NCBI GenBank assembly: GCA_965203485.1
Contig: OZ241892.1
Location: forward strand, 1,376,001-1,440,000
Reading direction: 5' to 3'
DNA: 64,000 nt
DNA from: Longimicrobiales bacterium
GTDB lineage: Bacteria; Gemmatimonadota; Gemmatimonadetes; Longimicrobiales; Gaopeijiaceae
This document shows positions 1 through 64,000 of the stretch, piece by piece. The notes under the pieces are model-generated. The model was not told the DNA's origin and did no database searches. It was given only the letters and a program-made list of their open reading frames with translations. A program made the translations under genes and the position numbers. Every line of letters starts with the position of its first letter. The stretch's first letter is position 1.

Positions 1-1
1 G

Positions 2-391
2 GGCTCCAAGGTTCGCATTCCGGGACAGGGCGAGAGCGGCAACGGCGGGGGCCCGCCCGGCGACCTCCTCGTGGCCTTCAAGGTGCAGCCGCACCGCTTC
101 CTGCGCCGCGAAGGCGCCGACATTCACGCCAGCGTCTCGGTCAACCTCGCCCAGGCCACGCTCGGCTCGACGATTCGCGTCCCGACGCTTTCCGGCAAGA
201 AGGCGGAACTCCGCATCCCGCCGGGCACGCAGCCCGGCACCCGCTTTCGCATCAGGGGCCACGGAATCCGCCGCGACGGCAAGGTGGGCGACCAAGTAGT
301 CGAAGTGAACGTGAAGGTCCCCAAGTCGCTGGACCCCGAGGGGCAGAAGCGCATGAAGGAGTTCGCCGCGCTCTCCGACATGAAGTGGTAG
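2..391 (+). CDS. dnaJ: DnaJ chaperone, C-terminal part (5' truncated by window)
   Basis: The frame from nt 2 reads GSKVRIPGQGESGNGGGPPGDLLV...HRFLRREGADI...IPPGTQPG...GDQVV, the typical DnaJ C-terminal domain. Confidence 0.9.
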   Translation, partial: GSKVRIPGQGESGNGGGPPGDLLVAFKVQPHRFLRREGADIHASVSVNLAQATLGSTIRVPTLSGKKAELRIPPGTQPGTRFRIRGHGIRRDGKVGDQVVEVNVKVPKSLDPEGQKRMKEFAALSDMKW

Positions 392-427
392 CTTCGCGGG
401 CCGGCGCGGCCGAGCCCAGCCGGCCGC

Positions 428-456
428 TTCCCGAGGCAACGGCGCGTCGCTAACAT
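428..456 (+). promoter_or_regulatory. Candidate sigma70 promoter for sucCD
   Basis: TTCCCG (428-433), 17-nt spacer, TAACAT (451-456), in the dnaJ-sucC gap. Confidence 0.35.
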
Positions 457-521
457 TTTCGGGTTGCGTTGCAGCCTTGCTCGGCCCGTCGCAACCGATC
501 CCTCCCGCCTCGCCTTCGTCC

Positions 522-1655
522 ATGGACCTCTACGAGCACCAAGCCACGGAACTGTTCGCCGCTGCCGGCATGAGGGTGAACCGGGGCTCCGTCGCGGACT
601 CGCCGAGCGCCGCGCGAGCAGCCGCGGAGAGCATCGGATGCCCGGTGGTCGTGAAGGCCCAAGTTCACACCGGAGGCCGCGGAAAGGCCGGGGGCGTCAA
701 GCTTGCGCGGGATCCCGCCGAGGCGTTCGAGCGGGCCGGCGCCATTATCGGGCTCGACATCAAGGGACACCGGGTCCGCAGGGTGCTCGTGGCGCCCGTC
801 GAGGAGATTCGGTCCGAAGCGTACGCCGGCGTACTAGTGGACCGGGAGACGCAGAGCCCGGTCGTGATGGTTTCCGCCGAGGGCGGCGTGGACATAGAGG
901 AAGTGGCCGCCCGGAATCCCGCCGCGATCCACAAGGTGCGCGTGGATCCGCGCTACGGTCTGCTCGCGCACCAAGCCCGCGGGCTGGCCGCCCGGCTGTA
1001 CTCGGAACCGTCGCTGGCGAAGCAGGGCGCGAGGGCGATCGCGCAGCTGTACGCCGCCTTCGCGAACAACGGCGCTTCGATGGCGGAGATCAATCCGCTC
1101 GTGGCCAACGGCTCGGGCGAGGTCGTGGCGCTCGACGCCAAGATGAGCATCGACGACAACGAACTCTTCCGCCGTCCGGAGATCGCGGCCCTGCGGGACC
1201 CCGGGGCCGAGGGAGCGGCGGAGCGGCGCGCTCGGGAGGCCGGACTCAGTTTCGTCAAGCTGTCCGGCGCGGTGGGTTGCTGCGTGAACGGGGCCGGCCT
1301 CGCGATGGCGACGATGGACTTGGTCAAGCACTACGGGGGCGAGCCCGCCAACTTCCTGGACATCGGCGGCTCCTCGTCGCCCGACAAGGTCGTCGCCGCG
1401 CTCGAGATCATCACGGCGGACCCCGACGTGAGGTCCGTTCTCTTCAACATCTTCGGCGGCATCACGCGTTGCGACGACGTCGCGCGAGGGATCGTCGAAG
1501 CGACCGGCCGAATCGACTTGGGCGTCCCCCTGGTGATTCGCCTGACGGGCACGAACGAGGCTCTCGCGAAGGAGATGCTGGACGAAGCGGGCTTCGCGTT
1601 CGCGTCGTCCATGGACGAAGTGGTCGAGCGGGCGGTGAGCTTGGCCGGCGGCTGA
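522..1655 (+). CDS. sucC: Succinyl-CoA synthetase beta subunit
   Basis: MDLYEHQA start, KAQVHTGGRGKAGGV, NGAGLAMATMD, PANFLDIGG, NIFGGITRCD. Confidence 0.97.
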   Translation: MDLYEHQATELFAAAGMRVNRGSVADSPSAARAAAESIGCPVVVKAQVHTGGRGKAGGVKLARDPAEAFERAGAIIGLDIKGHRVRRVLVAPVEEIRSEAYAGVLVDRETQSPVVMVSAEGGVDIEEVAARNPAAIHKVRVDPRYGLLAHQARGLAARLYSEPSLAKQGARAIAQLYAAFANNGASMAEINPLVANGSGEVVALDAKMSIDDNELFRRPEIAALRDPGAEGAAERRAREAGLSFVKLSGAVGCCVNGAGLAMATMDLVKHYGGEPANFLDIGGSSSPDKVVAALEIITADPDVRSVLFNIFGGITRCDDVARGIVEATGRIDLGVPLVIRLTGTNEALAKEMLDEAGFAFASSMDEVVERAVSLAGG

Positions 1656-1683
1656 GGACCAGTCTGCCCAATCCGGAACGGAC

Positions 1684-2571
1684 ATGCCGATATTCGTTGA
1701 CCGCACCACCAAGGTTGTCGTGCAGGGGATCACGGGACGCGACGGATCGTTTCATGCGCGTCAGATGATGGAGTACGGAACCGCGATCGTGGCGGGCGTG
1801 ACGCCGGGCAAGGGCGGACGGCTGTTCGAGGGCCCGCAGGGCCGCGGCGTGCCCGTCTTCGACACGGTGGGCGAGGCGGTGGACGCCACGGGCGCCGGCG
1901 CGTCGGTGATCTACGTGCCCCCGGCGGCCGCGGCCGGAGCGATCATGGAGGCCGCCGACGCGGGCATCGGCTTCGTCGTGTGCGTGACCGAGGGCATTCC
2001 GGTCCTGGACATGACGCGCGCCCACGCCTTCGCCCGAGACCGGGGGACGAGGGTGCTCGGCCCCAACTGTCCCGGCATCATCTGTCCGGGCGAGACGAAG
2101 CTGGGCATCATTCCGGCCGAGATCGCGGCACCGGGTCCGGTGGGCCTGGTTTCGCGCTCGGGCACGCTGACCTACGAGGCGGTCTACCACTTGACTGCCG
2201 CCGGGCTGGGTCAGACTGCGTGCGTCGGCATCGGCGGAGACCCGCTGGTCGGCACGAGCTTCGTGGACTGCCTGGAGGCGTTCGCGCAGGACGAGCGGAC
2301 CGAAGCGGTGGTGATGATCGGAGAGATCGGGGGCACGGCGGAGCAGGACGCGGCGGCGTGGGCCGGCGAGCGCTTGAAGGTGCCGGCCGTGGGGTTCGTG
2401 GCGGGCCGGACCGCTCCGCCGGGCACGAAGATGGGCCATGCAGGCGCCATCATCAGCGGGTCTGCCGGCACGGCGGAGGAAAAGACGCGGGCCTTCGAGG
2501 AGAACGGCGTTCGGGTCGCGGAGCGGCCCGTCGACATCGTGGCGCTCGTGAAGGAGTCGCTGGGCCGGTAG
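1684..2571 (+). CDS. sucD: Succinyl-CoA synthetase alpha subunit
   Basis: [30 protein letters not shown] (phospho-His). Confidence 0.97.
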
Positions 2572-2609
2572 GCAAGCCATTAGCCCTCGTCGCGGGCCGG
2601 GAAGAACGC

Positions 2610-3440
2610 ATGACGCTCCATCAACTGCTGGCGGAGCCCCGCTGGGTCCGGGGCGCGGGCGGCGGCGACGCCGAGGCGTTGCGGGCGGCGTTGCGCGGCC
2701 TCCCCGGGGAGTCCGCGTTGAGCGAAGCGGTCCGGCTTGGCGAGACTGGCGAGTCCATCCGCCATGGCGCGATCGGCGGTCGCACCGGCATCCTCGACCT
2801 GGGCCGCGAGGCGGGCGGCCCCGGACTCGCGCTGGGCCTGCCGTCGTCCTCCGCGACCGGCGGCCAGGGCGAAGTCACTTGGATCGTGTGGGGCTTGGAG
2901 CGGCCGGCCGTCAATCTGTTCCTGGCGCCGGCGCTTCGCGGCTTCGCCTCGGCGGTGCGCGCCGGCGCCCGGGACGGCGACCTCGCGCCCGTCTTCGACT
3001 CGCCCGGCTTCCGCGAGACCGAGATCGTGACGGACGTCCGCGTCGCCCACGTGCTGACGCCGCTGTCCTACCGCGTCTATCCGGACACGCCAGTGTCGGA
3101 AGTCCAGAACCTCATGTTGCGCCGAGGCGTCTCGGCGGTGCCCGTCGTCGGCGAGAGCCTGGAGGTGATGGGCCTGATCACGGCCAGCGACATCCTCCCT
3201 CACGCTGTGCCGGGTGCGCTCGGTCCCGTCCGCGTCCGGGCGGCGGCGGCGCGCGAGGTCATGACCCGCTCGGTATTCTGCGTCTCGGACGCCGAGAGCA
3301 TCGTCGAGGCCGGCCGCGCCCTCGTGGCCCGCAACGTGGCCCAGCTTCCGGTCGTCAGGGAAGGGGAGATCGTGGGCTTTCTCGAGCGCGCCACGGTCAT
3401 GCGCGCATTCTTCGCACCCTCGACGGAGCAACCGAAATGA
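2610..3440 (+). CDS. CBS-pair protein with a divergent N-terminal domain (possibly PTS EIIA-like)
   Basis: C-terminal CBS pair (V..VLTP...AVPVV...[14 protein letters not shown]...[14 protein letters not shown]). ATGA overlap with ndk. Confidence 0.75.
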
Positions 3441-3874
3441 GCCGCACGCTCGCCATCGTCAAGCCCGACGCCGTCGCGAACGGCCAAGCGGGCCGCATCC
3501 TCGCCCACGCGGAAGGCGCGGGCTTCACGCTCGTCGCGATCAAGATGCTCGCCTTGAGCCCGGCCCGCGCCCGAACGTTCTACGCCGTCCACCGCGAGCG
3601 GCCGTTCTTCGATTCTCTGGTGGCCTTCATGACGTCGGGGCCGTGCGTGCCGATGGCGCTCGAAGCGCCCGAGGCCGTGGCCGCGTTTCGCCGCCTCATC
3701 GGCGCGACCGATCCGGCCGAGGCCGCCGAGGGCACCGTGCGCCGCATGTACGCGGAATCCAAGGAGCGGAACGCGGTGCACGGGTCCGATTCCGACGAGA
3801 ACGCCGCAAGGGAGATCAAGTTCTTCTTCCCGGAGCTGGACGCCCTCGCGCCGGGCGGCCGCGAGGAAGGCTGA
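3437..3874 (+). CDS. ndk: Nucleoside diphosphate kinase
   Basis: [35 protein letters not shown]. Confidence 0.97.
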
Positions 3875-4032
3875 CCCGGGGTGACCGAGCGCCCTCGCGC
3901 CGGGCCCGCGCCGGCCGGACGGCGCCGCGGAGGGTTGCGCGGCGACGCGTCGGCGGTCGGGCGCAACGAAGTTTCCGCACTTGCTTGCGAGCGCATTGCC
4001 GTCCGCGGCCAGGGCCGCCTGCCGGGGCCCGC

Positions 4033-4578
4033 GTGACCAAGCGACTTCGCTCGAAGCGGAGCAGCTTGCTGATCGGGCTGGCCGGGTTGCGTCCGGGCGG
4101 CAAGCTGCCCGTGAAGGGCGTTGTCGGACGAGACGCGGCGTTCTGGGAAGGGGCCGGCCTCGCCTTCGAGGACGGCGTGAAGTTCTCCGGCGTTGCCGAA
4201 GTCGCGGCCGACGGCGCCTTGATCGTGCGCGGTTCGTGGTCGGCTCGGGCGGCGTACGAATGCGCGCGTTGCCTGGAGCCGCTGACGGTGCCGATGCGCA
4301 AGACGTTGGTTCTCTTCTACGGCCTCGGCGACGAGTGGGGACGCGGCGATCCGGACGCGCGCACCATTGACGCCGGGGCCGCGGAGGCCGACCTTGAAGA
4401 GGCGATAAGGGAAGAAGTGGTGCTCGAGACGCCTCGCTACTACATGCCGGAGGCGGACGACGACGGATGTTGCGCCGAGTGCGGCGCATCCGCCTCTCTT
4501 CCCGCCGACACTTCCGGCGGCCAAGGCCGCCCCGATCCCCGGTGGGCTGCGTTGGAAGCCCTGAAGACCGACCACTAG
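4033..4578 (+). CDS. yceD: DUF177/YceD family protein
   Basis: ECARCLEP, DLEEAIREEVVL, CAECG, DPRWAALE. It lies directly upstream of rpmF. Start uncertain. Confidence 0.85.
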   Translation: MTKRLRSKRSSLLIGLAGLRPGGKLPVKGVVGRDAAFWEGAGLAFEDGVKFSGVAEVAADGALIVRGSWSARAAYECARCLEPLTVPMRKTLVLFYGLGDEWGRGDPDARTIDAGAAEADLEEAIREEVVLETPRYYMPEADDDGCCAECGASASLPADTSGGQGRPDPRWAALEALKTDH

Positions 4579-4589
4579 GAAAGACGACC

Positions 4590-4772
4590 ATGGCCGTCCC
4601 GAAGAGGCGAACGTCCAAGCAGCGGAAGCGCAAGCGCCGCACGCACTACAAGGCCAAGCCCGCCACGTTGGGCACCTGCTCGACGACGGGCGACCCGGCG
4701 TTGCGCCACCGCGTGTGCCCCACTTCGGGCATGTACCGCGGCAAGACGGTCCTGGAAGTGGACCGAGACTAG
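4590..4772 (+). CDS. rpmF: 50S ribosomal protein L32
   Basis: MAVPKRRTSKQRKRKRRTH...HRVCPTSGMYRG. Confidence 0.97.
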   Translation: MAVPKRRTSKQRKRKRRTHYKAKPATLGTCSTTGDPALRHRVCPTSGMYRGKTVLEVDRD

Positions 4773-4808
4773 CCCAGCCACCGCGCTCCGGGCGCTTCGT
4801 CGCCAACC

Positions 4809-5792
4809 ATGCGTATCGCTCTCGACGCGATGGGCACCGACCACGCGCCCGCCAGCGAAGTCGAAGGCGCGATCGCCGCCGTCCAGGCGGATTCCGAGTT
4901 GCACGTGCTGCTCGTGGGCGACGAGGCCGCCATTGGCGCGCAGTTGCGCCGTCGCCGCGGACGGCCGCGCGTCTCGGTGGTCCACGCACCCGACCGGATC
5001 ACGTCGTCGGACGCCCCCGCGTCCGCCCTCCGCCGAAGGCCTCGCTCGTCGATGGGCGTGGCGCTCAGGCTCCACGACGAAGGCGAAGCCGACGCTTTCG
5101 TGTCTGCGGGGCCTACCGGCGCAGCCATGGCGGGCTCCCTTCTGGCGCTTGGGGCCCTGCCGGGAGTGGACCGGCCCACGGTTGCTGCGCTGTTGCCCAC
5201 CTCGGGCGGGGCCACGCTCCTGGCCGACGCCGGCGCCAACATCGAATGCAAGCCCCGGCACCTCGTCCAGTTTGCTCGGTTGGGAACCGTGTACATGCAG
5301 GATCTGCGCGGCGTGAGCGCACCGCGGGTGGGCCTGCTCAATGTGGGATCCGAGGCCGTGAAGGGCACGGAAGTCGTGCAGGAAGCGTACAGGCGGCTCG
5401 AAGGCAGCGGACTCAACTTCGTCGGCAACGTCGAGGGGCGCGACATCATTCACGGCGCATGCGACGTGCTGGTCTGCGACGGCTTTGCAGGCAACGTGCT
5501 TCTCAAGTTCTACGAATCGGTGGCCGGCTTTCTGGTCGACAACCTGCGCTCGCGGCTGGGCGAACGTCAGCTGGAGCCCGAAGTCGAGGAGGTGTTTCGC
5601 GTCTTGGACTACGAGGAATACGGCGGCGCGCCCCTGCTGGGAGTGGACGGAGTGAGCGTGATTTGCCACGGAAGTTCGTCGCCGCGCGCAATCCGCGCGG
5701 CCCTCGCCGTAGCGTCCGGTGCAGTGCGCAGCGGCGTGGCTTCGCACATCGCCCGAGACCTCTCGCCGCGTCGCAAGGAGCCCGCGTTGTGA
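4809..5792 (+). CDS. plsX: Phosphate acyltransferase PlsX
   Basis: RIALDAMGTDHAP, GVDRP, DAGAN, NFVGNVEGRD, VCDGFAGN, YGGAPLLG, HGSS. Confidence 0.97.
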   Translation: MRIALDAMGTDHAPASEVEGAIAAVQADSELHVLLVGDEAAIGAQLRRRRGRPRVSVVHAPDRITSSDAPASALRRRPRSSMGVALRLHDEGEADAFVSAGPTGAAMAGSLLALGALPGVDRPTVAALLPTSGGATLLADAGANIECKPRHLVQFARLGTVYMQDLRGVSAPRVGLLNVGSEAVKGTEVVQEAYRRLEGSGLNFVGNVEGRDIIHGACDVLVCDGFAGNVLLKFYESVAGFLVDNLRSRLGERQLEPEVEEVFRVLDYEEYGGAPLLGVDGVSVICHGSSSPRAIRAALAVASGAVRSGVASHIARDLSPRRKEPAL

Positions 5793-6787
5793 GGAAGAAG
5801 CCCGGACCCTCGGTGCGCATTGCGGCCACGGCGCGGTACCTGCCCGAGAGGGTGCTGGCCAACGCCGACCTGGAGCGCATGGTGGACACCACCGACGCCT
5901 GGATTCGAGAGCGCACCGGCATCCTCGAACGGCGCATCGCACCCAAGGAGACGACGGCGGCCGACATGGGCGAGCGCGCGGCCCTTGCGGTCATGGAGAA
6001 GGCGGGCGTCGAGCCGTCCGACATCGACCTGATCGTGGTCACGACGGCGACGCCGGACCGCTGGTTGCCGTCCACGGCGTGCGAAGTGCAGTCGCGCATC
6101 GGAGCGTCGCGGACGTCGTTCGCGTTCGATCTGCACGCCGCCTGCACGGGCTTTCTCTACGCCCTTTCCGTGGCCGAAGGACACGTCGTCGCCGGCCAGT
6201 GCGAGACGGTGCTGGTCGTGTCGACCGAGAAGATGTCTTCGATCATCGACTGGCAGGACCGCTCCACCTGCATCCTCTTCGGCGACGGAGCCGGCGCCGC
6301 CGTCGTGGTCCCCAGCGAGGACGACAGAGGCATCCTGTCCAGCTACCACCGCTCCGACGGCGACATGGCGCTCTTGCTGCAACGGCCCGCGGGGGGCGCC
6401 GCGCAACCCATCGACGAGCGCGCGCTGCGCAACCGAGATCACCTGCTTCGCATGTCGGGCCGCGAGGTGTTCAAGTCGGCCGTGCAGTCCATGGCCCGCG
6501 GGGGATTCCAAGCGCTCGAGGACGCGGGCAGGACGTGCGACGAAGTGGACTTGATGGTTCCGCACCAAGCCAACGTGCGCATCATCGAGGCCACCGCGCG
6601 CTACGCGGGCATTCCCGTCGAGAAGGTGTTCGTGAACCTGCACCGCTACGGGAACATCTCGTCGGCGACCATTCCCGTCGCCCTGGACGAGGCCGCCGAA
6701 CAGGGACGCCTGCAGGCCGGCGCCTTGGTGCTTCTGACGGCGTTCGGCGCAGGCCTCACCTGGGGCGCCATGACCATGCGCTGGTAG
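5789..6787 (+). CDS. fabH: 3-oxoacyl-ACP synthase III
   Basis: DTTDAWIRERTGI, AACTGF (Cys), LFGDGAGA, PHQAN, GNISSA. GTGA overlap with plsX. Confidence 0.96.
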   Translation: MRKKPGPSVRIAATARYLPERVLANADLERMVDTTDAWIRERTGILERRIAPKETTAADMGERAALAVMEKAGVEPSDIDLIVVTTATPDRWLPSTACEVQSRIGASRTSFAFDLHAACTGFLYALSVAEGHVVAGQCETVLVVSTEKMSSIIDWQDRSTCILFGDGAGAAVVVPSEDDRGILSSYHRSDGDMALLLQRPAGGAAQPIDERALRNRDHLLRMSGREVFKSAVQSMARGGFQALEDAGRTCDEVDLMVPHQANVRIIEATARYAGIPVEKVFVNLHRYGNISSATIPVALDEAAEQGRLQAGALVLLTAFGAGLTWGAMTMRW

Positions 6788-6801
6788 GGGTCGGCGCGGC
6801 C

Positions 6802-7713
6802 GTGGCGGTTGGGCTCCTGTTTCCGGGACAGGGTTCGCAGCACGTCGGCATGGGCAAGATCCTGGCGGAGCGCTTCCCTGCGGCGCGCGCGACGTTCGAG
6901 GAAGCCGACGACGTGCTGGGGCTTCGTCTCTCGCGCTTGGCGTGGGAAGGGCCGGAAGACGCCTTGCAGGCCACCGAGAACGCGCAGCCGGCGCTGTACG
7001 CGCATTCCCTGGCGGTCTACCGGGCCGCCAAGGAGGGCCTGGGCGGCGTGGCCGTCGCCGCCGGACACTCGCTGGGCGAGCTCTCCGCGCATGCGGCGGC
7101 CGGCACGTTCTCGTTCGCGGACGGACTCCGCGCGGTGCGCAAGCGTGGCGAGCTCATGGCCCGCGCCGGAGATTCGGCTCCTGGCGCCATGGCCGCCGTG
7201 CTGGGCCTCGACCTTGACGCCGTTCGGGAGCTGTGCCGCCAAGTGGGCGAAGCGGGCTTCACTGTGGTGCCGGCCAACGTCAACGCGCCCGGCCAGGTCG
7301 TGGTCAGCGGCGATGTCGAGGGCGTGGAGCGGCTGGGGTGGGCCGCGTCCGGGCGCGGCGCGCGGCGCGTGACCCGGCTGAAGGTGTCGGCCGCCTTCCA
7401 TTCTCCCTCGATGGCCCCGGCCGCCGATGCGTTCCGCGAGCACTTGGCCGGGATGCGCTTCGAGCGTCCCGCGTTCCCGGTCGTCTCCAACGTGACGGCG
7501 CGGGAGACGGCCGACTCCGAGCGCGTGCGCGAACTTCTGGTGCGCCAGCTGACGGCGCCGGTGCGCTGGATCGATTGCGTGTCCCGGATGCTCGCCTTGG
7601 GCGCCGAGCGGTTCGCCGAGCTGGGGCCCGGTCGGGTCTTGGCGGGGTTGAGCCGGCGAAACGCGCCGGGCGTGCCGGTCGAAGCGCTCGGCGACGGGGG
7701 CACCGCCGCGTGA
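6802..7713 (+). CDS. fabD: Malonyl-CoA:ACP transacylase
   Basis: [38 protein letters not shown]. Confidence 0.96.
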
Positions 7714-8585
7714 CCGGCGCCGAACGTTCGGGCGCGCCCGGGGCCATTCCTGCCGGCTTGGAGCGCCGCGGCGGGCCGCGCGCTTCTTCGCCGTCGAAGG
7801 CCGGCGGCGGGACCGGCTTGGCGGAACAGGAAGGGCAAGCGTCCGGCGACGGTCCGTTGTCCGGCGGCGCAGCGCTCGTGACGGGCGGGTCGCGGGGCAT
7901 CGGGCTGGGAATCGCGCAGGCGCTGGCCCGCGACGGCGCGCGGGTCGTCCTGGCGGCCCGCGACGGCGAGCGAGCGTCCACCGCCGCTTCCACGCTTCCC
8001 GGCGAAGGGCACTTCGGGATCGCCTGCGACGTGTCGAGCGCCGACGAATGCAAGGCCGCCGTCGCCGCCGCCGCTGCCCGCCTGGGTCCCGTCTCGATCC
8101 TGGTCAACAACGCCGGCATCACCCGCGACAACGTCCTCGTGCGGCTCCGCGACGACGACTGGACCGACGTGCTGGCGACCAATCTGGGAGGCGCGTTCAA
8201 CATGATCCGCGCCGCCGCTCGCGGCATGATGCGGAGCCGCGCCGGATCGATCGTCAACGTTAGTTCGGTGATCGGCTTGACGGGCAACGCGGGACAGGCG
8301 AACTACGCCGCGTCCAAGGCGGGCATCCACGGCCTCACGAAGTCGGCGGCGCGCGAGTTGGCGCCCAGGGGCGTGCGCTGCAACGCCGTGGCTCCGGGAT
8401 TCATCGAGACCGACATGACGGCGGCGCTCGGCGAAACCCGCGTGAACGAGTTGCTGGAAAGGATTCCGCTGGGCCGCCTCGGCCAGCCCGCGGACGTGGC
8501 GGGGTTGGTCGCGTTCCTTGCGGGACCGGCGGCGCGTTACATTACCGGACAGGTCTTCGCGGTGGACGGAGGCATGACCATGTAG
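7710..8585 (+). CDS. fabG: 3-oxoacyl-ACP reductase
   Basis: [35 protein letters not shown]. The start may be GTG 7710 or TTG 7818. Confidence 0.95.
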
Positions 8586-8694
8586 GCTCGGCGTCCTCGT
8601 CGGGCCGCTTGGCGCCTCCCCAGCGTGCCGCAATCCCTTCAGGCTCCACACTACTTCCCACCAAAGCCCCGCGACGGGCGGAGAAAAAGCGAAC

Positions 8695-8934
8695 ATGTCC
8701 GACACTCCGGAAGCCAAGGTCAAGGAGATCATCATCAACGAACTCGGCGTGGAGCCCGACAAGGTTGTTGCGGAAGCGTCCTTCGTCGACGACCTGGGCG
8801 CCGATTCGCTCGACACCGTCGAACTCGTCATGGCGTTCGAAGAGGAGTTCGACATCGACATCCCGGACGAGGACGCCGAGCAGATGCGCACCGTGGGGGA
8901 CGCGATCTCCTACATCGAGAAGCACGCGGAGTAG
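8695..8934 (+). CDS. acpP: Acyl carrier protein
   Basis: [20 protein letters not shown]. Confidence 0.98.
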
Positions 8935-8987
8935 CCGGGCCGGCGGCGGGCCGTCCGGGGGCGACACTCTCCCCGGAACTAGAGCCA

Positions 8988-10253
8988 ATGCACGAGGTGC
9001 GCGAGCGACGGCGGGTAGCAGTGACCGGGCTGGGCTTGGTGAGCCCCGTGGGCCTCGACGCCGAGTCGACGTGGGCCGCCTTGCTCGACGGCAAGCCGGG
9101 CGGCGGGCCGATCACTCTCTTCGACGCCCACGAGGGATTCGCCACGCGGATCGCCTGCGAGGTCAAGGGCTTCGATCCCCTGCGGCACATGGATCGCAAG
9201 GAGTCGCGCCGCTACGACCGGTTTGCCCAGCTCGCACTGGCCGCGGCGGACGAGGCGATGCGCTCCGCCGGGCTGGACGGACCGCCTGCGGGTTGCAGCG
9301 CGTCCGCGTTCGGCGTGATCTGCGGGAGCGGGATCGGGGGGATCGACACGTTCGAGAAGAATTGCGAGGCGTTGCTCTCGAAGGGTCCCGCGCGCGTGAG
9401 CCCGTTCTTCGTCCCCATGTACATACCGGACATCGCGCCGGGGCTGATCTCGATCCGCTACGGGCTCAAGGGCCCGAACTACGCCACGGTGTCGGCCTGC
9501 GCCTCCAGCGCGCACGCCATCGGCGCGGCGGCCCGCTACATCGAGCGCGGCGACGCCGATCTGATGCTGGCGGGCGGCACGGAAGCATCCGTCACTCCGC
9601 TCACGATCGGCGGGTTCGCGGCGATGAAGGCGATGTCCACGCGCAACGACGATCCGAAGCGGGCCAGCCGTCCGTTCGACGCCACCCGCGACGGCTTCGT
9701 CATCGGCGAGGGGGCAGGTTGCCTCATCCTGGAGGGACTGGATCACGCGCTGAGCCGGGACGCCGAGATCCTGGGCGAGATCGCGGGCTACGGTCTGTCG
9801 AGCGACGCTCATCACATCACCGCGCCGCCGGACGACGGGGAGGGCGCCCAGCGCGCAATGCGCATGGCCATGGACGACGCGGGCATCGGCCCGGAGCACG
9901 TAGCGTACGTGAACGCCCACGGCACTTCCACTCCTCTCAACGACGCCACCGAGACCGAGGCGATCAAGTCCGTCTTCGGAGCGCGCGCCTACGATCTCGT
10001 CGTCGGCTCGACCAAGTCCATGACCGGCCACCTTCTGGGCGCCGCGGGGGCCGTGGAGGCCGCCTTCTGCCTGTTGGCGTGCCGCAACGGCAAGGTTCCT
10101 CCGACGATCAACTTCGTCGAACGCGACGACGCGTGCGATCTGGAGTACGCGCACGGCGGCGTGGTCGAGCGGCCCGTCGAGTACGCGCTGAGCAACTCTT
10201 TCGGGTTCGGCGGCCACAACGTTTGCCTCGTCTTGCGCAGATACGAGAAGTAG
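8988..10253 (+). CDS. fabF: 3-oxoacyl-ACP synthase II
   Basis: RRVAVTGLG, SACASSAHAIG, SRPFD, NAHGTST, KSMTGHLLGAAG, SNSFGFGGHN. Confidence 0.97.
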   Translation: MHEVRERRRVAVTGLGLVSPVGLDAESTWAALLDGKPGGGPITLFDAHEGFATRIACEVKGFDPLRHMDRKESRRYDRFAQLALAAADEAMRSAGLDGPPAGCSASAFGVICGSGIGGIDTFEKNCEALLSKGPARVSPFFVPMYIPDIAPGLISIRYGLKGPNYATVSACASSAHAIGAAARYIERGDADLMLAGGTEASVTPLTIGGFAAMKAMSTRNDDPKRASRPFDATRDGFVIGEGAGCLILEGLDHALSRDAEILGEIAGYGLSSDAHHITAPPDDGEGAQRAMRMAMDDAGIGPEHVAYVNAHGTSTPLNDATETEAIKSVFGARAYDLVVGSTKSMTGHLLGAAGAVEAAFCLLACRNGKVPPTINFVERDDACDLEYAHGGVVERPVEYALSNSFGFGGHNVCLVLRRYEK

Positions 10254-10256
10254 CGG

Positions 10257-10766
10257 ATGGCGGGCCCTCCGCCGCTTCGGGTCGGCGCTGGATACGATTC
10301 GCATCGCTTCGACCCCGGGCGGCCCCTCGTGCTGGGCGGCGTGCGCTTTCCGGAGTCGGCGGGACTGGCGGGGTTCTCGGACGGAGACGCAGTCGCGCAC
10401 GCGGTGATCGACGCGTTGCTGGGCGCCGCGGCGCTGGGCGACGTGGGGCGGCATTTTCCGCCGGGCGACTCGCGGTGGCGCGACGCCGACTCGATGGAGC
10501 TGCTTGGCCGGGTGGTCCGGATGGTTCGGGAAGAATCGTGGGAAGTCGGCAACGTCGACTTGACGGTCGTGTGCGAGCATCCGAGGATCGGGCCGCGCGC
10601 CGCGGAGATGACGGAGGCGCTGGCCGGGCGCTTGGGCGTGGGACGCCGTTGCGTCTCGGTGAAGGCGAAGACGAACGAGGGCATGGGATGGATCGGCCGC
10701 CGGGAGGGCGTGGCGGTTCACGCGGTGGCGCTTCTGGTGCGGACGACGGTCCCGCCGTCGGGTTGA
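10257..10766 (+). CDS. ispF: 2-C-methyl-D-erythritol 2,4-cyclodiphosphate synthase
   Basis: RVGAGYDSHRF, SDGDAVAHAVIDALLGAAALGDVG, VKAKTNEG. Confidence 0.95.
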   Translation: MAGPPPLRVGAGYDSHRFDPGRPLVLGGVRFPESAGLAGFSDGDAVAHAVIDALLGAAALGDVGRHFPPGDSRWRDADSMELLGRVVRMVREESWEVGNVDLTVVCEHPRIGPRAAEMTEALAGRLGVGRRCVSVKAKTNEGMGWIGRREGVAVHAVALLVRTTVPPSG

Positions 10767-10775
10767 GTTCCGGTC

Positions 10776-11573
10776 GTGAACGAGGCCCTGGCCTTCCTCG
10801 ACGGCCTTCCGCCTTGGCTCGTCTACGCGGCGCTGGCCGGGGGAGCGGCAGTCGAGAACGTGTTGCCCATGGTGCCGGCCGACACCTTCATCGCCGCGGG
10901 GGGCTTCTTGGCGGGACGCGGAGCGATCGGCGTCGCGGGCGCGTTCCTGGTGGTCTGGGGATTCAACGCCGGGGGTGCGCTGGCCGTCTACGGCCTGGGG
11001 CGCAGGCACGGTCCCGGGTTCTTCCGCACGAAACTGGGCCGCCGGGTCGCCACGGAGGACCAGATGGAGGCGCTGGGTCGCTTTTACGGACGCTGGGGAG
11101 TGGCGGCGATCTTCGCCTCGCGGTTCCTGCCCGGGTTCAGGGCGCTGGCGCCGGTGTTCGCGGGCGCGACCGGCCAGGCCGTGTTGCGAGTGGCGCCGCC
11201 GGTGCTGGTCGCTTCCGCTCTTTGGTACGGCGCACTGTTGCGGTTGGGCTACCTGGCGGGCGAGAACATGGGAGAAGTCGCGGCCGTCCTGGGCCGGACG
11301 AATCGAGGCCTGCTGGCGGCGTCGGCGGTCTTGGCCGTCTGCTTGGCCGCTTGGTGGTGGCGCGCGCGCCGGGCGGCAAGGCGAGGGACGGCCGGTCGCG
11401 GGCCGGCGCGGCCGGAGGAGACGAACGGCGGGCCCAGGGACGGCGCGCGGGGAGAGCCGGGTTCCGTCGCCTGCGCCGCGGAACTCGGCGCTGGGGCGGA
11501 CGCCGGGCGGGGGAAGGGGGCCGCGGAAGCGCCGGACGAGGCCGAGCGGGAGCGCGCAGGGAGCCCTGCGTGA
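10776..11573 (+). CDS. DedA family membrane protein
   Basis: ENVLPMVPAD, YGLGRR.G, FASRFLPGFR motifs. Long Ala/Gly/Arg-rich C-terminal tail. Confidence 0.9.
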   Translation: MNEALAFLDGLPPWLVYAALAGGAAVENVLPMVPADTFIAAGGFLAGRGAIGVAGAFLVVWGFNAGGALAVYGLGRRHGPGFFRTKLGRRVATEDQMEALGRFYGRWGVAAIFASRFLPGFRALAPVFAGATGQAVLRVAPPVLVASALWYGALLRLGYLAGENMGEVAAVLGRTNRGLLAASAVLAVCLAAWWWRARRAARRGTAGRGPARPEETNGGPRDGARGEPGSVACAAELGAGADAGRGKGAAEAPDEAERERAGSPA

Positions 11574-11744
11574 CCCGGCCCGCGAGATGTCGGCGGGCCC
11601 ATGTGGGCGAGGCGCCCGTAAGCGGAGGGTCCGCGCTGGGCGTCCCGGCCTTCGCGGAGGCGCGCGCGCGTTGCATGGCGATGCCGTCGCCTCGGGCGGC
11701 GTCGCGGGCCGCTCGTCGCGCGGGCGTGCGCATGTGTTGCGAAC

Positions 11745-12668
11745 ATGCGTAGGGAGGCCGGGGAGGACGCCTACCAACGCCGGTTCTTCCTGGAACCGTT
11801 CGTGGACTTTCTCGAGCTGGAGAGGGGCCTGCGGGCGGGAACCGTCGCCGCATACAGGAACGACCTGGCACGCTTTCTGCGGTTCGCCCGGGAGACCGCC
11901 GTGGAGGCGCCCCGCCATCTCACCGACCGCGTCCTTCACGCCTATGTGGCGGCGATGGGCGAAGAGGGGATGGCCCCCGCGTCGATCCGCAGGACGCAGT
12001 CGGCGTTGCGCGCGTACTTCGCCTTTCTCTCGGGCGAAGGCGTCCTGGCCGAGAATCCGTCGGACCGCATGGACTCGCCGAAGAATCGGGGTGCGTTGCC
12101 GGAATTCCTTACCCAGGACGAAGCGGCGCGGCTCGTCGGCGCCGTGGACCCGGACTCGCCGGCCCACTGGCGCGACCGGGCCGTGCTGGAGCTGCTCTAT
12201 GCGACGGGGATGCGGGTGAGCGAGCTGGTCGGCCTCAAGGTTTCGATGCTCGACCTCGACCAAGGCGACTGCCTGGTGCTGGGCAAGGGCGGCAAGGAGC
12301 GCTTGGCGCCGGTTGGCCGGATCGCCTGCAACGCGCTGGACCGCTACCTCCGGAGCGTTCGTCCGCGCCTGGACAAGGGACGGAGCGGGGGGGCCGTGTT
12401 CTTGAACCAAAGGGGCGGTCCGCTCACCCGCGCTTCGGTATGGACCATCGTGCGGCGGGCGGCGGCCAGGGCGGGCATCCAGCGCAAGGTGTCGCCGCAC
12501 ACGCTCCGCCATACCTGCGCCACCCATTTGCTGGAAGGTGGCGCCGACTTGGCCGCCGTCCAGGAACTGCTGGGCCACGCGAGCATCGCCACCACCCAGA
12601 TATACACGCACCTCGACCGCGAGCACCTTCGCCGCGCGCACGGCAAGTACCATCCGCGCGGCGGCTGA
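11745..12668 (+). CDS. xerD: Tyrosine recombinase XerD
   Basis: T..AYRNDL, RDRAVLELLYATGMRVSEL, GKGGKER, SPHTLRHTCATHLLEGGADL..VQELLGHASIATTQIYTHL, C-terminal YHPRG typical of XerD. Confidence 0.92.
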   Translation: MRREAGEDAYQRRFFLEPFVDFLELERGLRAGTVAAYRNDLARFLRFARETAVEAPRHLTDRVLHAYVAAMGEEGMAPASIRRTQSALRAYFAFLSGEGVLAENPSDRMDSPKNRGALPEFLTQDEAARLVGAVDPDSPAHWRDRAVLELLYATGMRVSELVGLKVSMLDLDQGDCLVLGKGGKERLAPVGRIACNALDRYLRSVRPRLDKGRSGGAVFLNQRGGPLTRASVWTIVRRAAARAGIQRKVSPHTLRHTCATHLLEGGADLAAVQELLGHASIATTQIYTHLDREHLRRAHGKYHPRGG

Positions 12669-12782
12669 CTTCCGGCCGCGAGCGACTCGACGAAAGCCGC
12701 GGTGCGTCCGGCATGGGCGCCCGCGTCGCGGATCGGCGGCGCATGACGCCGGTCCGTCAGGCCGGTTGCACCGTGTTCCGCG

Positions 12783-13493
12783 TTACGGCGGACTCAACTC
12801 TTCGAGCGGGACGTAGTACTTGGCGTAGCGGCGTCCGTTGCTGTACGGCTGGCCGGCGGGATCGGCAACGAGAACCGTGGCGCGCTTTGTCACGCGGTTG
12901 ACGCGGCCCGTCAGGCGGACGCCGTCGCATTCGAACGCGACGCGCGAGCCCACGACGATTCCCGCGCGCGCGGCGCGGGCGCGGCGAGTCAGGAGTTCGT
13001 GCGTGAAGCGGCGGTGGCCGAAGAGCGCTTTGGCCATCTGCTGAAACGGTCGTCGGTTGCAGTGGCTGTCGTTCGTGGCCGCGTACTCCACGACGTGCAC
13101 GAACTCGTGCTCGACGATGCGTTGCAGCGCTTCGAGGCGACTGGCGCAGGGCAGGCCGGCGACGGTCGCAGGGGGATCGTCGTCGCCGAAGCCGTCGAAG
13201 AGCAGGAAAGCGGACACGGCGACCTCGAAGTCGGGCGCGCCCCGCGCGCGGGCCAGCCGCGCGGCGGTTCCGGCGGTCCGCGTCATCCGCGTCGAGAGCC
13301 GAAAACGGATTTCTCCGGGCGCCACGGCGCGCCGGCACAAGCCTCCCAGGAAGACCCGGTCGCATTCGTCGAAGATGAACGCCACGTCGTCGGCTTGGAG
13401 GCGCTCGACGCCGGCGCTCCCCATGTGCGGAGACTTGGCGAGCGCCGCGTCGCGAATCTGCTTCTGCAGGGAGCGCACGTTGCCGGGCGCCAA
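12783..13493 (-). CDS. SprT-like zinc metalloprotease with a C-terminal SH3/KOW-like domain
   Basis: FRLSTRMTRTAG, HEFVH (HExxH), downstream H...F motif, then a beta-rich GSRVAF...GRVNRVTKRATVLV segment. Start uncertain. Confidence 0.65.
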   Translation of the reverse strand: MAPGNVRSLQKQIRDAALAKSPHMGSAGVERLQADDVAFIFDECDRVFLGGLCRRAVAPGEIRFRLSTRMTRTAGTAARLARARGAPDFEVAVSAFLLFDGFGDDDPPATVAGLPCASRLEALQRIVEHEFVHVVEYAATNDSHCNRRPFQQMAKALFGHRRFTHELLTRRARAARAGIVVGSRVAFECDGVRLTGRVNRVTKRATVLVADPAGQPYSNGRRYAKYYVPLEELSPP

Positions 13494-13569
13494 CCCCGGC
13501 GAGAGGGCGCGGGCCAGCAGCTCGGAGCGGAGCGATGCGGGCGCCTGCGCGGCCGGCCGGTCGCGCGCC

Positions 13570-15402
13570 TCAGCGCTCGGGGCCAGCGGCGCCCCGCCTT
13601 GCTGTGACGGCGAACAGCTCTTCTTGGGTCATGGCCGAGCGCGCAAGCTCCAGGGCCGCGGCGAGCACGTCGTCCCGCTCCGCCTGCACTTCCAGCGCCA
13701 GGTGACGGGCTCCGGCCCGGTTCAGATACCGCACTTGCGCGCGCCAGCGCAGGTAGTCGCGGACGACGGGGTCGTGCACGACCGAGTCCGGAATCCCGGC
13801 CTCGACCAAGCTTGTTGCGACCTCGTCCAGTCGTCCGGCGGGCAGGGGCTCGACGCGATCCGATGCGCGTCGGGCTTGCTTGGCGAGTTCGAAGGCGTGC
13901 TCCTCGATCAGCACGAACAGCGAGGCCCCGGCACGGCCGGCGGCGGCGATCAACTCGCGTTCCTCCGGCTTCAGCAGGGCGTCTTCCACCGCCACGTCCG
14001 GGAACACGCCTCCGCCGGACTGCAACGACCGGCCCGAGGCGGTCGTGCGCGCCTGCGCCTTGGCGTCCTCGGGCGCGAGCGTGCCGTCGCGTTGCCGAAG
14101 GCGGTGCAGCGAGCGGCCCAGCGGCGTGTACCACGAGCCCGTCGTCACGCTGATCTGGCGTCCGGCCGGCAACGGAAACACGGTCTGCACCAAGCCCTTG
14201 CCGAAAGTGCGTTCGCCGACCACCACGGCCCTGTCGTGGTCCTGAAGCGCGCCGGCGATGATCTCCGCCGCCGACGCCGTGTACTCGTCGACGAGCACGA
14301 GCAACGGCTTCTCCGGGTTGCGGGCGGGCGATCTCGCCCTCCATGCGTTGCGATTGACCGCGCCGTTGCCCGCGCGCGCGTCGGCGCTGGCCAGGGTCTG
14401 GCCGGGAGCCAGGAACAGGTCGGCGGACTGCAACGCCTCGTCGAGAAAGCCGCCGGGGTTGCCGCGGAAGTCCAGGACGACCGCGCGCGCGTCCGCGGCG
14501 TCGTCGAGCGCCGCGGCGAGCTCGTCGGCGGCCCCGCGGGCGATCCGGTCCACGAGCAAGTAGACGACGCCGTCCTCGAAGCGCGCCGGCGCGACGGCTG
14601 CCACGTGCACGGTGTCTCGCTCGATTGCCATCGCGATCGCGCCCGAAACGCCGTCGCGCTCGACCTTCAGCTTCACGACCGACCCCGGAGGTCCGCGAAT
14701 GGCGTCGCGCGCCTGGTCGAGGGACCACTCGGTCGCGTCTTCTTCCTCAACTCGCACGATCCTGTCGCCGACGATCATGCCGGCCCGCTCGGCCGGGGTC
14801 TCGCGAAAGACGGCCGTGACCGTCACGCGCTCCCGCAGGTGGGTGATCTGCACGCCGATGCCGGCGTAGTTGCCGGTGTTTCGCTCCTCGAAGCGCCCGT
14901 ACTCGGCCGGAGTGAAGACGTTGGAATAGGGATCGTCCAGCTGGTCGAGAAGCGCATCGATCGCCCGCTCCCAGAGCGTCGAGTCGGCCGGGACCGGATC
15001 GCCCGCCTGGGACGCGGCGAGCAGCGCGTCCACGAACGGGCGCGCTTCCGGACTCTCGAACGGGTCGAGCCGAGCGTCGCCGATCGCGAGCGCCGGCGCG
15101 GAGCCGTTCGAGTCTGCCGCCGGATGGTGGAGGAGCGCGAGCGAAGCGGTGTCCAGTTGCTCCAGGAGCCCTTCGGCGGCGCCGTGCCACAGCGCGGAAT
15201 CGCCGAGCGCCGACGCATGGTGCCGCGAGAGCGCCTGGAGCGCAGCCAGAAAGACGCGCGCTCCGTCGTCGTCGAAGGGACGGCTGGTTGCCTGATCGCG
15301 CGCAACGGGCGGGGCGTCGAGGCGCTGGCCGAGCGCCGTGCCGGGAAAGGCGAGGACGGAGCCTGCGAGGCCGAGAACAAGTGCACGGGCGCTGGGGAAC
15401 AT
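13570..15402 (-). CDS. S41 carboxy-terminal processing protease (CtpA/Prc family)
   Basis: Signal peptide, LDDPYS, PDZ (GIGV..PAERAG..GDRI), LDFRGNPGG, TASAAEI (Ser), RTFGKG (Lys). Confidence 0.93.
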   Translation of the reverse strand: MFPSARALVLGLAGSVLAFPGTALGQRLDAPPVARDQATSRPFDDDGARVFLAALQALSRHHASALGDSALWHGAAEGLLEQLDTASLALLHHPAADSNGSAPALAIGDARLDPFESPEARPFVDALLAASQAGDPVPADSTLWERAIDALLDQLDDPYSNVFTPAEYGRFEERNTGNYAGIGVQITHLRERVTVTAVFRETPAERAGMIVGDRIVRVEEEDATEWSLDQARDAIRGPPGSVVKLKVERDGVSGAIAMAIERDTVHVAAVAPARFEDGVVYLLVDRIARGAADELAAALDDAADARAVVLDFRGNPGGFLDEALQSADLFLAPGQTLASADARAGNGAVNRNAWRARSPARNPEKPLLVLVDEYTASAAEIIAGALQDHDRAVVVGERTFGKGLVQTVFPLPAGRQISVTTGSWYTPLGRSLHRLRQRDGTLAPEDAKAQARTTASGRSLQSGGGVFPDVAVEDALLKPEERELIAAAGRAGASLFVLIEEHAFELAKQARRASDRVEPLPAGRLDEVATSLVEAGIPDSVVHDPVVRDYLRWRAQVRYLNRAGARHLALEVQAERDDVLAAALELARSAMTQEELFAVTARRGAAGPER

Positions 15403-15516
15403 GAGCTTCCTTCAAGTGGGGTCGCGGCGGCCTTAAGATAATCGCATGGTCGGCCGGCCGCGCCGGGCCGCGAAAGAGAGCTGGATTGTGCTCCGGGCCT
15501 TGCAAAGGAGAGGGCG

Positions 15517-17460
15517 ATGAACCACCGCGCGGTGCGCGTGCAGCTGTCGCAGATCAAGCCCGTCAAGGGCGACGTGCAGGCCAACGCGTCGGCAGTCCGC
15601 GAAGCGCTGGCGCCTGATGCCGATTTGGCCGTCTTCCCGGAGACCGTGCTTTCGGGATACTTCGTCGAGGGCGCCGTGCGCGAGGTCGCGATCTCGGCCG
15701 GCGAACTCGTCCGGACGCTCGGCGCTCCGCCGCCCGAATGCCGGTGCGACGTGGCGCTGGGCTTCTACGAGCAGTACCGGCGCGGCGTCTACAACAGCAT
15801 GGCGTACCTGTCGCCGGCGGGCGCCCGCTACGAGGTCGTGCACGTGCACCGCAAGGTGTTCCTGCCCACGTACGGCCTGTTCGAGGAGCGGAGGTTCGTG
15901 TCTCCGGGACACGACTTTCGCGCGTTCGACACGCGTTTCGGGCGCGTGGGCATGCTCGTCTGCGAGGACATGTGGCATTCCTTGCCCGCTTCGGCGCTGG
16001 CGCTGGACGGGGCCGAGGTCGTGTTGTGCGGCGCGGCGTCGCCGGCACGCGGATTCGGGCGAGACTCGGCGCGCCCGGGCAACCTCGAGACGTGGGATCG
16101 AATCGGGGCGCGCACCGCCGAGGAACACGGCCTCTTTGTGCTGGTCGCGCATCTGGTGGGTTCGGAAGGCGGCAAGCTCTTTGCCGGCGGGTCGGCCGCA
16201 TGGGGGCCGGCGGGGGCGTTGCTGGCTCGCGGGCCCTTGTTCGGAGAGGGCGGCGTTCCGGTCTCGGTCGCGTTGGACGACATCGGCAGGGTGAGGGTCC
16301 AGCAGCCGCTCCTTTCGGACTTGAGCGCGGCGCTGCCGCTGTTGCGCCGCTCGCTCGACCGCGCCTGGGCAGCCGAGGCCGATGGAAGCGGACGCGGCGC
16401 CGGAGTCGCTTCTCATGCCGGCGCCGCCGGGGCGGACGGACGTGGGGATGGCGCCGGAATCGTTTCTCCGCCGGGGTCGGCCGACGACGCCGAGCCGGGA
16501 GGCCGCAACGGCCTCTCTCCGCGCGAGGTCGCGCGGGACCGGCGGCGGACTGCCGGGCCTGCGGCCGATGCGGCCGAACCGATCGAGACTGGAGTACGCT
16601 CGGAGGCGGCCGCGACGACGTCCGAGCGTCCGGCCGCGGAGGACTACGACGCGCTGGCGATCAATCCGGGCCTAGTGGAGGCGGCTCTGATCGAGTTCAT
16701 CCGCGAGGAGACTTCGCGACGAGGGTTCTCGCGGGTCGTGGTGGGCGTTTCGGGCGGAATGGACTCGGCCGTGTCGCTGTTCCTGGCCTGCAGCGCGCTG
16801 GGCCCGGGCAACGTCTACGCGTTTTGCCTGCCGTACGCGACGTCCAGCCCGGACGCGCTCGCCCATGCCGGCTTGGCCTTGAAGGCGACCGGAGCCCGCG
16901 CCCGAACGGTCTCCGTCAGCCCCGCGGTGGACGCCTACGTGGACGAGCACGAGCCGTCCGTGTCTCCGGAGCGGCGGGGGAACCTGGCCGCGCGGTTCCG
17001 CTCGGTGGTCCTGTTCGACCAGGCGGCCAAGCTCGGCGCGCTGCCGCTCGGCACGGGCAACAAGAGCGAGCGCCTGCTCGGCTACTACACTTGGCACGCC
17101 GACGACTCGCCGCCGATCAACCCTTTGGGCGACTTGTTCAAGCTCCAAGTCGCCGAACTCGCCGAGCACCTGGGCGTTCCCGCCGAGATCGTCGGCAAGC
17201 CGCCCAGCGCTGACCTGGTCGAGGACGTGCACGACGAAGACGAGCTCGGGATCGCCTACGACCGCGCGGACCCCATCCTTCGCCGCCTGCTCGACGGACA
17301 CTCGCCGGACGCGCTCGTGGCGGCCGGCTTCCGAGGCGATGAAGTGCGGACCGTCTGGACGCGCCTGTCTTCCACGCACTGGAAGCGCGAACTGCCGACC
17401 GTCGCGCTCCTGTCGAACACGGCCATCGGCGAGTCGTATCTCCGTCCGGTCGACTACTAG
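15517..17460 (+). CDS. nadE: Glutamine-dependent NAD+ synthetase (nitrilase domain + long linker + synthetase domain)
   Basis: Nitrilase triad FPE / HRK / VCED. Synthetase motifs GVSGGMDS, GN..AR.R, TGNKSE, KPPSADL. Confidence 0.92.
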   Translation: MNHRAVRVQLSQIKPVKGDVQANASAVREALAPDADLAVFPETVLSGYFVEGAVREVAISAGELVRTLGAPPPECRCDVALGFYEQYRRGVYNSMAYLSPAGARYEVVHVHRKVFLPTYGLFEERRFVSPGHDFRAFDTRFGRVGMLVCEDMWHSLPASALALDGAEVVLCGAASPARGFGRDSARPGNLETWDRIGARTAEEHGLFVLVAHLVGSEGGKLFAGGSAAWGPAGALLARGPLFGEGGVPVSVALDDIGRVRVQQPLLSDLSAALPLLRRSLDRAWAAEADGSGRGAGVASHAGAAGADGRGDGAGIVSPPGSADDAEPGGRNGLSPREVARDRRRTAGPAADAAEPIETGVRSEAAATTSERPAAEDYDALAINPGLVEAALIEFIREETSRRGFSRVVVGVSGGMDSAVSLFLACSALGPGNVYAFCLPYATSSPDALAHAGLALKATGARARTVSVSPAVDAYVDEHEPSVSPERRGNLAARFRSVVLFDQAAKLGALPLGTGNKSERLLGYYTWHADDSPPINPLGDLFKLQVAELAEHLGVPAEIVGKPPSADLVEDVHDEDELGIAYDRADPILRRLLDGHSPDALVAAGFRGDEVRTVWTRLSSTHWKRELPTVALLSNTAIGESYLRPVDY

Positions 17461-17467
17461 CGACCCG

Positions 17468-18154
17468 GTGGCAGAAGACCCTCGCCCTCCGAGATCGCAC
17501 GTCTTCGGCACGGCCGCCTCCCGGGCGAACGGCCCCGGCGGGGCCGCCCGGACACGCCGGCCGGACGGCGGCTTGGCGTCCGCGACGACGGCCGCGCCCG
17601 AACTTCGCATCCATGCGGACGAGTCCTGCTTGGGCAACCAGTTCGCCGGGCGCCGGCGGCCTGGAGGGGCGGGCGCGCTCGTGGAGGCGTGGACCGGCGA
17701 CCACTGGACGCGCCAGGACCTTTGGCTGAGCTCGCCCGACACGACCAACAACCGCATGGCCCTCGCGATCGCCATCCGTTTGCTGGAGACGCTTGGCCGG
17801 CCTAGCCGCGCAGTCTTCGTCTCGGACTCGCAGTACTTGGTCAAGGGAGCGTCGCAGTGGATGCAGGCATGGAAGAGGAAGGGATGGAAACGCAAGGGCG
17901 GCCCGATCGAGAACGTGGAGATGTGGCGCCGGCTCGACGCGGCGCTGGCGAAGCACGAAGTGCGATGGGAATGGGTCAGGGGTCACGCGGGAAATCCCCG
18001 CAACGAGTACGCGGACCACTTGGCCACGCGCGCGGCCCGCGAGCAGTACGCGTCCTCCGGCCTCGTGCCGTCGGCGTTTCCGGACTGGCTGGAGGAGCAG
18101 CGCGGCACGCGGGGGCGGTTCCTGGACTTCTGCGAACGTGCCCCCCCGAACTAG
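17468..18154 (+). CDS. rnhA: Ribonuclease HI (variant active site)
   Basis: ADESCLGN..PGG, TTNNRM, SDSQY, WKRKGWK, N..W..LD, WVRGHAG, NEYADHLA. Start uncertain. Confidence 0.9.
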   Translation: MAEDPRPPRSHVFGTAASRANGPGGAARTRRPDGGLASATTAAPELRIHADESCLGNQFAGRRRPGGAGALVEAWTGDHWTRQDLWLSSPDTTNNRMALAIAIRLLETLGRPSRAVFVSDSQYLVKGASQWMQAWKRKGWKRKGGPIENVEMWRRLDAALAKHEVRWEWVRGHAGNPRNEYADHLATRAAREQYASSGLVPSAFPDWLEEQRGTRGRFLDFCERAPPN

Positions 18155-18327
18155 GCGGCTTGCTGGGCGGCTGGAGCCGGGCCGCGCCGCGTCTCGGCGC
18201 GTGCGCGCTGGCGGTCGCGATCGGCGTAGGGCCACAACGCCGGCGTGGTTGACGAACAGGTTGCTCTTGGCGGTGCGCGGTCCGGTTGCGACTCGACGGG
18301 CAGGGAGGGTACGCGCTGGTCGGCCGG

Positions 18328-19911
18328 CTAGCGTCGGCCGGCGTCCGCGCCCCAGCCGAGCCACTCGGTGAACAGCGACGCGGGCGGCGGGGCGCCGCGC
18401 TCCCGCCACAGCCTGAAGAGAAGAAGGCCGAGCGCGGGAGCGGCGATGCCGGTCGGATCGGACAAGTGGCCGGCGAGCAGGCGCGAGGCATCGCGGCTCG
18501 GCGCGCCCGTCGTCGCCAGGCGCTCTAAGGCGTCGCGCGGACCAATGCGGCCGAGGTGCACGAGCGCGGCGAGGCGGGCCGCCTCCGCCTCCGCGAGCGC
18601 GGCGCCGGCGCCTCCCCCTGTTTCGCCGGACGCGCGCGAGACCGTCGCCATCGCGAGCCAGCGGGCGGCTGGCGCCAAGCCGTCCCATGCGACGATCAAG
18701 CGTACGGCCGCGCGCGGGTCGCGGCGGTCGCCGCCGCCCGTGGCAGCTTCGGCAGGCGAGTCTGCCGCGGAGAAGAGCCACGCTGGCGCGGCGGCCTCGG
18801 CAAGGGCCGCCTCGACAAGCTGGTCCGCGGCGCCGTCCTCCGCGACGTAGATGCGCGCAAGGCCTCCCGACGACCGCGCCGACCCCGGCCGCCAGGCCGC
18901 CACGACCGGTCCCCGGCCCGCGATCCCTGGGCCGAACGACGCCGCGACGGCGGGCGCCGGGTCCGACCCGGGCCACCGGGCCGCGACGGCGCGGCCCAGG
19001 GAGACGTCGGCGTCCGGACGGAGCGGGCTGGCCAGGCGCGCCGCCGCGTCGCCCGTCGCCCGCCCGCCGCCCGCCCGCATCTCCGCGACCGCCGCCTCCA
19101 GGGTCTCGACGAGATGGTAGGCGCCGTCGAATCCGTAGTTGCGCGCGATCTCGGACAGGACTTCCTCGCCAAGGCCGGGCGCGCCGTTGCTGCGCGACGG
19201 CGCATCCTCTTCCAGCCGGTCGAGGAAAGCGCGAAGCGCGGCGGCCGCGGCGTCCAGCGCTTGGGCGAGGGCCCATTTCTGGCGCCCTTCGGGGATTTGG
19301 GCGGTCCGCGCGGCCAGCGCGCCGATCCACCGGTCGAGGATACGGCCCTCGAACAGCGCCTGGCGCGCGAGAAGGCGCGGCGGGTTGACTAGCGCCGCGG
19401 CCGCGGCATCCAGCACGTACGGCGCTTGCCGGGCCCGTTCCGTCAGCGCTCGCCGGCGCTCGGGACCGTCCAGGCCGGGATCGATCTCCACGGCCGCCAG
19501 CGCCTCGGCAACGCCGCGCACGTAGTAGAGCGGCGACCTCGCCCACGCTCGAACGCGGTGGAACTCGGCGACGCGCCGGTCGAGAAAGCGGTGTGGATCG
19601 AGCGCGGCGTCCAGCTCGTCGGGCGCGTTGGGGAACAGCAACGGCCCCGCCGCCGCCGACCGAAGCCGCTGGTATCCCCTCGCCCGCGCCGCCAAGCCTT
19701 CTTCGGCGAAGTCGCTGACGCGTCCGGTCTCGGCCGAGAGTCCCAGGAGAGCGGCGGTCTCCGGCTCGAAGAACGTGGCGAATCCTGCGAAGCGCTCGTA
19801 GGGCCGCGACTCCTGGGCCGCCGCCGGGCCGGCGGCGAAGACGATCGCGACGCCGGCCGGAAGCAGCGGCCGGCGCAACACGCCGGCGCGGCGCACGCGG
19901 CTCGCCTTCAT
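18328..19911 (-). CDS. Secreted DUF885-like protein, degenerate
   Basis: Signal peptide, P..A..LG, D.S, W.R.P..Y, A...L.NPP, GLGEE are reminiscent of DUF885. The C-terminal half is strongly diverged. Confidence 0.55.
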   Translation of the reverse strand: MKASRVRRAGVLRRPLLPAGVAIVFAAGPAAAQESRPYERFAGFATFFEPETAALLGLSAETGRVSDFAEEGLAARARGYQRLRSAAAGPLLFPNAPDELDAALDPHRFLDRRVAEFHRVRAWARSPLYYVRGVAEALAAVEIDPGLDGPERRRALTERARQAPYVLDAAAAALVNPPRLLARQALFEGRILDRWIGALAARTAQIPEGRQKWALAQALDAAAAALRAFLDRLEEDAPSRSNGAPGLGEEVLSEIARNYGFDGAYHLVETLEAAVAEMRAGGGRATGDAAARLASPLRPDADVSLGRAVAARWPGSDPAPAVAASFGPGIAGRGPVVAAWRPGSARSSGGLARIYVAEDGAADQLVEAALAEAAAPAWLFSAADSPAEAATGGGDRRDPRAAVRLIVAWDGLAPAARWLAMATVSRASGETGGGAGAALAEAEAARLAALVHLGRIGPRDALERLATTGAPSRDASRLLAGHLSDPTGIAAPALGLLLFRLWRERGAPPPASLFTEWLGWGADAGRR

Positions 19912-20957
19912 CGCGCCGTTTCCGATCCGCTCGCGCGGGGCGCCCCGGAAGGGAGCGCAGGGCGAACGGAAACGGGCGTCAGCTCGCCGTCGATGATCTC
20001 CGCCAACGCTTCTTCCTTTCGCCAATGCGCTTCGAGTTCGGCCAGCTCCATCTCGAGCAGGCGCTTCTCGCGCTCCTCGTGCACAGCGATCTCGAGCGCG
20101 ATGCGGCCGATGCGCCCCAGGTCGCCGAACGCCCGCGAACTCGGCACGATCTTCGACGCGATCCGCTCGGGACCGCCGCCGACCTCGATCAGCCTCGACG
20201 CCTCCTCCACGCGGCGACTCGACGCGCCGGAGAAGTGATGGTACGCGAGAGCCCGGCCCAACGCACGCGCGCCCTCGCGGCCGGTCAGCGCCAAGCCGGA
20301 TTCTCCCCGCGGCTCCCGCCTCGCGCACCACGGGCACGGAATCGTCACCGCGAGACCACCCTCTCGCGCGGACAGCACGAGCTGCTTCCGGTCCTTGAAG
20401 GACAACGAATCCATGCGGAGGCCGCAACGCGGACAGCGCCCCCGCCCGCGCCATGCCACGCGGCCGAACCGCAGCCATCGAGCCGCCCCGACCACGGCGT
20501 CCGGCAAGCGGTCCCACAAGAGCCACGCCGTGAAGAAGCTCATTCCGCCGGTCGCGACCGAACCGAGGCCGGCGGCCGCGGCGCCCACCGCGGCCGCCGT
20601 CGTGAGCTTCTTGTGGCGGTCGCGGCGTTCGCGCAGCTCCCGGCCGTAGCGCCACCACGCTTCCTCGGCCAGGCCCGCGCGCCCGACGCGGACGATTTCG
20701 ATCCCGCCAGCCCGCAGGAGCGCGACGTTGTCGGTCTCGGCCAGCAGACGCGCCCGGTCGGCGACGAGCCGCTCCAATGCATCCAGCGCCTCCCACCGCG
20801 ACTCGATCGGAGCCAGCGACCACCGCTTGCAGGTCCGGCAGATCGCCCAGAGGCGTCCGCGCAACGGATCGTACGCCACGCGGTTGCCGGTCGCCACGCC
20901 CTCCAGCGCCTCGGCGCGCTCGAACGGCCTGTTGCAGATCAGGCACTTGTCGTACAT
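19908..20957 (-). CDS. Hypothetical protein with two CxxC pairs, a hydrophobic segment and a C-terminal coiled coil
   Basis: CLIC...CRTC and CPRC...CPWC, hydrophobic AAAVGAAAAGLG...FFTAWLLW, EREKRLLEMELAELEAHWRKEE. Normal coding-type codon pattern. Confidence 0.75.
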   Translation of the reverse strand: MYDKCLICNRPFERAEALEGVATGNRVAYDPLRGRLWAICRTCKRWSLAPIESRWEALDALERLVADRARLLAETDNVALLRAGGIEIVRVGRAGLAEEAWWRYGRELRERRDRHKKLTTAAAVGAAAAGLGSVATGGMSFFTAWLLWDRLPDAVVGAARWLRFGRVAWRGRGRCPRCGLRMDSLSFKDRKQLVLSAREGGLAVTIPCPWCARREPRGESGLALTGREGARALGRALAYHHFSGASSRRVEEASRLIEVGGGPERIASKIVPSSRAFGDLGRIGRIALEIAVHEEREKRLLEMELAELEAHWRKEEALAEIIDGELTPVSVRPALPSGAPRASGSETAR

Positions 20958-21030
20958 GCTTCGGGCCGACTCCCGTCTTGCCTCCGCCGGCTTCCCGTTC
21001 TCCCGGCCACCCGCCGGCCCCCGGCACGCC

Positions 21031-21627
21031 ATGCTCGCAGTCATCGACAACTACGACTCCTTCACGTGGAACCTAGTGCAGGCGTTCGGCGGCCTGGGCC
21101 AGCAACCGCGGGTCTTTCGCAACGACGCCGTTGCGGTTGCCGACTTGCTGGAAGCGGGCGTCGACCGGTTGGTGGTCTCGCCCGGGCCGTGCACGCCTGC
21201 GGAGGCGGGCGTCAGCGTGGAGGCGGTCCGCGAACTCGGCCCCCGCGTTCCCACCCTGGGCGTCTGCCTGGGGCACCAGGCCATCGGCGAAGCCTATGGA
21301 GGAAGGACCGTTCCCGCCGCGCGCTGCGTGCACGGAAAGGTCGGCGCCGTCGAGCACGCCGGCGACGCGCTCTTCGCCGGACTGCCGTCGCCGCTTCGCG
21401 TGGCCCGCTACCACTCTCTGGTCGCGTCGCCCGACCTGCCGCCCGGCTTGGAGCCCATCGCTTGGAGCGCCGAAGCCGCCGACCGGGGCGAGGTGCAGGC
21501 GATGCGGCACCGGGAGCACCCCGTGTGGGGCGTCCAGTTTCATCCCGAATCCTGGTTCACGGAGGGCGGGACGCGCATTCTGCGGAACTTCCTGGCAATG
21601 CGGCCCTCGGGAGACGCTGGGCCGTGA
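21031..21627 (+). CDS. Anthranilate/aminodeoxychorismate synthase glutamine amidotransferase (TrpG/PabA)
   Basis: IDNYDSFTWNL, SPGPC, GVCLGHQ, RYHSL, GVQFHPES. Confidence 0.95.
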   Translation: MLAVIDNYDSFTWNLVQAFGGLGQQPRVFRNDAVAVADLLEAGVDRLVVSPGPCTPAEAGVSVEAVRELGPRVPTLGVCLGHQAIGEAYGGRTVPAARCVHGKVGAVEHAGDALFAGLPSPLRVARYHSLVASPDLPPGLEPIAWSAEAADRGEVQAMRHREHPVWGVQFHPESWFTEGGTRILRNFLAMRPSGDAGP

Positions 21628-22385
21628 CGCGCGTCCTGGGCGTGATTCCAGCACGGATCGGATCGACCCGCCTGCCGCGCAAGCCGCTTCGCCTTCTCTG
21701 CGGCCAGCCGATGATCGTGCGCGTCTGGCGCCGGGCGCGGGGGCTCGTCGAACGCTTGGTGGTGGCCACCGACTCGGACGAGATTCGCCGCGTGTGCGCC
21801 GACGCCGGGGCCGAGGTCGTGATGACGGACGCCGGTCACCCGTCGGGGACCGACCGCGTGGCCGCCGCCGTCGCCGCATGCGGGACGGAGTGCGACGTCG
21901 TCGTCAACGTCCAGGGCGACGAACCCCTCCTGGAGCCCGGCGCCGTGCGGACGGCCGTGGCCATGGTCGAAGCGGGATTCGCAGTGGGCACGTGCGCCAC
22001 TCCGGTGCGCGACGAGGCCGAACTCGGCGACCCGTCGGTGGTCAAGGTCGCGGCGACGAAGGAGGGCAGGGCGTTATACTTCTCGAGAGCGCCGATACCC
22101 CATTGTCGCGAAGGCTTCGGACCGCACCGCGCTCGGCGACCGGGTCTTCACCTGCGGCACGTCGGGACCTACGCCTACCGTCTTGAGTCCTTGATGCAGT
22201 TCGTCCGCTTCGGCCCTTCGCCGCTGGAAGCCGCGGAGGGCCTCGAGCAATTGCGCGCCTTGGAGAACGGAATCGAGATCGGCGTGGGCGTGATCCCGAG
22301 CGCCGAACCGGGCGTGGACACCGAGGAGGACCTGCGCCGCGCGGAACGGCGGATTGGGGCGCTGGCGAGGGCGGCCGCGCGGTGA
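21624..22385 (+). CDS. kdsB: CMP-KDO synthetase
   Basis: IPARIGSTRLPRKPL, HPSGTDR, VNVQGDEP, ALYFSRAPIP, LEQLRALE, GVDT.ED. Confidence 0.96.
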   Translation: MTRVLGVIPARIGSTRLPRKPLRLLCGQPMIVRVWRRARGLVERLVVATDSDEIRRVCADAGAEVVMTDAGHPSGTDRVAAAVAACGTECDVVVNVQGDEPLLEPGAVRTAVAMVEAGFAVGTCATPVRDEAELGDPSVVKVAATKEGRALYFSRAPIPHCREGFGPHRARRPGLHLRHVGTYAYRLESLMQFVRFGPSPLEAAEGLEQLRALENGIEIGVGVIPSAEPGVDTEEDLRRAERRIGALARAAAR

Positions 22386-24112
22386 GAGGCGCAACGAGGG
22401 CCGCTTCGGACGGCGCCAAGTTCGTATTCGTCACCGGCGGAGTCGTTTCGTCGCTGGGCAAGGGGATCGCAGCCGCTTCCTTGGGGCTTCTCCTCAAGGA
22501 GCGCGGATTGCGCGTGACGCTCCAGAAGCTCGACCCCTACATCAACGTCGATCCGGGCACGCTCTCGCCTCTGCAGCACGGCGAGGTCTTCGTCACCGAC
22601 GACGGCGCCGAGACGGACCTGGACCTGGGGCACTACGAGCGCTTCGTGGACGCCAGCCTGTCGCAGGCCAACAACGCCACCACGGGCAGCGTCTACCGCA
22701 CGGTCATCGAGCGCGAGCGGCGGGGCGACTATCTGGGCCGGACCGTGCAGGTAGTCCCCCACATCACGGACGAGATCAAGCGTTGCGTGCACGCGGTCGC
22801 CGACGGCCACGACGTCGTCATCTCGGAGGTGGGCGGCACCGTGGGCGACATCGAGAGCTTGCCGTTCCTGGAAGCGATCCGGCAGTTCCGCCAGGAAGTC
22901 GGGCCCCGCAACGCGCTCCACGTGCACCTCACGCTCGTGCCCTACATCGGAGCCGCGGGCGAGCTCAAGACCAAGCCGACGCAGCACTCGGTCCGCGAGC
23001 TGATGCAGACGGGGATACAGCCGGCCGTGCTGGTCTGCCGCACGGAGCATCCGCTGGGCGAGGCCACGAAGGCCAAGATCGCCGGTTTCACCAACGTCGA
23101 CCCGGCGGGCGTCGTCGAAGCCCGCGACGTCGAGACCATCTACGAGGTGCCGCTCGAGTTTCGGCGCCAGCGGCTCGACGACTTCGTGCTGTCCTGGTTC
23201 GGCGTGCAGGCGCCCGCGCCCGACTTGGCGCCGTGGACGCGCATCGTCGAGCGCATCAAGTCTCCTTCCGGGGGCCGGGCGCGCATCGCGGTGGTCGGCA
23301 AGTACACGAAGTTGGTCGACGCCTACAAGTCCGTCGAGCAAGCGCTGGTTCACGGAGGCGTCCGCAACGACGCCCAGGTCGAGATCGGCTGGATCTCGAG
23401 CGAGGATCTGGAGGAGGACCTCGATCCCGACTTCCTGGCCGAGTACGACGGCCTGCTGGTGCCCGGCGGATTCGGCGACCGGGGCATCGAGGGCATGATC
23501 CGGGCGGTCGGCTGGGCGCGGGGCAACGGACTGCCCTTCCTGGGCATCTGCCTGGGCCTCCAGTGCGCGGTGATCGAGTTCGCGCGCAACGTCTGCGGCA
23601 TGGACCGGGCCGACTCCTTCGAATTCGATCCGTCGTCGCCGCACCCGGTCATCTGCCTGATGGACGCGCAGCGCAACGTCACCACGAAGGGAGGCACCAT
23701 GCGGTTGGGCGCCTATCGGGCCAAGCTGGCGCCCGGTTCCACGGCGGCGCGCGTCTACGGCTCGGACGCGGTCGACGAGCGCCATCGCCACCGCTACGAG
23801 GTCAACAACGACTATCGGGCCTTGCTTGCGGAGCGGGGGATGCGCTTCTGCGCCACGTCGCTGGACGACAAGCTGGTGGAGATGATCGAATTGCCGGGCC
23901 ACCCGTGGTTTGTTGCCGGTCAGTTTCATCCGGAGCTGAAGAGCCGGCCCACCCGCGCCCACCCGCTGTTCGCGGCGTTTGTCGAAGCGGCGTGCGCGCG
24001 ACGGGCCGCGGGCGGCGGCGGCGCTGCAGGGGCGGCGCCGGGGTGCGCGGAGGATCCCGGTCCCGCCCTCGCGGAAGGCGCCGCTCGCGGGACGGCGTTG
24101 TTGCCGGGCTGA
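22382..24112 (+). CDS. pyrG: CTP synthase
   Basis: KFVFVTGGVVSSLGKG, KLDPYINVDPG, KTKPTQHS, GICLG, RHRHRYE, QFHPE. Confidence 0.98.
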   Translation: MRGATRAASDGAKFVFVTGGVVSSLGKGIAAASLGLLLKERGLRVTLQKLDPYINVDPGTLSPLQHGEVFVTDDGAETDLDLGHYERFVDASLSQANNATTGSVYRTVIERERRGDYLGRTVQVVPHITDEIKRCVHAVADGHDVVISEVGGTVGDIESLPFLEAIRQFRQEVGPRNALHVHLTLVPYIGAAGELKTKPTQHSVRELMQTGIQPAVLVCRTEHPLGEATKAKIAGFTNVDPAGVVEARDVETIYEVPLEFRRQRLDDFVLSWFGVQAPAPDLAPWTRIVERIKSPSGGRARIAVVGKYTKLVDAYKSVEQALVHGGVRNDAQVEIGWISSEDLEEDLDPDFLAEYDGLLVPGGFGDRGIEGMIRAVGWARGNGLPFLGICLGLQCAVIEFARNVCGMDRADSFEFDPSSPHPVICLMDAQRNVTTKGGTMRLGAYRAKLAPGSTAARVYGSDAVDERHRHRYEVNNDYRALLAERGMRFCATSLDDKLVEMIELPGHPWFVAGQFHPELKSRPTRAHPLFAAFVEAACARRAAGGGGAAGAAPGCAEDPGPALAEGAARGTALLPG

Positions 24113-24140
24113 GGACCCGGGATTCCGGCCAGTGTTTCTG

Positions 24141-24941
24141 ATGGACGGCTTCGCGTTGTTCGCGGGACCCTGCGTGCTGGAAGACGAGGCGCTCAACTTG
24201 CGCGTGGCCGAGGGCGTGCGGGACGCGGCGGCCGACGCCGGGTTGCCCGTCGTGTTCAAGGCGTCGTTCGACAAGGCGAACCGGTCGCGCTCGGCCTCGG
24301 CCCGGGGTCCGGGGCTGGCCGCCGGGTTGCCGTTGCTGCGCGCCGTGCGCGAGACGACCGGGATGCCCGTGCTGACCGACGTTCACGAGGTCGCGCAGGC
24401 CGAGCCGGCGGCGGAAGTGGCCGACGTCTTGCAAGTGCCCGCCTTTCTCTGCCGCCAGACCGACCTGCTGCGGGCCGCCGGGCGCACAGGGAAGGTGGTG
24501 AACTTGAAGAAAGGGCAGTGGATGTCGCCCGAGGCGATGGCGGGCGCCGTGGAGAAGGTCCTCGAGGCGGGTGCGGCGCAAGCGCTGGTCACCGAGCGCG
24601 GCACGGCCTTTGGCTACGGCGATCTGGTGGTGGACATGCGCTCGTTCGGACGCATTCGCCGGGTTGCCGATGCCCCGGTGATCTTCGACGGGACGCATTC
24701 GGTCCAGCGGCCGGGGCGCGGGCGGGACGGCTCCTCGGGCGGGACGCCCGAGCATGTCGGCCCGCTGGTTCGCGCGGCCGTGGCGGCGGGTTGCGACGGA
24801 CTGTTCCTGGAAGCGCACCCGGCTCCGGACCGCGCCCCCTCCGACGGCGCCACCATGTTGCCTTTGCACGAGTTGCCCGCGCTCTTGCGCTCGGTCGCGG
24901 CAATCCGGGCCGCGCTGGCGCCGGGCCCGGAGGCGGCGTGA
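24141..24941 (+). CDS. kdsA: KDO-8-phosphate synthase
   Basis: AGPCVLE, KASFDKANRS, PAFLCRQTDL, KKGQ, TERG, DGTHSVQ.P. Confidence 0.96.
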   Translation: MDGFALFAGPCVLEDEALNLRVAEGVRDAAADAGLPVVFKASFDKANRSRSASARGPGLAAGLPLLRAVRETTGMPVLTDVHEVAQAEPAAEVADVLQVPAFLCRQTDLLRAAGRTGKVVNLKKGQWMSPEAMAGAVEKVLEAGAAQALVTERGTAFGYGDLVVDMRSFGRIRRVADAPVIFDGTHSVQRPGRGRDGSSGGTPEHVGPLVRAAVAAGCDGLFLEAHPAPDRAPSDGATMLPLHELPALLRSVAAIRAALAPGPEAA

Positions 24942-24982
24942 CGGGGGCGCCGACAGTTGCCAAGGAGGGTGGGCTAGGCGCC

Positions 24983-25534
24983 ATGCCGATCGCCGCCGAG
25001 TTGGCCCGCCGGGTTCGCCTCGTGATGTTGGATGTGGACGGCGTGCTCACGGACGGAGGTATCTACATTGGTGCTATGCAATATGATACACCAATCGAGT
25101 TAAAGCGCTTTCACGTCGAGGACGGGATTGCCGTTCGCATGCTCCGGAAGGTGGGCATCCATGTCGCCATCGTGTCGGGCCGGGTGTCGGAAGCGACCAA
25201 CCTGCGGGCCCGGGAGCTGGAGATCGCCGACGTGATTCAGGACGGCAACGCGTGCAAGCTGCCCGCCGTCGAGAGACTGCTGGAGCGGTTGGGCGTGGAC
25301 TGGTCCGAGACGGCTCACCTGGGCGACGACTTGGCGGACCTTCCGTTGCTTCGCCGCGTCGGCTTGCCGGCTACCGTGGCCAACGGCGTGCCGGAAATCC
25401 GCCGTCTCGCTGTCTGGCAGGGCTTGCGGCGAGGAGGACAGGGCGCGGCCAGGGAGTTCGCGGAGGCGATTCTCACAGCGCGAGGCGACTGGGACAGGCT
25501 GGTCGATGAGTACTGCCGCGAGCGTGGCGACTAG
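24983..25534 (+). CDS. kdsC: KDO-8-phosphate phosphatase (HAD family)
   Basis: LDVDGVLTDG, F.V.DG, GDDLAD, GG.GA.RE. The start could be GTG 24938. Confidence 0.93.
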   Translation: MPIAAELARRVRLVMLDVDGVLTDGGIYIGAMQYDTPIELKRFHVEDGIAVRMLRKVGIHVAIVSGRVSEATNLRARELEIADVIQDGNACKLPAVERLLERLGVDWSETAHLGDDLADLPLLRRVGLPATVANGVPEIRRLAVWQGLRRGGQGAAREFAEAILTARGDWDRLVDEYCRERGD

Positions 25535-26495
25535 CGTCGGCGGAGGTGCGCTGGCTGAAGGCGTCCGGGTCCTGCGAATGGAGGCCGCGGCGGTGGACGC
25601 GCTGGCCGGGCGGATCGGGCCGGAGTTCGAACGGGCCGTGGAGCTGGTGGCGGAGACGGAAGGGCGCGTGGTCGTGTCGGGCGTCGGCAAGTCGGGGATC
25701 GTCGCGCGCAAGGTCGCGGCGACCCTGACCTCGACGGGCACGCCGGCCGTCTTCGTGCATCCGGTGGACGCGTTGCACGGCGACTTGGGGCTCGTGGGAG
25801 CCGGCGACGTGATGGTGGTGCTTTCGAAGAGCGGCGCGACGGCCGAGCTGCACGGCCTGCTCGAGTTCGCAGAGGCGCGCCGCGTCCCTGTCGTCGCTTT
25901 CGCGGGGGACGCTCGCTCGCCGCTTGCCCGGCAGGCTGCCGCGACGCTCGACTGCGGCGTCGCCGAAGAGGCGTGCCCGATGGGCTTGGCTCCCACGTCG
26001 TCCACGACGGCGGCGCTGGCGATGGGCGACGCCCTGGCGGTGGCCGTCCTGGCCCGGCGTGGATTCGGGGCCGACGACTTCGCCGGCATCCACCCCGGCG
26101 GCGCCTTGGGCAGGCGGCTCAAGTTGCGCGTGCGCGACGTGATGGAGGCGGGAGACTATCCTGCGGCCGCTCCGGACGCGTGCGCCCGGGACGTGATCGT
26201 GCCCCTTGCGCGGATGCGGGGCACGGTGCCGGTGATCGACGCGGCTCGCTCCGTAGTCGGGGTCGTGACCGCCGGAGATCTGACGCGGCTCATGGAGCGC
26301 GCGAAGGACTTCCTCGACGTGCCAGTCTCCGAGTTCATGGCCCGCGCGCCGAAGGTGGCCGCCCCGGAGGAGCGCGCCGCGGCGGCCGTTCGCCGCATGG
26401 AGGAGCACGGCGTCATGGCGTTGCCGGTGGTCGGAGACGACGGCCTCGAGGGCATCGTGCACCTGCACGACCTGTTGCGGGCGGGCGCGGCGTGA
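25506..26495 (+). CDS. kdsD: Arabinose-5-phosphate isomerase (KpsF/GutQ, SIS+CBS)
   Basis: GVGKSG, STGTPA, HGDLG, APTSST, HPGGALG, CBS pair. Confidence 0.95.
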   Translation: MSTAASVATSVGGGALAEGVRVLRMEAAAVDALAGRIGPEFERAVELVAETEGRVVVSGVGKSGIVARKVAATLTSTGTPAVFVHPVDALHGDLGLVGAGDVMVVLSKSGATAELHGLLEFAEARRVPVVAFAGDARSPLARQAAATLDCGVAEEACPMGLAPTSSTTAALAMGDALAVAVLARRGFGADDFAGIHPGGALGRRLKLRVRDVMEAGDYPAAAPDACARDVIVPLARMRGTVPVIDAARSVVGVVTAGDLTRLMERAKDFLDVPVSEFMARAPKVAAPEERAAAAVRRMEEHGVMALPVVGDDGLEGIVHLHDLLRAGAA

Positions 26496-27166
26496 CGCGA
26501 GCCGCGCGGCGCTTCGGGCTCGCGGGCGCCCGGACGGACGGACACGGAGCCTGGGCGAGCCGCGCGGCGGCCGCCGCCCTGCCGCGGCATGGGGCGACGG
26601 CCTCCGGGTTCACGCCGCGGCTTTCGCTCGTCGCAACGGCGGCCCGGTCCCGGCCGCCCTGGGTCTTGGCCGCCGTCGTGGCGGCCTGCGGGCCCGATGC
26701 GGCCGAACGAACGGGGCCGGGCGGGCTCGCGCCGACGTCGGCCGATGAAGTCACGTTCGACGTCACGCACGTGGTCTCGGTCGACGGCGTCAGAGAAGCG
26801 CGCCTGCGGGCCGACAGCATGCTGGCCTGGCGGGACTCGGCCCATGTCGTGCTCGGACGCATGGAGCTGGCGATCTTCGACGAGCAGGGCAGGGCGCGCG
26901 CCACAATCACCGCCGATTCCGGGCGTCTGCTTCGTCGGACCGACGAGCTGACCGCCATGGGCAATGCCCGGCTGGTGGTCGCGGCCGAGGACCTCGAGAT
27001 ATCGAGTTCCATTTTGCGCTTCGCGCCCGCGTCCGACCGGGTGTGGAGCGACAGCGCCGTCGTGATGCGCAAGGAGCAGTGCCGAGTGGAAGGGGATCGC
27101 TTCGAGGCCGACTTGAACTTCGACGACGTGACGATCGGCGGCACGCAGGAGCGAGGGTGCGGATGA
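26492..27166 (+). CDS. lptC: LPS export protein LptC
   Basis: Lipoprotein-like VVAAC, beta-jellyroll (ARLRADS, ITADSG, A.GN, VWSDSAV). Position between kdsD and lptA/lptB. Start uncertain. Confidence 0.75.
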   Translation: MTRAARRFGLAGARTDGHGAWASRAAAAALPRHGATASGFTPRLSLVATAARSRPPWVLAAVVAACGPDAAERTGPGGLAPTSADEVTFDVTHVVSVDGVREARLRADSMLAWRDSAHVVLGRMELAIFDEQGRARATITADSGRLLRRTDELTAMGNARLVVAAEDLEISSSILRFAPASDRVWSDSAVVMRKEQCRVEGDRFEADLNFDDVTIGGTQERGCG

Positions 27167-28836
27167 TCCGGTCGCGGGTTCTGCCCGGCCGCCGGGCCGC
27201 CGGGCGCGGAGCGCGGTCGCGGCGGTCGGCAAGCTGGGTTCCGCGACCCGGCAGACCGCTCTTGGCTTGGACGCCGTTGGTCCTCGGCTCGCCGCTAGGC
27301 CAGGACGCGCCCCAGGACGCCGACTGCCGACTCCACGGAGTGGGCGCCTATTCGCGGAGCGTGCGCATTTCCGGCTCCGACAACTACCGGCATCACGGAT
27401 CGGGCGGCATCGACTACCGTTGCGACGACGGCGTGCGGATCCGGGGCGATTCGGCCGTCGTCTTCGAGGCCGACAACCAGATACACCTTTTTGGAAGCGT
27501 GCGGTTCGCCGACCGGAGCAGCGAGCTGGAAGCCGACAGCGCGTTCTACTTCGGCGCGGACAAGCAGCTGCGCGCTTGGGGCGACATCAGGGTCGAGGAT
27601 CACGCGAGCGGAGCGATCATCACCGGCCAGACGCTCAACTACTTTCGCGGATCCGCAATCCGCGCGCTCGACCGGCTGGACGTGTACGAGGGACGGCCCC
27701 ACGCCACGGTGCGCCCGCCGCGGCCGCTCCAGCCCGGCGGCGCCCGCGCGGACCCCGATTCGGCGCGCGCGGGAGCGTCCGGCGAAGCCGCGGCCGAGGA
27801 TCCCGAAGCGAGCGCCGCCGTCCCCTACGAGATCGACGCCGATCACTTCGTGCTCGAAGGAAGACGCTTCTTTCGGGCGCGAGACAACGTGGTCGTCGTT
27901 AGGGACTCGATCAGAATCACCGGCGACACGCTCGTCTACGACCTCGAGGGCGGCCTGATGACCGTTTCCGGCAACGCCCGCGTGGAAGAACAGGACTTCG
28001 TGCTGACGGCGCCGTCGCTGACCGCGCGGCCGGCCGGGCGCGGCGACGTGGTCCTGGCGCGCGGAGGCGCTCAACTGACGGGCCGAAGCATGCTGATGCT
28101 GGCCCCGGCCATCCGGGTCTTTCTCGCCGGAGGCGCCGCCGACCGCCTGTTGGCGCTGAGTCGCGTGCCGGCCTCCGAGCCGGTGTCCGCGCTGTCGCCC
28201 GACGACATGGTGGGGCTTTCGCCGGGCGACCAAGCACGCCTGCGGAGCCTCGTCCAGCGCGATGCGGACGCGGATGCCTCCGCAGCCCCGCCCGTCCAGC
28301 CTTCCGTCTCGACCACGGCCTTCAACCTGTGGGCCGACTCCATCGAGGTCGTTGCACCCGCCCAGGCGCTGGACGTCGTCAACGCGGTGGGCGCCGCCCG
28401 CGCGGAGACGCTGTCCAACCAGGCGGCCGCCGACTGGAACGCGCCGGAAGTTGCGGCCAAGGACTGGATGAAGGGGGACACGATCATCGCCCGGTTCGCC
28501 CCTGGCGAGCCCGCGGCGCCCGGCGAGCCGCCGTCCGCCCGGTTGGAGACCCTGACGGCTTCGGGCGGCGCCACGAGCTTCTACCGGTTGGCGCCGTCCG
28601 ACACGCTGGAGTCCGCCGGGGCCGCGCCGTCCCCCGCGCTCCACTATGTTGCGGGCGACCGCATCACGGTGCTGCTCGAGGGAGGCGAAGTGGTCCAAAT
28701 GGACGTGGAGGGCGCGACGGTGGGCCATCACTGGGAGCCCGCGCCGCCCGTGGCGGACACGGCCGCGCCGCCGCCCGACACCACCGGCCGAGGCGGCGCC
28801 GCGCCCGCGCTCGCTGGACGACGCCCGTGGACGTAG
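27163..28836 (+). CDS. Extended OstA/LptA-like LPS transport protein
   Basis: Repeated beta-jellyroll units (I.GDSA, LEADSA, I.GDTL.Y, GNARV, M.GDTI, VAGDRI), located between lptC and lptB. Confidence 0.75.
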   Translation: MIRSRVLPGRRAAGRGARSRRSASWVPRPGRPLLAWTPLVLGSPLGQDAPQDADCRLHGVGAYSRSVRISGSDNYRHHGSGGIDYRCDDGVRIRGDSAVVFEADNQIHLFGSVRFADRSSELEADSAFYFGADKQLRAWGDIRVEDHASGAIITGQTLNYFRGSAIRALDRLDVYEGRPHATVRPPRPLQPGGARADPDSARAGASGEAAAEDPEASAAVPYEIDADHFVLEGRRFFRARDNVVVVRDSIRITGDTLVYDLEGGLMTVSGNARVEEQDFVLTAPSLTARPAGRGDVVLARGGAQLTGRSMLMLAPAIRVFLAGGAADRLLALSRVPASEPVSALSPDDMVGLSPGDQARLRSLVQRDADADASAAPPVQPSVSTTAFNLWADSIEVVAPAQALDVVNAVGAARAETLSNQAAADWNAPEVAAKDWMKGDTIIARFAPGEPAAPGEPPSARLETLTASGGATSFYRLAPSDTLESAGAAPSPALHYVAGDRITVLLEGGEVVQMDVEGATVGHHWEPAPPVADTAAPPPDTTGRGGAAPALAGRRPWT

Positions 28837-29681
28837 CGCGCTCCGCAGGCAGGACCGCCGCGCCCGCGCCGCACGCTCTCGGGGTCGCGGGCTCGTCCTC
28901 CGTCTCTCCCGGCGCAGGGCAGGCCCCTGCGCGATTGCGCGGCGAACGCCTCACGAAGATCTACCGCAAGACGGCCGTAGTGTCCGAGGTGGACATCTCG
29001 GTCCGCCAGCGCGAGATCGTCGGCCTTCTGGGGCCGAACGGCGCAGGCAAGACCACCCTCTTCTACATGCTGGTGGGCCTGATCCCTCCGAACGGCGGCC
29101 GAGTCTTTCTGGACGGCCGGGAACTCACCAGCGTGCCGATGTACAAGCGCGCCCGCCTGGGTGTGGGCTACCTGTCGCAGGAGCCCTCGGTGTTTCGCAA
29201 GCTCACGGTGGCGCAGAACGTGATGGCCATCCTCGAGACGCTGGACCTTTCGCGCAGGGAGCGTGCCGAGCGCCTGGACCGGCTCCTCGACGAACTCTCG
29301 ATCGGCCACCTCCGCGCGGCGAAGGCGTACACGCTGTCGGGAGGCGAGCGCCGCCGGCTGGAGATCACGCGCGCGCTCGTGCAGCGCCCCAAGTTCATGC
29401 TCCTCGACGAGCCGTTCGCGGGAATCGACCCCATCGCCGTCAACGACATCCAGGAAATCGTGTCGCGGCTGAGGACGCGCGACATCGGGGTCATCGTCTC
29501 GGACCACAACGTCGAGCAGACGCTCGACATCGTGGACAGGGCGTTCATCATGTACGAGGGCCGGATCAGGTGCAGCGGCACTGTACCGGAGCTCGTGTGG
29601 AACGACGAGGTGGCCGATCTCTACTTGGGCCCGAGCCTCACTGCGCGCATGAGGACGAGGTTCCCTCCTTCTGGGGCCTGA
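28827..29681 (+). CDS. lptB: LPS export ABC transporter ATP-binding protein
   Basis: GLLGPNGAGKTT, GYLSQEPSVFRKL, LSGGERRR, LLDEPFAGIDP, SDHNV. Confidence 0.96.
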   Translation: MDVARSAGRTAAPAPHALGVAGSSSVSPGAGQAPARLRGERLTKIYRKTAVVSEVDISVRQREIVGLLGPNGAGKTTLFYMLVGLIPPNGGRVFLDGRELTSVPMYKRARLGVGYLSQEPSVFRKLTVAQNVMAILETLDLSRRERAERLDRLLDELSIGHLRAAKAYTLSGGERRRLEITRALVQRPKFMLLDEPFAGIDPIAVNDIQEIVSRLRTRDIGVIVSDHNVEQTLDIVDRAFIMYEGRIRCSGTVPELVWNDEVADLYLGPSLTARMRTRFPPSGA

Positions 29682-29690
29682 CGGCCCGCG

Positions 29691-31202
29691 ATGAGCGCCG
29701 TGAGGTCGCCGGGCCAAGGCATGACGGGCCGGGCCGAGCACCAGCCCGGCCCGCGCCTGTACGAGGCGATGAACATCCTGGCGATGCCCATGGAGGAGGT
29801 GGAGGCTCGCGTTCAAGATGAGCTGTCGGCCAATCCGCTGCTCGAGGCCGAGGACGCCGGAGACGAGTACGACGAAGAGGAGAGGGACGACGACGAGGAC
29901 GAGGAGATCGAGGATCCGGAGGACGAGACGTTCGACTGGGACGACGCCTTCTTCGACGATGCGGACGCGCCGCCCGAGCGCGGGGTCCACGAGGCTCCCG
30001 ACTACCGGCAGTCCACGGTGGCCGTGACGCGAGGACTCCACGATCACCTGGAAGACCAGATCGGCCTGTTGCGCCTTGACGACCGGCAGACTGCGGTCGC
30101 GGGGGAGATCGTCGGCAACATCGACGACGACGGTTTTCTCGTCTGCACGGTCGGAGTCGTGGCGGACAGCTTGGCCGACCTGTTCCAGCCGGAGAGTGTG
30201 CAGGCATTGGAGCGCCGGGAGGGCGGGAAGGACGGCGCCTGCTCGGAGACGGAGACGGACCGCTTGGCGTTTGCGTTGGCCGAGGAGGCGTGCGAGGAGG
30301 TCGAGTCGGTCCTGCGGATCGTGCAGTCGCTCGACCCGGCCGGGGTGGGTGCGCGCGACCTGCCGGAGTGCCTAAGCATTCAATTGCGCCGGTCCGGCGC
30401 CGCGGGAACGCTGGCCGCCACGATCGTCGACCGGCGCTTCGACGCGTTCGTGGAGCGGCGTTGGACCGAGATTGCGGCGTCGCTCGGGGTCCCCCTCGCG
30501 GAAGTTGAGGAAGCAGCCCGCGAAATCGCCAAGCTGGAGCCCAAGCCGGGTAGGCGGCACGACGCCGGGGCGGAGCGCTACGTCGTGCCCGACCTCGTGC
30601 TGGAGCATGCCGCCGGCGAGTACCGGGTCTACGCCAACGATGCCGGCCGTCCGCGTCTTCGCCTGGCCCGCTCGTACGTGGAGGCGGCGGAGCAGGGCCG
30701 CCTGACGGACGAGAACAAGGAGTTCGTGGCGGAGAGGATGGCGGCGGCGACCTGGTTCCTCCAGGCCATCGAGCAACGGCGCAGGACCATCATCGAGCTG
30801 ATGGAGTTCATCGTCGACCGGCAACGCGCCTTCTTCGACAAGGGCGTTCGGCATCTGGCGCCGCTCACCATGCGCGAAGCAGCGGACGGGATCGGCGTGG
30901 CGGAGTCGACGATCTCGCGCGCGGTCAACGGAAAGTACGTTCAGTCGCCTTCGGGCGTGCACTCCCTTCGGTATTTTTTCTCCGGCGGCTTCAAGACGAT
31001 CTCCGGCGAGCCCGTGTCCGGTCGCGCGATCGAGGCCTGCATCGAGAAGCTGGTGGAGGACGAGGACCCCAAGCGCCCCTTGACCGACGAGGCAATCATG
31101 ACGCTCCTGAAGAGCGAAGGGATCAAGATCGCCCGCCGCACCGTGGCGAAGTACAGGGACTCGCTCGGCATCGCGAGCGCCCGCATGCGCGAACGCCCGT
31201 AG
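29691..31202 (+). CDS. rpoN: RNA polymerase sigma-54 factor
   Basis: NPLLE, DPAGVGARDL.ECL.IQL, ESTISRA..GKY, RpoN box ARRTVAKYR. Confidence 0.96.
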   Translation: MSAVRSPGQGMTGRAEHQPGPRLYEAMNILAMPMEEVEARVQDELSANPLLEAEDAGDEYDEEERDDDEDEEIEDPEDETFDWDDAFFDDADAPPERGVHEAPDYRQSTVAVTRGLHDHLEDQIGLLRLDDRQTAVAGEIVGNIDDDGFLVCTVGVVADSLADLFQPESVQALERREGGKDGACSETETDRLAFALAEEACEEVESVLRIVQSLDPAGVGARDLPECLSIQLRRSGAAGTLAATIVDRRFDAFVERRWTEIAASLGVPLAEVEEAAREIAKLEPKPGRRHDAGAERYVVPDLVLEHAAGEYRVYANDAGRPRLRLARSYVEAAEQGRLTDENKEFVAERMAAATWFLQAIEQRRRTIIELMEFIVDRQRAFFDKGVRHLAPLTMREAADGIGVAESTISRAVNGKYVQSPSGVHSLRYFFSGGFKTISGEPVSGRAIEACIEKLVEDEDPKRPLTDEAIMTLLKSEGIKIARRTVAKYRDSLGIASARMRERP

Positions 31203-31246
31203 CGCTGGACCAGCCCTCGGAGACCCGCCGCCCCTTGCTTGTTCGC

Positions 31247-32371
31247 ATGCCCGCCGAGAACGCCCCGGACCGTGCCGGCGGCGCCGGCGCCCGGGAGGTT
31301 CCGGCGCGTCGGGCCTACGACGACTTCGCTCTCGTGGTGCCCGCCTACGACGAAGAGCCGAACATGGCCGAGCTGATACGCCAGCTCCGGGCAACGTTCG
31401 CCGAGTTCCGGTTGGGCGGCGACGTGATCATCGTCGACGACGGGTCCACGGACGGCACGGCCCGGCGCGCGGAAGAAGTCTCTGCGGGCTGGGCCAGGCT
31501 GCGGGTCCTGCGCCATCGCGCCAACATGGGCAAGACCGAAGCTCTGCTCACGGCCGCCGCCGCGACCGACAAGAAGTATATCGTGCTCTTCGACGCCGAT
31601 CTTCAGCACCTTCCGCAAGAGATCCCTCGTTTTCTCGACAAGCTCGACGAGGGCTGGGACATCGTCACGGCGCGCAAGGTGGGCGCGTACGACAAGCGGG
31701 CCGTCTCTTCGATCTACAACGCGCTGAGCCGCCGCGTCTTTGCGGTGCCCGTGAGCGACCTCAACTCGATGAAGGCGTTTCGGGCGGACATTCTGGACAT
31801 GGTGCGGCTCCGCCACGACTGGCACCGCTTCTTCGTGGTGATGGCCTACGCGGCCGGCTGCAGCGCGACGGAGATCGACGTCGACCTGCATCCGCGGATG
31901 GCCGGCAAGTCGAAGTACTCCGGCACGGGACGCATCTTCGTCGGCCTGCTGGACTTGGCGGCGGTCTGGTTCCAGGTCCGGCTGTCCCGCAAGCCGATGC
32001 TCGCGTTCGGGATTCCCGGACTGACGTTCGTGCTGGCCGGCGTTGCCGTGGGCTTGGCGGCGTCCTACCTGCGCTTCGTCGCCGGAGTGGGGTACCGGCC
32101 GCTCATCTACTTGGTCATGCTGCTCGTGACCGTCGGAACGCTGTGCTTCGTGGCGGGCTTTCTCGGCGAGATGGTGGCGTCCGCCGTCGAGCGAGTCGGG
32201 GCTCCCGATCCCGCCGCGGCCTCGCGGGCCCGGCGGGGCGTCGGCGCCACGGGGCCGTCGGCCCGGCTCTCGTCAAGGCCGCAAGTCCCGTCGGTCGAGC
32301 GCCAAGCGCACCCGCCGGAGCGGCGGGAAGGCGCGAGCGCAACGCGGCGGGACCCGCAGGATACGGGCTGA
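31247..32371 (+). CDS. GT2 glycosyltransferase (ArnC/GtrB-like, undecaprenyl-phosphate acceptor)
   Basis: VVPAYDEE, VDDGSTDGT, DADLQH, HPR.AG.SKY, two C-terminal TM helices. Confidence 0.9.
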   Translation: MPAENAPDRAGGAGAREVPARRAYDDFALVVPAYDEEPNMAELIRQLRATFAEFRLGGDVIIVDDGSTDGTARRAEEVSAGWARLRVLRHRANMGKTEALLTAAAATDKKYIVLFDADLQHLPQEIPRFLDKLDEGWDIVTARKVGAYDKRAVSSIYNALSRRVFAVPVSDLNSMKAFRADILDMVRLRHDWHRFFVVMAYAAGCSATEIDVDLHPRMAGKSKYSGTGRIFVGLLDLAAVWFQVRLSRKPMLAFGIPGLTFVLAGVAVGLAASYLRFVAGVGYRPLIYLVMLLVTVGTLCFVAGFLGEMVASAVERVGAPDPAAASRARRGVGATGPSARLSSRPQVPSVERQAHPPERREGASATRRDPQDTG

Positions 32372-32397
32372 GTCGCCCGGCGCCCCGGAACCTCTGC

Positions 32398-33549
32398 GTG
32401 CCCGCCCCCCGCGTCCTCAGCGTGATCGGCACGCGCCCCGAAGCCATCAAGATGCTCCCGGTCGTGCGCGCGCTGGAGGAGCGAGGCGGGACCGAACACC
32501 GGGTGGCGCTCACGGGACAGCACCAGATGGCCGCGGGAATCCTGGAGGCGTTTGGCGTCGAGCGGCATTACGACCTCGACATCATGACGCCGGGTCAAGC
32601 GTTGCGCGACGTGGGTCCGCGCTGCCTCGACCGCGTGGGCCGCGTCGTCGCGGAGTTCGCTCCCGACGTCGCGATCGTGCAGGGCGACACCGCGACGGTC
32701 TTCTTCGCGGGCGTCGCCGCGTTCTTCGAGCGCGCGCGCCTGGCGCACGTCGAGGCCGGGCTGAGGAGCGGCCGCAAGTGGTCGCCGTTTCCCGAGGAAA
32801 TGCTTCGTCGCATGACCGACGCCGTGTCGGACTTTTGCTTCGCCCCCACGGCGGAGGCGGCCGAGAACCTGGGCCGCGAAGGCGTCTCGAGCGAGCGCGT
32901 GTTCGTCACGGGCAACACCGTGGTGGACGCGATGCAGGCGATGCGGGCGCACCCCGCGCCGGTGCGGGACCGGCAGGTGGCGTGGCTGTTGGCGCGGGCC
33001 GAGGCCGGCGGGCGCTTGGTTCTCTTGACCGCGCACCGGCGCGAGTCGTTCGGGCAGCCGCTGGAATCCGTCTTCGAGGCGGCGGCCGAGCTTGCGCTTC
33101 GCCACGAAGACGTGGCCGTGCTGTACCCGGTGCACCCCAATCCCAACGTTCTGAAGCCGGCGCGGCGCATCTTGAGCGACCGCCCGCGCGTGCACCTGAC
33201 CGGGCCGCTGGCGTACGGCGACCTTCTGCGCGCGCTGGGGCTCGCGGACTTGGTGCTGACGGACTCGGGCGGGATACAGGAGGAGGCATGCGCATTCGGC
33301 GTGCACGTGCTCGTGCTGCGCGAAGTGACCGAGCGCCCGGAAGGAGTGCGGGCCGGGGTGGCCACGCTCGTCGGCACGGACAAGGACGCGATCCTCGCCG
33401 AGGCCGGCCGGCGGCTGGCCCAAGAACGGCCGCGGCACACGGCCGCCAACCCCTACGGAGACGGGCGCGCGGGGAAGCGCATCGCCGACGTGCTGCTCTC
33501 CTCGCTGCTGGGAACGCCGCGCCGGACGCAGGACTGGGAGGGGCCGTGA
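32398..33549 (+). CDS. wecB: UDP-N-acetylglucosamine 2-epimerase (non-hydrolysing)
   Basis: GTRPEAIKM, TGQH, VQGDT, HVEAGLRS, PFPEE, TAHRRE, TDSGGIQEE, NPYGDG. Confidence 0.95.
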   Translation: MPAPRVLSVIGTRPEAIKMLPVVRALEERGGTEHRVALTGQHQMAAGILEAFGVERHYDLDIMTPGQALRDVGPRCLDRVGRVVAEFAPDVAIVQGDTATVFFAGVAAFFERARLAHVEAGLRSGRKWSPFPEEMLRRMTDAVSDFCFAPTAEAAENLGREGVSSERVFVTGNTVVDAMQAMRAHPAPVRDRQVAWLLARAEAGGRLVLLTAHRRESFGQPLESVFEAAAELALRHEDVAVLYPVHPNPNVLKPARRILSDRPRVHLTGPLAYGDLLRALGLADLVLTDSGGIQEEACAFGVHVLVLREVTERPEGVRAGVATLVGTDKDAILAEAGRRLAQERPRHTAANPYGDGRAGKRIADVLLSSLLGTPRRTQDWEGP

Positions 33550-34697
33550 ACGTCGTCGTCCACTGCGTCTACTTTCCGCCGGAGGTGGGGGGACTCGAGA
33601 GCCACGTGCACTACCTTTGCCGGCGGCTCGCGGCGATGGGCCACGACGTCTCGGTGGTCACGTCTCTGTCGCGGCCGGGCCTGCCGGAGCGCGAGGACGT
33701 GGACGGCGTCCGCGTCCACAGGACGCCGTTGCCCTCGCGAACGCCTGCGGGATGGTTCGCCCATGCGGTGCGCTCGACGCCCGCGACGCGCGCCTTGGTG
33801 GACCGCGCCGACGTCGTGCACGCCCAGGCGTTCCCGTCGATCCTGCCGTGCGCGCTGGCGCTGGCGGGACGAAGCGCGCCCCTGGTGGCAACCCTGCACA
33901 CCTCGCACTTCCTTCGTCTCTGCGAGCGCCGCCTCGCCAAGTGGCCGTTGGGAAGGCTGATCGGCTTGGCCGACCACTGCTTCGCCGCGAGCGGCGAAAT
34001 CGCCCGGGCGGGCGAAGCGCTCAACCCGGCGGTCCGCGTCGAGCCGCTGACGAACGGCGTGGAGACGACCGTGTTCCGTCCAGCGGAGGCCGCTCGCGGC
34101 GGGTCGGCTCGCGGCGGAGACGAAGGCCGGTCGCGGAAGCGCCTCGTCGTGCCGCGAAGGTTGTTCGCCAAGAACGGCGTGGAGTACCTTGTGCGGGCCA
34201 TGCCGTCCATCGTTTCCCGCTCGGACGCCGAGGCGGTTGTCATCGGCGACGGCCCGGAGGGCCCCCGGTTGCGGGAGCTTGCGCGCGAACTCGGAGCGGC
34301 CGACCGGATCGAGTTCCTCGGCGCGCGTCCGCACGAGGAGATGCCGAGCCTTCTCGCCGACGCGGACTTGGCCGTTTTCCCCTCGCTCATGGAGGCGACC
34401 TCGGTCGCCGCACTCGAGGCGATGGCCTGCGGCGTGCCGGTCGCGGCGAGCGCGGTCGGAGGCCTGCCCGAGATCGTGGACGACGACGTCGGGGGCTTGT
34501 TCCCGCCTCGCGATCCGGATGCGCTTGCCGCGACCGTGACCGCGCTTCTAGCGGATCCGGGGTTGTCGGCGCGCGGCGCCCGTGCGAGGCGGCGCGTCGT
34601 GGAACGATGGAGCAACGCGCGCTTGGCGGAGCGCCACGTCGCGGTGTACGAGGCGCTGGCGGGGCGGGGCGCCGCGTCCGGGCGACGCCCGCAATGA
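33546..34697 (+). CDS. GT4 glycosyltransferase
   Basis: YFPPEVGGLE, NGV, KNG..YL, GDGP, PSLMEATSVAALEAMACG.PV..SAVGG.PE. Confidence 0.92.
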   Translation: MNVVVHCVYFPPEVGGLESHVHYLCRRLAAMGHDVSVVTSLSRPGLPEREDVDGVRVHRTPLPSRTPAGWFAHAVRSTPATRALVDRADVVHAQAFPSILPCALALAGRSAPLVATLHTSHFLRLCERRLAKWPLGRLIGLADHCFAASGEIARAGEALNPAVRVEPLTNGVETTVFRPAEAARGGSARGGDEGRSRKRLVVPRRLFAKNGVEYLVRAMPSIVSRSDAEAVVIGDGPEGPRLRELARELGAADRIEFLGARPHEEMPSLLADADLAVFPSLMEATSVAALEAMACGVPVAASAVGGLPEIVDDDVGGLFPPRDPDALAATVTALLADPGLSARGARARRRVVERWSNARLAERHVAVYEALAGRGAASGRRPQ

Positions 34698-35425
34698 GCG
34701 GCCAGTCCAGCGTGCTCGTCGTCGTTCCCACCTACAACGAGCGCGAAAACCTCCCCCGCGTGGCGCCCCGCGTCCTGGAGCAGGGAGCCCGCTTCCACAT
34801 GCTGGTCGTGGACGACGCCTCGCCCGACGGGACAGGCGCGGTCGCGGACCGTCTTGCGGCGGAGAGCGAGCGCGTGCACGTGCTGCACCGCGACGGCAAG
34901 CTGGGCGTGGGACCTGCGTACGTGGCCGGCTTCGGCTGGGGGCTGGCCAAGCGATTCGGAGCGCTGCTGCAAATGGACGCGGACCTGTCCCACCCTCCAG
35001 AGAAGCTGCCCGAACTCGCCCGCGTGTGCGACGCAACCGGCGTGGCCGTGGGCTCCCGCTACCAGGGCGCCCGCATGACCGTGAAGGACTGGCCGTTGAG
35101 CCGTGTGCTGGTCAGTCGGTGCGGATCCTGGTACGCGCGCCTCGCAACGGGGTTGCCCGTGCGCGACGCGACGGGCGGATTCAACGGCTTCCGGCGCGAC
35201 GTGCTCGAGAAGATCGGCATCGACGGGATCCGATCGAGCGGATACTGCTTTCAGATCGAGCTCAAGTACCGCGCTTGGCGCGCCGGCTTCCAGTTGGGCG
35301 AGGTCCCCTTCGTGTTCGAAGAGCGGCGGGCGGGCAAGTCGAAGATGTCGAAGCGAATCGTCGCCGAGGCGGCGTGGCGGGTCTGGCAACTCCGTTTTCT
35401 GGCCGTGACGGGAAGATTGCAGTGA
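34694..35425 (+). CDS. Polyprenol monophosphomannose synthase (Dpm1-like GT2)
   Basis: VPTYNERENL, VDDASPDGTG, QMDADLSH, GSRY, DATGGF, GYCFQIE, F.ERR.G.SKMS. Confidence 0.93.
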   Translation: MSGQSSVLVVVPTYNERENLPRVAPRVLEQGARFHMLVVDDASPDGTGAVADRLAAESERVHVLHRDGKLGVGPAYVAGFGWGLAKRFGALLQMDADLSHPPEKLPELARVCDATGVAVGSRYQGARMTVKDWPLSRVLVSRCGSWYARLATGLPVRDATGGFNGFRRDVLEKIGIDGIRSSGYCFQIELKYRAWRAGFQLGEVPFVFEERRAGKSKMSKRIVAEAAWRVWQLRFLAVTGRLQ

Positions 35426-35635
35426 CGGCCGCGACCCGGCCCGGCATGCGTTCGCGTGGCGCGACTTGCGGTGCGTGGCCCGGCGGAAAGACTGCGGCCG
35501 AACGCTCCGGCGACGTTGGCCTGTCGTTGCGGCTCCGCGCGCGCCGGTGCGCCCGCTCGGCTTGGCGATCGATTCGTCCGCCCCAGCGCCGGCGCAGCCA
35601 CGTGGGTTTGCACGGCTGCACGACGTAGAGGAACC

Positions 35636-36256
35636 GTGGCGCTTGCGCACCTGTGCTACCGCTGTCCCTGTTGCGGGCGCGACCCCACGACGGGCAAGGG
35701 CAACCGTGTGCGTTGCGGGGCTTGCGGCGCCAGGGTGGAGCGCAGGGGCGGACGGTTGTTGCTCGCGCCGCCCGCGCCGGCGCGGCCGCGCCAAGTGACG
35801 GCGGCGTTCCTCGCCCGCGAGATCGAGGGCCACGGGGGGCCCATGACCCGGGCCACGCGGCCCGACGGCTCGGTGCGGTACTCGGCGAGCGCGCGGATCT
35901 CGTGGCGAGCCGGCCAACGCGCCGTCCGATGGAAGGGTCGGCTCCTGGGTTTCGCGGAGTCCACGGGCAAGGCACGGAGCGGCGTCGTCACGGCTGGGTC
36001 CCGCTCCATCGCCGTCGAGGACCCCGTCGGCGTCGTCCTCGCGGACTACCTGGACATCCGGGCCCTGCAGGGCACGTCGGCGTGCATTCAGATCGCGCTG
36101 TCCGGCGACCGGCTTGTCGAAGCCCGGTTCGACGCGGACTCTCCCAGGCGCTGGGAATCGCTTCTGCGCCGGATGATCCGCGACGCCTACGCGCGCGCGG
36201 GCTTGGGCGCCGTCGTCGAGTTTCAGCCGCGCGTCTCGGCGAAGCGGTCGGCATGA
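35636..36256 (+). CDS. Zinc-ribbon hypothetical protein
   Basis: GTG after AGAGGA, LCYRCPCC...GNRVRCGACG, then a beta-rich domain. ATGA overlap with the acyltransferase gene. Confidence 0.65.
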   Translation: MALAHLCYRCPCCGRDPTTGKGNRVRCGACGARVERRGGRLLLAPPAPARPRQVTAAFLAREIEGHGGPMTRATRPDGSVRYSASARISWRAGQRAVRWKGRLLGFAESTGKARSGVVTAGSRSIAVEDPVGVVLADYLDIRALQGTSACIQIALSGDRLVEARFDADSPRRWESLLRRMIRDAYARAGLGAVVEFQPRVSAKRSA

Positions 36257-37416
36257 GGCCCTCGAAGCCGTCCACGCCGAGCCCCACGGGCGCGCCCCCC
36301 GGCGGCCGCCGCCCACGCCGCCGAGGCCGGAGGCCGCCGCGGCCGCACCGCGGCTTGCTGGGCAAGCTCGTGATGGACAAGACGGTGGCTCGCGAGGGCG
36401 GCCGCTCTCGCCCCGGTCGCCCCCGAACCCGGCCCGGCGGCGCCCCCAGGAGGAGTCCGCTGCGTGGATCCGCCGTGCGCCGGCTCGCCGCAACCAAACG
36501 CCGCTTCCCCCGCATCCGCTCGGCCGACGTCCTCGCAGGCATCAAAGCGGCCAACGCCCGCATCCTGATCCGCGCGCGCCGCCGCCTCGCCGGACGTGGC
36601 CGCCCCCGCGGCGTGTCGCACCCGCCTTCGGCGGGGCTGGGACGAGCGCCGCAGCGGGATCGCCGCCGGCCCGGCGCCGGCCGCACGGGCGCCGCACGCC
36701 CTCGAGACACGGCGGAGGCGGGGCGCCCGGTCTTCGGCCCGCCGCTTCGCCACGCCGCCCGTCGCCCGCGGGCCCTCACGTGGTACTCGGTCTTCCGCGG
36801 CGCGGGCAAGGTGGTCGCCGCCGCGTTGACCCGGCTGGAGGTCGAAGGCGCGGAACACGTGCCGGCCGCAGGACCGTTCTTCTTGATCGCCAACCACGGC
36901 AGCGCGCTCGATCCCGTCTTGGTGCAGAGCAGTTGCCCGCGTTCGGTGCACTCGCTTGCCAAGAGCACTCAGTTCTCGAGTCCGCTCAGCGCGTGGGCGT
37001 TGCCCCGCGCCAACGCCGTTCCGGCACGCCGCCACCGAGTCGACCCCCAAGTGGTCCGCACGGTGCTTCGCTTGCTCGCAGACGGGAAGGGGGTGTGCAT
37101 CTACCCCGAAGGCGAGCGAAGCTGGGACGGGACGCTCCAGCCCCTCAGGCGCGGCACCGTTCGTCTGATCCTCAAGGTCGGCGTGCCGGTCGTTCCGTGC
37201 GGCGTCGCGGGTTCGTTCGACGCTTGGCCGCGGTGGAGCGCCGCGCCGTCGCGAATTCCGGTGACCGTCCGGTTTGGTCCTCCGATGCGGTTCGGAGTTC
37301 ACCACGGCCGCGACGAGCGCGAGCGCGCCCTGGACGAAACGAGCCGCAGACTGGCGCAGGCCCTCCGCCGCCTCAGCCGGGGCGCAGGCGCGCAACCGAA
37401 GCGGGTTCAGCCATGA
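36253..37416 (+). CDS. 1-acyl-sn-glycerol-3-phosphate acyltransferase (PlsC-like) with an Arg/Pro-rich N-terminal extension
   Basis: VEGAEHVP, ANHGSALDP (HxxxxD), IYPEGERS, VPVVP. Start uncertain. Confidence 0.88.
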   Translation: MRPSKPSTPSPTGAPPGGRRPRRRGRRPPRPHRGLLGKLVMDKTVAREGGRSRPGRPRTRPGGAPRRSPLRGSAVRRLAATKRRFPRIRSADVLAGIKAANARILIRARRRLAGRGRPRGVSHPPSAGLGRAPQRDRRRPGAGRTGAARPRDTAEAGRPVFGPPLRHAARRPRALTWYSVFRGAGKVVAAALTRLEVEGAEHVPAAGPFFLIANHGSALDPVLVQSSCPRSVHSLAKSTQFSSPLSAWALPRANAVPARRHRVDPQVVRTVLRLLADGKGVCIYPEGERSWDGTLQPLRRGTVRLILKVGVPVVPCGVAGSFDAWPRWSAAPSRIPVTVRFGPPMRFGVHHGRDERERALDETSRRLAQALRRLSRGAGAQPKRVQP

Positions 37417-37639
37417 GGACGCCATCGCAGTAGGGACCGATTCGCGGTCCGGGAGAATTCCGCCGAAACCACCACGATTTGCTTGGCCGTCGGACCGACG
37501 CCCGCCGACCGGCCTTCACGAACCGCGAAGCGGACCGGCGCGCCCTGGATGAAACCCGTCCGGGGGAGGCCGGGCGTGCATTCCGGCTTCGCACCCGGCC
37601 CGCGCGGTCTGGACGAGACCCCGTCGCGTCGCAATACTC

Positions 37640-38572
37640 ATGGGCATGCGCTCGATCCTTCTTTGGGCTTCGGAGAACGAGTGGTGCGGGCGGCGACTCC
37701 CGCGCTACCGCTTTGTCAAGCGCGCCGTTCGCCGCTTCATGCCCGGCGAAACGCTGGACGACGCGCTTGGCGCAGCGGCCGAACTGGCTCGCAGGCGGCG
37801 CATCCCGGCTCTCGTCAGCCTCCTGGGCGAGAACGTGAGCCGGGCCGCGGACGCGCAGGCCGTCTCCCGCCATTACGCCGACGCGGCCACGGCCATCGCC
37901 TCGCGGGGCCTGGACGCCGAGGTTTCGCTCAAGCCCACGCATCTGGGGCTGGACATCGGCGCCGACGCGGCCCGCATCAACATCGGGCGCGTCGTCGCGG
38001 CCGCGGCGTCCCGCGGCACGTGGGTGTGGCTGGACATGGAGTACAGCCGGTACGTGGATCCGACGATCGACCTCTACCGGACGCTCCGCGCGGAACACCC
38101 CAACGTCGGCATCTGTCTCCAAGCGTACCTCCATCGGACGCGCGCCGACGTCGAAGCGCTGTTGCCCATGGGCCCAGCGATTCGGCTCGTGAAGGGCGCC
38201 TACGCCGAACCGCCGGACGTGGCCATGGCCCGAAAAGAGGACGTGGACGCGGCGTTCTACGAGCTGGCCTTGCGAATGCTGTCCGCGGACGCCAAGCGCG
38301 CCGGGTTGCGTGCCCGTTTCGCGACGCACGACGGCAAGCTCATTCGCAGGATCGACCGCTGGGTGGACCAGAACGGCGGCGACTGGAGCGCCTTCGAGTA
38401 CCAGATGCTCTACGGCATCGCCACCGCCGAACAGAATCGCTTGGCCGAAGAAGGGAAGGGCGTGCGGGTCCTCGTCAGCTACGGGCGCGACTGGTTCCCC
38501 TGGTACGCGCGTCGTCTGGCAGAGCGTCCGGCCAACATGTGGTTCGTGCTCAGGCACATGGTCCCGGTGTGA
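37640..38572 (+). CDS. Monofunctional proline dehydrogenase
   Basis: RFMPGETL, LGE, SLKPTHLG, LDME, LQAYL.RT, RLVKGAY.EP, ATHD, QMLYGI, RRLAERPAN. Confidence 0.94.
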   Translation: MGMRSILLWASENEWCGRRLPRYRFVKRAVRRFMPGETLDDALGAAAELARRRRIPALVSLLGENVSRAADAQAVSRHYADAATAIASRGLDAEVSLKPTHLGLDIGADAARINIGRVVAAAASRGTWVWLDMEYSRYVDPTIDLYRTLRAEHPNVGICLQAYLHRTRADVEALLPMGPAIRLVKGAYAEPPDVAMARKEDVDAAFYELALRMLSADAKRAGLRARFATHDGKLIRRIDRWVDQNGGDWSAFEYQMLYGIATAEQNRLAEEGKGVRVLVSYGRDWFPWYARRLAERPANMWFVLRHMVPV

Positions 38573-39771
38573 CGCGCGCGCGCCCCGCGATCCGGCGGAG
38601 GCGGCGAACGGGCAGACCGGCTGGGCCGAGGCTGCTTCCGCTCGGGCTCGCGCTGGGCCTCGCGCTCACGAGCGGGCCTCGAGACGCGACGGCCGCGCTT
38701 CCGGCGGCATCCGCGCAGGCCCGAAGCCAAGCCGCGAAGGTCGAGGCGGCCGCCCACGGCCCGCGCGCCGAATCGATCCGCGCGGCTCGCCGACTGCTCG
38801 ACTCGATCATGGCCGCCGCATCGATCCCGGGACTGTCGGTCGCGGTGGGGAGAGAATCCGAAGTCCTTTGGTCGCAAGGACTTGGGTTCTCCGATCTAAC
38901 GCATGGCGTCATGGCAACGCCGCTAACCAAGTTCCGCGTGGGCAGCGTGTCCAAGCCGATGACGGCGGCAGCCGTTGCTCGCTTGGTGGAAGCCGGCGTC
39001 TTGGATCTCGATGCGCCCGTCCAGACTTACGTGCCTTCGTTTCCCGCGAAGCGCTGGGCGGTGACGACCCGCCAGCTGGCGGGCCACTTGGCGGGCATTC
39101 GCCACTACCGCGGCGCCGAGAACTTCTCGGCAGTGCGGTATCCGACGGTCGCCGCTGGACTAGCGATCTTCGCGGACGACTCCCTGGAGAGCGAGCCGGG
39201 CGTCCGCTTCTCCTACTCGAGCTACGGCTGGAACTTGGTGAGCGCAGTCGTCGAGGGCGCGAGCGGAACGCCGTTCCTGCCATTCATGGACAGCGTGGTG
39301 TTCCGCCCATTGGGCATGCGCCACACGACCGCCGGCCACACCGACAGCATCGTGCCGCACCGGACCCGCTTCTACGTGCGCGGCGAGAACGGCCGCGTCT
39401 TCAACGCGCCCCATGTCGACAACAGCTACAAGTGGGCCGGCGGCGGATTCCTATCGACGCCCGAGGACCTGCTTCGCTTTGCAAGCGCCCACTACGAGCC
39501 GGGCTATCTCGGGGCAGAGACCCTGGAGTTGCTCTTCACGTCTCAGCGCCTCCGCAACGGCGAGGAGACCGGCTACGCCCTCGGCTGGCGGACCGGCCGC
39601 AACGAACTCGGCCAGGAGGTCGTCGGCCACAGCGGCGGCTCCGTCGGCGGCACCACGATACTCACCCTGAATCGAGACACCGGCCTGATCGTCGCCGTGG
39701 TCGCCAACCTGTCGAGCGCCCCCGTGGACGCGGCGCTCGCCGCCAGGCTGGAAGCGCTCTTCGCCGGGTAA
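38569..39771 (+). CDS. Serine hydrolase, beta-lactamase/AmpC family
   Basis: IPGLSVAV, FRVGSVSK (SxxK), LDLDAPV..Y.P, YSSYG, HSGG. Signal-like N-terminus. Confidence 0.9.
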   Translation: MTRARPAIRRRRRTGRPAGPRLLPLGLALGLALTSGPRDATAALPAASAQARSQAAKVEAAAHGPRAESIRAARRLLDSIMAAASIPGLSVAVGRESEVLWSQGLGFSDLTHGVMATPLTKFRVGSVSKPMTAAAVARLVEAGVLDLDAPVQTYVPSFPAKRWAVTTRQLAGHLAGIRHYRGAENFSAVRYPTVAAGLAIFADDSLESEPGVRFSYSSYGWNLVSAVVEGASGTPFLPFMDSVVFRPLGMRHTTAGHTDSIVPHRTRFYVRGENGRVFNAPHVDNSYKWAGGGFLSTPEDLLRFASAHYEPGYLGAETLELLFTSQRLRNGEETGYALGWRTGRNELGQEVVGHSGGSVGGTTILTLNRDTGLIVAVVANLSSAPVDAALAARLEALFAG

Positions 39772-40016
39772 CCAAGTGGGCGATGCGCGTGCTCGTCCAG
39801 TTCGGGTCGCCGCGTATCGTCAAGCGTTGCCCGTCAGCGCGGCCATGACGGCCGAGGGCGCAGGTTCAGCGAACTCAGCCCCTCGGTCCGCGACTCCACA
39901 CCGTGCAGGCCGGCGACGTTGCTCCGGCAGGCGCGAGCATCGCGGTGCGTCGTCCAGCCAAGCCGGGGGGGCGGGGGGGCGAATCATCGCCAAGCCGGAA
40001 AAGAACGATTCGAACA

Positions 40017-40044
40017 ACTTGACATAATACATATTATATGAACT
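40017..40044 (-). other. dif site (XerC/XerD chromosome dimer resolution site)
   Basis: The minus strand reads AGTTCATATAA-TATGTA-TTATGTCAAGT: 11-6-11 architecture, inner ATAA/TTAT, and a XerD arm close to E. coli TTATGTTAAAT. It is an intergenic AT-rich island where gene orientation switches. Confidence 0.92.
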
Positions 40045-40213
40045 TCATAACGAATGATTGCAACGGGCTCTTCGGGCGGTATCGCGGCCTCCGGCACGGC
40101 CCGGGGCGGCCTTTCGCTTCGCCACCGTGCGCCTCCGCTCGGCGCACTCCTCAGATCGGGCCTGCAACCAGCGCGAAGCAGTCCCGCAGGTCGCTGGGCG
40201 GCTCCGGCTCGTT

Positions 40214-40915
40214 TCAGCGGATCGCAGCCGCCGCCTCCGCTCGGCGCAACTCGATCAGGCTTGCGGTCGGCCCGAGGTCTTCCGGCGATTCGAGAAGGCG
40301 GTCGTAGAGTGCGAGCGCGCCCGCGTGGTCGCCCCTCGCTTGGCGCATGCGGGCCGCCGAGGCGAGCGCGTCGCGGGCGTGGAAGCCGAGGTCGTCCCGG
40401 TCGGCCAAGCGCATGTACAGGGCTTCCGCGCCTTGCTGGTTGCCCAGGTCCTCGAAGACGCCCGCGAGCTGCGCCGCCGCCTGGGCGCCCAAGGGGCGGC
40501 CCACGTCCCGGGCAATGGGTTCCAAGACCTGGGCGGCCGCATCGCTCTCTCCTTCGCTCACCAGAGCTTGGGCCAGCGCCAGCCTCGCCTCGCCGGCGAA
40601 CTGCGTGCTGCCGTACCGTTCCAGGAAGACCTCCAGGTCGGCCCGAACGCCGTCCTGTTGCCCGGCGTCGATGCGTTGCTGGAGGCTTTCCAGCTGGACG
40701 GCCGCGTCCGCTCGCAACGTCTGGCGGTAACTGGCGTAGTAGACCAGCGAGACGACGGAGACGGCCACGACTACGAGCAGCAGTCCCAACAGGGTCCTAT
40801 TGCGCCTGGCCCAGTCCGTCGCTCGGACCGTCGCCGAGACGAACGCGTCCTCGTCGGTCGCGACGGACGGCTCGGGCTCGTTGCGGTGGGTGGCGGGCTT
40901 GCGATAAATGGCCAT
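40214..40915 (-). CDS. Membrane-anchored TPR protein (YfgM-like)
   Basis: DAFV......DWARRNR plus one TM helix, then TPR-like helices (YGSTQFAGEARLALAQAL). Confidence 0.75.
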   Translation of the reverse strand: MAIYRKPATHRNEPEPSVATDEDAFVSATVRATDWARRNRTLLGLLLVVVAVSVVSLVYYASYRQTLRADAAVQLESLQQRIDAGQQDGVRADLEVFLERYGSTQFAGEARLALAQALVSEGESDAAAQVLEPIARDVGRPLGAQAAAQLAGVFEDLGNQQGAEALYMRLADRDDLGFHARDALASAARMRQARGDHAGALALYDRLLESPEDLGPTASLIELRRAEAAAAIR

Positions 40916-40961
40916 CCGGCGGTTTCCTCCAGGGGTGGTCGTCCAAGGTCGGCTTTGCACG

Positions 40962-40990
40962 TTGCGGGAACGTCGTCGCAAACCCATATT
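40962..40990 (+). promoter_or_regulatory. Candidate sigma70 promoter of ggt (leaderless spacing)
   Basis: TTGCGG (40962-67), 17 nt, CATATT (40985-90), 6 nt, ATG 40997. Confidence 0.45.
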
Positions 40991-40996
40991 GCTGAG

Positions 40997-42727
40997 ATGG
41001 ACGCCCGAAATCTAGCGTGGCGCCGTGGGCGGCTGTTTGCCGGACGGGCCGCATGGGCGCCTGTTGCAGCCGCTCTGGCCGTTGCGACGGCAGTCGGGTG
41101 CGGCTCGTCGGCCGGAGCCCCGGAGCCGGACGGGCCTTGGCGCCCCGCAAGCAGCCGCCCCGACGTGAGAGGCACGGAGGGCGCGGTGTCCGCCGGCCAT
41201 CCGCTGGCGGCCGTCGCGGGGTTGGACGTGTTGCGGGACGGCGGCAACGCGACGGACGCCGCCGTGGCCATGGCCGCGGTGCTGGCGGTCGTGCGGCCCC
41301 ACATGAACGGCGTGGGCGGCGACGCCTTCGCGCTCTTCTACGACGGGGCGACCGGCGGCGTCCACGGACTGAACGGGAGCGGCCGGGCCGGCGGCCGGGC
41401 GACGCCGGCGTTCTTCGCCGGGCAGGGCTTGGCGGAGATCCCCGAGACGGGCCCGCTGTCCGTCTCGGTGCCCGGGGCGGTTGCAGCGTGGCACGACGCG
41501 CACTCCCGCTTCGGGTCCCTTCCCTTCTCCGACCTGCTGGCTCCCGCGATCCGCTACGCCGAAGACGGATTCCCCGTCTCGACGCGCTTGGCGGACGACT
41601 TCGCCGCCCAAGGCGGGGATCTGAATGCCGCCGGGAGGGCCCTCTACTTGCCCAGAGGCGACCGTCCGGCTCCAGGCTCGCTGCTTCGCAATCCCGCGCT
41701 GGCCACGACCTTGAGGAGCATCGCCCACGGCGGAAAGGACGCCTTCTACGCCGCCGGCCCGGCGGCCCGCCTGGCGGCCTTCGTGGACTCCGCGGGCGGC
41801 GCGCTCGACCTGTCCGACTTCCACGAGCATGCCTCCACGTGGGTCGCGCCGCTTTCGGCGGCCTACCGAGGCGTGCTCTTGCACGTGTTGCCGCCCAACA
41901 CGCAGGGAATCGCCCAGCTGGCGCTCGCCGGCATGGCGCGCCGCCACCCGCTGGCCGAGATGGGCCACAACACGGTCCCGTACCTGCACACGCTGGTCGA
42001 ACTCAAGAAGCTGGCCTTCGCGGACCGGGACGCATGGGTGGCGGACCCCGAGTTCGCCGCCGTGCCCGTGAGCCGGCTTCTGGACTCGATCTACCTGGAA
42101 GCACGAGCCGCGGCCGTCGACCCGCGAGCCGCTGCCGAGGCGGTGACGACGGGGGTCGACGACTCCGGCGACACCGTGTATCTGACCGCCGTGGACCGAT
42201 GGGGCAACGCCGTCTCGTGGATACAGAGCTTGTTCCACGGCTTCGGCTCCGGGTTGCTGGAATCCGAGACCGGGATCGTGCTGCACAACCGGGGTTCGCT
42301 GCACGTGCTCGACGAAGCCCACCCCAACGTCGTGGCCCCCGGCAAGCGGCCGTATCACACCTTGACGCCCCTGCTCGCCACGGCGCCGGGGGGCGAGTTC
42401 GCGTTCACGCTGGGCACGCCCGGCGGAGACGGCCAGACCCAGTCCCTGATGCAGATCGTCAACAACTTGCTGCTGTTCGGCATGACGCCCCAGCAGGCGA
42501 TCGAGGCGCCGCGCTTCCGCAGCTATCCGGGACTGCGCTTGGAAGTGGAGGACCGCGTGCCCGTGTCCGTCCGGGAGCAGTTGGCCGCTCTCGGTCACGA
42601 CGTCTCCGTCGTCTCGGGGTGGACGGCGGCGTTCGGCGGCGCCCAGATGATCTTGGTGGACGGCCCCGGCGGAACGCTGGTCGCCGCTGCCGACCCGCGC
42701 CGGGAAGCGTATGCGCTCGCGCATTGA
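40997..42727 (+). CDS. ggt: Gamma-glutamyltransferase family lipoprotein
   Basis: GGNATDAAVA, P...GVGGDAF, VSVPG, GDTVYL (nucleophilic Thr), PGKRPYHTL, GTPGG, ADPRR. Confidence 0.92.
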   Translation: MDARNLAWRRGRLFAGRAAWAPVAAALAVATAVGCGSSAGAPEPDGPWRPASSRPDVRGTEGAVSAGHPLAAVAGLDVLRDGGNATDAAVAMAAVLAVVRPHMNGVGGDAFALFYDGATGGVHGLNGSGRAGGRATPAFFAGQGLAEIPETGPLSVSVPGAVAAWHDAHSRFGSLPFSDLLAPAIRYAEDGFPVSTRLADDFAAQGGDLNAAGRALYLPRGDRPAPGSLLRNPALATTLRSIAHGGKDAFYAAGPAARLAAFVDSAGGALDLSDFHEHASTWVAPLSAAYRGVLLHVLPPNTQGIAQLALAGMARRHPLAEMGHNTVPYLHTLVELKKLAFADRDAWVADPEFAAVPVSRLLDSIYLEARAAAVDPRAAAEAVTTGVDDSGDTVYLTAVDRWGNAVSWIQSLFHGFGSGLLESETGIVLHNRGSLHVLDEAHPNVVAPGKRPYHTLTPLLATAPGGEFAFTLGTPGGDGQTQSLMQIVNNLLLFGMTPQQAIEAPRFRSYPGLRLEVEDRVPVSVREQLAALGHDVSVVSGWTAAFGGAQMILVDGPGGTLVAAADPRREAYALAH

Positions 42728-45230
42728 CCGGTTGTCCGCCGTCGCCCTGCTCGCCTTGGCGGCGTGTGGGGGAGACGAGACCGTCCCGCCGGTCCCCGCC
42801 CGCGTCACCGTGACGCCGTCCGCAGTCGAAACGCCCGTGTCCGGGCGGACGTTCCAGTTCACCGCCGCCGTCGTGGACAACCGAGGCGACCCGATGCCCG
42901 GTGTGCCCGTGACGTGGGCGTCAACCAGCGAGGACGTCGCCACCGTCTCCCAAGCGGGACTGGCGACCGTTGTCGGCCAAGGCAGGGCCAACATTCGCGC
43001 CACCGCCGGACCCGCGTCGGGCCGGGCCGTGGTCGTCGCCGATCTGCGGCCTGCGGAGCTGATGAAGGTTGCGGGCGACACGCAGACGGCGGCTGCGTTG
43101 ACCCAGGTCCCGGAGAACCTCGTCGTGCGCGTGACCGACGAGGCGGACCTGCCGCTCTCGGGCGTGCGAATCGATTTCGAGGTCTTCAACGAGCGGGCTC
43201 GGGCCGACCCGGTTCTCGTCTTGACCAACGATTCCGGCGAAGCCGGCACGCGTTGGAAGTTGGGGCTCGGCGAGGGCAGGCAGGACTTGCGGGCTTACGT
43301 CGCCGGCACCTCCCTGTGGGTCGACTTCGCCGCCAATGCCACGGGTCCCCCGTTGACCGTGCTGACGACGGACCTGCCCGACGGACGCGAGACTTTGCCG
43401 TACGAGGCGACGCTGCAGTTGGTCGGAGGCGTGCCGCCGTTCACCTGGTCTCTCGCCTCGGGGGAATTGCCGGCGGGGCTCGCGCTGGACTCGACGGGAT
43501 TGCTCTCGGGCGCCGTCCGCGGCGAAGGCGCCGCCGAGTTCACCGTGGCCGTTCGCGACTCCGCGGGCGCGGAGGCGACGGCGGACTTGACGTTGCGCAC
43601 CTGCCCCGCCCCGCTGACGCTCGACGTCGGCCAAGCCGAGGTCTCGGATCCGCTTTGGCCGGGCGCCTGCTTTCCGTTCCTTCCGGCCGGCGACCCGGGC
43701 GACCGGTACCACGTGGCCTTCGTGCGAACCGTCGAACGCCCCGACGTGCGGCCGGTGCACACCGAGCTGGCCATTCGGGAGCCCTGGCCCGGCGACACCA
43801 CGGCAGCAGGACCGGCTCCGGAAGCCGTCGCCGCGCCGGAGCCGCCGGTTCAGCTCGACGTCCCGGGCTTCGACCGCGAATCCGACCGCCGCCGACGGTG
43901 GATGAAGGCGGAGCTCCTCGACCGCACCGAGCGCATCTTCCGCGACATGGACCCGGCCGCGTTGCTCCCCGACCAGAGAGGCGGTGCCCAGGCCCAGCGC
44001 CGCGCCGCCGCGACGAGCACGCCGCCCAGCACGATCTCGTTGCGGCCGACCACGTGGGAGGACGGGCCGTGCTCGTCGTCTCCGCCGGACCGCGTGACGG
44101 CGAACTTGGTCGGCTACAACGACTTTCTGGCGATCTACCAGGATTCGGCGCAGCAAACGACGGCGGCCGTCGACTCGGCCGCCGCGACCGCCGTGCTCGA
44201 CTACTACGCCGCATACGGCGCGCCCACGATCGAGGAGTACTTCGGCGGCACGACCGACGTCAACGGCGACGGTCGAATCGTGCTCTTCGTCACTCCGGTG
44301 GTGCCGTCCGATTTCGCTGCCTACGTCTGGGGCCCCGACTTCCTCTCGGCGACGGCCTGCGCCGGATCGAACGAAATGGAAGTCGTGTACTACCAGGAAG
44401 GGATGTTCGCCGCGATCGTGGCCGAGAAACCATTCTACCAAGCGTTGCCGACCACCGTGCACGAGGTCGCGCACGTAGCTTCCCTCTATCGCCGCGCCGC
44501 GACCCGCAACTGGCCTCCGCGCTGGGCCGAGGAAGGACGGGCGGAGATCGCCGCCGAAGTGTCGTCCCGCAGAGCCTTGGAAGCCGCGGCGGTCGTAGGG
44601 CGAACGGAGGTCTTGGACCGGAGCGCGTATCCGCCCGCCGGGGAGTGGATATGGACCCCCGAGAACACGGGGGTCGTCTTGCGGATGCTCCGCACGGGAC
44701 TCGCGTACTCGCAGTCCTTGAACTCCGTCACGTTCGACCCGGTCGAGGAACACTCGTACTACGGTTCGGCCTGGCACTTCCACCGCTTTCTGGGCGACGC
44801 GTACGGCGATGCCGCCGCGTTGGGAGACAGCGCCTTCTTTCGGCAGTTGACCGCCCCTGAGACCGCTCCGGGAACCGCCGGGATCGAGCGACTCACGGGC
44901 AAGTCGATGCAGGCGCTCCTGGTGGAGTACGCGATCGCGATGGCAACGAACGGAACGGGCGCCCCGCACCCCGAGCGCGGGTTCAGCAGCTACGACTTCC
45001 GTTCCACGACGCTGACTTGGGGAGGCGGCCCTCCGCGTGGCTATACCTATCCGTGGCCGATCACCGGCGCCGGCCCCGCAGCCTTCGCCGACCACGTCTA
45101 TCGGGGGTACTTGTACCCCGCCGGCATCCGCTTTCACGAGTTCGAGTCCGACGGGCGAGGCGAAGGCATCGAAGTCGCGGCGACGGTCGACGGGCCCTCC
45201 GCAAAGGTGATCATCGTTCGCGTGCGCTGA
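42711..45230 (+). CDS. Lipoprotein with Ig-like domains and a zinc metallopeptidase domain
   Basis: Lipobox LAAC, Big_2-like (VTVTP...VTWAS...VATV..GL.T), He_PIG-like (PFTWSLASGELPAGLALD), DVNGDG, HEVAH...WAEEG.AE. Confidence 0.8.
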   Translation: MRSRIDRLSAVALLALAACGGDETVPPVPARVTVTPSAVETPVSGRTFQFTAAVVDNRGDPMPGVPVTWASTSEDVATVSQAGLATVVGQGRANIRATAGPASGRAVVVADLRPAELMKVAGDTQTAAALTQVPENLVVRVTDEADLPLSGVRIDFEVFNERARADPVLVLTNDSGEAGTRWKLGLGEGRQDLRAYVAGTSLWVDFAANATGPPLTVLTTDLPDGRETLPYEATLQLVGGVPPFTWSLASGELPAGLALDSTGLLSGAVRGEGAAEFTVAVRDSAGAEATADLTLRTCPAPLTLDVGQAEVSDPLWPGACFPFLPAGDPGDRYHVAFVRTVERPDVRPVHTELAIREPWPGDTTAAGPAPEAVAAPEPPVQLDVPGFDRESDRRRRWMKAELLDRTERIFRDMDPAALLPDQRGGAQAQRRAAATSTPPSTISLRPTTWEDGPCSSSPPDRVTANLVGYNDFLAIYQDSAQQTTAAVDSAAATAVLDYYAAYGAPTIEEYFGGTTDVNGDGRIVLFVTPVVPSDFAAYVWGPDFLSATACAGSNEMEVVYYQEGMFAAIVAEKPFYQALPTTVHEVAHVASLYRRAATRNWPPRWAEEGRAEIAAEVSSRRALEAAAVVGRTEVLDRSAYPPAGEWIWTPENTGVVLRMLRTGLAYSQSLNSVTFDPVEEHSYYGSAWHFHRFLGDAYGDAAALGDSAFFRQLTAPETAPGTAGIERLTGKSMQALLVEYAIAMATNGTGAPHPERGFSSYDFRSTTLTWGGGPPRGYTYPWPITGAGPAAFADHVYRGYLYPAGIRFHEFESDGRGEGIEVAATVDGPSAKVIIVRVR

Positions 45231-45261
45231 CGGCTCGCGGGCCGTCGGCGCGACGGCCGCG

Positions 45262-47169
45262 CTACTGCGAGATCGTCCGTTGCGCCTCGACCAGCTTCAC
45301 GATCCAGAGGCCGGAGTTGAGGTCGGAGGTGAAGATGTTGCCCTTGTGGATCTGGGCGCCCCACGTCATGCCCCAGTTGGGGACGGTGGACTCGGAGTCG
45401 ATCGTCTTGAAGACGGCTAGTTCCCTGCCCTGCCGGTAGAGATCGCCGCGAAGTTCCCCGGAGATGTCCACGACCCGCAGGCCCGCTTGGTAGTAGCCGA
45501 CGTAGAGGCGGTCGCCCTCCACCCAGATGTTGTGGGCGCCGGCCTCGGGCACCTCGTAGCGGGCGACTTCGACGGGGTTCTCCGGGTCGGCCATGTCCAG
45601 CACGTGCACGTAGCCCCGGGCTTCGATCGGCGCGTCGGCGTTCCAGTCCCCGGGGAATATCTCGTCGCCGACGAAGAGGTAGCGGCCGGCCCGCCATGCC
45701 GTGTGAGTGTTGCCTGCCGCGTACTTGTAGCGCGACACGAACTGCGGCGCGGTGGGCGTCCCTCCGTGCGTCCCGGCGCCGACGTCCAGCATCACGACCC
45801 CGTCGTCCCAATAGGACAGATAGGCGTAGCCGTCCTGGACGATGACGTCGTGCAGCGACTTGGACGGCGACGCCGGTAGTCCCCATCGCCCGACCTCGTC
45901 CGGCTCGGCGGGGTTGGAGATGTCGATGATGTGGATGTCGCGCGTGCCGTTGTGCACCGCGTAGATCAAGTCCCCCTCTACCCAGACGTTGTGCACGCCG
46001 CCCGGGACCGTGCGCTTGTACTCCGACAGCACCGTGGGATGCGCCGGGTCGGACAGGTCCAGGACGACGATACCGTTTCGCCGGTCGGACGCACCCTCGC
46101 GGGTGAGCACGCCGATGCGGGCGCTCTCGTGAATCTTGACGTCGTTGATGCGGCGCGCGTCGAGCCGCACCGAGTCGGCAAGCACGGGCGCGGACGGATC
46201 CGTTACGTCCCAAGCCTTCATCCAGTCGTGCATGAAGGTGCCCACGTAGGCGTAGTCGCGTCCGTCGGCGCCCTCGAAGACCCAGGTGTCGCCCGAATGG
46301 TGGTCCGCCGCCGCGCCGCGGCCGACGTGCACGAGCTCGGCGGCCGCTTGGCGGGGAGCCGCATGGACGAGGGTCGTGAGAGCCTGCGCTTCGCCTACGA
46401 GCGCGGTCACCCGGTAGACGCCCGGCTCTTCGGCGACGAATACGCCCTCTGCGCCGTCGGGCTCGATCTGGGCGCCCGCGCCGTCCACGCTCCAAGCCGG
46501 ATGCAGGGCGCGCTCGCCGACCTCCGCGCGGAAGCGCACCACGTCGCCCGTGCGCGTGCGCGGACCGTCCGGCAGGAGGGCCGCCTGCGCCGTCGCGCCC
46601 TCTTCGACCACGACCATCACGGCCGCGCGCAGCTCGCCTGCCGTCACGACGACTTCGGCCTTGCCCGGCGAGCGGGCGAACACCCGGCCCGCGGCGTCCA
46701 CCGCCGCCACGCTCTCGTCGCTCGACGCGAAGGCGAGCGGTCCCGTTTCAGTGGGCTCGCCGTCCGCACCGGCCGCGGCCACGGAGACCGGCGCGCTCGT
46801 GCCCGAAAGCAGCGTGGGCTCGGGGAGCGCCGCCGAGACGACCTCGGCGGGGGCGGCCCGCACGACGACGACGGCGAAGCCCATGGTGTTCCCCGCCCTG
46901 GCGGCCACGCGCGCTTCGCCCGGCGAGACGGCCGTGACCCGTCCGTTCGCGTCCACGGTCGCGATCTCCGGTGCCAGCGCCCGCCAGGCGAAGGTCAGGC
47001 CTCTCACGAGGGCGCCGTCTTCGTCCAGGGCGCGGGCCTCGACCGCGGCGGACTCGCCGGGATCGAGCGCGAGACGCGCGGGGGCGAGTTCGATCCGTTC
47101 GGGGGCGGCCTGCATGGCCGCGAGCAGCATCGACGTCGTTGCGAGCACGGACTGGTCCTTTCTTGCCAA
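45262..47169 (-). CDS. Secreted Ig-like (Big_2) + LVIVD-repeat protein
   Basis: Two Big_2-like units (IATVDANGRVTAVSPG; VAAVDAAGRV) and repeated LVIVD units (WDVTDP, VLDLSDP, IIDISNP, VLDMADPENP, LRVVDIS). Start uncertain. Confidence 0.8.
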   Translation of the reverse strand: MARKDQSVLATTSMLLAAMQAAPERIELAPARLALDPGESAAVEARALDEDGALVRGLTFAWRALAPEIATVDANGRVTAVSPGEARVAARAGNTMGFAVVVVRAAPAEVVSAALPEPTLLSGTSAPVSVAAAGADGEPTETGPLAFASSDESVAAVDAAGRVFARSPGKAEVVVTAGELRAAVMVVVEEGATAQAALLPDGPRTRTGDVVRFRAEVGERALHPAWSVDGAGAQIEPDGAEGVFVAEEPGVYRVTALVGEAQALTTLVHAAPRQAAAELVHVGRGAAADHHSGDTWVFEGADGRDYAYVGTFMHDWMKAWDVTDPSAPVLADSVRLDARRINDVKIHESARIGVLTREGASDRRNGIVVLDLSDPAHPTVLSEYKRTVPGGVHNVWVEGDLIYAVHNGTRDIHIIDISNPAEPDEVGRWGLPASPSKSLHDVIVQDGYAYLSYWDDGVVMLDVGAGTHGGTPTAPQFVSRYKYAAGNTHTAWRAGRYLFVGDEIFPGDWNADAPIEARGYVHVLDMADPENPVEVARYEVPEAGAHNIWVEGDRLYVGYYQAGLRVVDISGELRGDLYRQGRELAVFKTIDSESTVPNWGMTWGAQIHKGNIFTSDLNSGLWIVKLVEAQRTISQ

Positions 47170-47221
47170 GAGGGCTTCGGCGTGGCTCCGTCGTCGCCCA
47201 AGGTACCGCGCCCGCTCCTAC

Positions 47222-47250
47222 TTGAACATGGAGCACGCGAAGGCGAGCTT
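47222..47250 (+). promoter_or_regulatory. Candidate promoter for tRNA-Arg
   Basis: TTGAAC (47222-27), 17 nt, GAGCTT (47245-50), ending 27 nt before the tRNA. Confidence 0.35.
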
Positions 47251-47277
47251 GATCGCTTGCGCGCCGTCCGCGCGCCC

Positions 47278-47351
<74 letters not shown>

Positions 47352-47419
47352 CTCGGCGGCTTCTTGGCCGTGGTCGCGCACGGGCATGCCGTGCGCAGGC
47401 CAAGTCCGTCCGCCCGGCG

Positions 47420-48664
47420 CTATCGGTCCGCGGTTCGCCTCCCCAGCCTTTCCAGCGCCGTCACGGCCGCGACGCCGGCCGCGAACATTGCGACGACCGA
47501 GAGCGTTGCCGGATCGCCGGCTACGGGCAGCGACGCCGTTTCATCTCCACTGGGCAGGTGGCGGTGGAACGGCCAGAGCTCGCGCAGCGAACCCAGCATG
47601 AGACCGGCCAAGACGGCCAGCACCGCGTCCGGCCACTTGGCGAGCAGGCGCCTTAGGATCCGGGCGAACGTCAACAGGCCGGCCGTCATGGCCACGATCA
47701 TGGTGGCGACCACGGCCAAGCTGCCCCCGTCGCCGTGGTAGAGCGCCGAGCGCAGGGCGCCGAGCACGTAGTCGTAGAGGCCGAGCGCCACCAGCACGAA
47801 GGAGCCGGACAATCCCGGCAAGCTCATGGCCGAGATCGCAAGCACGCCGGCGGCGAACACGAACGGAAGCCCGGGGTCCCGGCCGCCCGAAAGCGGCTGG
47901 TCCTGCCGCGCGGCCGCCACGGCGACCGGCGCGCGCACTTCGCGGATGGACCCGGCCGCCAGGTTGGCGTCGGCGCCCGCGACCCGCGCGACGATCTCGA
48001 TGCGCACTTCCTCGGCGCCGGCCGGAACCGTGGCCGGCCGGGCGGCTCCGTAGGCGATGCGAAGCCCGCCGCCGGGCCGTTGCGCCCAAAGCGTCGCGTT
48101 GGCCGGCGTAATCACGACGTCGGCCTCGGCCGGGCGCTCGAGTTCCAGCACGACAGCGCCGTGGGCGCGACCCTCGACCGTGGCCCGCAACCCAGTGAGC
48201 AGAAACGCACCGAGCGCCGCCGTCGTCCCCAGCGCCAAGGCCGTGGCCCCGCGTCGTTCCATGCGCCGGACCGGGATCGCCACCGACGCCAAGACCAACC
48301 CGAAGAACAGGCCCTTCATCTGCGCCGGGTAATCGTTCAGCAACGGCGGCAAGAAGCGCGATCCCGCGGCGATCGCAGGCCCGATCCCGATCGCAAGCGA
48401 CGCCAGGAAGAGCAACCGGCCGGCGTCTCGTCCGTCGTCGTCGCCGGCGAGCTTGGCCGGATCCCTCGCGCCGGCGGCCAATTGTCCGCGGAAGCGCGCG
48501 CGGGCCAGCCGCTTCGCCATCGCCGGGCCGATCCCGCTCACCGCGTCGATGGCTCGCGGGTAGATGCCCAGCACCAGCGCCACGGTGGCGCCGGACACCC
48601 CAGGCACGAGGTCGGCAAGCCCCATGCAGAGTCCGCGCGCCGCGTTGCCCAGCCAGCGGGTCAT
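47420..48664 (-). CDS. DUF368 membrane protein with an inserted soluble beta domain
   Basis: GLCMGLADLVPGVSGATVALVLGIY, FFGLVLAS, ISAMSLPGLSGSFVLV.LG.Y, GLMLGSLRELWPF. About 100-aa insert between the two halves. Confidence 0.9.
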   Translation of the reverse strand: MTRWLGNAARGLCMGLADLVPGVSGATVALVLGIYPRAIDAVSGIGPAMAKRLARARFRGQLAAGARDPAKLAGDDDGRDAGRLLFLASLAIGIGPAIAAGSRFLPPLLNDYPAQMKGLFFGLVLASVAIPVRRMERRGATALALGTTAALGAFLLTGLRATVEGRAHGAVVLELERPAEADVVITPANATLWAQRPGGGLRIAYGAARPATVPAGAEEVRIEIVARVAGADANLAAGSIREVRAPVAVAAARQDQPLSGGRDPGLPFVFAAGVLAISAMSLPGLSGSFVLVALGLYDYVLGALRSALYHGDGGSLAVVATMIVAMTAGLLTFARILRRLLAKWPDAVLAVLAGLMLGSLRELWPFHRHLPSGDETASLPVAGDPATLSVVAMFAAGVAAVTALERLGRRTADR

Positions 48665-48803
48665 CGCCGGCTCTCTCGGGTGGTCGGCCGGCGCGGCGCG
48701 CATGGGACGGCGGTTGCCGCCCTCGAGGTCCAGCGGCCGGAGGCCACGAGCACGGAACGCGCGGGCGGGCGCCGATCGACCTGCCGGCCCCGCTTCGAAG
48801 CGG

Positions 48804-49550
48804 CTATAGCTCCAGCTTCCATTCGCGGACGGCGCTCATTCGAGCCCGGTTCGTCAGGTCGAGATGAAGCGGGGTCACCGAGACGCATCCCTCGCTGACG
48901 GCTTGGAAGTCCGAGTCCGGGGCGTCGTCCCAGCGCTCCACGGTGCCGCCGATCCAGTAGTACTCCCTGCCCGACGGGTCGGGCGCCCGCGTGACCGCGT
49001 CCGTGTAGTGACGGCGGCCGAGCTCGGTGACGCGGACCCCCCGTGCTTCGTCCGGCCGGACCGGGGGCAGGTTGACGTTCAGAACTTCGCCGGCCGCGAT
49101 GCCGCGCGCCGTAATTTGCGTCAGCAAGCCGACGAGCGCGGTCTGCCAGCCCTCGACTTCCTCGACTCGCCGGCCCGCGAAGGAAACCGCCACGGCCGGG
49201 ATCCTCATGATGGCGGCTTCCATCGCCGCGGCCACGGTGCCCGAGTAGAAGACGTCCTCGCCCATGTTGGGGCCTGCGTTGACGCCGGAAAGGCACAGTC
49301 CAGGTCGTTCGCCGAGCAACTCGTTGACCGCGAGCATGACGCAGTCGGTGGGCGTGCCGTCGATGATCGTGGTGCCGTCGGGGGCGCGCCGCTTGCGCAG
49401 GGGATGATGAAGAGTCAGCGCGTGGCTGGACGCGCTTCGCTCCCGGTCGGGCGCCACGACGTCGACCGCGCCGATCTCGTGGGCGGCCTCGGCCAGCACG
49501 CGAAGTCCCGGAGACAGGTAGCCGTCGTCGTTGGTGCAGAGAATGCGCAC
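48804..49550 (-). CDS. surE: 5'/3'-nucleotidase SurE
   Basis: RILCTNDDG, VVAPDRERS, GTPTDCV, SGVNAGPNMG, YSGTVAAA, VSVTPL. Confidence 0.96.
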   Translation of the reverse strand: MRILCTNDDGYLSPGLRVLAEAAHEIGAVDVVAPDRERSASSHALTLHHPLRKRRAPDGTTIIDGTPTDCVMLAVNELLGERPGLCLSGVNAGPNMGEDVFYSGTVAAAMEAAIMRIPAVAVSFAGRRVEEVEGWQTALVGLLTQITARGIAAGEVLNVNLPPVRPDEARGVRVTELGRRHYTDAVTRAPDPSGREYYWIGGTVERWDDAPDSDFQAVSEGCVSVTPLHLDLTNRARMSAVREWKLEL

Positions 49551-49564
49551 GCGGGCGTGCTCGC

Positions 49565-50392
49565 TCAGTCCGGCCGTCGGGTCGCCTGGTCCGGCGGAAG
49601 CGTCAGGGCCGCCCGCGCCGCCACCAAGCCATCCTTGATCAAGGCCAGCATGGCTGGTTCCGCGCGAAGCTGGGTCTCCGCTTCGAACTTCCGGTCCCGC
49701 CGCATCTCGTGGAGCTTCTGCTTGGCGCCTTCGATGGTGAAGCGCTCCTCGTAGAGCAGGCGCTTGACCAGGAGGATGGTCCTTATGTCCTCGACGCGGT
49801 AGACGCGGCTCCCGCCCCGGTTCTTGCCCGGAGAGACGACGTTGAACTGCGACTCCCAATACCGCAGGACGTGCGGCTTGAGTCCCGTGAGCTCGCCGAC
49901 TTCGCCGATCGAGTAGTAGACCTTCTTCGCGACGGGCTCGGTCGCGGTCGCGGCTCCGTCCGGGGAGACCCCATCGCGGTTCAGCGGACCGGCGGCGGCT
50001 TCGTCTTCGGGGCGCCCAGCGACGCCGGACTCTGGGTGCGCGTCCCTCTCGACGCCGACGTGCTCGGCGGTGTCGCCGGACTGGTCCGGCGCCCCCGGCG
50101 GGTCGGGGGCGGCCTCGCCGGGCGGATCGGCTTGGGCTCGGTCGTACGGGCTCGGCGGAAGGCGGGCGGGCGGATTGGGATCGGCATGTTCGACGACGTC
50201 GGCGGACCGGTCGGCGCCGGGGGCGACCGGCGGATCGGCGGTCGCGGCGGCTTCCGCGTGGTCCGCGGCGTCGTGGACGGTGCGAGCGGGGCGCCGGGGG
50301 GGGGCGGCATCGTCGATGGCGCCGGCGCGCGGCCCGGCGTTCGCGCCGCCGGAGCGGCCGGCGGCGTCTCCGTTCGGCACGGCGGTGGTCAC
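49565..50392 (-). CDS. MerR-family HTH protein with a long acidic Pro/Ala-rich N-terminal extension
   Basis: KKVYYSIGEV...LKPHVLRYWESQF...PGKNRGGSRVYR...LLYEERFTIEGA. The GTG start overlaps the upstream stop. Confidence 0.85.
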   Translation of the reverse strand: MTTAVPNGDAAGRSGGANAGPRAGAIDDAAPPRRPARTVHDAADHAEAAATADPPVAPGADRSADVVEHADPNPPARLPPSPYDRAQADPPGEAAPDPPGAPDQSGDTAEHVGVERDAHPESGVAGRPEDEAAAGPLNRDGVSPDGAATATEPVAKKVYYSIGEVGELTGLKPHVLRYWESQFNVVSPGKNRGGSRVYRVEDIRTILLVKRLLYEERFTIEGAKQKLHEMRRDRKFEAETQLRAEPAMLALIKDGLVAARAALTLPPDQATRRPD

Positions 50393-52188
50393 GGCAACGC
50401 CCTTCCGTGGTCTGCCCCGGCGGCGGCCGGCGGGCGTTCGAAGGCCAACTCCGGGTTCTCGGGCTTCGGCTGTCTGGTCATGAGCCGGGACAACGCCTCG
50501 GTGGGATCGGCCCCTTCGACGACGATGCGGTGCGCTTCGGCGCAGAGCGGCATTTCGACTTCCAAGCGGTCGGCGAGTTGGTTGACGGCGCGCACGGTTG
50601 CCACGCCTTCGGCCACCGTGCGCTCTCTCTTCAGAATTTCGCCAATCGGGCGTCCTTTGCCCAGTTGCACGCCGACGGCTCGGTTGCGGCTCAACTCGCC
50701 GGTGCAGGTCAGGACCAAGTCGCCCAAGCCGGCCAGTCCGGCGAACGTGACGGCCTGGGCGCCCAACGCGCCCCCTAGCCGGCTCGTCTCGGCCAGCCCG
50801 CGGGTGATCAGGGCGGCGACCGCGTTGCTCCCCAGCCCCAGCCCCGACGCGACCCCGGCCGCCAGCGCCACGACGTTCTTGAGCGCGCCCGCGAGCTGGA
50901 CGCCCACGACGTCGGGCGACGTGTAGACTCGGAAGCGGTCCGTCTGAAGAAGCGCCTGCGCGGCGAGGCACGCGTCCTCGTCGCGGCTGGCGACGACGAC
51001 CGCGGTCGGCCTTCCCGCGGCCACTTCGCGGGCGAAGCTCGGGCCGGAGAGCGCGCAGAAGCGCCGGACTTGCCGGGTCGGCAGGAACTCGGCGAACACC
51101 TCGTCCATGCGCCGCTTCGTTTCGACCTCGATGCCCTTCGAGCACGACACCACCAGCGCGTCCGCGGCGATGAACGGAGCCGCCCGCGCGAGCACGGCGG
51201 CCGAGTGCTGGACCGGACAGGCCCAGACTACCGCTCTCGCGCCGCCGAGAGCTCGTTCGAGCGAGCAAGTCGCCCGAAGCCGGCCTCGGTCCAGGGGAAC
51301 GCCCTTCAAGTAGACGGCGTTCTCGCCCGACGCCTCGATGGAGTCCACCACCTCCGGCTCGCGCGCCCACAGGCGGACTCGACCGGACTCGGCGAGGAGC
51401 TTGGCCAGCGCCGTGCCCCAGGAACCGGCCCCGACGACGGCGACGGGCCGGTCCGCGTCGTCCTCGCCCGAACCGGACGCCCGGCGCCCGCGCGCAACCC
51501 CGGCGGCGCCCGCATCCTCGCCGGCCGGTTCAGCCGCCGGCCTTCCAAGCGGCCCGGAGGCTTCGGCGTCTCTCCTTGGCGAGGCGGGCGCAGGTTCCCC
51601 AACCTTGGGCTCTTCTCCGCTCCGCAACCGCGCCAGGTTGCCGCGGTGGGACCAAGCGACGAACCCCGCCGTCACCAGCAAGAAGGCTCGCAGCGCGGTC
51701 CCCGCCCCCGCAACGAGCCATGCGGACATGGCGGCGGCCCCAGCGGCCGAAATGGACGCCAGCGAGACGTAGCGCGTCAGGAGCAGCGCCATTCCCCATG
51801 CGACGAGCGCAACGGCGAGAACCGGCGGGGAGAGCGCCGCCAGCACGCCGGCCCCCGTGGCCACGCCCTTCCCTCCGCGAAAGCCCGTCCAGAACGAGAA
51901 CGCGTGTCCGGCGATCGCCGCCGCGCCGTACAAGACCCCCCAGTCGGACGCCGGCAGTTCGTCGAGGCGCGGGAACCACAACGCCGGCGCAAGGCCCTTG
52001 AGGACGTCGGCCAGGACGACCGGCGCCCCGGCCTTCCAGCCGAGCACGCGGAAGGCGTTCGTGGCGCCCAAGTTGCCGCTTCCATGGGCGCGCAAGTCCA
52101 CTCCGTATGCCGCGCGGCCTACCCAGTACGACGCAGGGGTCGCGCCGACGACGTATGCGGCGAAGGTCAGCAGCAGCGCCGCGGTCAT
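50389..52188 (-). CDS. plsY-gpsA: Fused glycerol-3-phosphate acyltransferase PlsY and NAD(P)H-dependent glycerol-3-phosphate dehydrogenase GpsA
   Basis: PlsY: DLRAHGSGNLGATN, D.LKG, GH.F, GGKGVAT, HRGNL.RL..G.EP. GpsA: VVGAGSWGTALA, SKGIE, LSGPSFA, ALKNV.A, GLGDL..TC....SRN, VAEG. One frame with no stop. Confidence 0.92.
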   Translation of the reverse strand: MTAALLLTFAAYVVGATPASYWVGRAAYGVDLRAHGSGNLGATNAFRVLGWKAGAPVVLADVLKGLAPALWFPRLDELPASDWGVLYGAAAIAGHAFSFWTGFRGGKGVATGAGVLAALSPPVLAVALVAWGMALLLTRYVSLASISAAGAAAMSAWLVAGAGTALRAFLLVTAGFVAWSHRGNLARLRSGEEPKVGEPAPASPRRDAEASGPLGRPAAEPAGEDAGAAGVARGRRASGSGEDDADRPVAVVGAGSWGTALAKLLAESGRVRLWAREPEVVDSIEASGENAVYLKGVPLDRGRLRATCSLERALGGARAVVWACPVQHSAAVLARAAPFIAADALVVSCSKGIEVETKRRMDEVFAEFLPTRQVRRFCALSGPSFAREVAAGRPTAVVVASRDEDACLAAQALLQTDRFRVYTSPDVVGVQLAGALKNVVALAAGVASGLGLGSNAVAALITRGLAETSRLGGALGAQAVTFAGLAGLGDLVLTCTGELSRNRAVGVQLGKGRPIGEILKRERTVAEGVATVRAVNQLADRLEVEMPLCAEAHRIVVEGADPTEALSRLMTRQPKPENPELAFERPPAAAGADHGRALP

Positions 52189-53513
52189 CGTCGCGCGTTC
52201 TCGCCGCCGCTCCTGCGGAAGCGGACGCGGACGGGCACTCCGGCGAAGTTCCAGCGGCGCCGCAATCCGTTGGCGAGGTAGCGGCGATAGGCGGCCGGCA
52301 CGTCCTTGGGGTAGTTGGCGAAGACCACGAAGGTGGGCGGCGCGGTCGTCGCCTGGGTCGCGTACTTGAGCCTGAGCGGGCGCCCCCGCACGTGCGGCGG
52401 AGGACGCTGGGCCGTCAAGTTCCGGACCGCCCGGTTCACTCTCGCCGTCTCCAAGCGCGCACGCCGCCGTTCGGCGACGCCGAGCGCCAAGTCGAGGACC
52501 CTGCGCACGCGCATGCCGGTAAGCGCCGACGCGAACAAGAACGGCGCGTCGGCGAGAAAAGGCGCCCGGCCGCGGACCTCGGCCTCGAACTCCTGGGCCG
52601 TGCGCGCGTCCTTCGTCACCAAGTCCCACTTGTTGCACACCGCGACCACGCCGCAGCCCGCGTCCCATGCCGCGCGGGCCACCTTGACGTCCTGCACGTG
52701 CAGACCCTCCGCGGCGTCGATCATCGCGAGACACACGTCGGCGTCCTCGACCACCCGCGCCGTGCGCAGGTTCGCGTAGTACTCGACCGAATCCCGGATG
52801 CGGGAGTGCCGGCGGAGTCCGGCCGTGTCGACGAACGTCACCGTCCTTCCGTGGTACTTGAGGTGCAGGTCGACCGGATCGCGCGTGGTCCCGGCCTCGT
52901 CGCTCACCACCATGCGCTCCTCTCCGAAGATGCGGTTCACGAAGGACGACTTGCCCGCGTTGGGCTTGCCGATCACGGCGACGCGCACGTCGCTCGCGGA
53001 CGGCGTCCCATCCTCCCCGGGCAACCGTTGCAGCAACTCGTCGAAGAGATCGCCGAGGCCCCGGCCCGACATGGCGCTGACCGGATGCGGCCTTCCCATC
53101 CCCAGAGCCCAGAAGTCCAGGTGCGACTGCGCGCCCGGGAGATCGTCCACCTTGTTCGCCGCGAGCAGGACGGGTTTGCCGGCCCGGCGCAGCACGTCGG
53201 CCAGGTGTTCGTCCAGAGAGTGCACGCCTTCCTTCGAGTCCACGAGGAACACCACGGCGTCGGCCTCGCCGATCGCGGTCATGGCCTGTCGGCGAACGCT
53301 GCGGTCGATCTCGCGGGCGGAATCCTCGATCACGCCGCCCGTGTCGACCACGAAGAAGCCGCGCCCGCACCACTCCGCCTCGCCGAAGTTGCGGTCGCGC
53401 GTCACGCCGGCCGCGTCGTCCACGATTGCGGTTCGGCGCCCCACCGCCCGGTTGAAGAAGGTCGACTTCCCCACGTTGGGCCGCCCGACGACCGCGACCA
53501 CTGGAAGGCTCAC
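52185..53513 (-). CDS. der: Ribosome biogenesis GTPase Der
   Basis: Two G domains: GRPNVGKS/DTGG/NKVD and GKPNAGKSS/DTAG/NKWD, plus a KH-like C-terminus. Confidence 0.97.
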   Translation of the reverse strand: MSLPVVAVVGRPNVGKSTFFNRAVGRRTAIVDDAAGVTRDRNFGEAEWCGRGFFVVDTGGVIEDSAREIDRSVRRQAMTAIGEADAVVFLVDSKEGVHSLDEHLADVLRRAGKPVLLAANKVDDLPGAQSHLDFWALGMGRPHPVSAMSGRGLGDLFDELLQRLPGEDGTPSASDVRVAVIGKPNAGKSSFVNRIFGEERMVVSDEAGTTRDPVDLHLKYHGRTVTFVDTAGLRRHSRIRDSVEYYANLRTARVVEDADVCLAMIDAAEGLHVQDVKVARAAWDAGCGVVAVCNKWDLVTKDARTAQEFEAEVRGRAPFLADAPFLFASALTGMRVRRVLDLALGVAERRRARLETARVNRAVRNLTAQRPPPHVRGRPLRLKYATQATTAPPTFVVFANYPKDVPAAYRRYLANGLRRRWNFAGVPVRVRFRRSGGENARR

Positions 53514-54784
53514 GGCGCCGCCAGCGCGTCGAGCAGGCCGGCGCCCGTCCGCGTCTCGGCCGGCGCCAGCCGTCGCTCGACCTCGGCCAGCGCCAGCCCG
53601 TCGATGAATACGCCGTCTCCGTTGACGGCCTCTTTCGGCAACAGAACCAAGTCTCCGTCCCGCGACGGCCCGAGCGCATCCACCAGGTCGCGCCCGGCCA
53701 AGAGGCCGGCGACCGTCACCGTCGGCCCGAAGTACCGGTTCCCGACCGTCACGAGATCGACCTCGGCGGCGACGCCGGCGGCGACGGCCGGAGCAAGGCG
53801 CTCCATGAAGGGAGACATCGAGCGGCCGGTGGCAATTCGCACCCGGTTCACCCCTGTCAAGGGACGCAGCCGCCCCCTGCCGGTCTCGAAACAATCCAGG
53901 AACGCCCGCAACGCGCCGACTCCGTTCTCGACCAGCTCCGCGCCGCCGTAGTAGTCGGCAGCGGGTGGTTCGCGCCCGGCGACGAGGAACATCTCGTCGG
54001 CGGCGTAGCACCACGCGCCGTCCCGCTCTTGCCGCGCCCGGCGCCGGGCCTCGCCCACTTGGCGCAGGGCGCGATCGGCTTCGCCGGGAGTCAGAAGGCG
54101 CACGGGGCGGTTCAGGTTGTGCCGCGTCAGGCCGACCGGCACCACGGACAGAGTGAGGACGGCGCCGCCCAGGGCGTACAGGTCGCGAATCGTGCGGTCC
54201 AGCTCGGTTCCGTCGTTCCAGCCCGGACAGAGCACGATCTGGGCGTGCACTTCGACGCCGCCGTCCAGGAGAACGCCAAGCTGGTCGAGGACGGGAGGCG
54301 CGCGGTCGTTGCCCAGAAGGCGGTTGCGGACGTCGGTGTCCGTGGCGTGCACGCTCACGTAGAGCGGCGATATCCGCTGGTCGACGAGACGCTGAATGCC
54401 TCGCGGACCCAAGTTGGTCAGCGTCACGTAGCTGCCGTAGGTGAACGACAAGCGGAAGTCGTCGTCGCGAAGCCAGAGCGGCGCCCGCGCCTCGGGCAGA
54501 TTCCCGTCGATGAAGCAGAACACGCAGGCGTTGGCGCACTCGCGCACCTTGTCGCGGGCGGGGACGATGCCGAGCGCCTCGCCCGGATCGCGCTCGATGT
54601 CGTAGACGACGAGCTCGCCGCCGGGGGACACCGCCTCGAGCTCGATGCGGGCCTCCGCCGTGCGAAACGCGAAGTCCAGCGAGTCGCGGACGCGCTCGCC
54701 GTTGACGCTCAGGACGCGCGTTCCAATCTGAAGCTCCAGGGTCTCCCCCAAGGAGCCGGACGCGATTTCGGCGATTCGCACCAC
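53510..54784 (-). CDS. PDZ + DUF512 putative Fe-S (radical SAM-like) protein
   Basis: N-terminal PDZ-like region, CANACVFCFID (CxxxCxxC), DDDFRLSF.YG.YVTLTN, SPLYVSVH, VLCPGWND, ENGVG, VTVAGLL.G.D. Confidence 0.9.
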   Translation of the reverse strand: MVRIAEIASGSLGETLELQIGTRVLSVNGERVRDSLDFAFRTAEARIELEAVSPGGELVVYDIERDPGEALGIVPARDKVRECANACVFCFIDGNLPEARAPLWLRDDDFRLSFTYGSYVTLTNLGPRGIQRLVDQRISPLYVSVHATDTDVRNRLLGNDRAPPVLDQLGVLLDGGVEVHAQIVLCPGWNDGTELDRTIRDLYALGGAVLTLSVVPVGLTRHNLNRPVRLLTPGEADRALRQVGEARRRARQERDGAWCYAADEMFLVAGREPPAADYYGGAELVENGVGALRAFLDCFETGRGRLRPLTGVNRVRIATGRSMSPFMERLAPAVAAGVAAEVDLVTVGNRYFGPTVTVAGLLAGRDLVDALGPSRDGDLVLLPKEAVNGDGVFIDGLALAEVERRLAPAETRTGAGLLDALAAP

Positions 54785-54966
54785 GGACGATTTCTCTCCC
54801 GCTGCGCGGACGACCCCAACCCCTTCCCCGTCCTCCGCAAGGGCGGTCGCGGCAAGCGGCTAGACTTGCCGCCAAGGAGGCGCGAACGTCTCCGATCGCC
54901 GTACAGGCGGAGGGACGCCCGCCTTCCTCGCCCTTTCGGGCGGGCGCCGGGCTCGGGGGCTGGGGG

Positions 54967-55845
54967 CTAGCGGTTCCGCGCCAGCATCTCCTGGAAGAGG
55001 ATGTGGTCGCGCACGTTGTTCCAGGTGTAGCGGGTCGACAGGCTGTTGACCGTCACCAGAGTCGAGCTGGCGATGAGGGGCTCCAGGAGGCCCACGGCTT
55101 CCGCCACGTCGCCCAGCTCCGCGTAAGTCTGCGCCCACCGGCGCTGCACGCCCGGGCGAGCCTCGTCGCTGACGGGCATCGACATGGCCTTTTCGAGCGC
55201 CGCGCGCGCGTCCGCCATGCGGCCCGCCCTGGCCAAGTTGCGCGCGTACTGCCCCTGCCAGTTGGCTTGCTGGTCCGGGGCGTCGAAATCGAGCGGATTG
55301 CGGTCCCACGCCGCCACGAGGCGCCCCCACAGGATGCGCGACTCGTGCTGCCGCCCCGCGACGCGGTGCATCCAAGCCTTCTCGGCCAAGCACGTGCACC
55401 GGTAGCCGGGATCCGGATGGTCGGGAGACAGCTCCGCGACGAGTTCGTCGAATTCGCCGCCCTGGAGGAGCGCTGGGAAGCTGTTGGTCACGCCCGCGAC
55501 CTGCACGGGGGTGAGGCGGACGACGGCCCGCGTCTCCCGCAGCGCCCGTTGCATGCCGTCCACGCCGCCGCCGGACGCGAGCGCCTGAAAGATGTGCTCG
55601 CGCACCCATTCGCCCTTGGCGGCTTCGAGGGCTTCCGTGGCTTGGTCGAGCAGCTGCGCGGCCACTTCGAAGTCGCCGAGGCGCCGGGCCGCGGCCGCTC
55701 CTGCCATGAGAACGCCCAGGTCGCTCGAGCCGCGTGCGTCCTGGACGCGCGTCATGAGGTCGGGGGCGGGCGTCTGCGCCAACATCGGAACGGCGGAGAA
55801 AGTGACGAGCGAGAGGGCGACGGTCGGCAGAAGGGCTCTGCGCAT
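54967..55845 (-). CDS. Secreted TPR-like hypothetical protein
   Basis: Signal peptide ending MLA-Q, helical TPR-like repeats (YARNLARAGR..DA...LEKA; AQTYAELGD..EAV..LE.L). Confidence 0.7.
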   Translation of the reverse strand: MRRALLPTVALSLVTFSAVPMLAQTPAPDLMTRVQDARGSSDLGVLMAGAAAARRLGDFEVAAQLLDQATEALEAAKGEWVREHIFQALASGGGVDGMQRALRETRAVVRLTPVQVAGVTNSFPALLQGGEFDELVAELSPDHPDPGYRCTCLAEKAWMHRVAGRQHESRILWGRLVAAWDRNPLDFDAPDQQANWQGQYARNLARAGRMADARAALEKAMSMPVSDEARPGVQRRWAQTYAELGDVAEAVGLLEPLIASSTLVTVNSLSTRYTWNNVRDHILFQEMLARNR

Positions 55846-55922
55846 GGTGCGGCTCCGAATGGGGCGAATGTGCGGAATGTCCTCGCGCGGCGGCGCATGG
55901 GGCGCCGAGACGCGGCGCGAAG

Positions 55923-55995
55923 AGCGGGAGACGGGAATCGAACCCGCGACCCTCAGCTTGGGAAGCTGATGCTCTACCGACTGAGCTACTCCCGC
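55923..55995 (-). tRNA. tRNA-Gly(CCC)
   Basis: Minus strand GCGGGAG-TA-GCTC..GAGC-A-TCAGC-TT CCC AA-GCTGA..GCGGG-TTCGATT-CCCGT-CTCCCGC-T. CCA is not encoded. Confidence 0.97.
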
Positions 55996-56011
55996 TATGG
56001 GCCTGCCGTCG

Positions 56012-57409
56012 TCACCGATTGAGTACCTCCAGATAGTAGGCGAGCACCGACTCGTCGCTGGTAAGGTCCGCCTGAAAGCTCTGCGCCGCGTCTGCCGCAG
56101 GAGCGATGACCCGAACGTCCACGAAGCCGACTTCGGCCCCGTCCTCGCCCAGAAAGTGGACTCGCACTTCGACAGTCGTGCCCGGCTCCAGCAACTTGTT
56201 GGTCAGCTCGCCACGCACGGACCCGCCGCCCGACGACCGGGGGGTCAGCGTCGTGCCGCCCAAGTTGAACTCCAGGGCCTCGGCGGACTCCAGCACGCGC
56301 ACGGCTTCCTGCTCGTCGCCCGCCTGGACCAGCGCCTGCGCGTAGAGCCGATGGTTGTATGGGTCGAAGCCGTCGAGTTCGATCAAGCGGGAGCTGACGG
56401 CCGCCAGCTCCTCCCACGCCTCCGAGTCCAGGAGGGCCTGGGCCAAGTTGAACAGCGCGTCGCGGCTCTCGGGAGCGATCTCCGCCACCTTGCGAAACGC
56501 GTCGGCGGCTTGCTCGAACGCCTCGCCCGTGTACAGGCCGACTCCGACGTTCATCAGTTCGCGGGGGCCGAGATCGTCGTTTGCCAGCAATCCGTCGTAG
56601 ATGGCCTGGGCCGAGTCCTGCATTCCCGACATTGACAGCACGGACGCCATGCTCGAAAGCGCCGTGACGTCGTTCGGATAGTTGCCCAGGTAGGTCTCGT
56701 ACTCCGCGATGGCCTCGTCGTGACGCTCGGCTTGGCTCAGCAACTGCGCGCGGTTGAAGGCTACGCTCATCTCCCGCTCGGACCAACTTGCCCGCGTGGC
56801 GCTGTCCACGCTCTCGGAGCGAGGGTTGCGGATGATCCGGAGCGCGCGGCCGAACGCATCGATGGCGTCGTCCGGGCGCTCCGCCATGTTGTACGCCATG
56901 CCGAGGTTGATCAAGGCCTCGGGGCGCCGCTCGCTGAAGATCATCTCGGCCTTCTCGAGCAGGCGGATGCCTTCCGCCGCGTCGCCGGCGTCGATGGGAA
57001 CGAGGGCGGTGTTGAACGCCGTGATCCATGCGCTCTCGCGCTCGATGCGGATGTCCTCGCCGTAGGCGGGATAGAGTTCCAATGCCTTGTCGAACAGCGA
57101 GTCGGCCGCCACGTAGTCGTCCAGGCCTATTTGGGCTTGGCCCGCCAGCATGTAGCCCATCGGATTGTCGGCTTCCTGGGCGATCGACGTCATGGCGGCG
57201 GCGAGAGCCTCCCGGTAGCGCGCCTCGCCTCCGTCCTCGGCGGCGCCCGCCTGCAGCAACGCGAACTGCGCCGTGCGCGTGTGAGTGTTCTCGCTGGGCG
57301 CGAATCCCTCCATTCCGCCCCCGTCGCCTCCCCCACCCGAGCCGGAAGCACATCCGCCTGCGGCCAGTCCGCAGGCAACCGCGATAACGCCGAACTGGGC
57401 CCTGTTCAC
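56012..57409 (-). CDS. TPR-repeat lipoprotein
   Basis: Lipobox AGGC, multiple TPRs, beta-rich C-terminal domain (VRGELTN...VEVRVHFLGEDG.EVG). Confidence 0.85.
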   Translation of the reverse strand: MNRAQFGVIAVACGLAAGGCASGSGGGGDGGGMEGFAPSENTHTRTAQFALLQAGAAEDGGEARYREALAAAMTSIAQEADNPMGYMLAGQAQIGLDDYVAADSLFDKALELYPAYGEDIRIERESAWITAFNTALVPIDAGDAAEGIRLLEKAEMIFSERRPEALINLGMAYNMAERPDDAIDAFGRALRIIRNPRSESVDSATRASWSEREMSVAFNRAQLLSQAERHDEAIAEYETYLGNYPNDVTALSSMASVLSMSGMQDSAQAIYDGLLANDDLGPRELMNVGVGLYTGEAFEQAADAFRKVAEIAPESRDALFNLAQALLDSEAWEELAAVSSRLIELDGFDPYNHRLYAQALVQAGDEQEAVRVLESAEALEFNLGGTTLTPRSSGGGSVRGELTNKLLEPGTTVEVRVHFLGEDGAEVGFVDVRVIAPAADAAQSFQADLTSDESVLAYYLEVLNR

Positions 57410-57492
57410 TCAATTCTCCTGATCACGTTGGGTCTGGCGCCCGCCTCTGCCCGAAGGCCCAAGGGGGCGCCGCGTCCTGGAAGCCGACTTGA

Positions 57493-57521
57493 AATGTATT
57501 GCCCGGCCCGCCGGAGGTCAA
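57493..57521 (-). promoter_or_regulatory. Sigma70 promoter upstream of the TPR lipoprotein/tRNA-Gly
   Basis: Minus strand TTGACC, 17 nt, TACATT, in the intergenic region. Confidence 0.6.
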
Positions 57522-57615
57522 AGCCCGAAGTCGGCCTCGCGGCCGCGCCGTCCAGCGGGCGAGGGCCGGGGCAACTTGGGGGATGCGCCCGGTCGCCGGT
57601 GAATCGCGACCGGTC

Positions 57616-59463
57616 TCAAGGCGGCCTCCGGTTCAGGAACGACAGGATGCGCACGCCGGCCGCCTCGCTCAGACCGGGGACGCGGCCGATCTCCTCGGGC
57701 GTGGCGCTCCGCACGCCGCGGACGGATCCGAACCGGGAGAGCAGCGCCTGCTGCCGCTTCGGCCCGATGCCCGGAATTTCGGCGAGCTGCGAGCGCAGCG
57801 CGCGGCGCGACCGAAGCTTGCGGTTGTATCCGACCGCGATCCGGTGGGCCTCGTTCCTGGCGCGCTGAAGCACATAGAGCGACGGAGCCGTCGGCGGGAT
57901 GCGGACGGCCGCCCGGCGTCCCGGCACGTAAGCGACCTCTTCCTTCTTGGCGAGCGCCGCGAGCGCCACTCCTTCGGCGCCGGCCTCGGCCACGGCGCCC
58001 GCCGCCGCGCTCAGCTGTCCCTTGCCTCCATCGACCAAAAGCAGGTCGGGAAGCCGGTCGCCCGCCTTGGCCGCGCGGGCGAAGTAGCGGACCACGGCTT
58101 CGGCCATCGACAGGCAGTCGTCCGCGCCGCGCTCGTGGCGGATCCTCATTCGGCGGTATCCGGCGCGCCACGGCTCGCCGTTCTTGAGGGTCGCCACGCC
58201 GGCCACGGTCTCTGCGCCCTGCGTGTGCGAGACGTCGAAGCACGCCAGCAACCGCGGCACGACCTTGAGGCCCAGGTAGTCCTGCAACTCGTAAAGGGCC
58301 TCGCCGGCCCGGCCCGGCGACCCGGCGCCTCCCCGGGCGGCGTCTTCCAGCACGTGGCGCGCGTTGGCCACGCCCAGCCGCACCAATTCGGCCTTGGCGC
58401 CGCGCTTGGGCGCCCGCACGCTCACGCGCCGCCCCGCTTGGCGCGAGAGGACTTGTCCGAGAAGGTCCATGTCCGGAAAGGCGGCGGGCACGAGCACCTC
58501 CCGCGGCAAGTGCTCCAGCGTCTCCGTGCCGCCCGCCAAGTACGCATGCGACGCGAAGCGCCCCACGAGCGCCTCGTCGGGGTCGTCCTCCGTGCCCGAC
58601 AGAAAGTGGGCGTCCTGGCCGATCAGCACGCCGTCCCTGATGCGGAGCTTGACCGCGGCGGCCCGCTTTCCGTCCCTTGCCAGCCCGACGACGTCGCGGT
58701 CGCCGCCCCCCGTCGTCTGCACGCGTTGCCGCCCACCGATACCGTTCAGTCCGGCAAGCACGTCGCGCAACAGGGCTGCCCTCTCGAAGTTCAACTCCAA
58801 AGCCGCGTTGCGCATCTCTGCTTCAACCTCCGCCTGAACCTTGGCGACATCGCCGGCCAGGACGCGGACCAGCCCGTCGACGGCGGCCCGATAGTCCTCC
58901 ACGGACTGCTTTCCGGCGCAAGGGGCGTGACAGCGGCCGATGTCGTAGTCCAAGCACGGCCTGGAGGGCGTCTCGGCGGGCAAGTCGTAGCGGCAGGAGC
59001 GGATGCCGCAGCTCTTGTTCAGCAAGTCCAGCGCGGCCCGCACCCGGCCCACGGCGGTGAACGGTCCGAAGTATCTCGCGCCGTCCTTGCGCACGCGTCG
59101 CGTCAGGTAGGCGCGCGGAAACGGCTCGCCCGTCGTCACCTTGACGTAGGGATACTTCTTGTCGTCCCGCAGGTGGATGTTGAAGCGGGGCTGGTGCTCC
59201 TTGATGAGGTTGGCCTCCAGGATCAGCGCCTCCGCGTCCGATCCCACCACGAAGGTCCGGACCGTTCGGGACCGGCGGACCAATTCCCGCGTCTTGACGC
59301 CCAGACCGCGCGCCAAGTAGGAGCGCACGCGGGCGCTCAGCCGCTTCGCCTTGCCCACGTAAAGGATCTCTCCCGTCGGACTGCGGAACATGTAGACTCC
59401 CGGCCCCGGCGGGAGACGGCGCACGTTCGCCGCGTCGAGCGGAATGCCGTCCGGTTCCGCCAT
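57616..59463 (-). CDS. uvrC: Excinuclease ABC subunit C
   Basis: GIY-YIG (PGVYMF..ILYVGKAKRL..RVRSY), PRFN..LRDDK.YPY, UVR domain, CFDVSH, LLVDGGKGQ, C-terminal HhH IPGIGPKR. Confidence 0.97.
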   Translation of the reverse strand: MAEPDGIPLDAANVRRLPPGPGVYMFRSPTGEILYVGKAKRLSARVRSYLARGLGVKTRELVRRSRTVRTFVVGSDAEALILEANLIKEHQPRFNIHLRDDKKYPYVKVTTGEPFPRAYLTRRVRKDGARYFGPFTAVGRVRAALDLLNKSCGIRSCRYDLPAETPSRPCLDYDIGRCHAPCAGKQSVEDYRAAVDGLVRVLAGDVAKVQAEVEAEMRNAALELNFERAALLRDVLAGLNGIGGRQRVQTTGGGDRDVVGLARDGKRAAAVKLRIRDGVLIGQDAHFLSGTEDDPDEALVGRFASHAYLAGGTETLEHLPREVLVPAAFPDMDLLGQVLSRQAGRRVSVRAPKRGAKAELVRLGVANARHVLEDAARGGAGSPGRAGEALYELQDYLGLKVVPRLLACFDVSHTQGAETVAGVATLKNGEPWRAGYRRMRIRHERGADDCLSMAEAVVRYFARAAKAGDRLPDLLLVDGGKGQLSAAAGAVAEAGAEGVALAALAKKEEVAYVPGRRAAVRIPPTAPSLYVLQRARNEAHRIAVGYNRKLRSRRALRSQLAEIPGIGPKRQQALLSRFGSVRGVRSATPEEIGRVPGLSEAAGVRILSFLNRRPP

Positions 59464-59468
59464 TCCCG

Positions 59469-61019
59469 TCAACTCCCCCTCCTTCGCTCGAGCGCGTGCG
59501 AAGCCCTTCGCCGAAGATTCAGCGGCGAAGACCCGATCGCTTCCGAGACTCCAAGCCACGCGGCCGCGTAGACGCCGACGATCACGAGCCCGTGCACGCG
59601 CGGGAACGCCGCGTCGGCGGCCAAGCCCGCCGCCACGCCCGCTCCCGTGGCCAGCAGCAGGCGTCCCGTGCCGGGCGTCCACAACGACATGCCGCCCAGC
59701 CTGCGGCGGAGTTGGGCCCTGAGCGTCGCGAGCTCCAACCAACGGGCCAGCGCGGAGCCCAGAGCCAAGCCCGCCGCGCCCAGCCCGTACGGTCCCACCC
59801 TGATCTCGTCGAACGGGAACATCAGGCCGACGCCGGCGAGGGCCGCCACGGCAACCGCGACCAACGCAGTCCGCGCCGGCGTGCGCGTGTCTCCCAGCCC
59901 GTGGAACGAGCCGGCCAGGACGCGCGACATTCCCGTGGCGGGCAAGCCCAGGCCGTACGCCGCCAGCACCCAGCCTGCCGCCGCGGCCTCGTCGGCACCG
60001 AACTCGCCTCCCCATGCGTAGACGGCCATGACCTCCTCGCGGAAGAAGACGAAGGCCGCAGCAGCCGCGGCGAGGCCGGCCAAGGCAGTCCGCACGGCCC
60101 TCTCGGACCGCTCTCGGACCGCATGCGGCCCCGCCGCCCGGTCGCGAGAGAGTTCGGGCAGCGCCGCCGCCGCGACCGCGTGGGCGAAGACGGCGATCGG
60201 CACCAAGTACAGCGTGGTCGCGTACCCCAGCAGCGCCACCGCGCCCGTCGCGAGAAGCGAGGCGAGCGCGGTCTCGACCAGTCCGCTCACGTTGACGGCT
60301 CCGCGCGCCGCGACCGCGGGCAGAAAGCCCGACACGACCGACCGCGTCTCCGGCGACAGGCGCCCCGTTCGCGGCGCGGCCCCGCGGAGATGCCGGACCG
60401 CATGGGGCAGATGGAAGAGGAACTGGAGAACGCCTCCGCCCAGGGCCCCCCAGCCCATTCCGATCATCAGGTCCACGCCGAGCAAGCCGCGGCCCGCCAG
60501 CGCGACGACGGTTGCGACGATTGCGAGGTTCCAGAGGGCCGGGGCCACGTAGGCCGTGAAGAAGCGTCCGTGGCTGTTGAGGATTCCCAAGGTCCAGGCG
60601 GACAGGATCAGCGCCGCCGACATCGGGAAGAATATCCGCAGCAGGTCCACCGAGGTGCGCGCGGTCGGCGCGTCGAAGCCCGGAAAGCAGACCGCCACCA
60701 GCCAGGGCGAAGCGACGTAGCCGGCGACGGCGAGCGCGCCCGCCGTCGCCGCCAGCAGGCCGAGCACCGAGCGGGCGACGCGAGCGGCGTCCTCCTCCCT
60801 GCCCTGTTGCAGCAAGCGGACGTAGACGGGCACGAAGGATGCGCTCAGTGTCCCCTCGCCCAGGAGACTCTGCAACGCGCCGGGAACGCGTGCCGCCGCC
60901 CTCCACGCGTCGGCCAACGCCCCGGCGCCGAAGTAGTACGCAAACACCTGGTCGCGGACCAGCCCGAGCGCCCGGCTGACGACGATGCCGGAGGCCACGC
61001 GCCGCGCCGCCAATGTCAA
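59469..61019 (-). CDS. murJ: Lipid II flippase MurJ
   Basis: SRALGLVRD...AYYFGAG..AD....A.R.P..L..L.GEG.LSASFVP, multi-TM, DTRTP. Confidence 0.95.
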   Translation of the reverse strand: MTLAARRVASGIVVSRALGLVRDQVFAYYFGAGALADAWRAAARVPGALQSLLGEGTLSASFVPVYVRLLQQGREEDAARVARSVLGLLAATAGALAVAGYVASPWLVAVCFPGFDAPTARTSVDLLRIFFPMSAALILSAWTLGILNSHGRFFTAYVAPALWNLAIVATVVALAGRGLLGVDLMIGMGWGALGGGVLQFLFHLPHAVRHLRGAAPRTGRLSPETRSVVSGFLPAVAARGAVNVSGLVETALASLLATGAVALLGYATTLYLVPIAVFAHAVAAAALPELSRDRAAGPHAVRERSERAVRTALAGLAAAAAAFVFFREEVMAVYAWGGEFGADEAAAAGWVLAAYGLGLPATGMSRVLAGSFHGLGDTRTPARTALVAVAVAALAGVGLMFPFDEIRVGPYGLGAAGLALGSALARWLELATLRAQLRRRLGGMSLWTPGTGRLLLATGAGVAAGLAADAAFPRVHGLVIVGVYAAAWLGVSEAIGSSPLNLRRRASHALERRRGS

Positions 61020-61098
61020 GCCTCCGCAGGAACTTGCGGCATCCCCCCGCCGTCTGCGCGCAACGCCGTCCGCCGCGCTCCTTGTGCGCCGGCCCTCG

Positions 61099-61371
61099 TC
61101 ACGAGCGGCCGCGTCGCGGGTGGTCGTCGCCAGACCGCTCGGCGAGCAGCTTCTGGTAGAACCGGCTTTCCTCGTCGAGCCGCTCGACCTCGCGTCCCAA
61201 GCGCTCCACTTCCGCCTCCAGGGCCGTTACCCGCTCATGGCCCCCCTCTTCCCCGCCGCCCAGCCTCGGCCGCTCCAAGCGGCGCGCGATCGCCCGGCCG
61301 AACTGGGAGTCCAGGACGATGGCCAGGATCGGGATCAGCACGACCGCGACGATGATCACTTGCCAGAACAT
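61099..61371 (-). CDS. Small membrane protein with a coiled coil
   Basis: N-terminal TM helix, DSQFGRAIARRLE, heptad LEAEVERLGREVERLDEE..F..KLL. Confidence 0.75.
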   Translation of the reverse strand: MFWQVIIVAVVLIPILAIVLDSQFGRAIARRLERPRLGGGEEGGHERVTALEAEVERLGREVERLDEESRFYQKLLAERSGDDHPRRGRS

Positions 61372-61534
61372 GGAAGGAAGCTACGAAATCTCGGGAGAGG
61401 CGGTGGGGCGGCCGTTCCGTCCTGCTGGCCGGACATGCCCCTAAGCTTGACGCTCTCGCTTGGTCGACGAGATGGAAGAGGGCGTTCGGGCTTTCTGCGC
61501 CAGCCGTCTCACCAAAGACGTCGGTCGCGACGGA

Positions 61535-64000
61535 TCACCTGAACCGAACTGCGCCCTGCAGGCCGAGCCGACGGCCGGTAGGCTCGGCGCCGCCCGACAC
61601 CTGCTCGCCGAACAGGTCGAGCGTCGCCGCTTCCAGCACGGACAGCCGGACCCCCACGTTCAACCGGCGCGCCGAACCGCTCTCGGCCGCCCAGCGTCCA
61701 AACGGCGCCACGCGGCCCCCGTCCGCCAGGACGATCGCGTAGTCCATCTCCATCCGGAGACGGCCCGGGCTCGAGTTCGCGCGCCCGCCCGCAAGCGGCC
61801 CGCCCCCGGCTAGCGACGCGGACGATGCGCCCAGGGACGCGCCGGACGCGCCGCGCCCGATCCCGTCGCGCCACAGCATCGCCATGCCGCTCGCCGCGTT
61901 GCCCCAGGTCGGCTCGAGAGTGAACGACAAGCCTCCCGCTTCGCGACTCGGCCGCAGGCGGATCGCAACGCTCGCCCCCCACTCCCGGAACGACGATGCC
62001 TGGTGCGCCACCAGCGCGCGACCTCGCGCGTCCACGCTCAGCCCGATGCCGTCGTGCACGTAGCCGATCCCCGCGCCCGCCTCCGCGCCCGCGCCCGTCT
62101 CCGCGTCGCCGCCGTCGAAACGCGCGCCGACTTCGACCCGCGACGTGATCGCGGACCCGCTCGACAAGCTCCAGCGGCCCCCGACCTCCGACGCCAAGCG
62201 CAACCGCTGGACGTTGGCCACGACGCCCGCCAGCTCTCGAGCCTCGTCGGCGTCGGTGCGCACTGCGAAGGCATCCGCTTTGACGGCAAGCGCGCCGGTC
62301 AACCTCTGGCGGACGCCCGCCGCCGCCATCGCCATCCCGATGTTCGTTGCGAAGTCGCGGCCCGTTGCGTCCTCCGACAGCTCCGCCGTGCCCCGGCCCG
62401 CTCCGACCAGCCCCCACACGTTCAACCCGGCGCGCGGCGACCACTGCGCATAGGGATGCAGGCTGGTCAGGCGGGCGTCCACCGCGCCCGTGCCGTTGAT
62501 CCCGCTCTCGAAGCCGATCGAGCTGGTCGTCCGCGACAGCGCAAGGCCGACCAGAGGCCCCGCTCCGAACCGGTAGTCGGCGCCCAGGTAGGCCGAGCGG
62601 ACCGTGCCGTCGAGCACGAGGTCGTCTTCGGGCCGGCCCTTGAAGCCGCCGGCGCCGGCTTGGCCCCAGAACGTCCACCCGGCCGGCGACCTCTGCCTGT
62701 CGGCGCCTGGCGAAAACCGAAACGACGAACGCCCAAGCAGCTCTTCGCGCGACACGGGGTCCACGGTGACCAGCCGACCCCAGCCGGCGCGGCCGCCGGG
62801 CCGACGGGCAAACGGGACGCCGGGGCCGGTTGCCTTGCCGACCGTTGCGCCGAAGTCGGCCGCAGAGCCGAGGCTCGTCGTCGCGCCGATCTCGGCTGGT
62901 TGTCCGAAGGGGCCGGCCAGCCCGCGCAACGCGTCCGCGTCGTGGCTTCCGTTCGCGGCGGCCCAAAGCGCCGACGCCAAGCCGCCCGCGCCCTGCGACA
63001 TCCGCAAGCCGAGCACCCCGGTAGCCTGCCGGGCCAGCTCCCGCAAGTCGCAGCGTTCGCCCGCGCCCACGCACGAAAGCGTCCGGCCGCCGACTTGGAG
63101 CTGCGCTTCGCCCGTTGCGCCGGGATTGTCGTCCGCCGCCCCCAGTCGCCCGCCGATCGCTTCCACCGCCCCCGTCCCCACGGCCCGGCCGAAGGCGGCC
63201 AGCGAACGCTTCATGATCCGGGCGCGGTCCGTACGCGACGCCTCGACCGTCACCATGAAGCTCTGCTCGGCTTCCGCCCCGTCCGGGTCGGCCGCCCGCA
63301 CCGTCACAAGCGACTCGCCCACAGCCAGCGGATCGACCGTTAGCGCGCTGCCCGCCACATCCGCCCGCACTGAGCGCGGCGCTGCCGAGACGGAGAAGTA
63401 GCGGAGCTCGTCGCCGTCCGGGTCGCGGAAGTGCTCCGACAGGTCGACGACGGCCGCCGGGCTGGCCACCTCCATCGTCATGGGCGCGATGGCCGACGCG
63501 ACTTCCGGCGCTCGATTCTCCTCCGGCTCGGCGTCGCCCGCCGTCCGGCTCCCGTCCACCTTGTGCGCCGCGCTCGCCGGCACCGAGTCGTGCGTCAGAA
63601 CAGCGGCCGTCGTGCCGCCGGGCGCGGTGATCGTGCCGCCGTTCAGCTCGAGCGCGTTGGCCGCGACGCTGAGGCCGTCCGCGTCCCGGTCCGTCGCCTG
63701 CACGACGTACTCGAAGCCGTGGTGCGTCCGCGTGCGCGGCGGGCCCAGGTACGTCGCGTAGCGCGTCGAGTCCCCCACTTGCAACGCGAGCCGCGGCCGC
63801 CCCCCGACCGTGTCCAGCGCCGCATCGCGGTCGAATGCAACCGTCACCAAGACCAGGTCGCCGCGCAGATACGTGTCGCCGCTCGCAGGAGCGTCGACGT
63901 CGAACCCCATCCAGCGCACGCGCGGCGCATCCAATCGGCCGCCGTCCACCTTGTACGCCGAGTCCGCGCGCACCGCCGCGTGCGACAGCTCCGCCGCGAC
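61535..64000 (-). CDS. Large repeat-rich surface protein / autotransporter (5' part outside window)
   Basis: The frame is open to the window edge. It contains a repeat unit ending H......KVDG, an Ig/cadherin-like NRAP...VDLSEHFRDPDGD.L.Y domain and a C-terminal beta-barrel ending in Phe-Arg. Confidence 0.85.
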   Translation of the reverse strand, partial: VAAELSHAAVRADSAYKVDGGRLDAPRVRWMGFDVDAPASGDTYLRGDLVLVTVAFDRDAALDTVGGRPRLALQVGDSTRYATYLGPPRTRTHHGFEYVVQATDRDADGLSVAANALELNGGTITAPGGTTAAVLTHDSVPASAAHKVDGSRTAGDAEPEENRAPEVASAIAPMTMEVASPAAVVDLSEHFRDPDGDELRYFSVSAAPRSVRADVAGSALTVDPLAVGESLVTVRAADPDGAEAEQSFMVTVEASRTDRARIMKRSLAAFGRAVGTGAVEAIGGRLGAADDNPGATGEAQLQVGGRTLSCVGAGERCDLRELARQATGVLGLRMSQGAGGLASALWAAANGSHDADALRGLAGPFGQPAEIGATTSLGSAADFGATVGKATGPGVPFARRPGGRAGWGRLVTVDPVSREELLGRSSFRFSPGADRQRSPAGWTFWGQAGAGGFKGRPEDDLVLDGTVRSAYLGADYRFGAGPLVGLALSRTTSSIGFESGINGTGAVDARLTSLHPYAQWSPRAGLNVWGLVGAGRGTAELSEDATGRDFATNIGMAMAAAGVRQRLTGALAVKADAFAVRTDADEARELAGVVANVQRLRLASEVGGRWSLSSGSAITSRVEVGARFDGGDAETGAGAEAGAGIGYVHDGIGLSVDARGRALVAHQASSFREWGASVAIRLRPSREAGGLSFTLEPTWGNAASGMAMLWRDGIGRGASGASLGASSASLAGGGPLAGGRANSSPGRLRMEMDYAIVLADGGRVAPFGRWAAESGSARRLNVGVRLSVLEAATLDLFGEQVSGGAEPTGRRLGLQGAVRFR

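Follow-up and report, generated by a model that had tools for sequence, protein, structure and literature searches.

Flipping of undecaprenyl phosphate by the DUF368/PopT family, which includes VCA0040 of V. cholerae and SAOUHSC_00846 of S. aureus, is reported in PMC9876793, and PopT is described, in bioRxiv 10.1101/2022.02.03.479048, as two inverted repeats with re-entrant loops. The architectures that Sit et al. list in PMC9876793 are DUF368 only, PAP2-DUF368, DUF368-PAP2, DUF368-DUF368, and DUF368-BacA, and the DUF368-DUF368 column of its supplementary file 12 contains Gemmatimonadetes and Myxococcales proteins of 412 to 439 aa; the word "baseplate" occurs nowhere in that file. DUF368-PAP2, DUF368-BacA, and DedA-PAP2 fusions also carry accessory domains on carrier-recycling flippases, there as catalytic membrane domains at the termini, whereas the domain described here is soluble, nonenzymatic, and placed internally. 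The second system that bears on this locus is the baseplate wedge, whose "wing" domain in phage 812 makes contact with the hub, the spike, or the sheath initiator (PMC13433997) and in diffocin touches the hub hydrolases (PMC10996793).

The DNA analysed here, referred to as the window, is a stretch of 64,000 nucleotides, on whose minus strand the open reading frame (ORF) 47420-48703 encodes a DUF368 protein that matched PF04018 (E = 3e-54; 184.5 bits against a curated cut-off of 26) in two stretches flanking an insert. The probable start is the ATG at 48664, which gives a product of 414 aa, has GAGAG 6 nt upstream, and lies at the same place as the start in relatives; an alternative upstream ATG at 48703 would give a product of 427 aa. 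A promoter scan of the locus found none. The features are as follows.

47420..48664, minus strand: predicted DUF368/PopT polyprenyl-phosphate flippase gene with barrel insert, 414 aa (PF04018, model)
48188..48664, minus strand: N-terminal DUF368 half, residues 1-159 (PF04018 positions 1-133, model helices, charge counts)
48590..48604, minus strand: first PGxSG motif, PGVSG, residues 21-25 (invariant in the family alignment)
47876..48187, minus strand: baseplate-J wing beta-barrel insert, residues 160-263, predicted to be periplasmic (profiles, model, charge)
47423..47875, minus strand: C-terminal DUF368 half, residues 264-414 (PF04018 positions 136-235, model)
47804..47818, minus strand: second PGxSG motif, PGLSG, residues 283-287 (re-entrant hairpin directly after the barrel)
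48804..49550 (start approximate), minus strand: surE, conserved upstream neighbour (PF01975, E = 2e-56)
47278..47352, plus strand: tRNA-Arg(CCT), convergent downstream neighbour closing the slot

Two inverted membrane repeats with one PGxSG re-entrant element each were recognised from the motifs at residues 21-25 and 283-287, the modelled helices, and an alternating charge bias, in line with the architecture described for PopT, and both motifs are shared with VCA0040 and SAOUHSC_00846. Within the N-terminal half are the first re-entrant motif and, at approximately residues 36-84, an amphipathic segment that is basic and cytoplasmic. The product is very probably a PopT-type undecaprenyl-phosphate flippase, its activity being predicted from family membership. 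Scores against NCBIfam NF052563 and NF052564 (98 and 152 bits, respectively) were below the equivalog cut-off of 400. The insert breaks up the match to both of these narrow models; the shortfall lowers the status of the protein as PopT sensu NCBIfam and leaves untouched the view that it works like PopT. In the source genome, which is 95% complete, a profile search found a single PF04018 gene, the one at 47420-48664, and the genome also encodes BacA and three DedA-like genes. One of its three DedA/VTT-domain matches lies at 10872-11252 on the plus strand.

The protein departs from plain DUF368/PopT in having a 104-aa barrel, predicted to be periplasmic, where those have a loop of about 8 residues. 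A sequence-only reading of this DNA had placed a 104-residue insert between the DUF368 halves, and 47876-48187 (minus strand) translates exactly so, in frame within the DUF368 ORF. The spacing between the two PGxSG motifs was 146 to 154 in insert-less relatives versus 257 to 291 in barrel-bearing forms. A frameshift or chance fusion was ruled out by the single open frame found in 22 of 22 loci.

Searched alone against Pfam, the insert matched only PF04865 (E = 3e-4), at 20.6 bits against a cut-off of 21.1 (0.5 bit short), and the inserts of relatives passed this cut-off at 22.7 to 34.2 bits (L075, L083, L084, L086, and L060); PF04865 matches ended at position 111 of 255, and the flanks are DUF368 helices. 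The baseplate wedge family phrog_6 matched the insert alone (E = 7e-5) as well as 20 of 21 family members (best E, 3e-8). In the PDB, a profile built from 21 inserts found two wedge proteins, that of phi812 (9euf_C; E = 6e-5, over profile positions 3-100) and gp65 of phiCD508 (9g8s_C; E = 1e-4); profiles were required for this, as phmmer with the single insert gave no baseplate match in the PDB. The stand-alone model of the insert was all-beta (pLDDT 91), all seven Foldseek PDB matches at E ≤ 0.001 were baseplate wedge chains (TMq 0.71 to 0.77), and the best viral structure model reached a TMq of 0.84. When the insert was compared with 48,161 chains by VIA-align, the first 13 rows were baseplate chains (Z 12.0 to 8.1), headed by 9euf_C 74-171 (Z 12.0; rmsd 2.3 Å; 97 residues), and the next row, the best non-baseplate match, was domain 2 of Streptomyces GlxA (4unm_A 144-257; rmsd 3.4 Å; 95 residues) at a Z of 8.0, a level that VIA-align flags as possibly a common arrangement; all remaining folds scored 4.6 or lower. 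Against 1.84 billion representatives, the insert profile matched 251 proteins at E ≤ 0.001, and 76 of the best 150 matches were scanned with Pfam, giving 16 with DUF368, 58 with Baseplate_J and without DUF368, and 2 with neither.

The insert is almost certainly homologous to the baseplate J/gp47 barrel, with a similarity beyond chance, and it corresponds to the entire wing, a beta-barrel domain, of these wedge proteins, the matched range being equated with the published wing by its place after the N-terminal helices. A baseplate-J barrel was what the sequence-only reading had seen here, with the forecast that profile and fold searches on the insert alone would return baseplate proteins; this held, in that the profile, Foldseek, and VIA-align matches all led to wedge proteins. 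In common with the baseplate J/gp47/gp6 wedges (phi812 gp116, phiCD508 gp65, Mu gp47, A-1(L) gp31, and diffocin Tri2), the insert has the wing fold across its whole length and the sequence signature, of which A167, G169, V171, G216, A226, G230, N234, G260, G261, and D263 are kept. Unlike whole wedge proteins, it consists of the wing only; the core bundle, trifurcation, and dimerisation domains are absent, and a search of the source genome for tail genes (baseplate J and sheath) found none besides it. It also differs from J proteins in that the closing-strand N is replaced by Q and the IPxGT turn is degenerate; the residues specific to the family are Q254 (91%; N in 95% of J rows) and R227 (78%). 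GlxA domain 2 (residues 143-260; PMC11022532), like the insert, is an extracytoplasmic inserted beta domain in an envelope-glycan enzyme, but the structural likeness is weak and possibly analogous, and its host is a copper radical oxidase.

In a model of the full-length protein (pLDDT 88; pTM 0.83), the barrel formed within the protein, all-beta as in the stand-alone model, and was joined directly to the helix that precedes the outer re-entrant hairpin. Among 67 aligned rows, K plus R per residue was 0.18 to 0.35 in segments 36-84, 131-139, and 334-346 and the C terminus and 0.01 to 0.08 in segments 104-114, the insert, 297-314, and 364-384. By the positive-inside rule, this alternation places the barrel in the periplasm, just ahead of the second re-entrant hairpin, and given the model and the charge rule a periplasmic location is very likely. 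The charge counts thus agree with the extracytoplasmic placement of the insert that had been read from the sequence, and the structure and topology prediction proposed along with it gave a barrel that folds inside the full model, on the periplasmic side by charge.

The barrel fusion was found to be a widespread subfamily, a point absent from the sequence-only reading, which had called for a search for the architecture in related genomes. A scan with a sequence pattern located 19 loci in genomes (16 from Longimicrobiales or Gemmatimonadota and 1 each from Myxococcales, Deltaproteobacteria, and a proteobacterium) and 3 in metagenomes, and each of the 22 proved to be a complete DUF368 gene carrying the insert. 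Among 401 genomes from the source phylum, 60 had a DUF368 match, full length with the barrel in 28 and without it in 32; all 28 barrel genomes fall in the source's own family, and 24 of 24 genomes of one genus are among them. In the Myxococcota-group phylum, a DUF368 match was present in 168 of 401 genomes, and 64 loci, which were picked by score or long gap and not randomly, were cut out, yielding 17 with the barrel, 26 with a second kind of insert (type B), 4 with a third (type C), 1 with a short coil, 10 plain, and 6 not parsed. In total, the fusion was represented by 57 distinct genome sequences, with at least 17 Myxococcota-group genomes in addition to the 28 of 401 in the source phylum, and both PGxSG motifs were intact in 72 of 72 barrel loci (57 distinct sequences).

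Other domains occupy the same inter-repeat loop in relatives, at the following loci.

L089-L108, L110, L113, and L138-L141 (e.g., L104:669-926, minus strand for L104): type B, a LysM-like domain with a variable helical insertion, in Myxococcota-group DUF368
L115:623-922, L116:607-882, L117:648-947, and L120:674-958: type C, a domain of 92 to 100 aa, in a separate branch

PF01476 (LysM) was found in 0 of 25 type B sequences, a search of type B against the PDB gave no LysM match, and neither a usable Atlas match nor a consistent PHROG was obtained. With hhalign against 17 LysM domains, type B scored 43% untrimmed and 88 to 95% without the helical insertion, the trimming having been chosen after inspection, whereas controls (shuffles and the other two inserts) scored 2% or less. 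All 11 longer homologs of type B were DUF368 proteins. LysM binds peptidoglycan, and the type B domain, as its similarity to LysM suggests, is probably wall binding. Searches of type C against Pfam and the PDB gave nothing convincing, and the loop of L119 is a short charged coil. A common origin of the three inserts was ruled out, as hhalign among the barrel, type B, and type C gave 2% or less. On the best reading, the loop between the repeats is a slot for swappable periplasmic modules; this reading is absent from the sequence-only one, and the LysM-like occupant is newly described here.

The history of the fusion was examined in an insert-free tree of the DUF368 core (86 rows, a quick method with SH-aLRT support only, including 18 Gemmatimonadota barrel rows, 14 of the 26 type B rows, and 4 rows not parsed). 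A single branch (SH-aLRT 99) contained all 48 barrel rows and also 4 Myxococcota-group rows that lack the insert; the Gemmatimonadota barrel rows were nested among Myxococcota-group rows. The four insert-less rows imply that the barrel may be dispensable, but since a tree without barrel losses was not rejected (p-AU 0.079), losses are suggested only. A grouping of the barrel rows from Gemmatimonadota with every plain row of that phylum was rejected (p-AU 6e-7), although the plain rows were themselves scattered, which weakens the test; joining the barrel rows to two plain genes from the same slot, a group named after the first tree, was rejected as well (p-AU 0.008). The set for these AU tests left out 13 rows without labels, 3 on long branches, and 1 duplicate. 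The type B branch came out as sister of the barrel branch (support 89). These trees point to a single origin of the fusion in Myxococcota, followed by transfer into Gemmatimonadota.

In 14 close pairs (core identity ≥ 0.80; 14 of 28, not all independent), dN/dS was 0.11 to 0.60 for the insert (median, 0.27) and 0.03 to 0.27 for the core (median, 0.19), and the insert exceeded the core in 13 of the 14; the other 14 pairs were excluded for a core identity below 0.80, where synonymous sites are likely saturated and insert ratios reached 1.07. The barrel is under purifying selection. GC3 was 0.88 for the insert and 0.89 for both DUF368 halves, and a recent insertion was ruled out by this agreement with the host gene and by the wide occurrence of the fusion. 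Taken together, the core tree, dN/dS, and GC3 indicate a fusion that is old, selected, and probably transferred.

In Gemmatimonadota, the barrel gene sits among housekeeping genes, in a der-plsY-gpsA-MerR-like-surE cluster, where the names except surE are our reading of the ORF sequences. A surE homolog was present in 45 of the 80 loci examined, all 45 of them from the Gemmatimonadota group. Depending on the relative, the position between surE (and pcm) and tRNA-Arg(CCT) (L165-L170; 47278-49550 in the window) is taken by the barrel DUF368 gene, by a plain DUF368 gene (G380 and G029), or by a DedA-like gene (G007 and G011, with PF09335 at E = 3e-7 and 2e-5, below the cut-off); in G005, the gene is probably DedA-like by a similar motif, with no Pfam match. 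At 47278-49550, pcm is absent, and surE ends 140 bases ahead of the DUF368 start. This pattern suggests that different flippases are interchangeable at one locus. In L003, L004, and P0008, the DUF368 frame continues antisense into tRNA-Arg before its stop, which gives a shared C-terminal tail. Beyond tRNA-Arg, 45262-47169 (minus strand) encodes a protein of 635 aa containing Big_2 and LVIVD repeats; G007, which is without DUF368, has a homolog in the corresponding position. A literature search found nothing on surE, pcm, yqaA, and nlpD together.

The barrel may have been donated by a phage, an injection system, or a cellular barrel family. Among the best 150 profile matches, 13 were proteins of 478 to 505 aa (approximately 495) with one transmembrane (TM) segment near 114-139, in which the barrel, at about 200-310, is the sole J domain.

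P0048, P0055, P0056, P0070, P0076, P0085, P0096, P0112, P0114, P0122, P0135, P0139, and P0155: single-TM barrel proteins

These proteins, which may resemble Chloroflexota proteins, look like a second cellular use of the barrel. That such a domesticated cellular family, and not a phage or injection system directly, supplied the barrel is compatible with any function of the insert, and we regard it as possible though doubtful. In its favour, besides the single-TM proteins with the barrel alone, P0048 matched phage records over only 24 to 27% of its length, the barrel only, and had no relatives among plasmids and viral contigs; the single-TM family was also 26% identical to DUF368 barrels on average versus 24% for J proteins (mean best identity, 33% versus 32%). 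On the other hand, the top non-DUF368 matches over the full barrel were canonical J proteins (P0021-P0023; E = 8e-10 to 2e-9), and a barrel tree of 105 columns resolved no donor placement. A search of viral contigs with one short pattern gave no insert relatives, and in phage records tblastn with the full-length protein matched the DUF368 parts only, in 5 records. Of the proposal in the sequence-only reading that a phage or injection-system domain had been domesticated, the part that stands is the fixation of the domain in a cellular housekeeping gene; a direct phage donor is weakened by the equal similarity of the single-TM cellular family. Nine large repeat proteins (P0006, P0018, P0019, P0024, P0025, P0029, P0033, P0059, and P0091) gave 6 to 27 partial matches to the barrel profile, which are probably beta-rich repeats or composition effects, and P0144 is a baseplate J protein broken by an intein-like Hint plus LAGLIDADG element ahead of the barrel.

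We propose that the loop between the inverted repeats of a PopT-type flippase took in a baseplate J/gp47 wing barrel once, long ago. The fused gene would have been born in the Myxococcota group and passed to Longimicrobiales-type Gemmatimonadota, into the position between surE and tRNA-Arg. The two membrane halves, with a PGxSG re-entrant hairpin in each, would return the lipid carrier to the cytoplasm, as expected from the family, and the barrel, by the model and the charge rule, would fold independently in the periplasm, immediately before the outer re-entrant hairpin. There it may serve as an accessory tether or docking surface, outside the flipping chemistry, that keeps the flippase close to the cell wall or to a partner in the periplasm, candidates being enzymes that release or dephosphorylate the carrier; its job would equal that of the LysM-like module in the loop of the sister subfamily. 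We favour this role tentatively, as plausible rather than probable, by analogy: in phages the wing makes protein contacts, and in the sister branch this slot is occupied by a LysM-like domain. Against it, neither a partner nor a ligand emerged from the analysis, the insert evolves faster than the core, losses are possible, and most DUF368 proteins function without an insert, and because the conserved insert positions are nearly all Gly/Asn of the fold core common to J proteins, a conserved binding face is not evident. That a LysM-like module occupies this loop in relatives lends indirect support to the scaffold role raised in the sequence-only reading, whereas nothing found spoke for its ligand sensor.

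The direct link of the barrel to the helix before the outer re-entrant hairpin in the model would also suit a lid or shield over the outer mouth of the cleft, gating the cleft or hiding undecaprenyl phosphate from lipopeptide antibiotics; R227 and Q254 fall within the conserved end motifs or next to them, and GlxA domain 2 is described as a shield of the copper site (PMC11611005). The presence of unrelated folds (barrel, LysM-like, and type C) in the same loop suits a tether better, however, and with the GlxA match at a level flagged as possibly commonplace, we consider a lid improbable. That the barrel is a tolerated passenger, an insertion-prone domain with adjacent ends that entered a permissive loop and is kept because its unfolding destabilises the flippase, would fit the conservation mainly of the fold core, the dN/dS above that of the core, the probable losses, and the fact that wedge proteins, too, carry the barrel as an insertion (PMC10996793). 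Yet the full-length barrel has persisted in two phyla and over large distances, including every sampled genome of one genus, though a clean deletion gives a normal DUF368, and related lineages have independently acquired at least three folded domains at this one loop; we think this explanation rather unlikely. A role with phages or injection systems, as a decoy for incoming tails or as an anchor of an injection system in the inner membrane, is suggested by the fold being a baseplate part and by a separate baseplate J gene in 3 of 3 Myxococcota-group genomes tested and in 13 of 101 genomes of the source family. Nevertheless, no other baseplate J (PF04865), insert-profile, or sheath (PF04984) match was found in the 95%-complete source genome, in agreement with the earlier remark that the window has no other phage genes. 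In five other barrel genomes, the PF04865 matches (in 3 of 5) were the insert itself only; the neighbourhood is housekeeping, selection is purifying and not diversifying, and the wing contacts in PMC13433997 lie within assembled baseplates and not with host receptors. Such a role therefore seems very improbable, and the phage decoy floated in the sequence-only reading is a poor fit for an old, vertically kept inner-membrane domain under purifying selection.

In its widest form, the proposal would be a Myxococcota-born PopT subfamily with a plug-in slot, filled by the wing barrel, a LysM-like domain, or a third fold, that anchors carrier recycling to peptidoglycan or the wall machinery, the wing barrel having been domesticated repeatedly, including in the single-TM family and perhaps in GlxA; we offer this as a speculation that may well be wrong. 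The barrel-bearing flippase is apparently an undescribed variant of a known flippase family. In literature whose coverage left out most subscription journals, nothing was found that links DUF368 with baseplates or VCA0040 with LysM. Automated Pfam labels do flag some members: PF04865 was already precomputed for P0005, P0157, and P0162 and for 21% of a 53-member Atlas cluster. The 412- to 439-aa "DUF368-DUF368" entries of PMC9876793 are probably inserted forms, and many entries so labelled would be single flippases split by an insert. Likewise, a "baseplate J" label in a cellular genome need not signal a prophage or injection system. The locus is a clear case of one contractile-tail structural domain that has long been kept in a housekeeping transporter and has moved between phyla. 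These natural module variants bear on the placement and regulation of DUF368/PopT and on its coupling to wall synthesis, and the loop, which tolerates about 100 residues, could be used as a fiducial in structure work.
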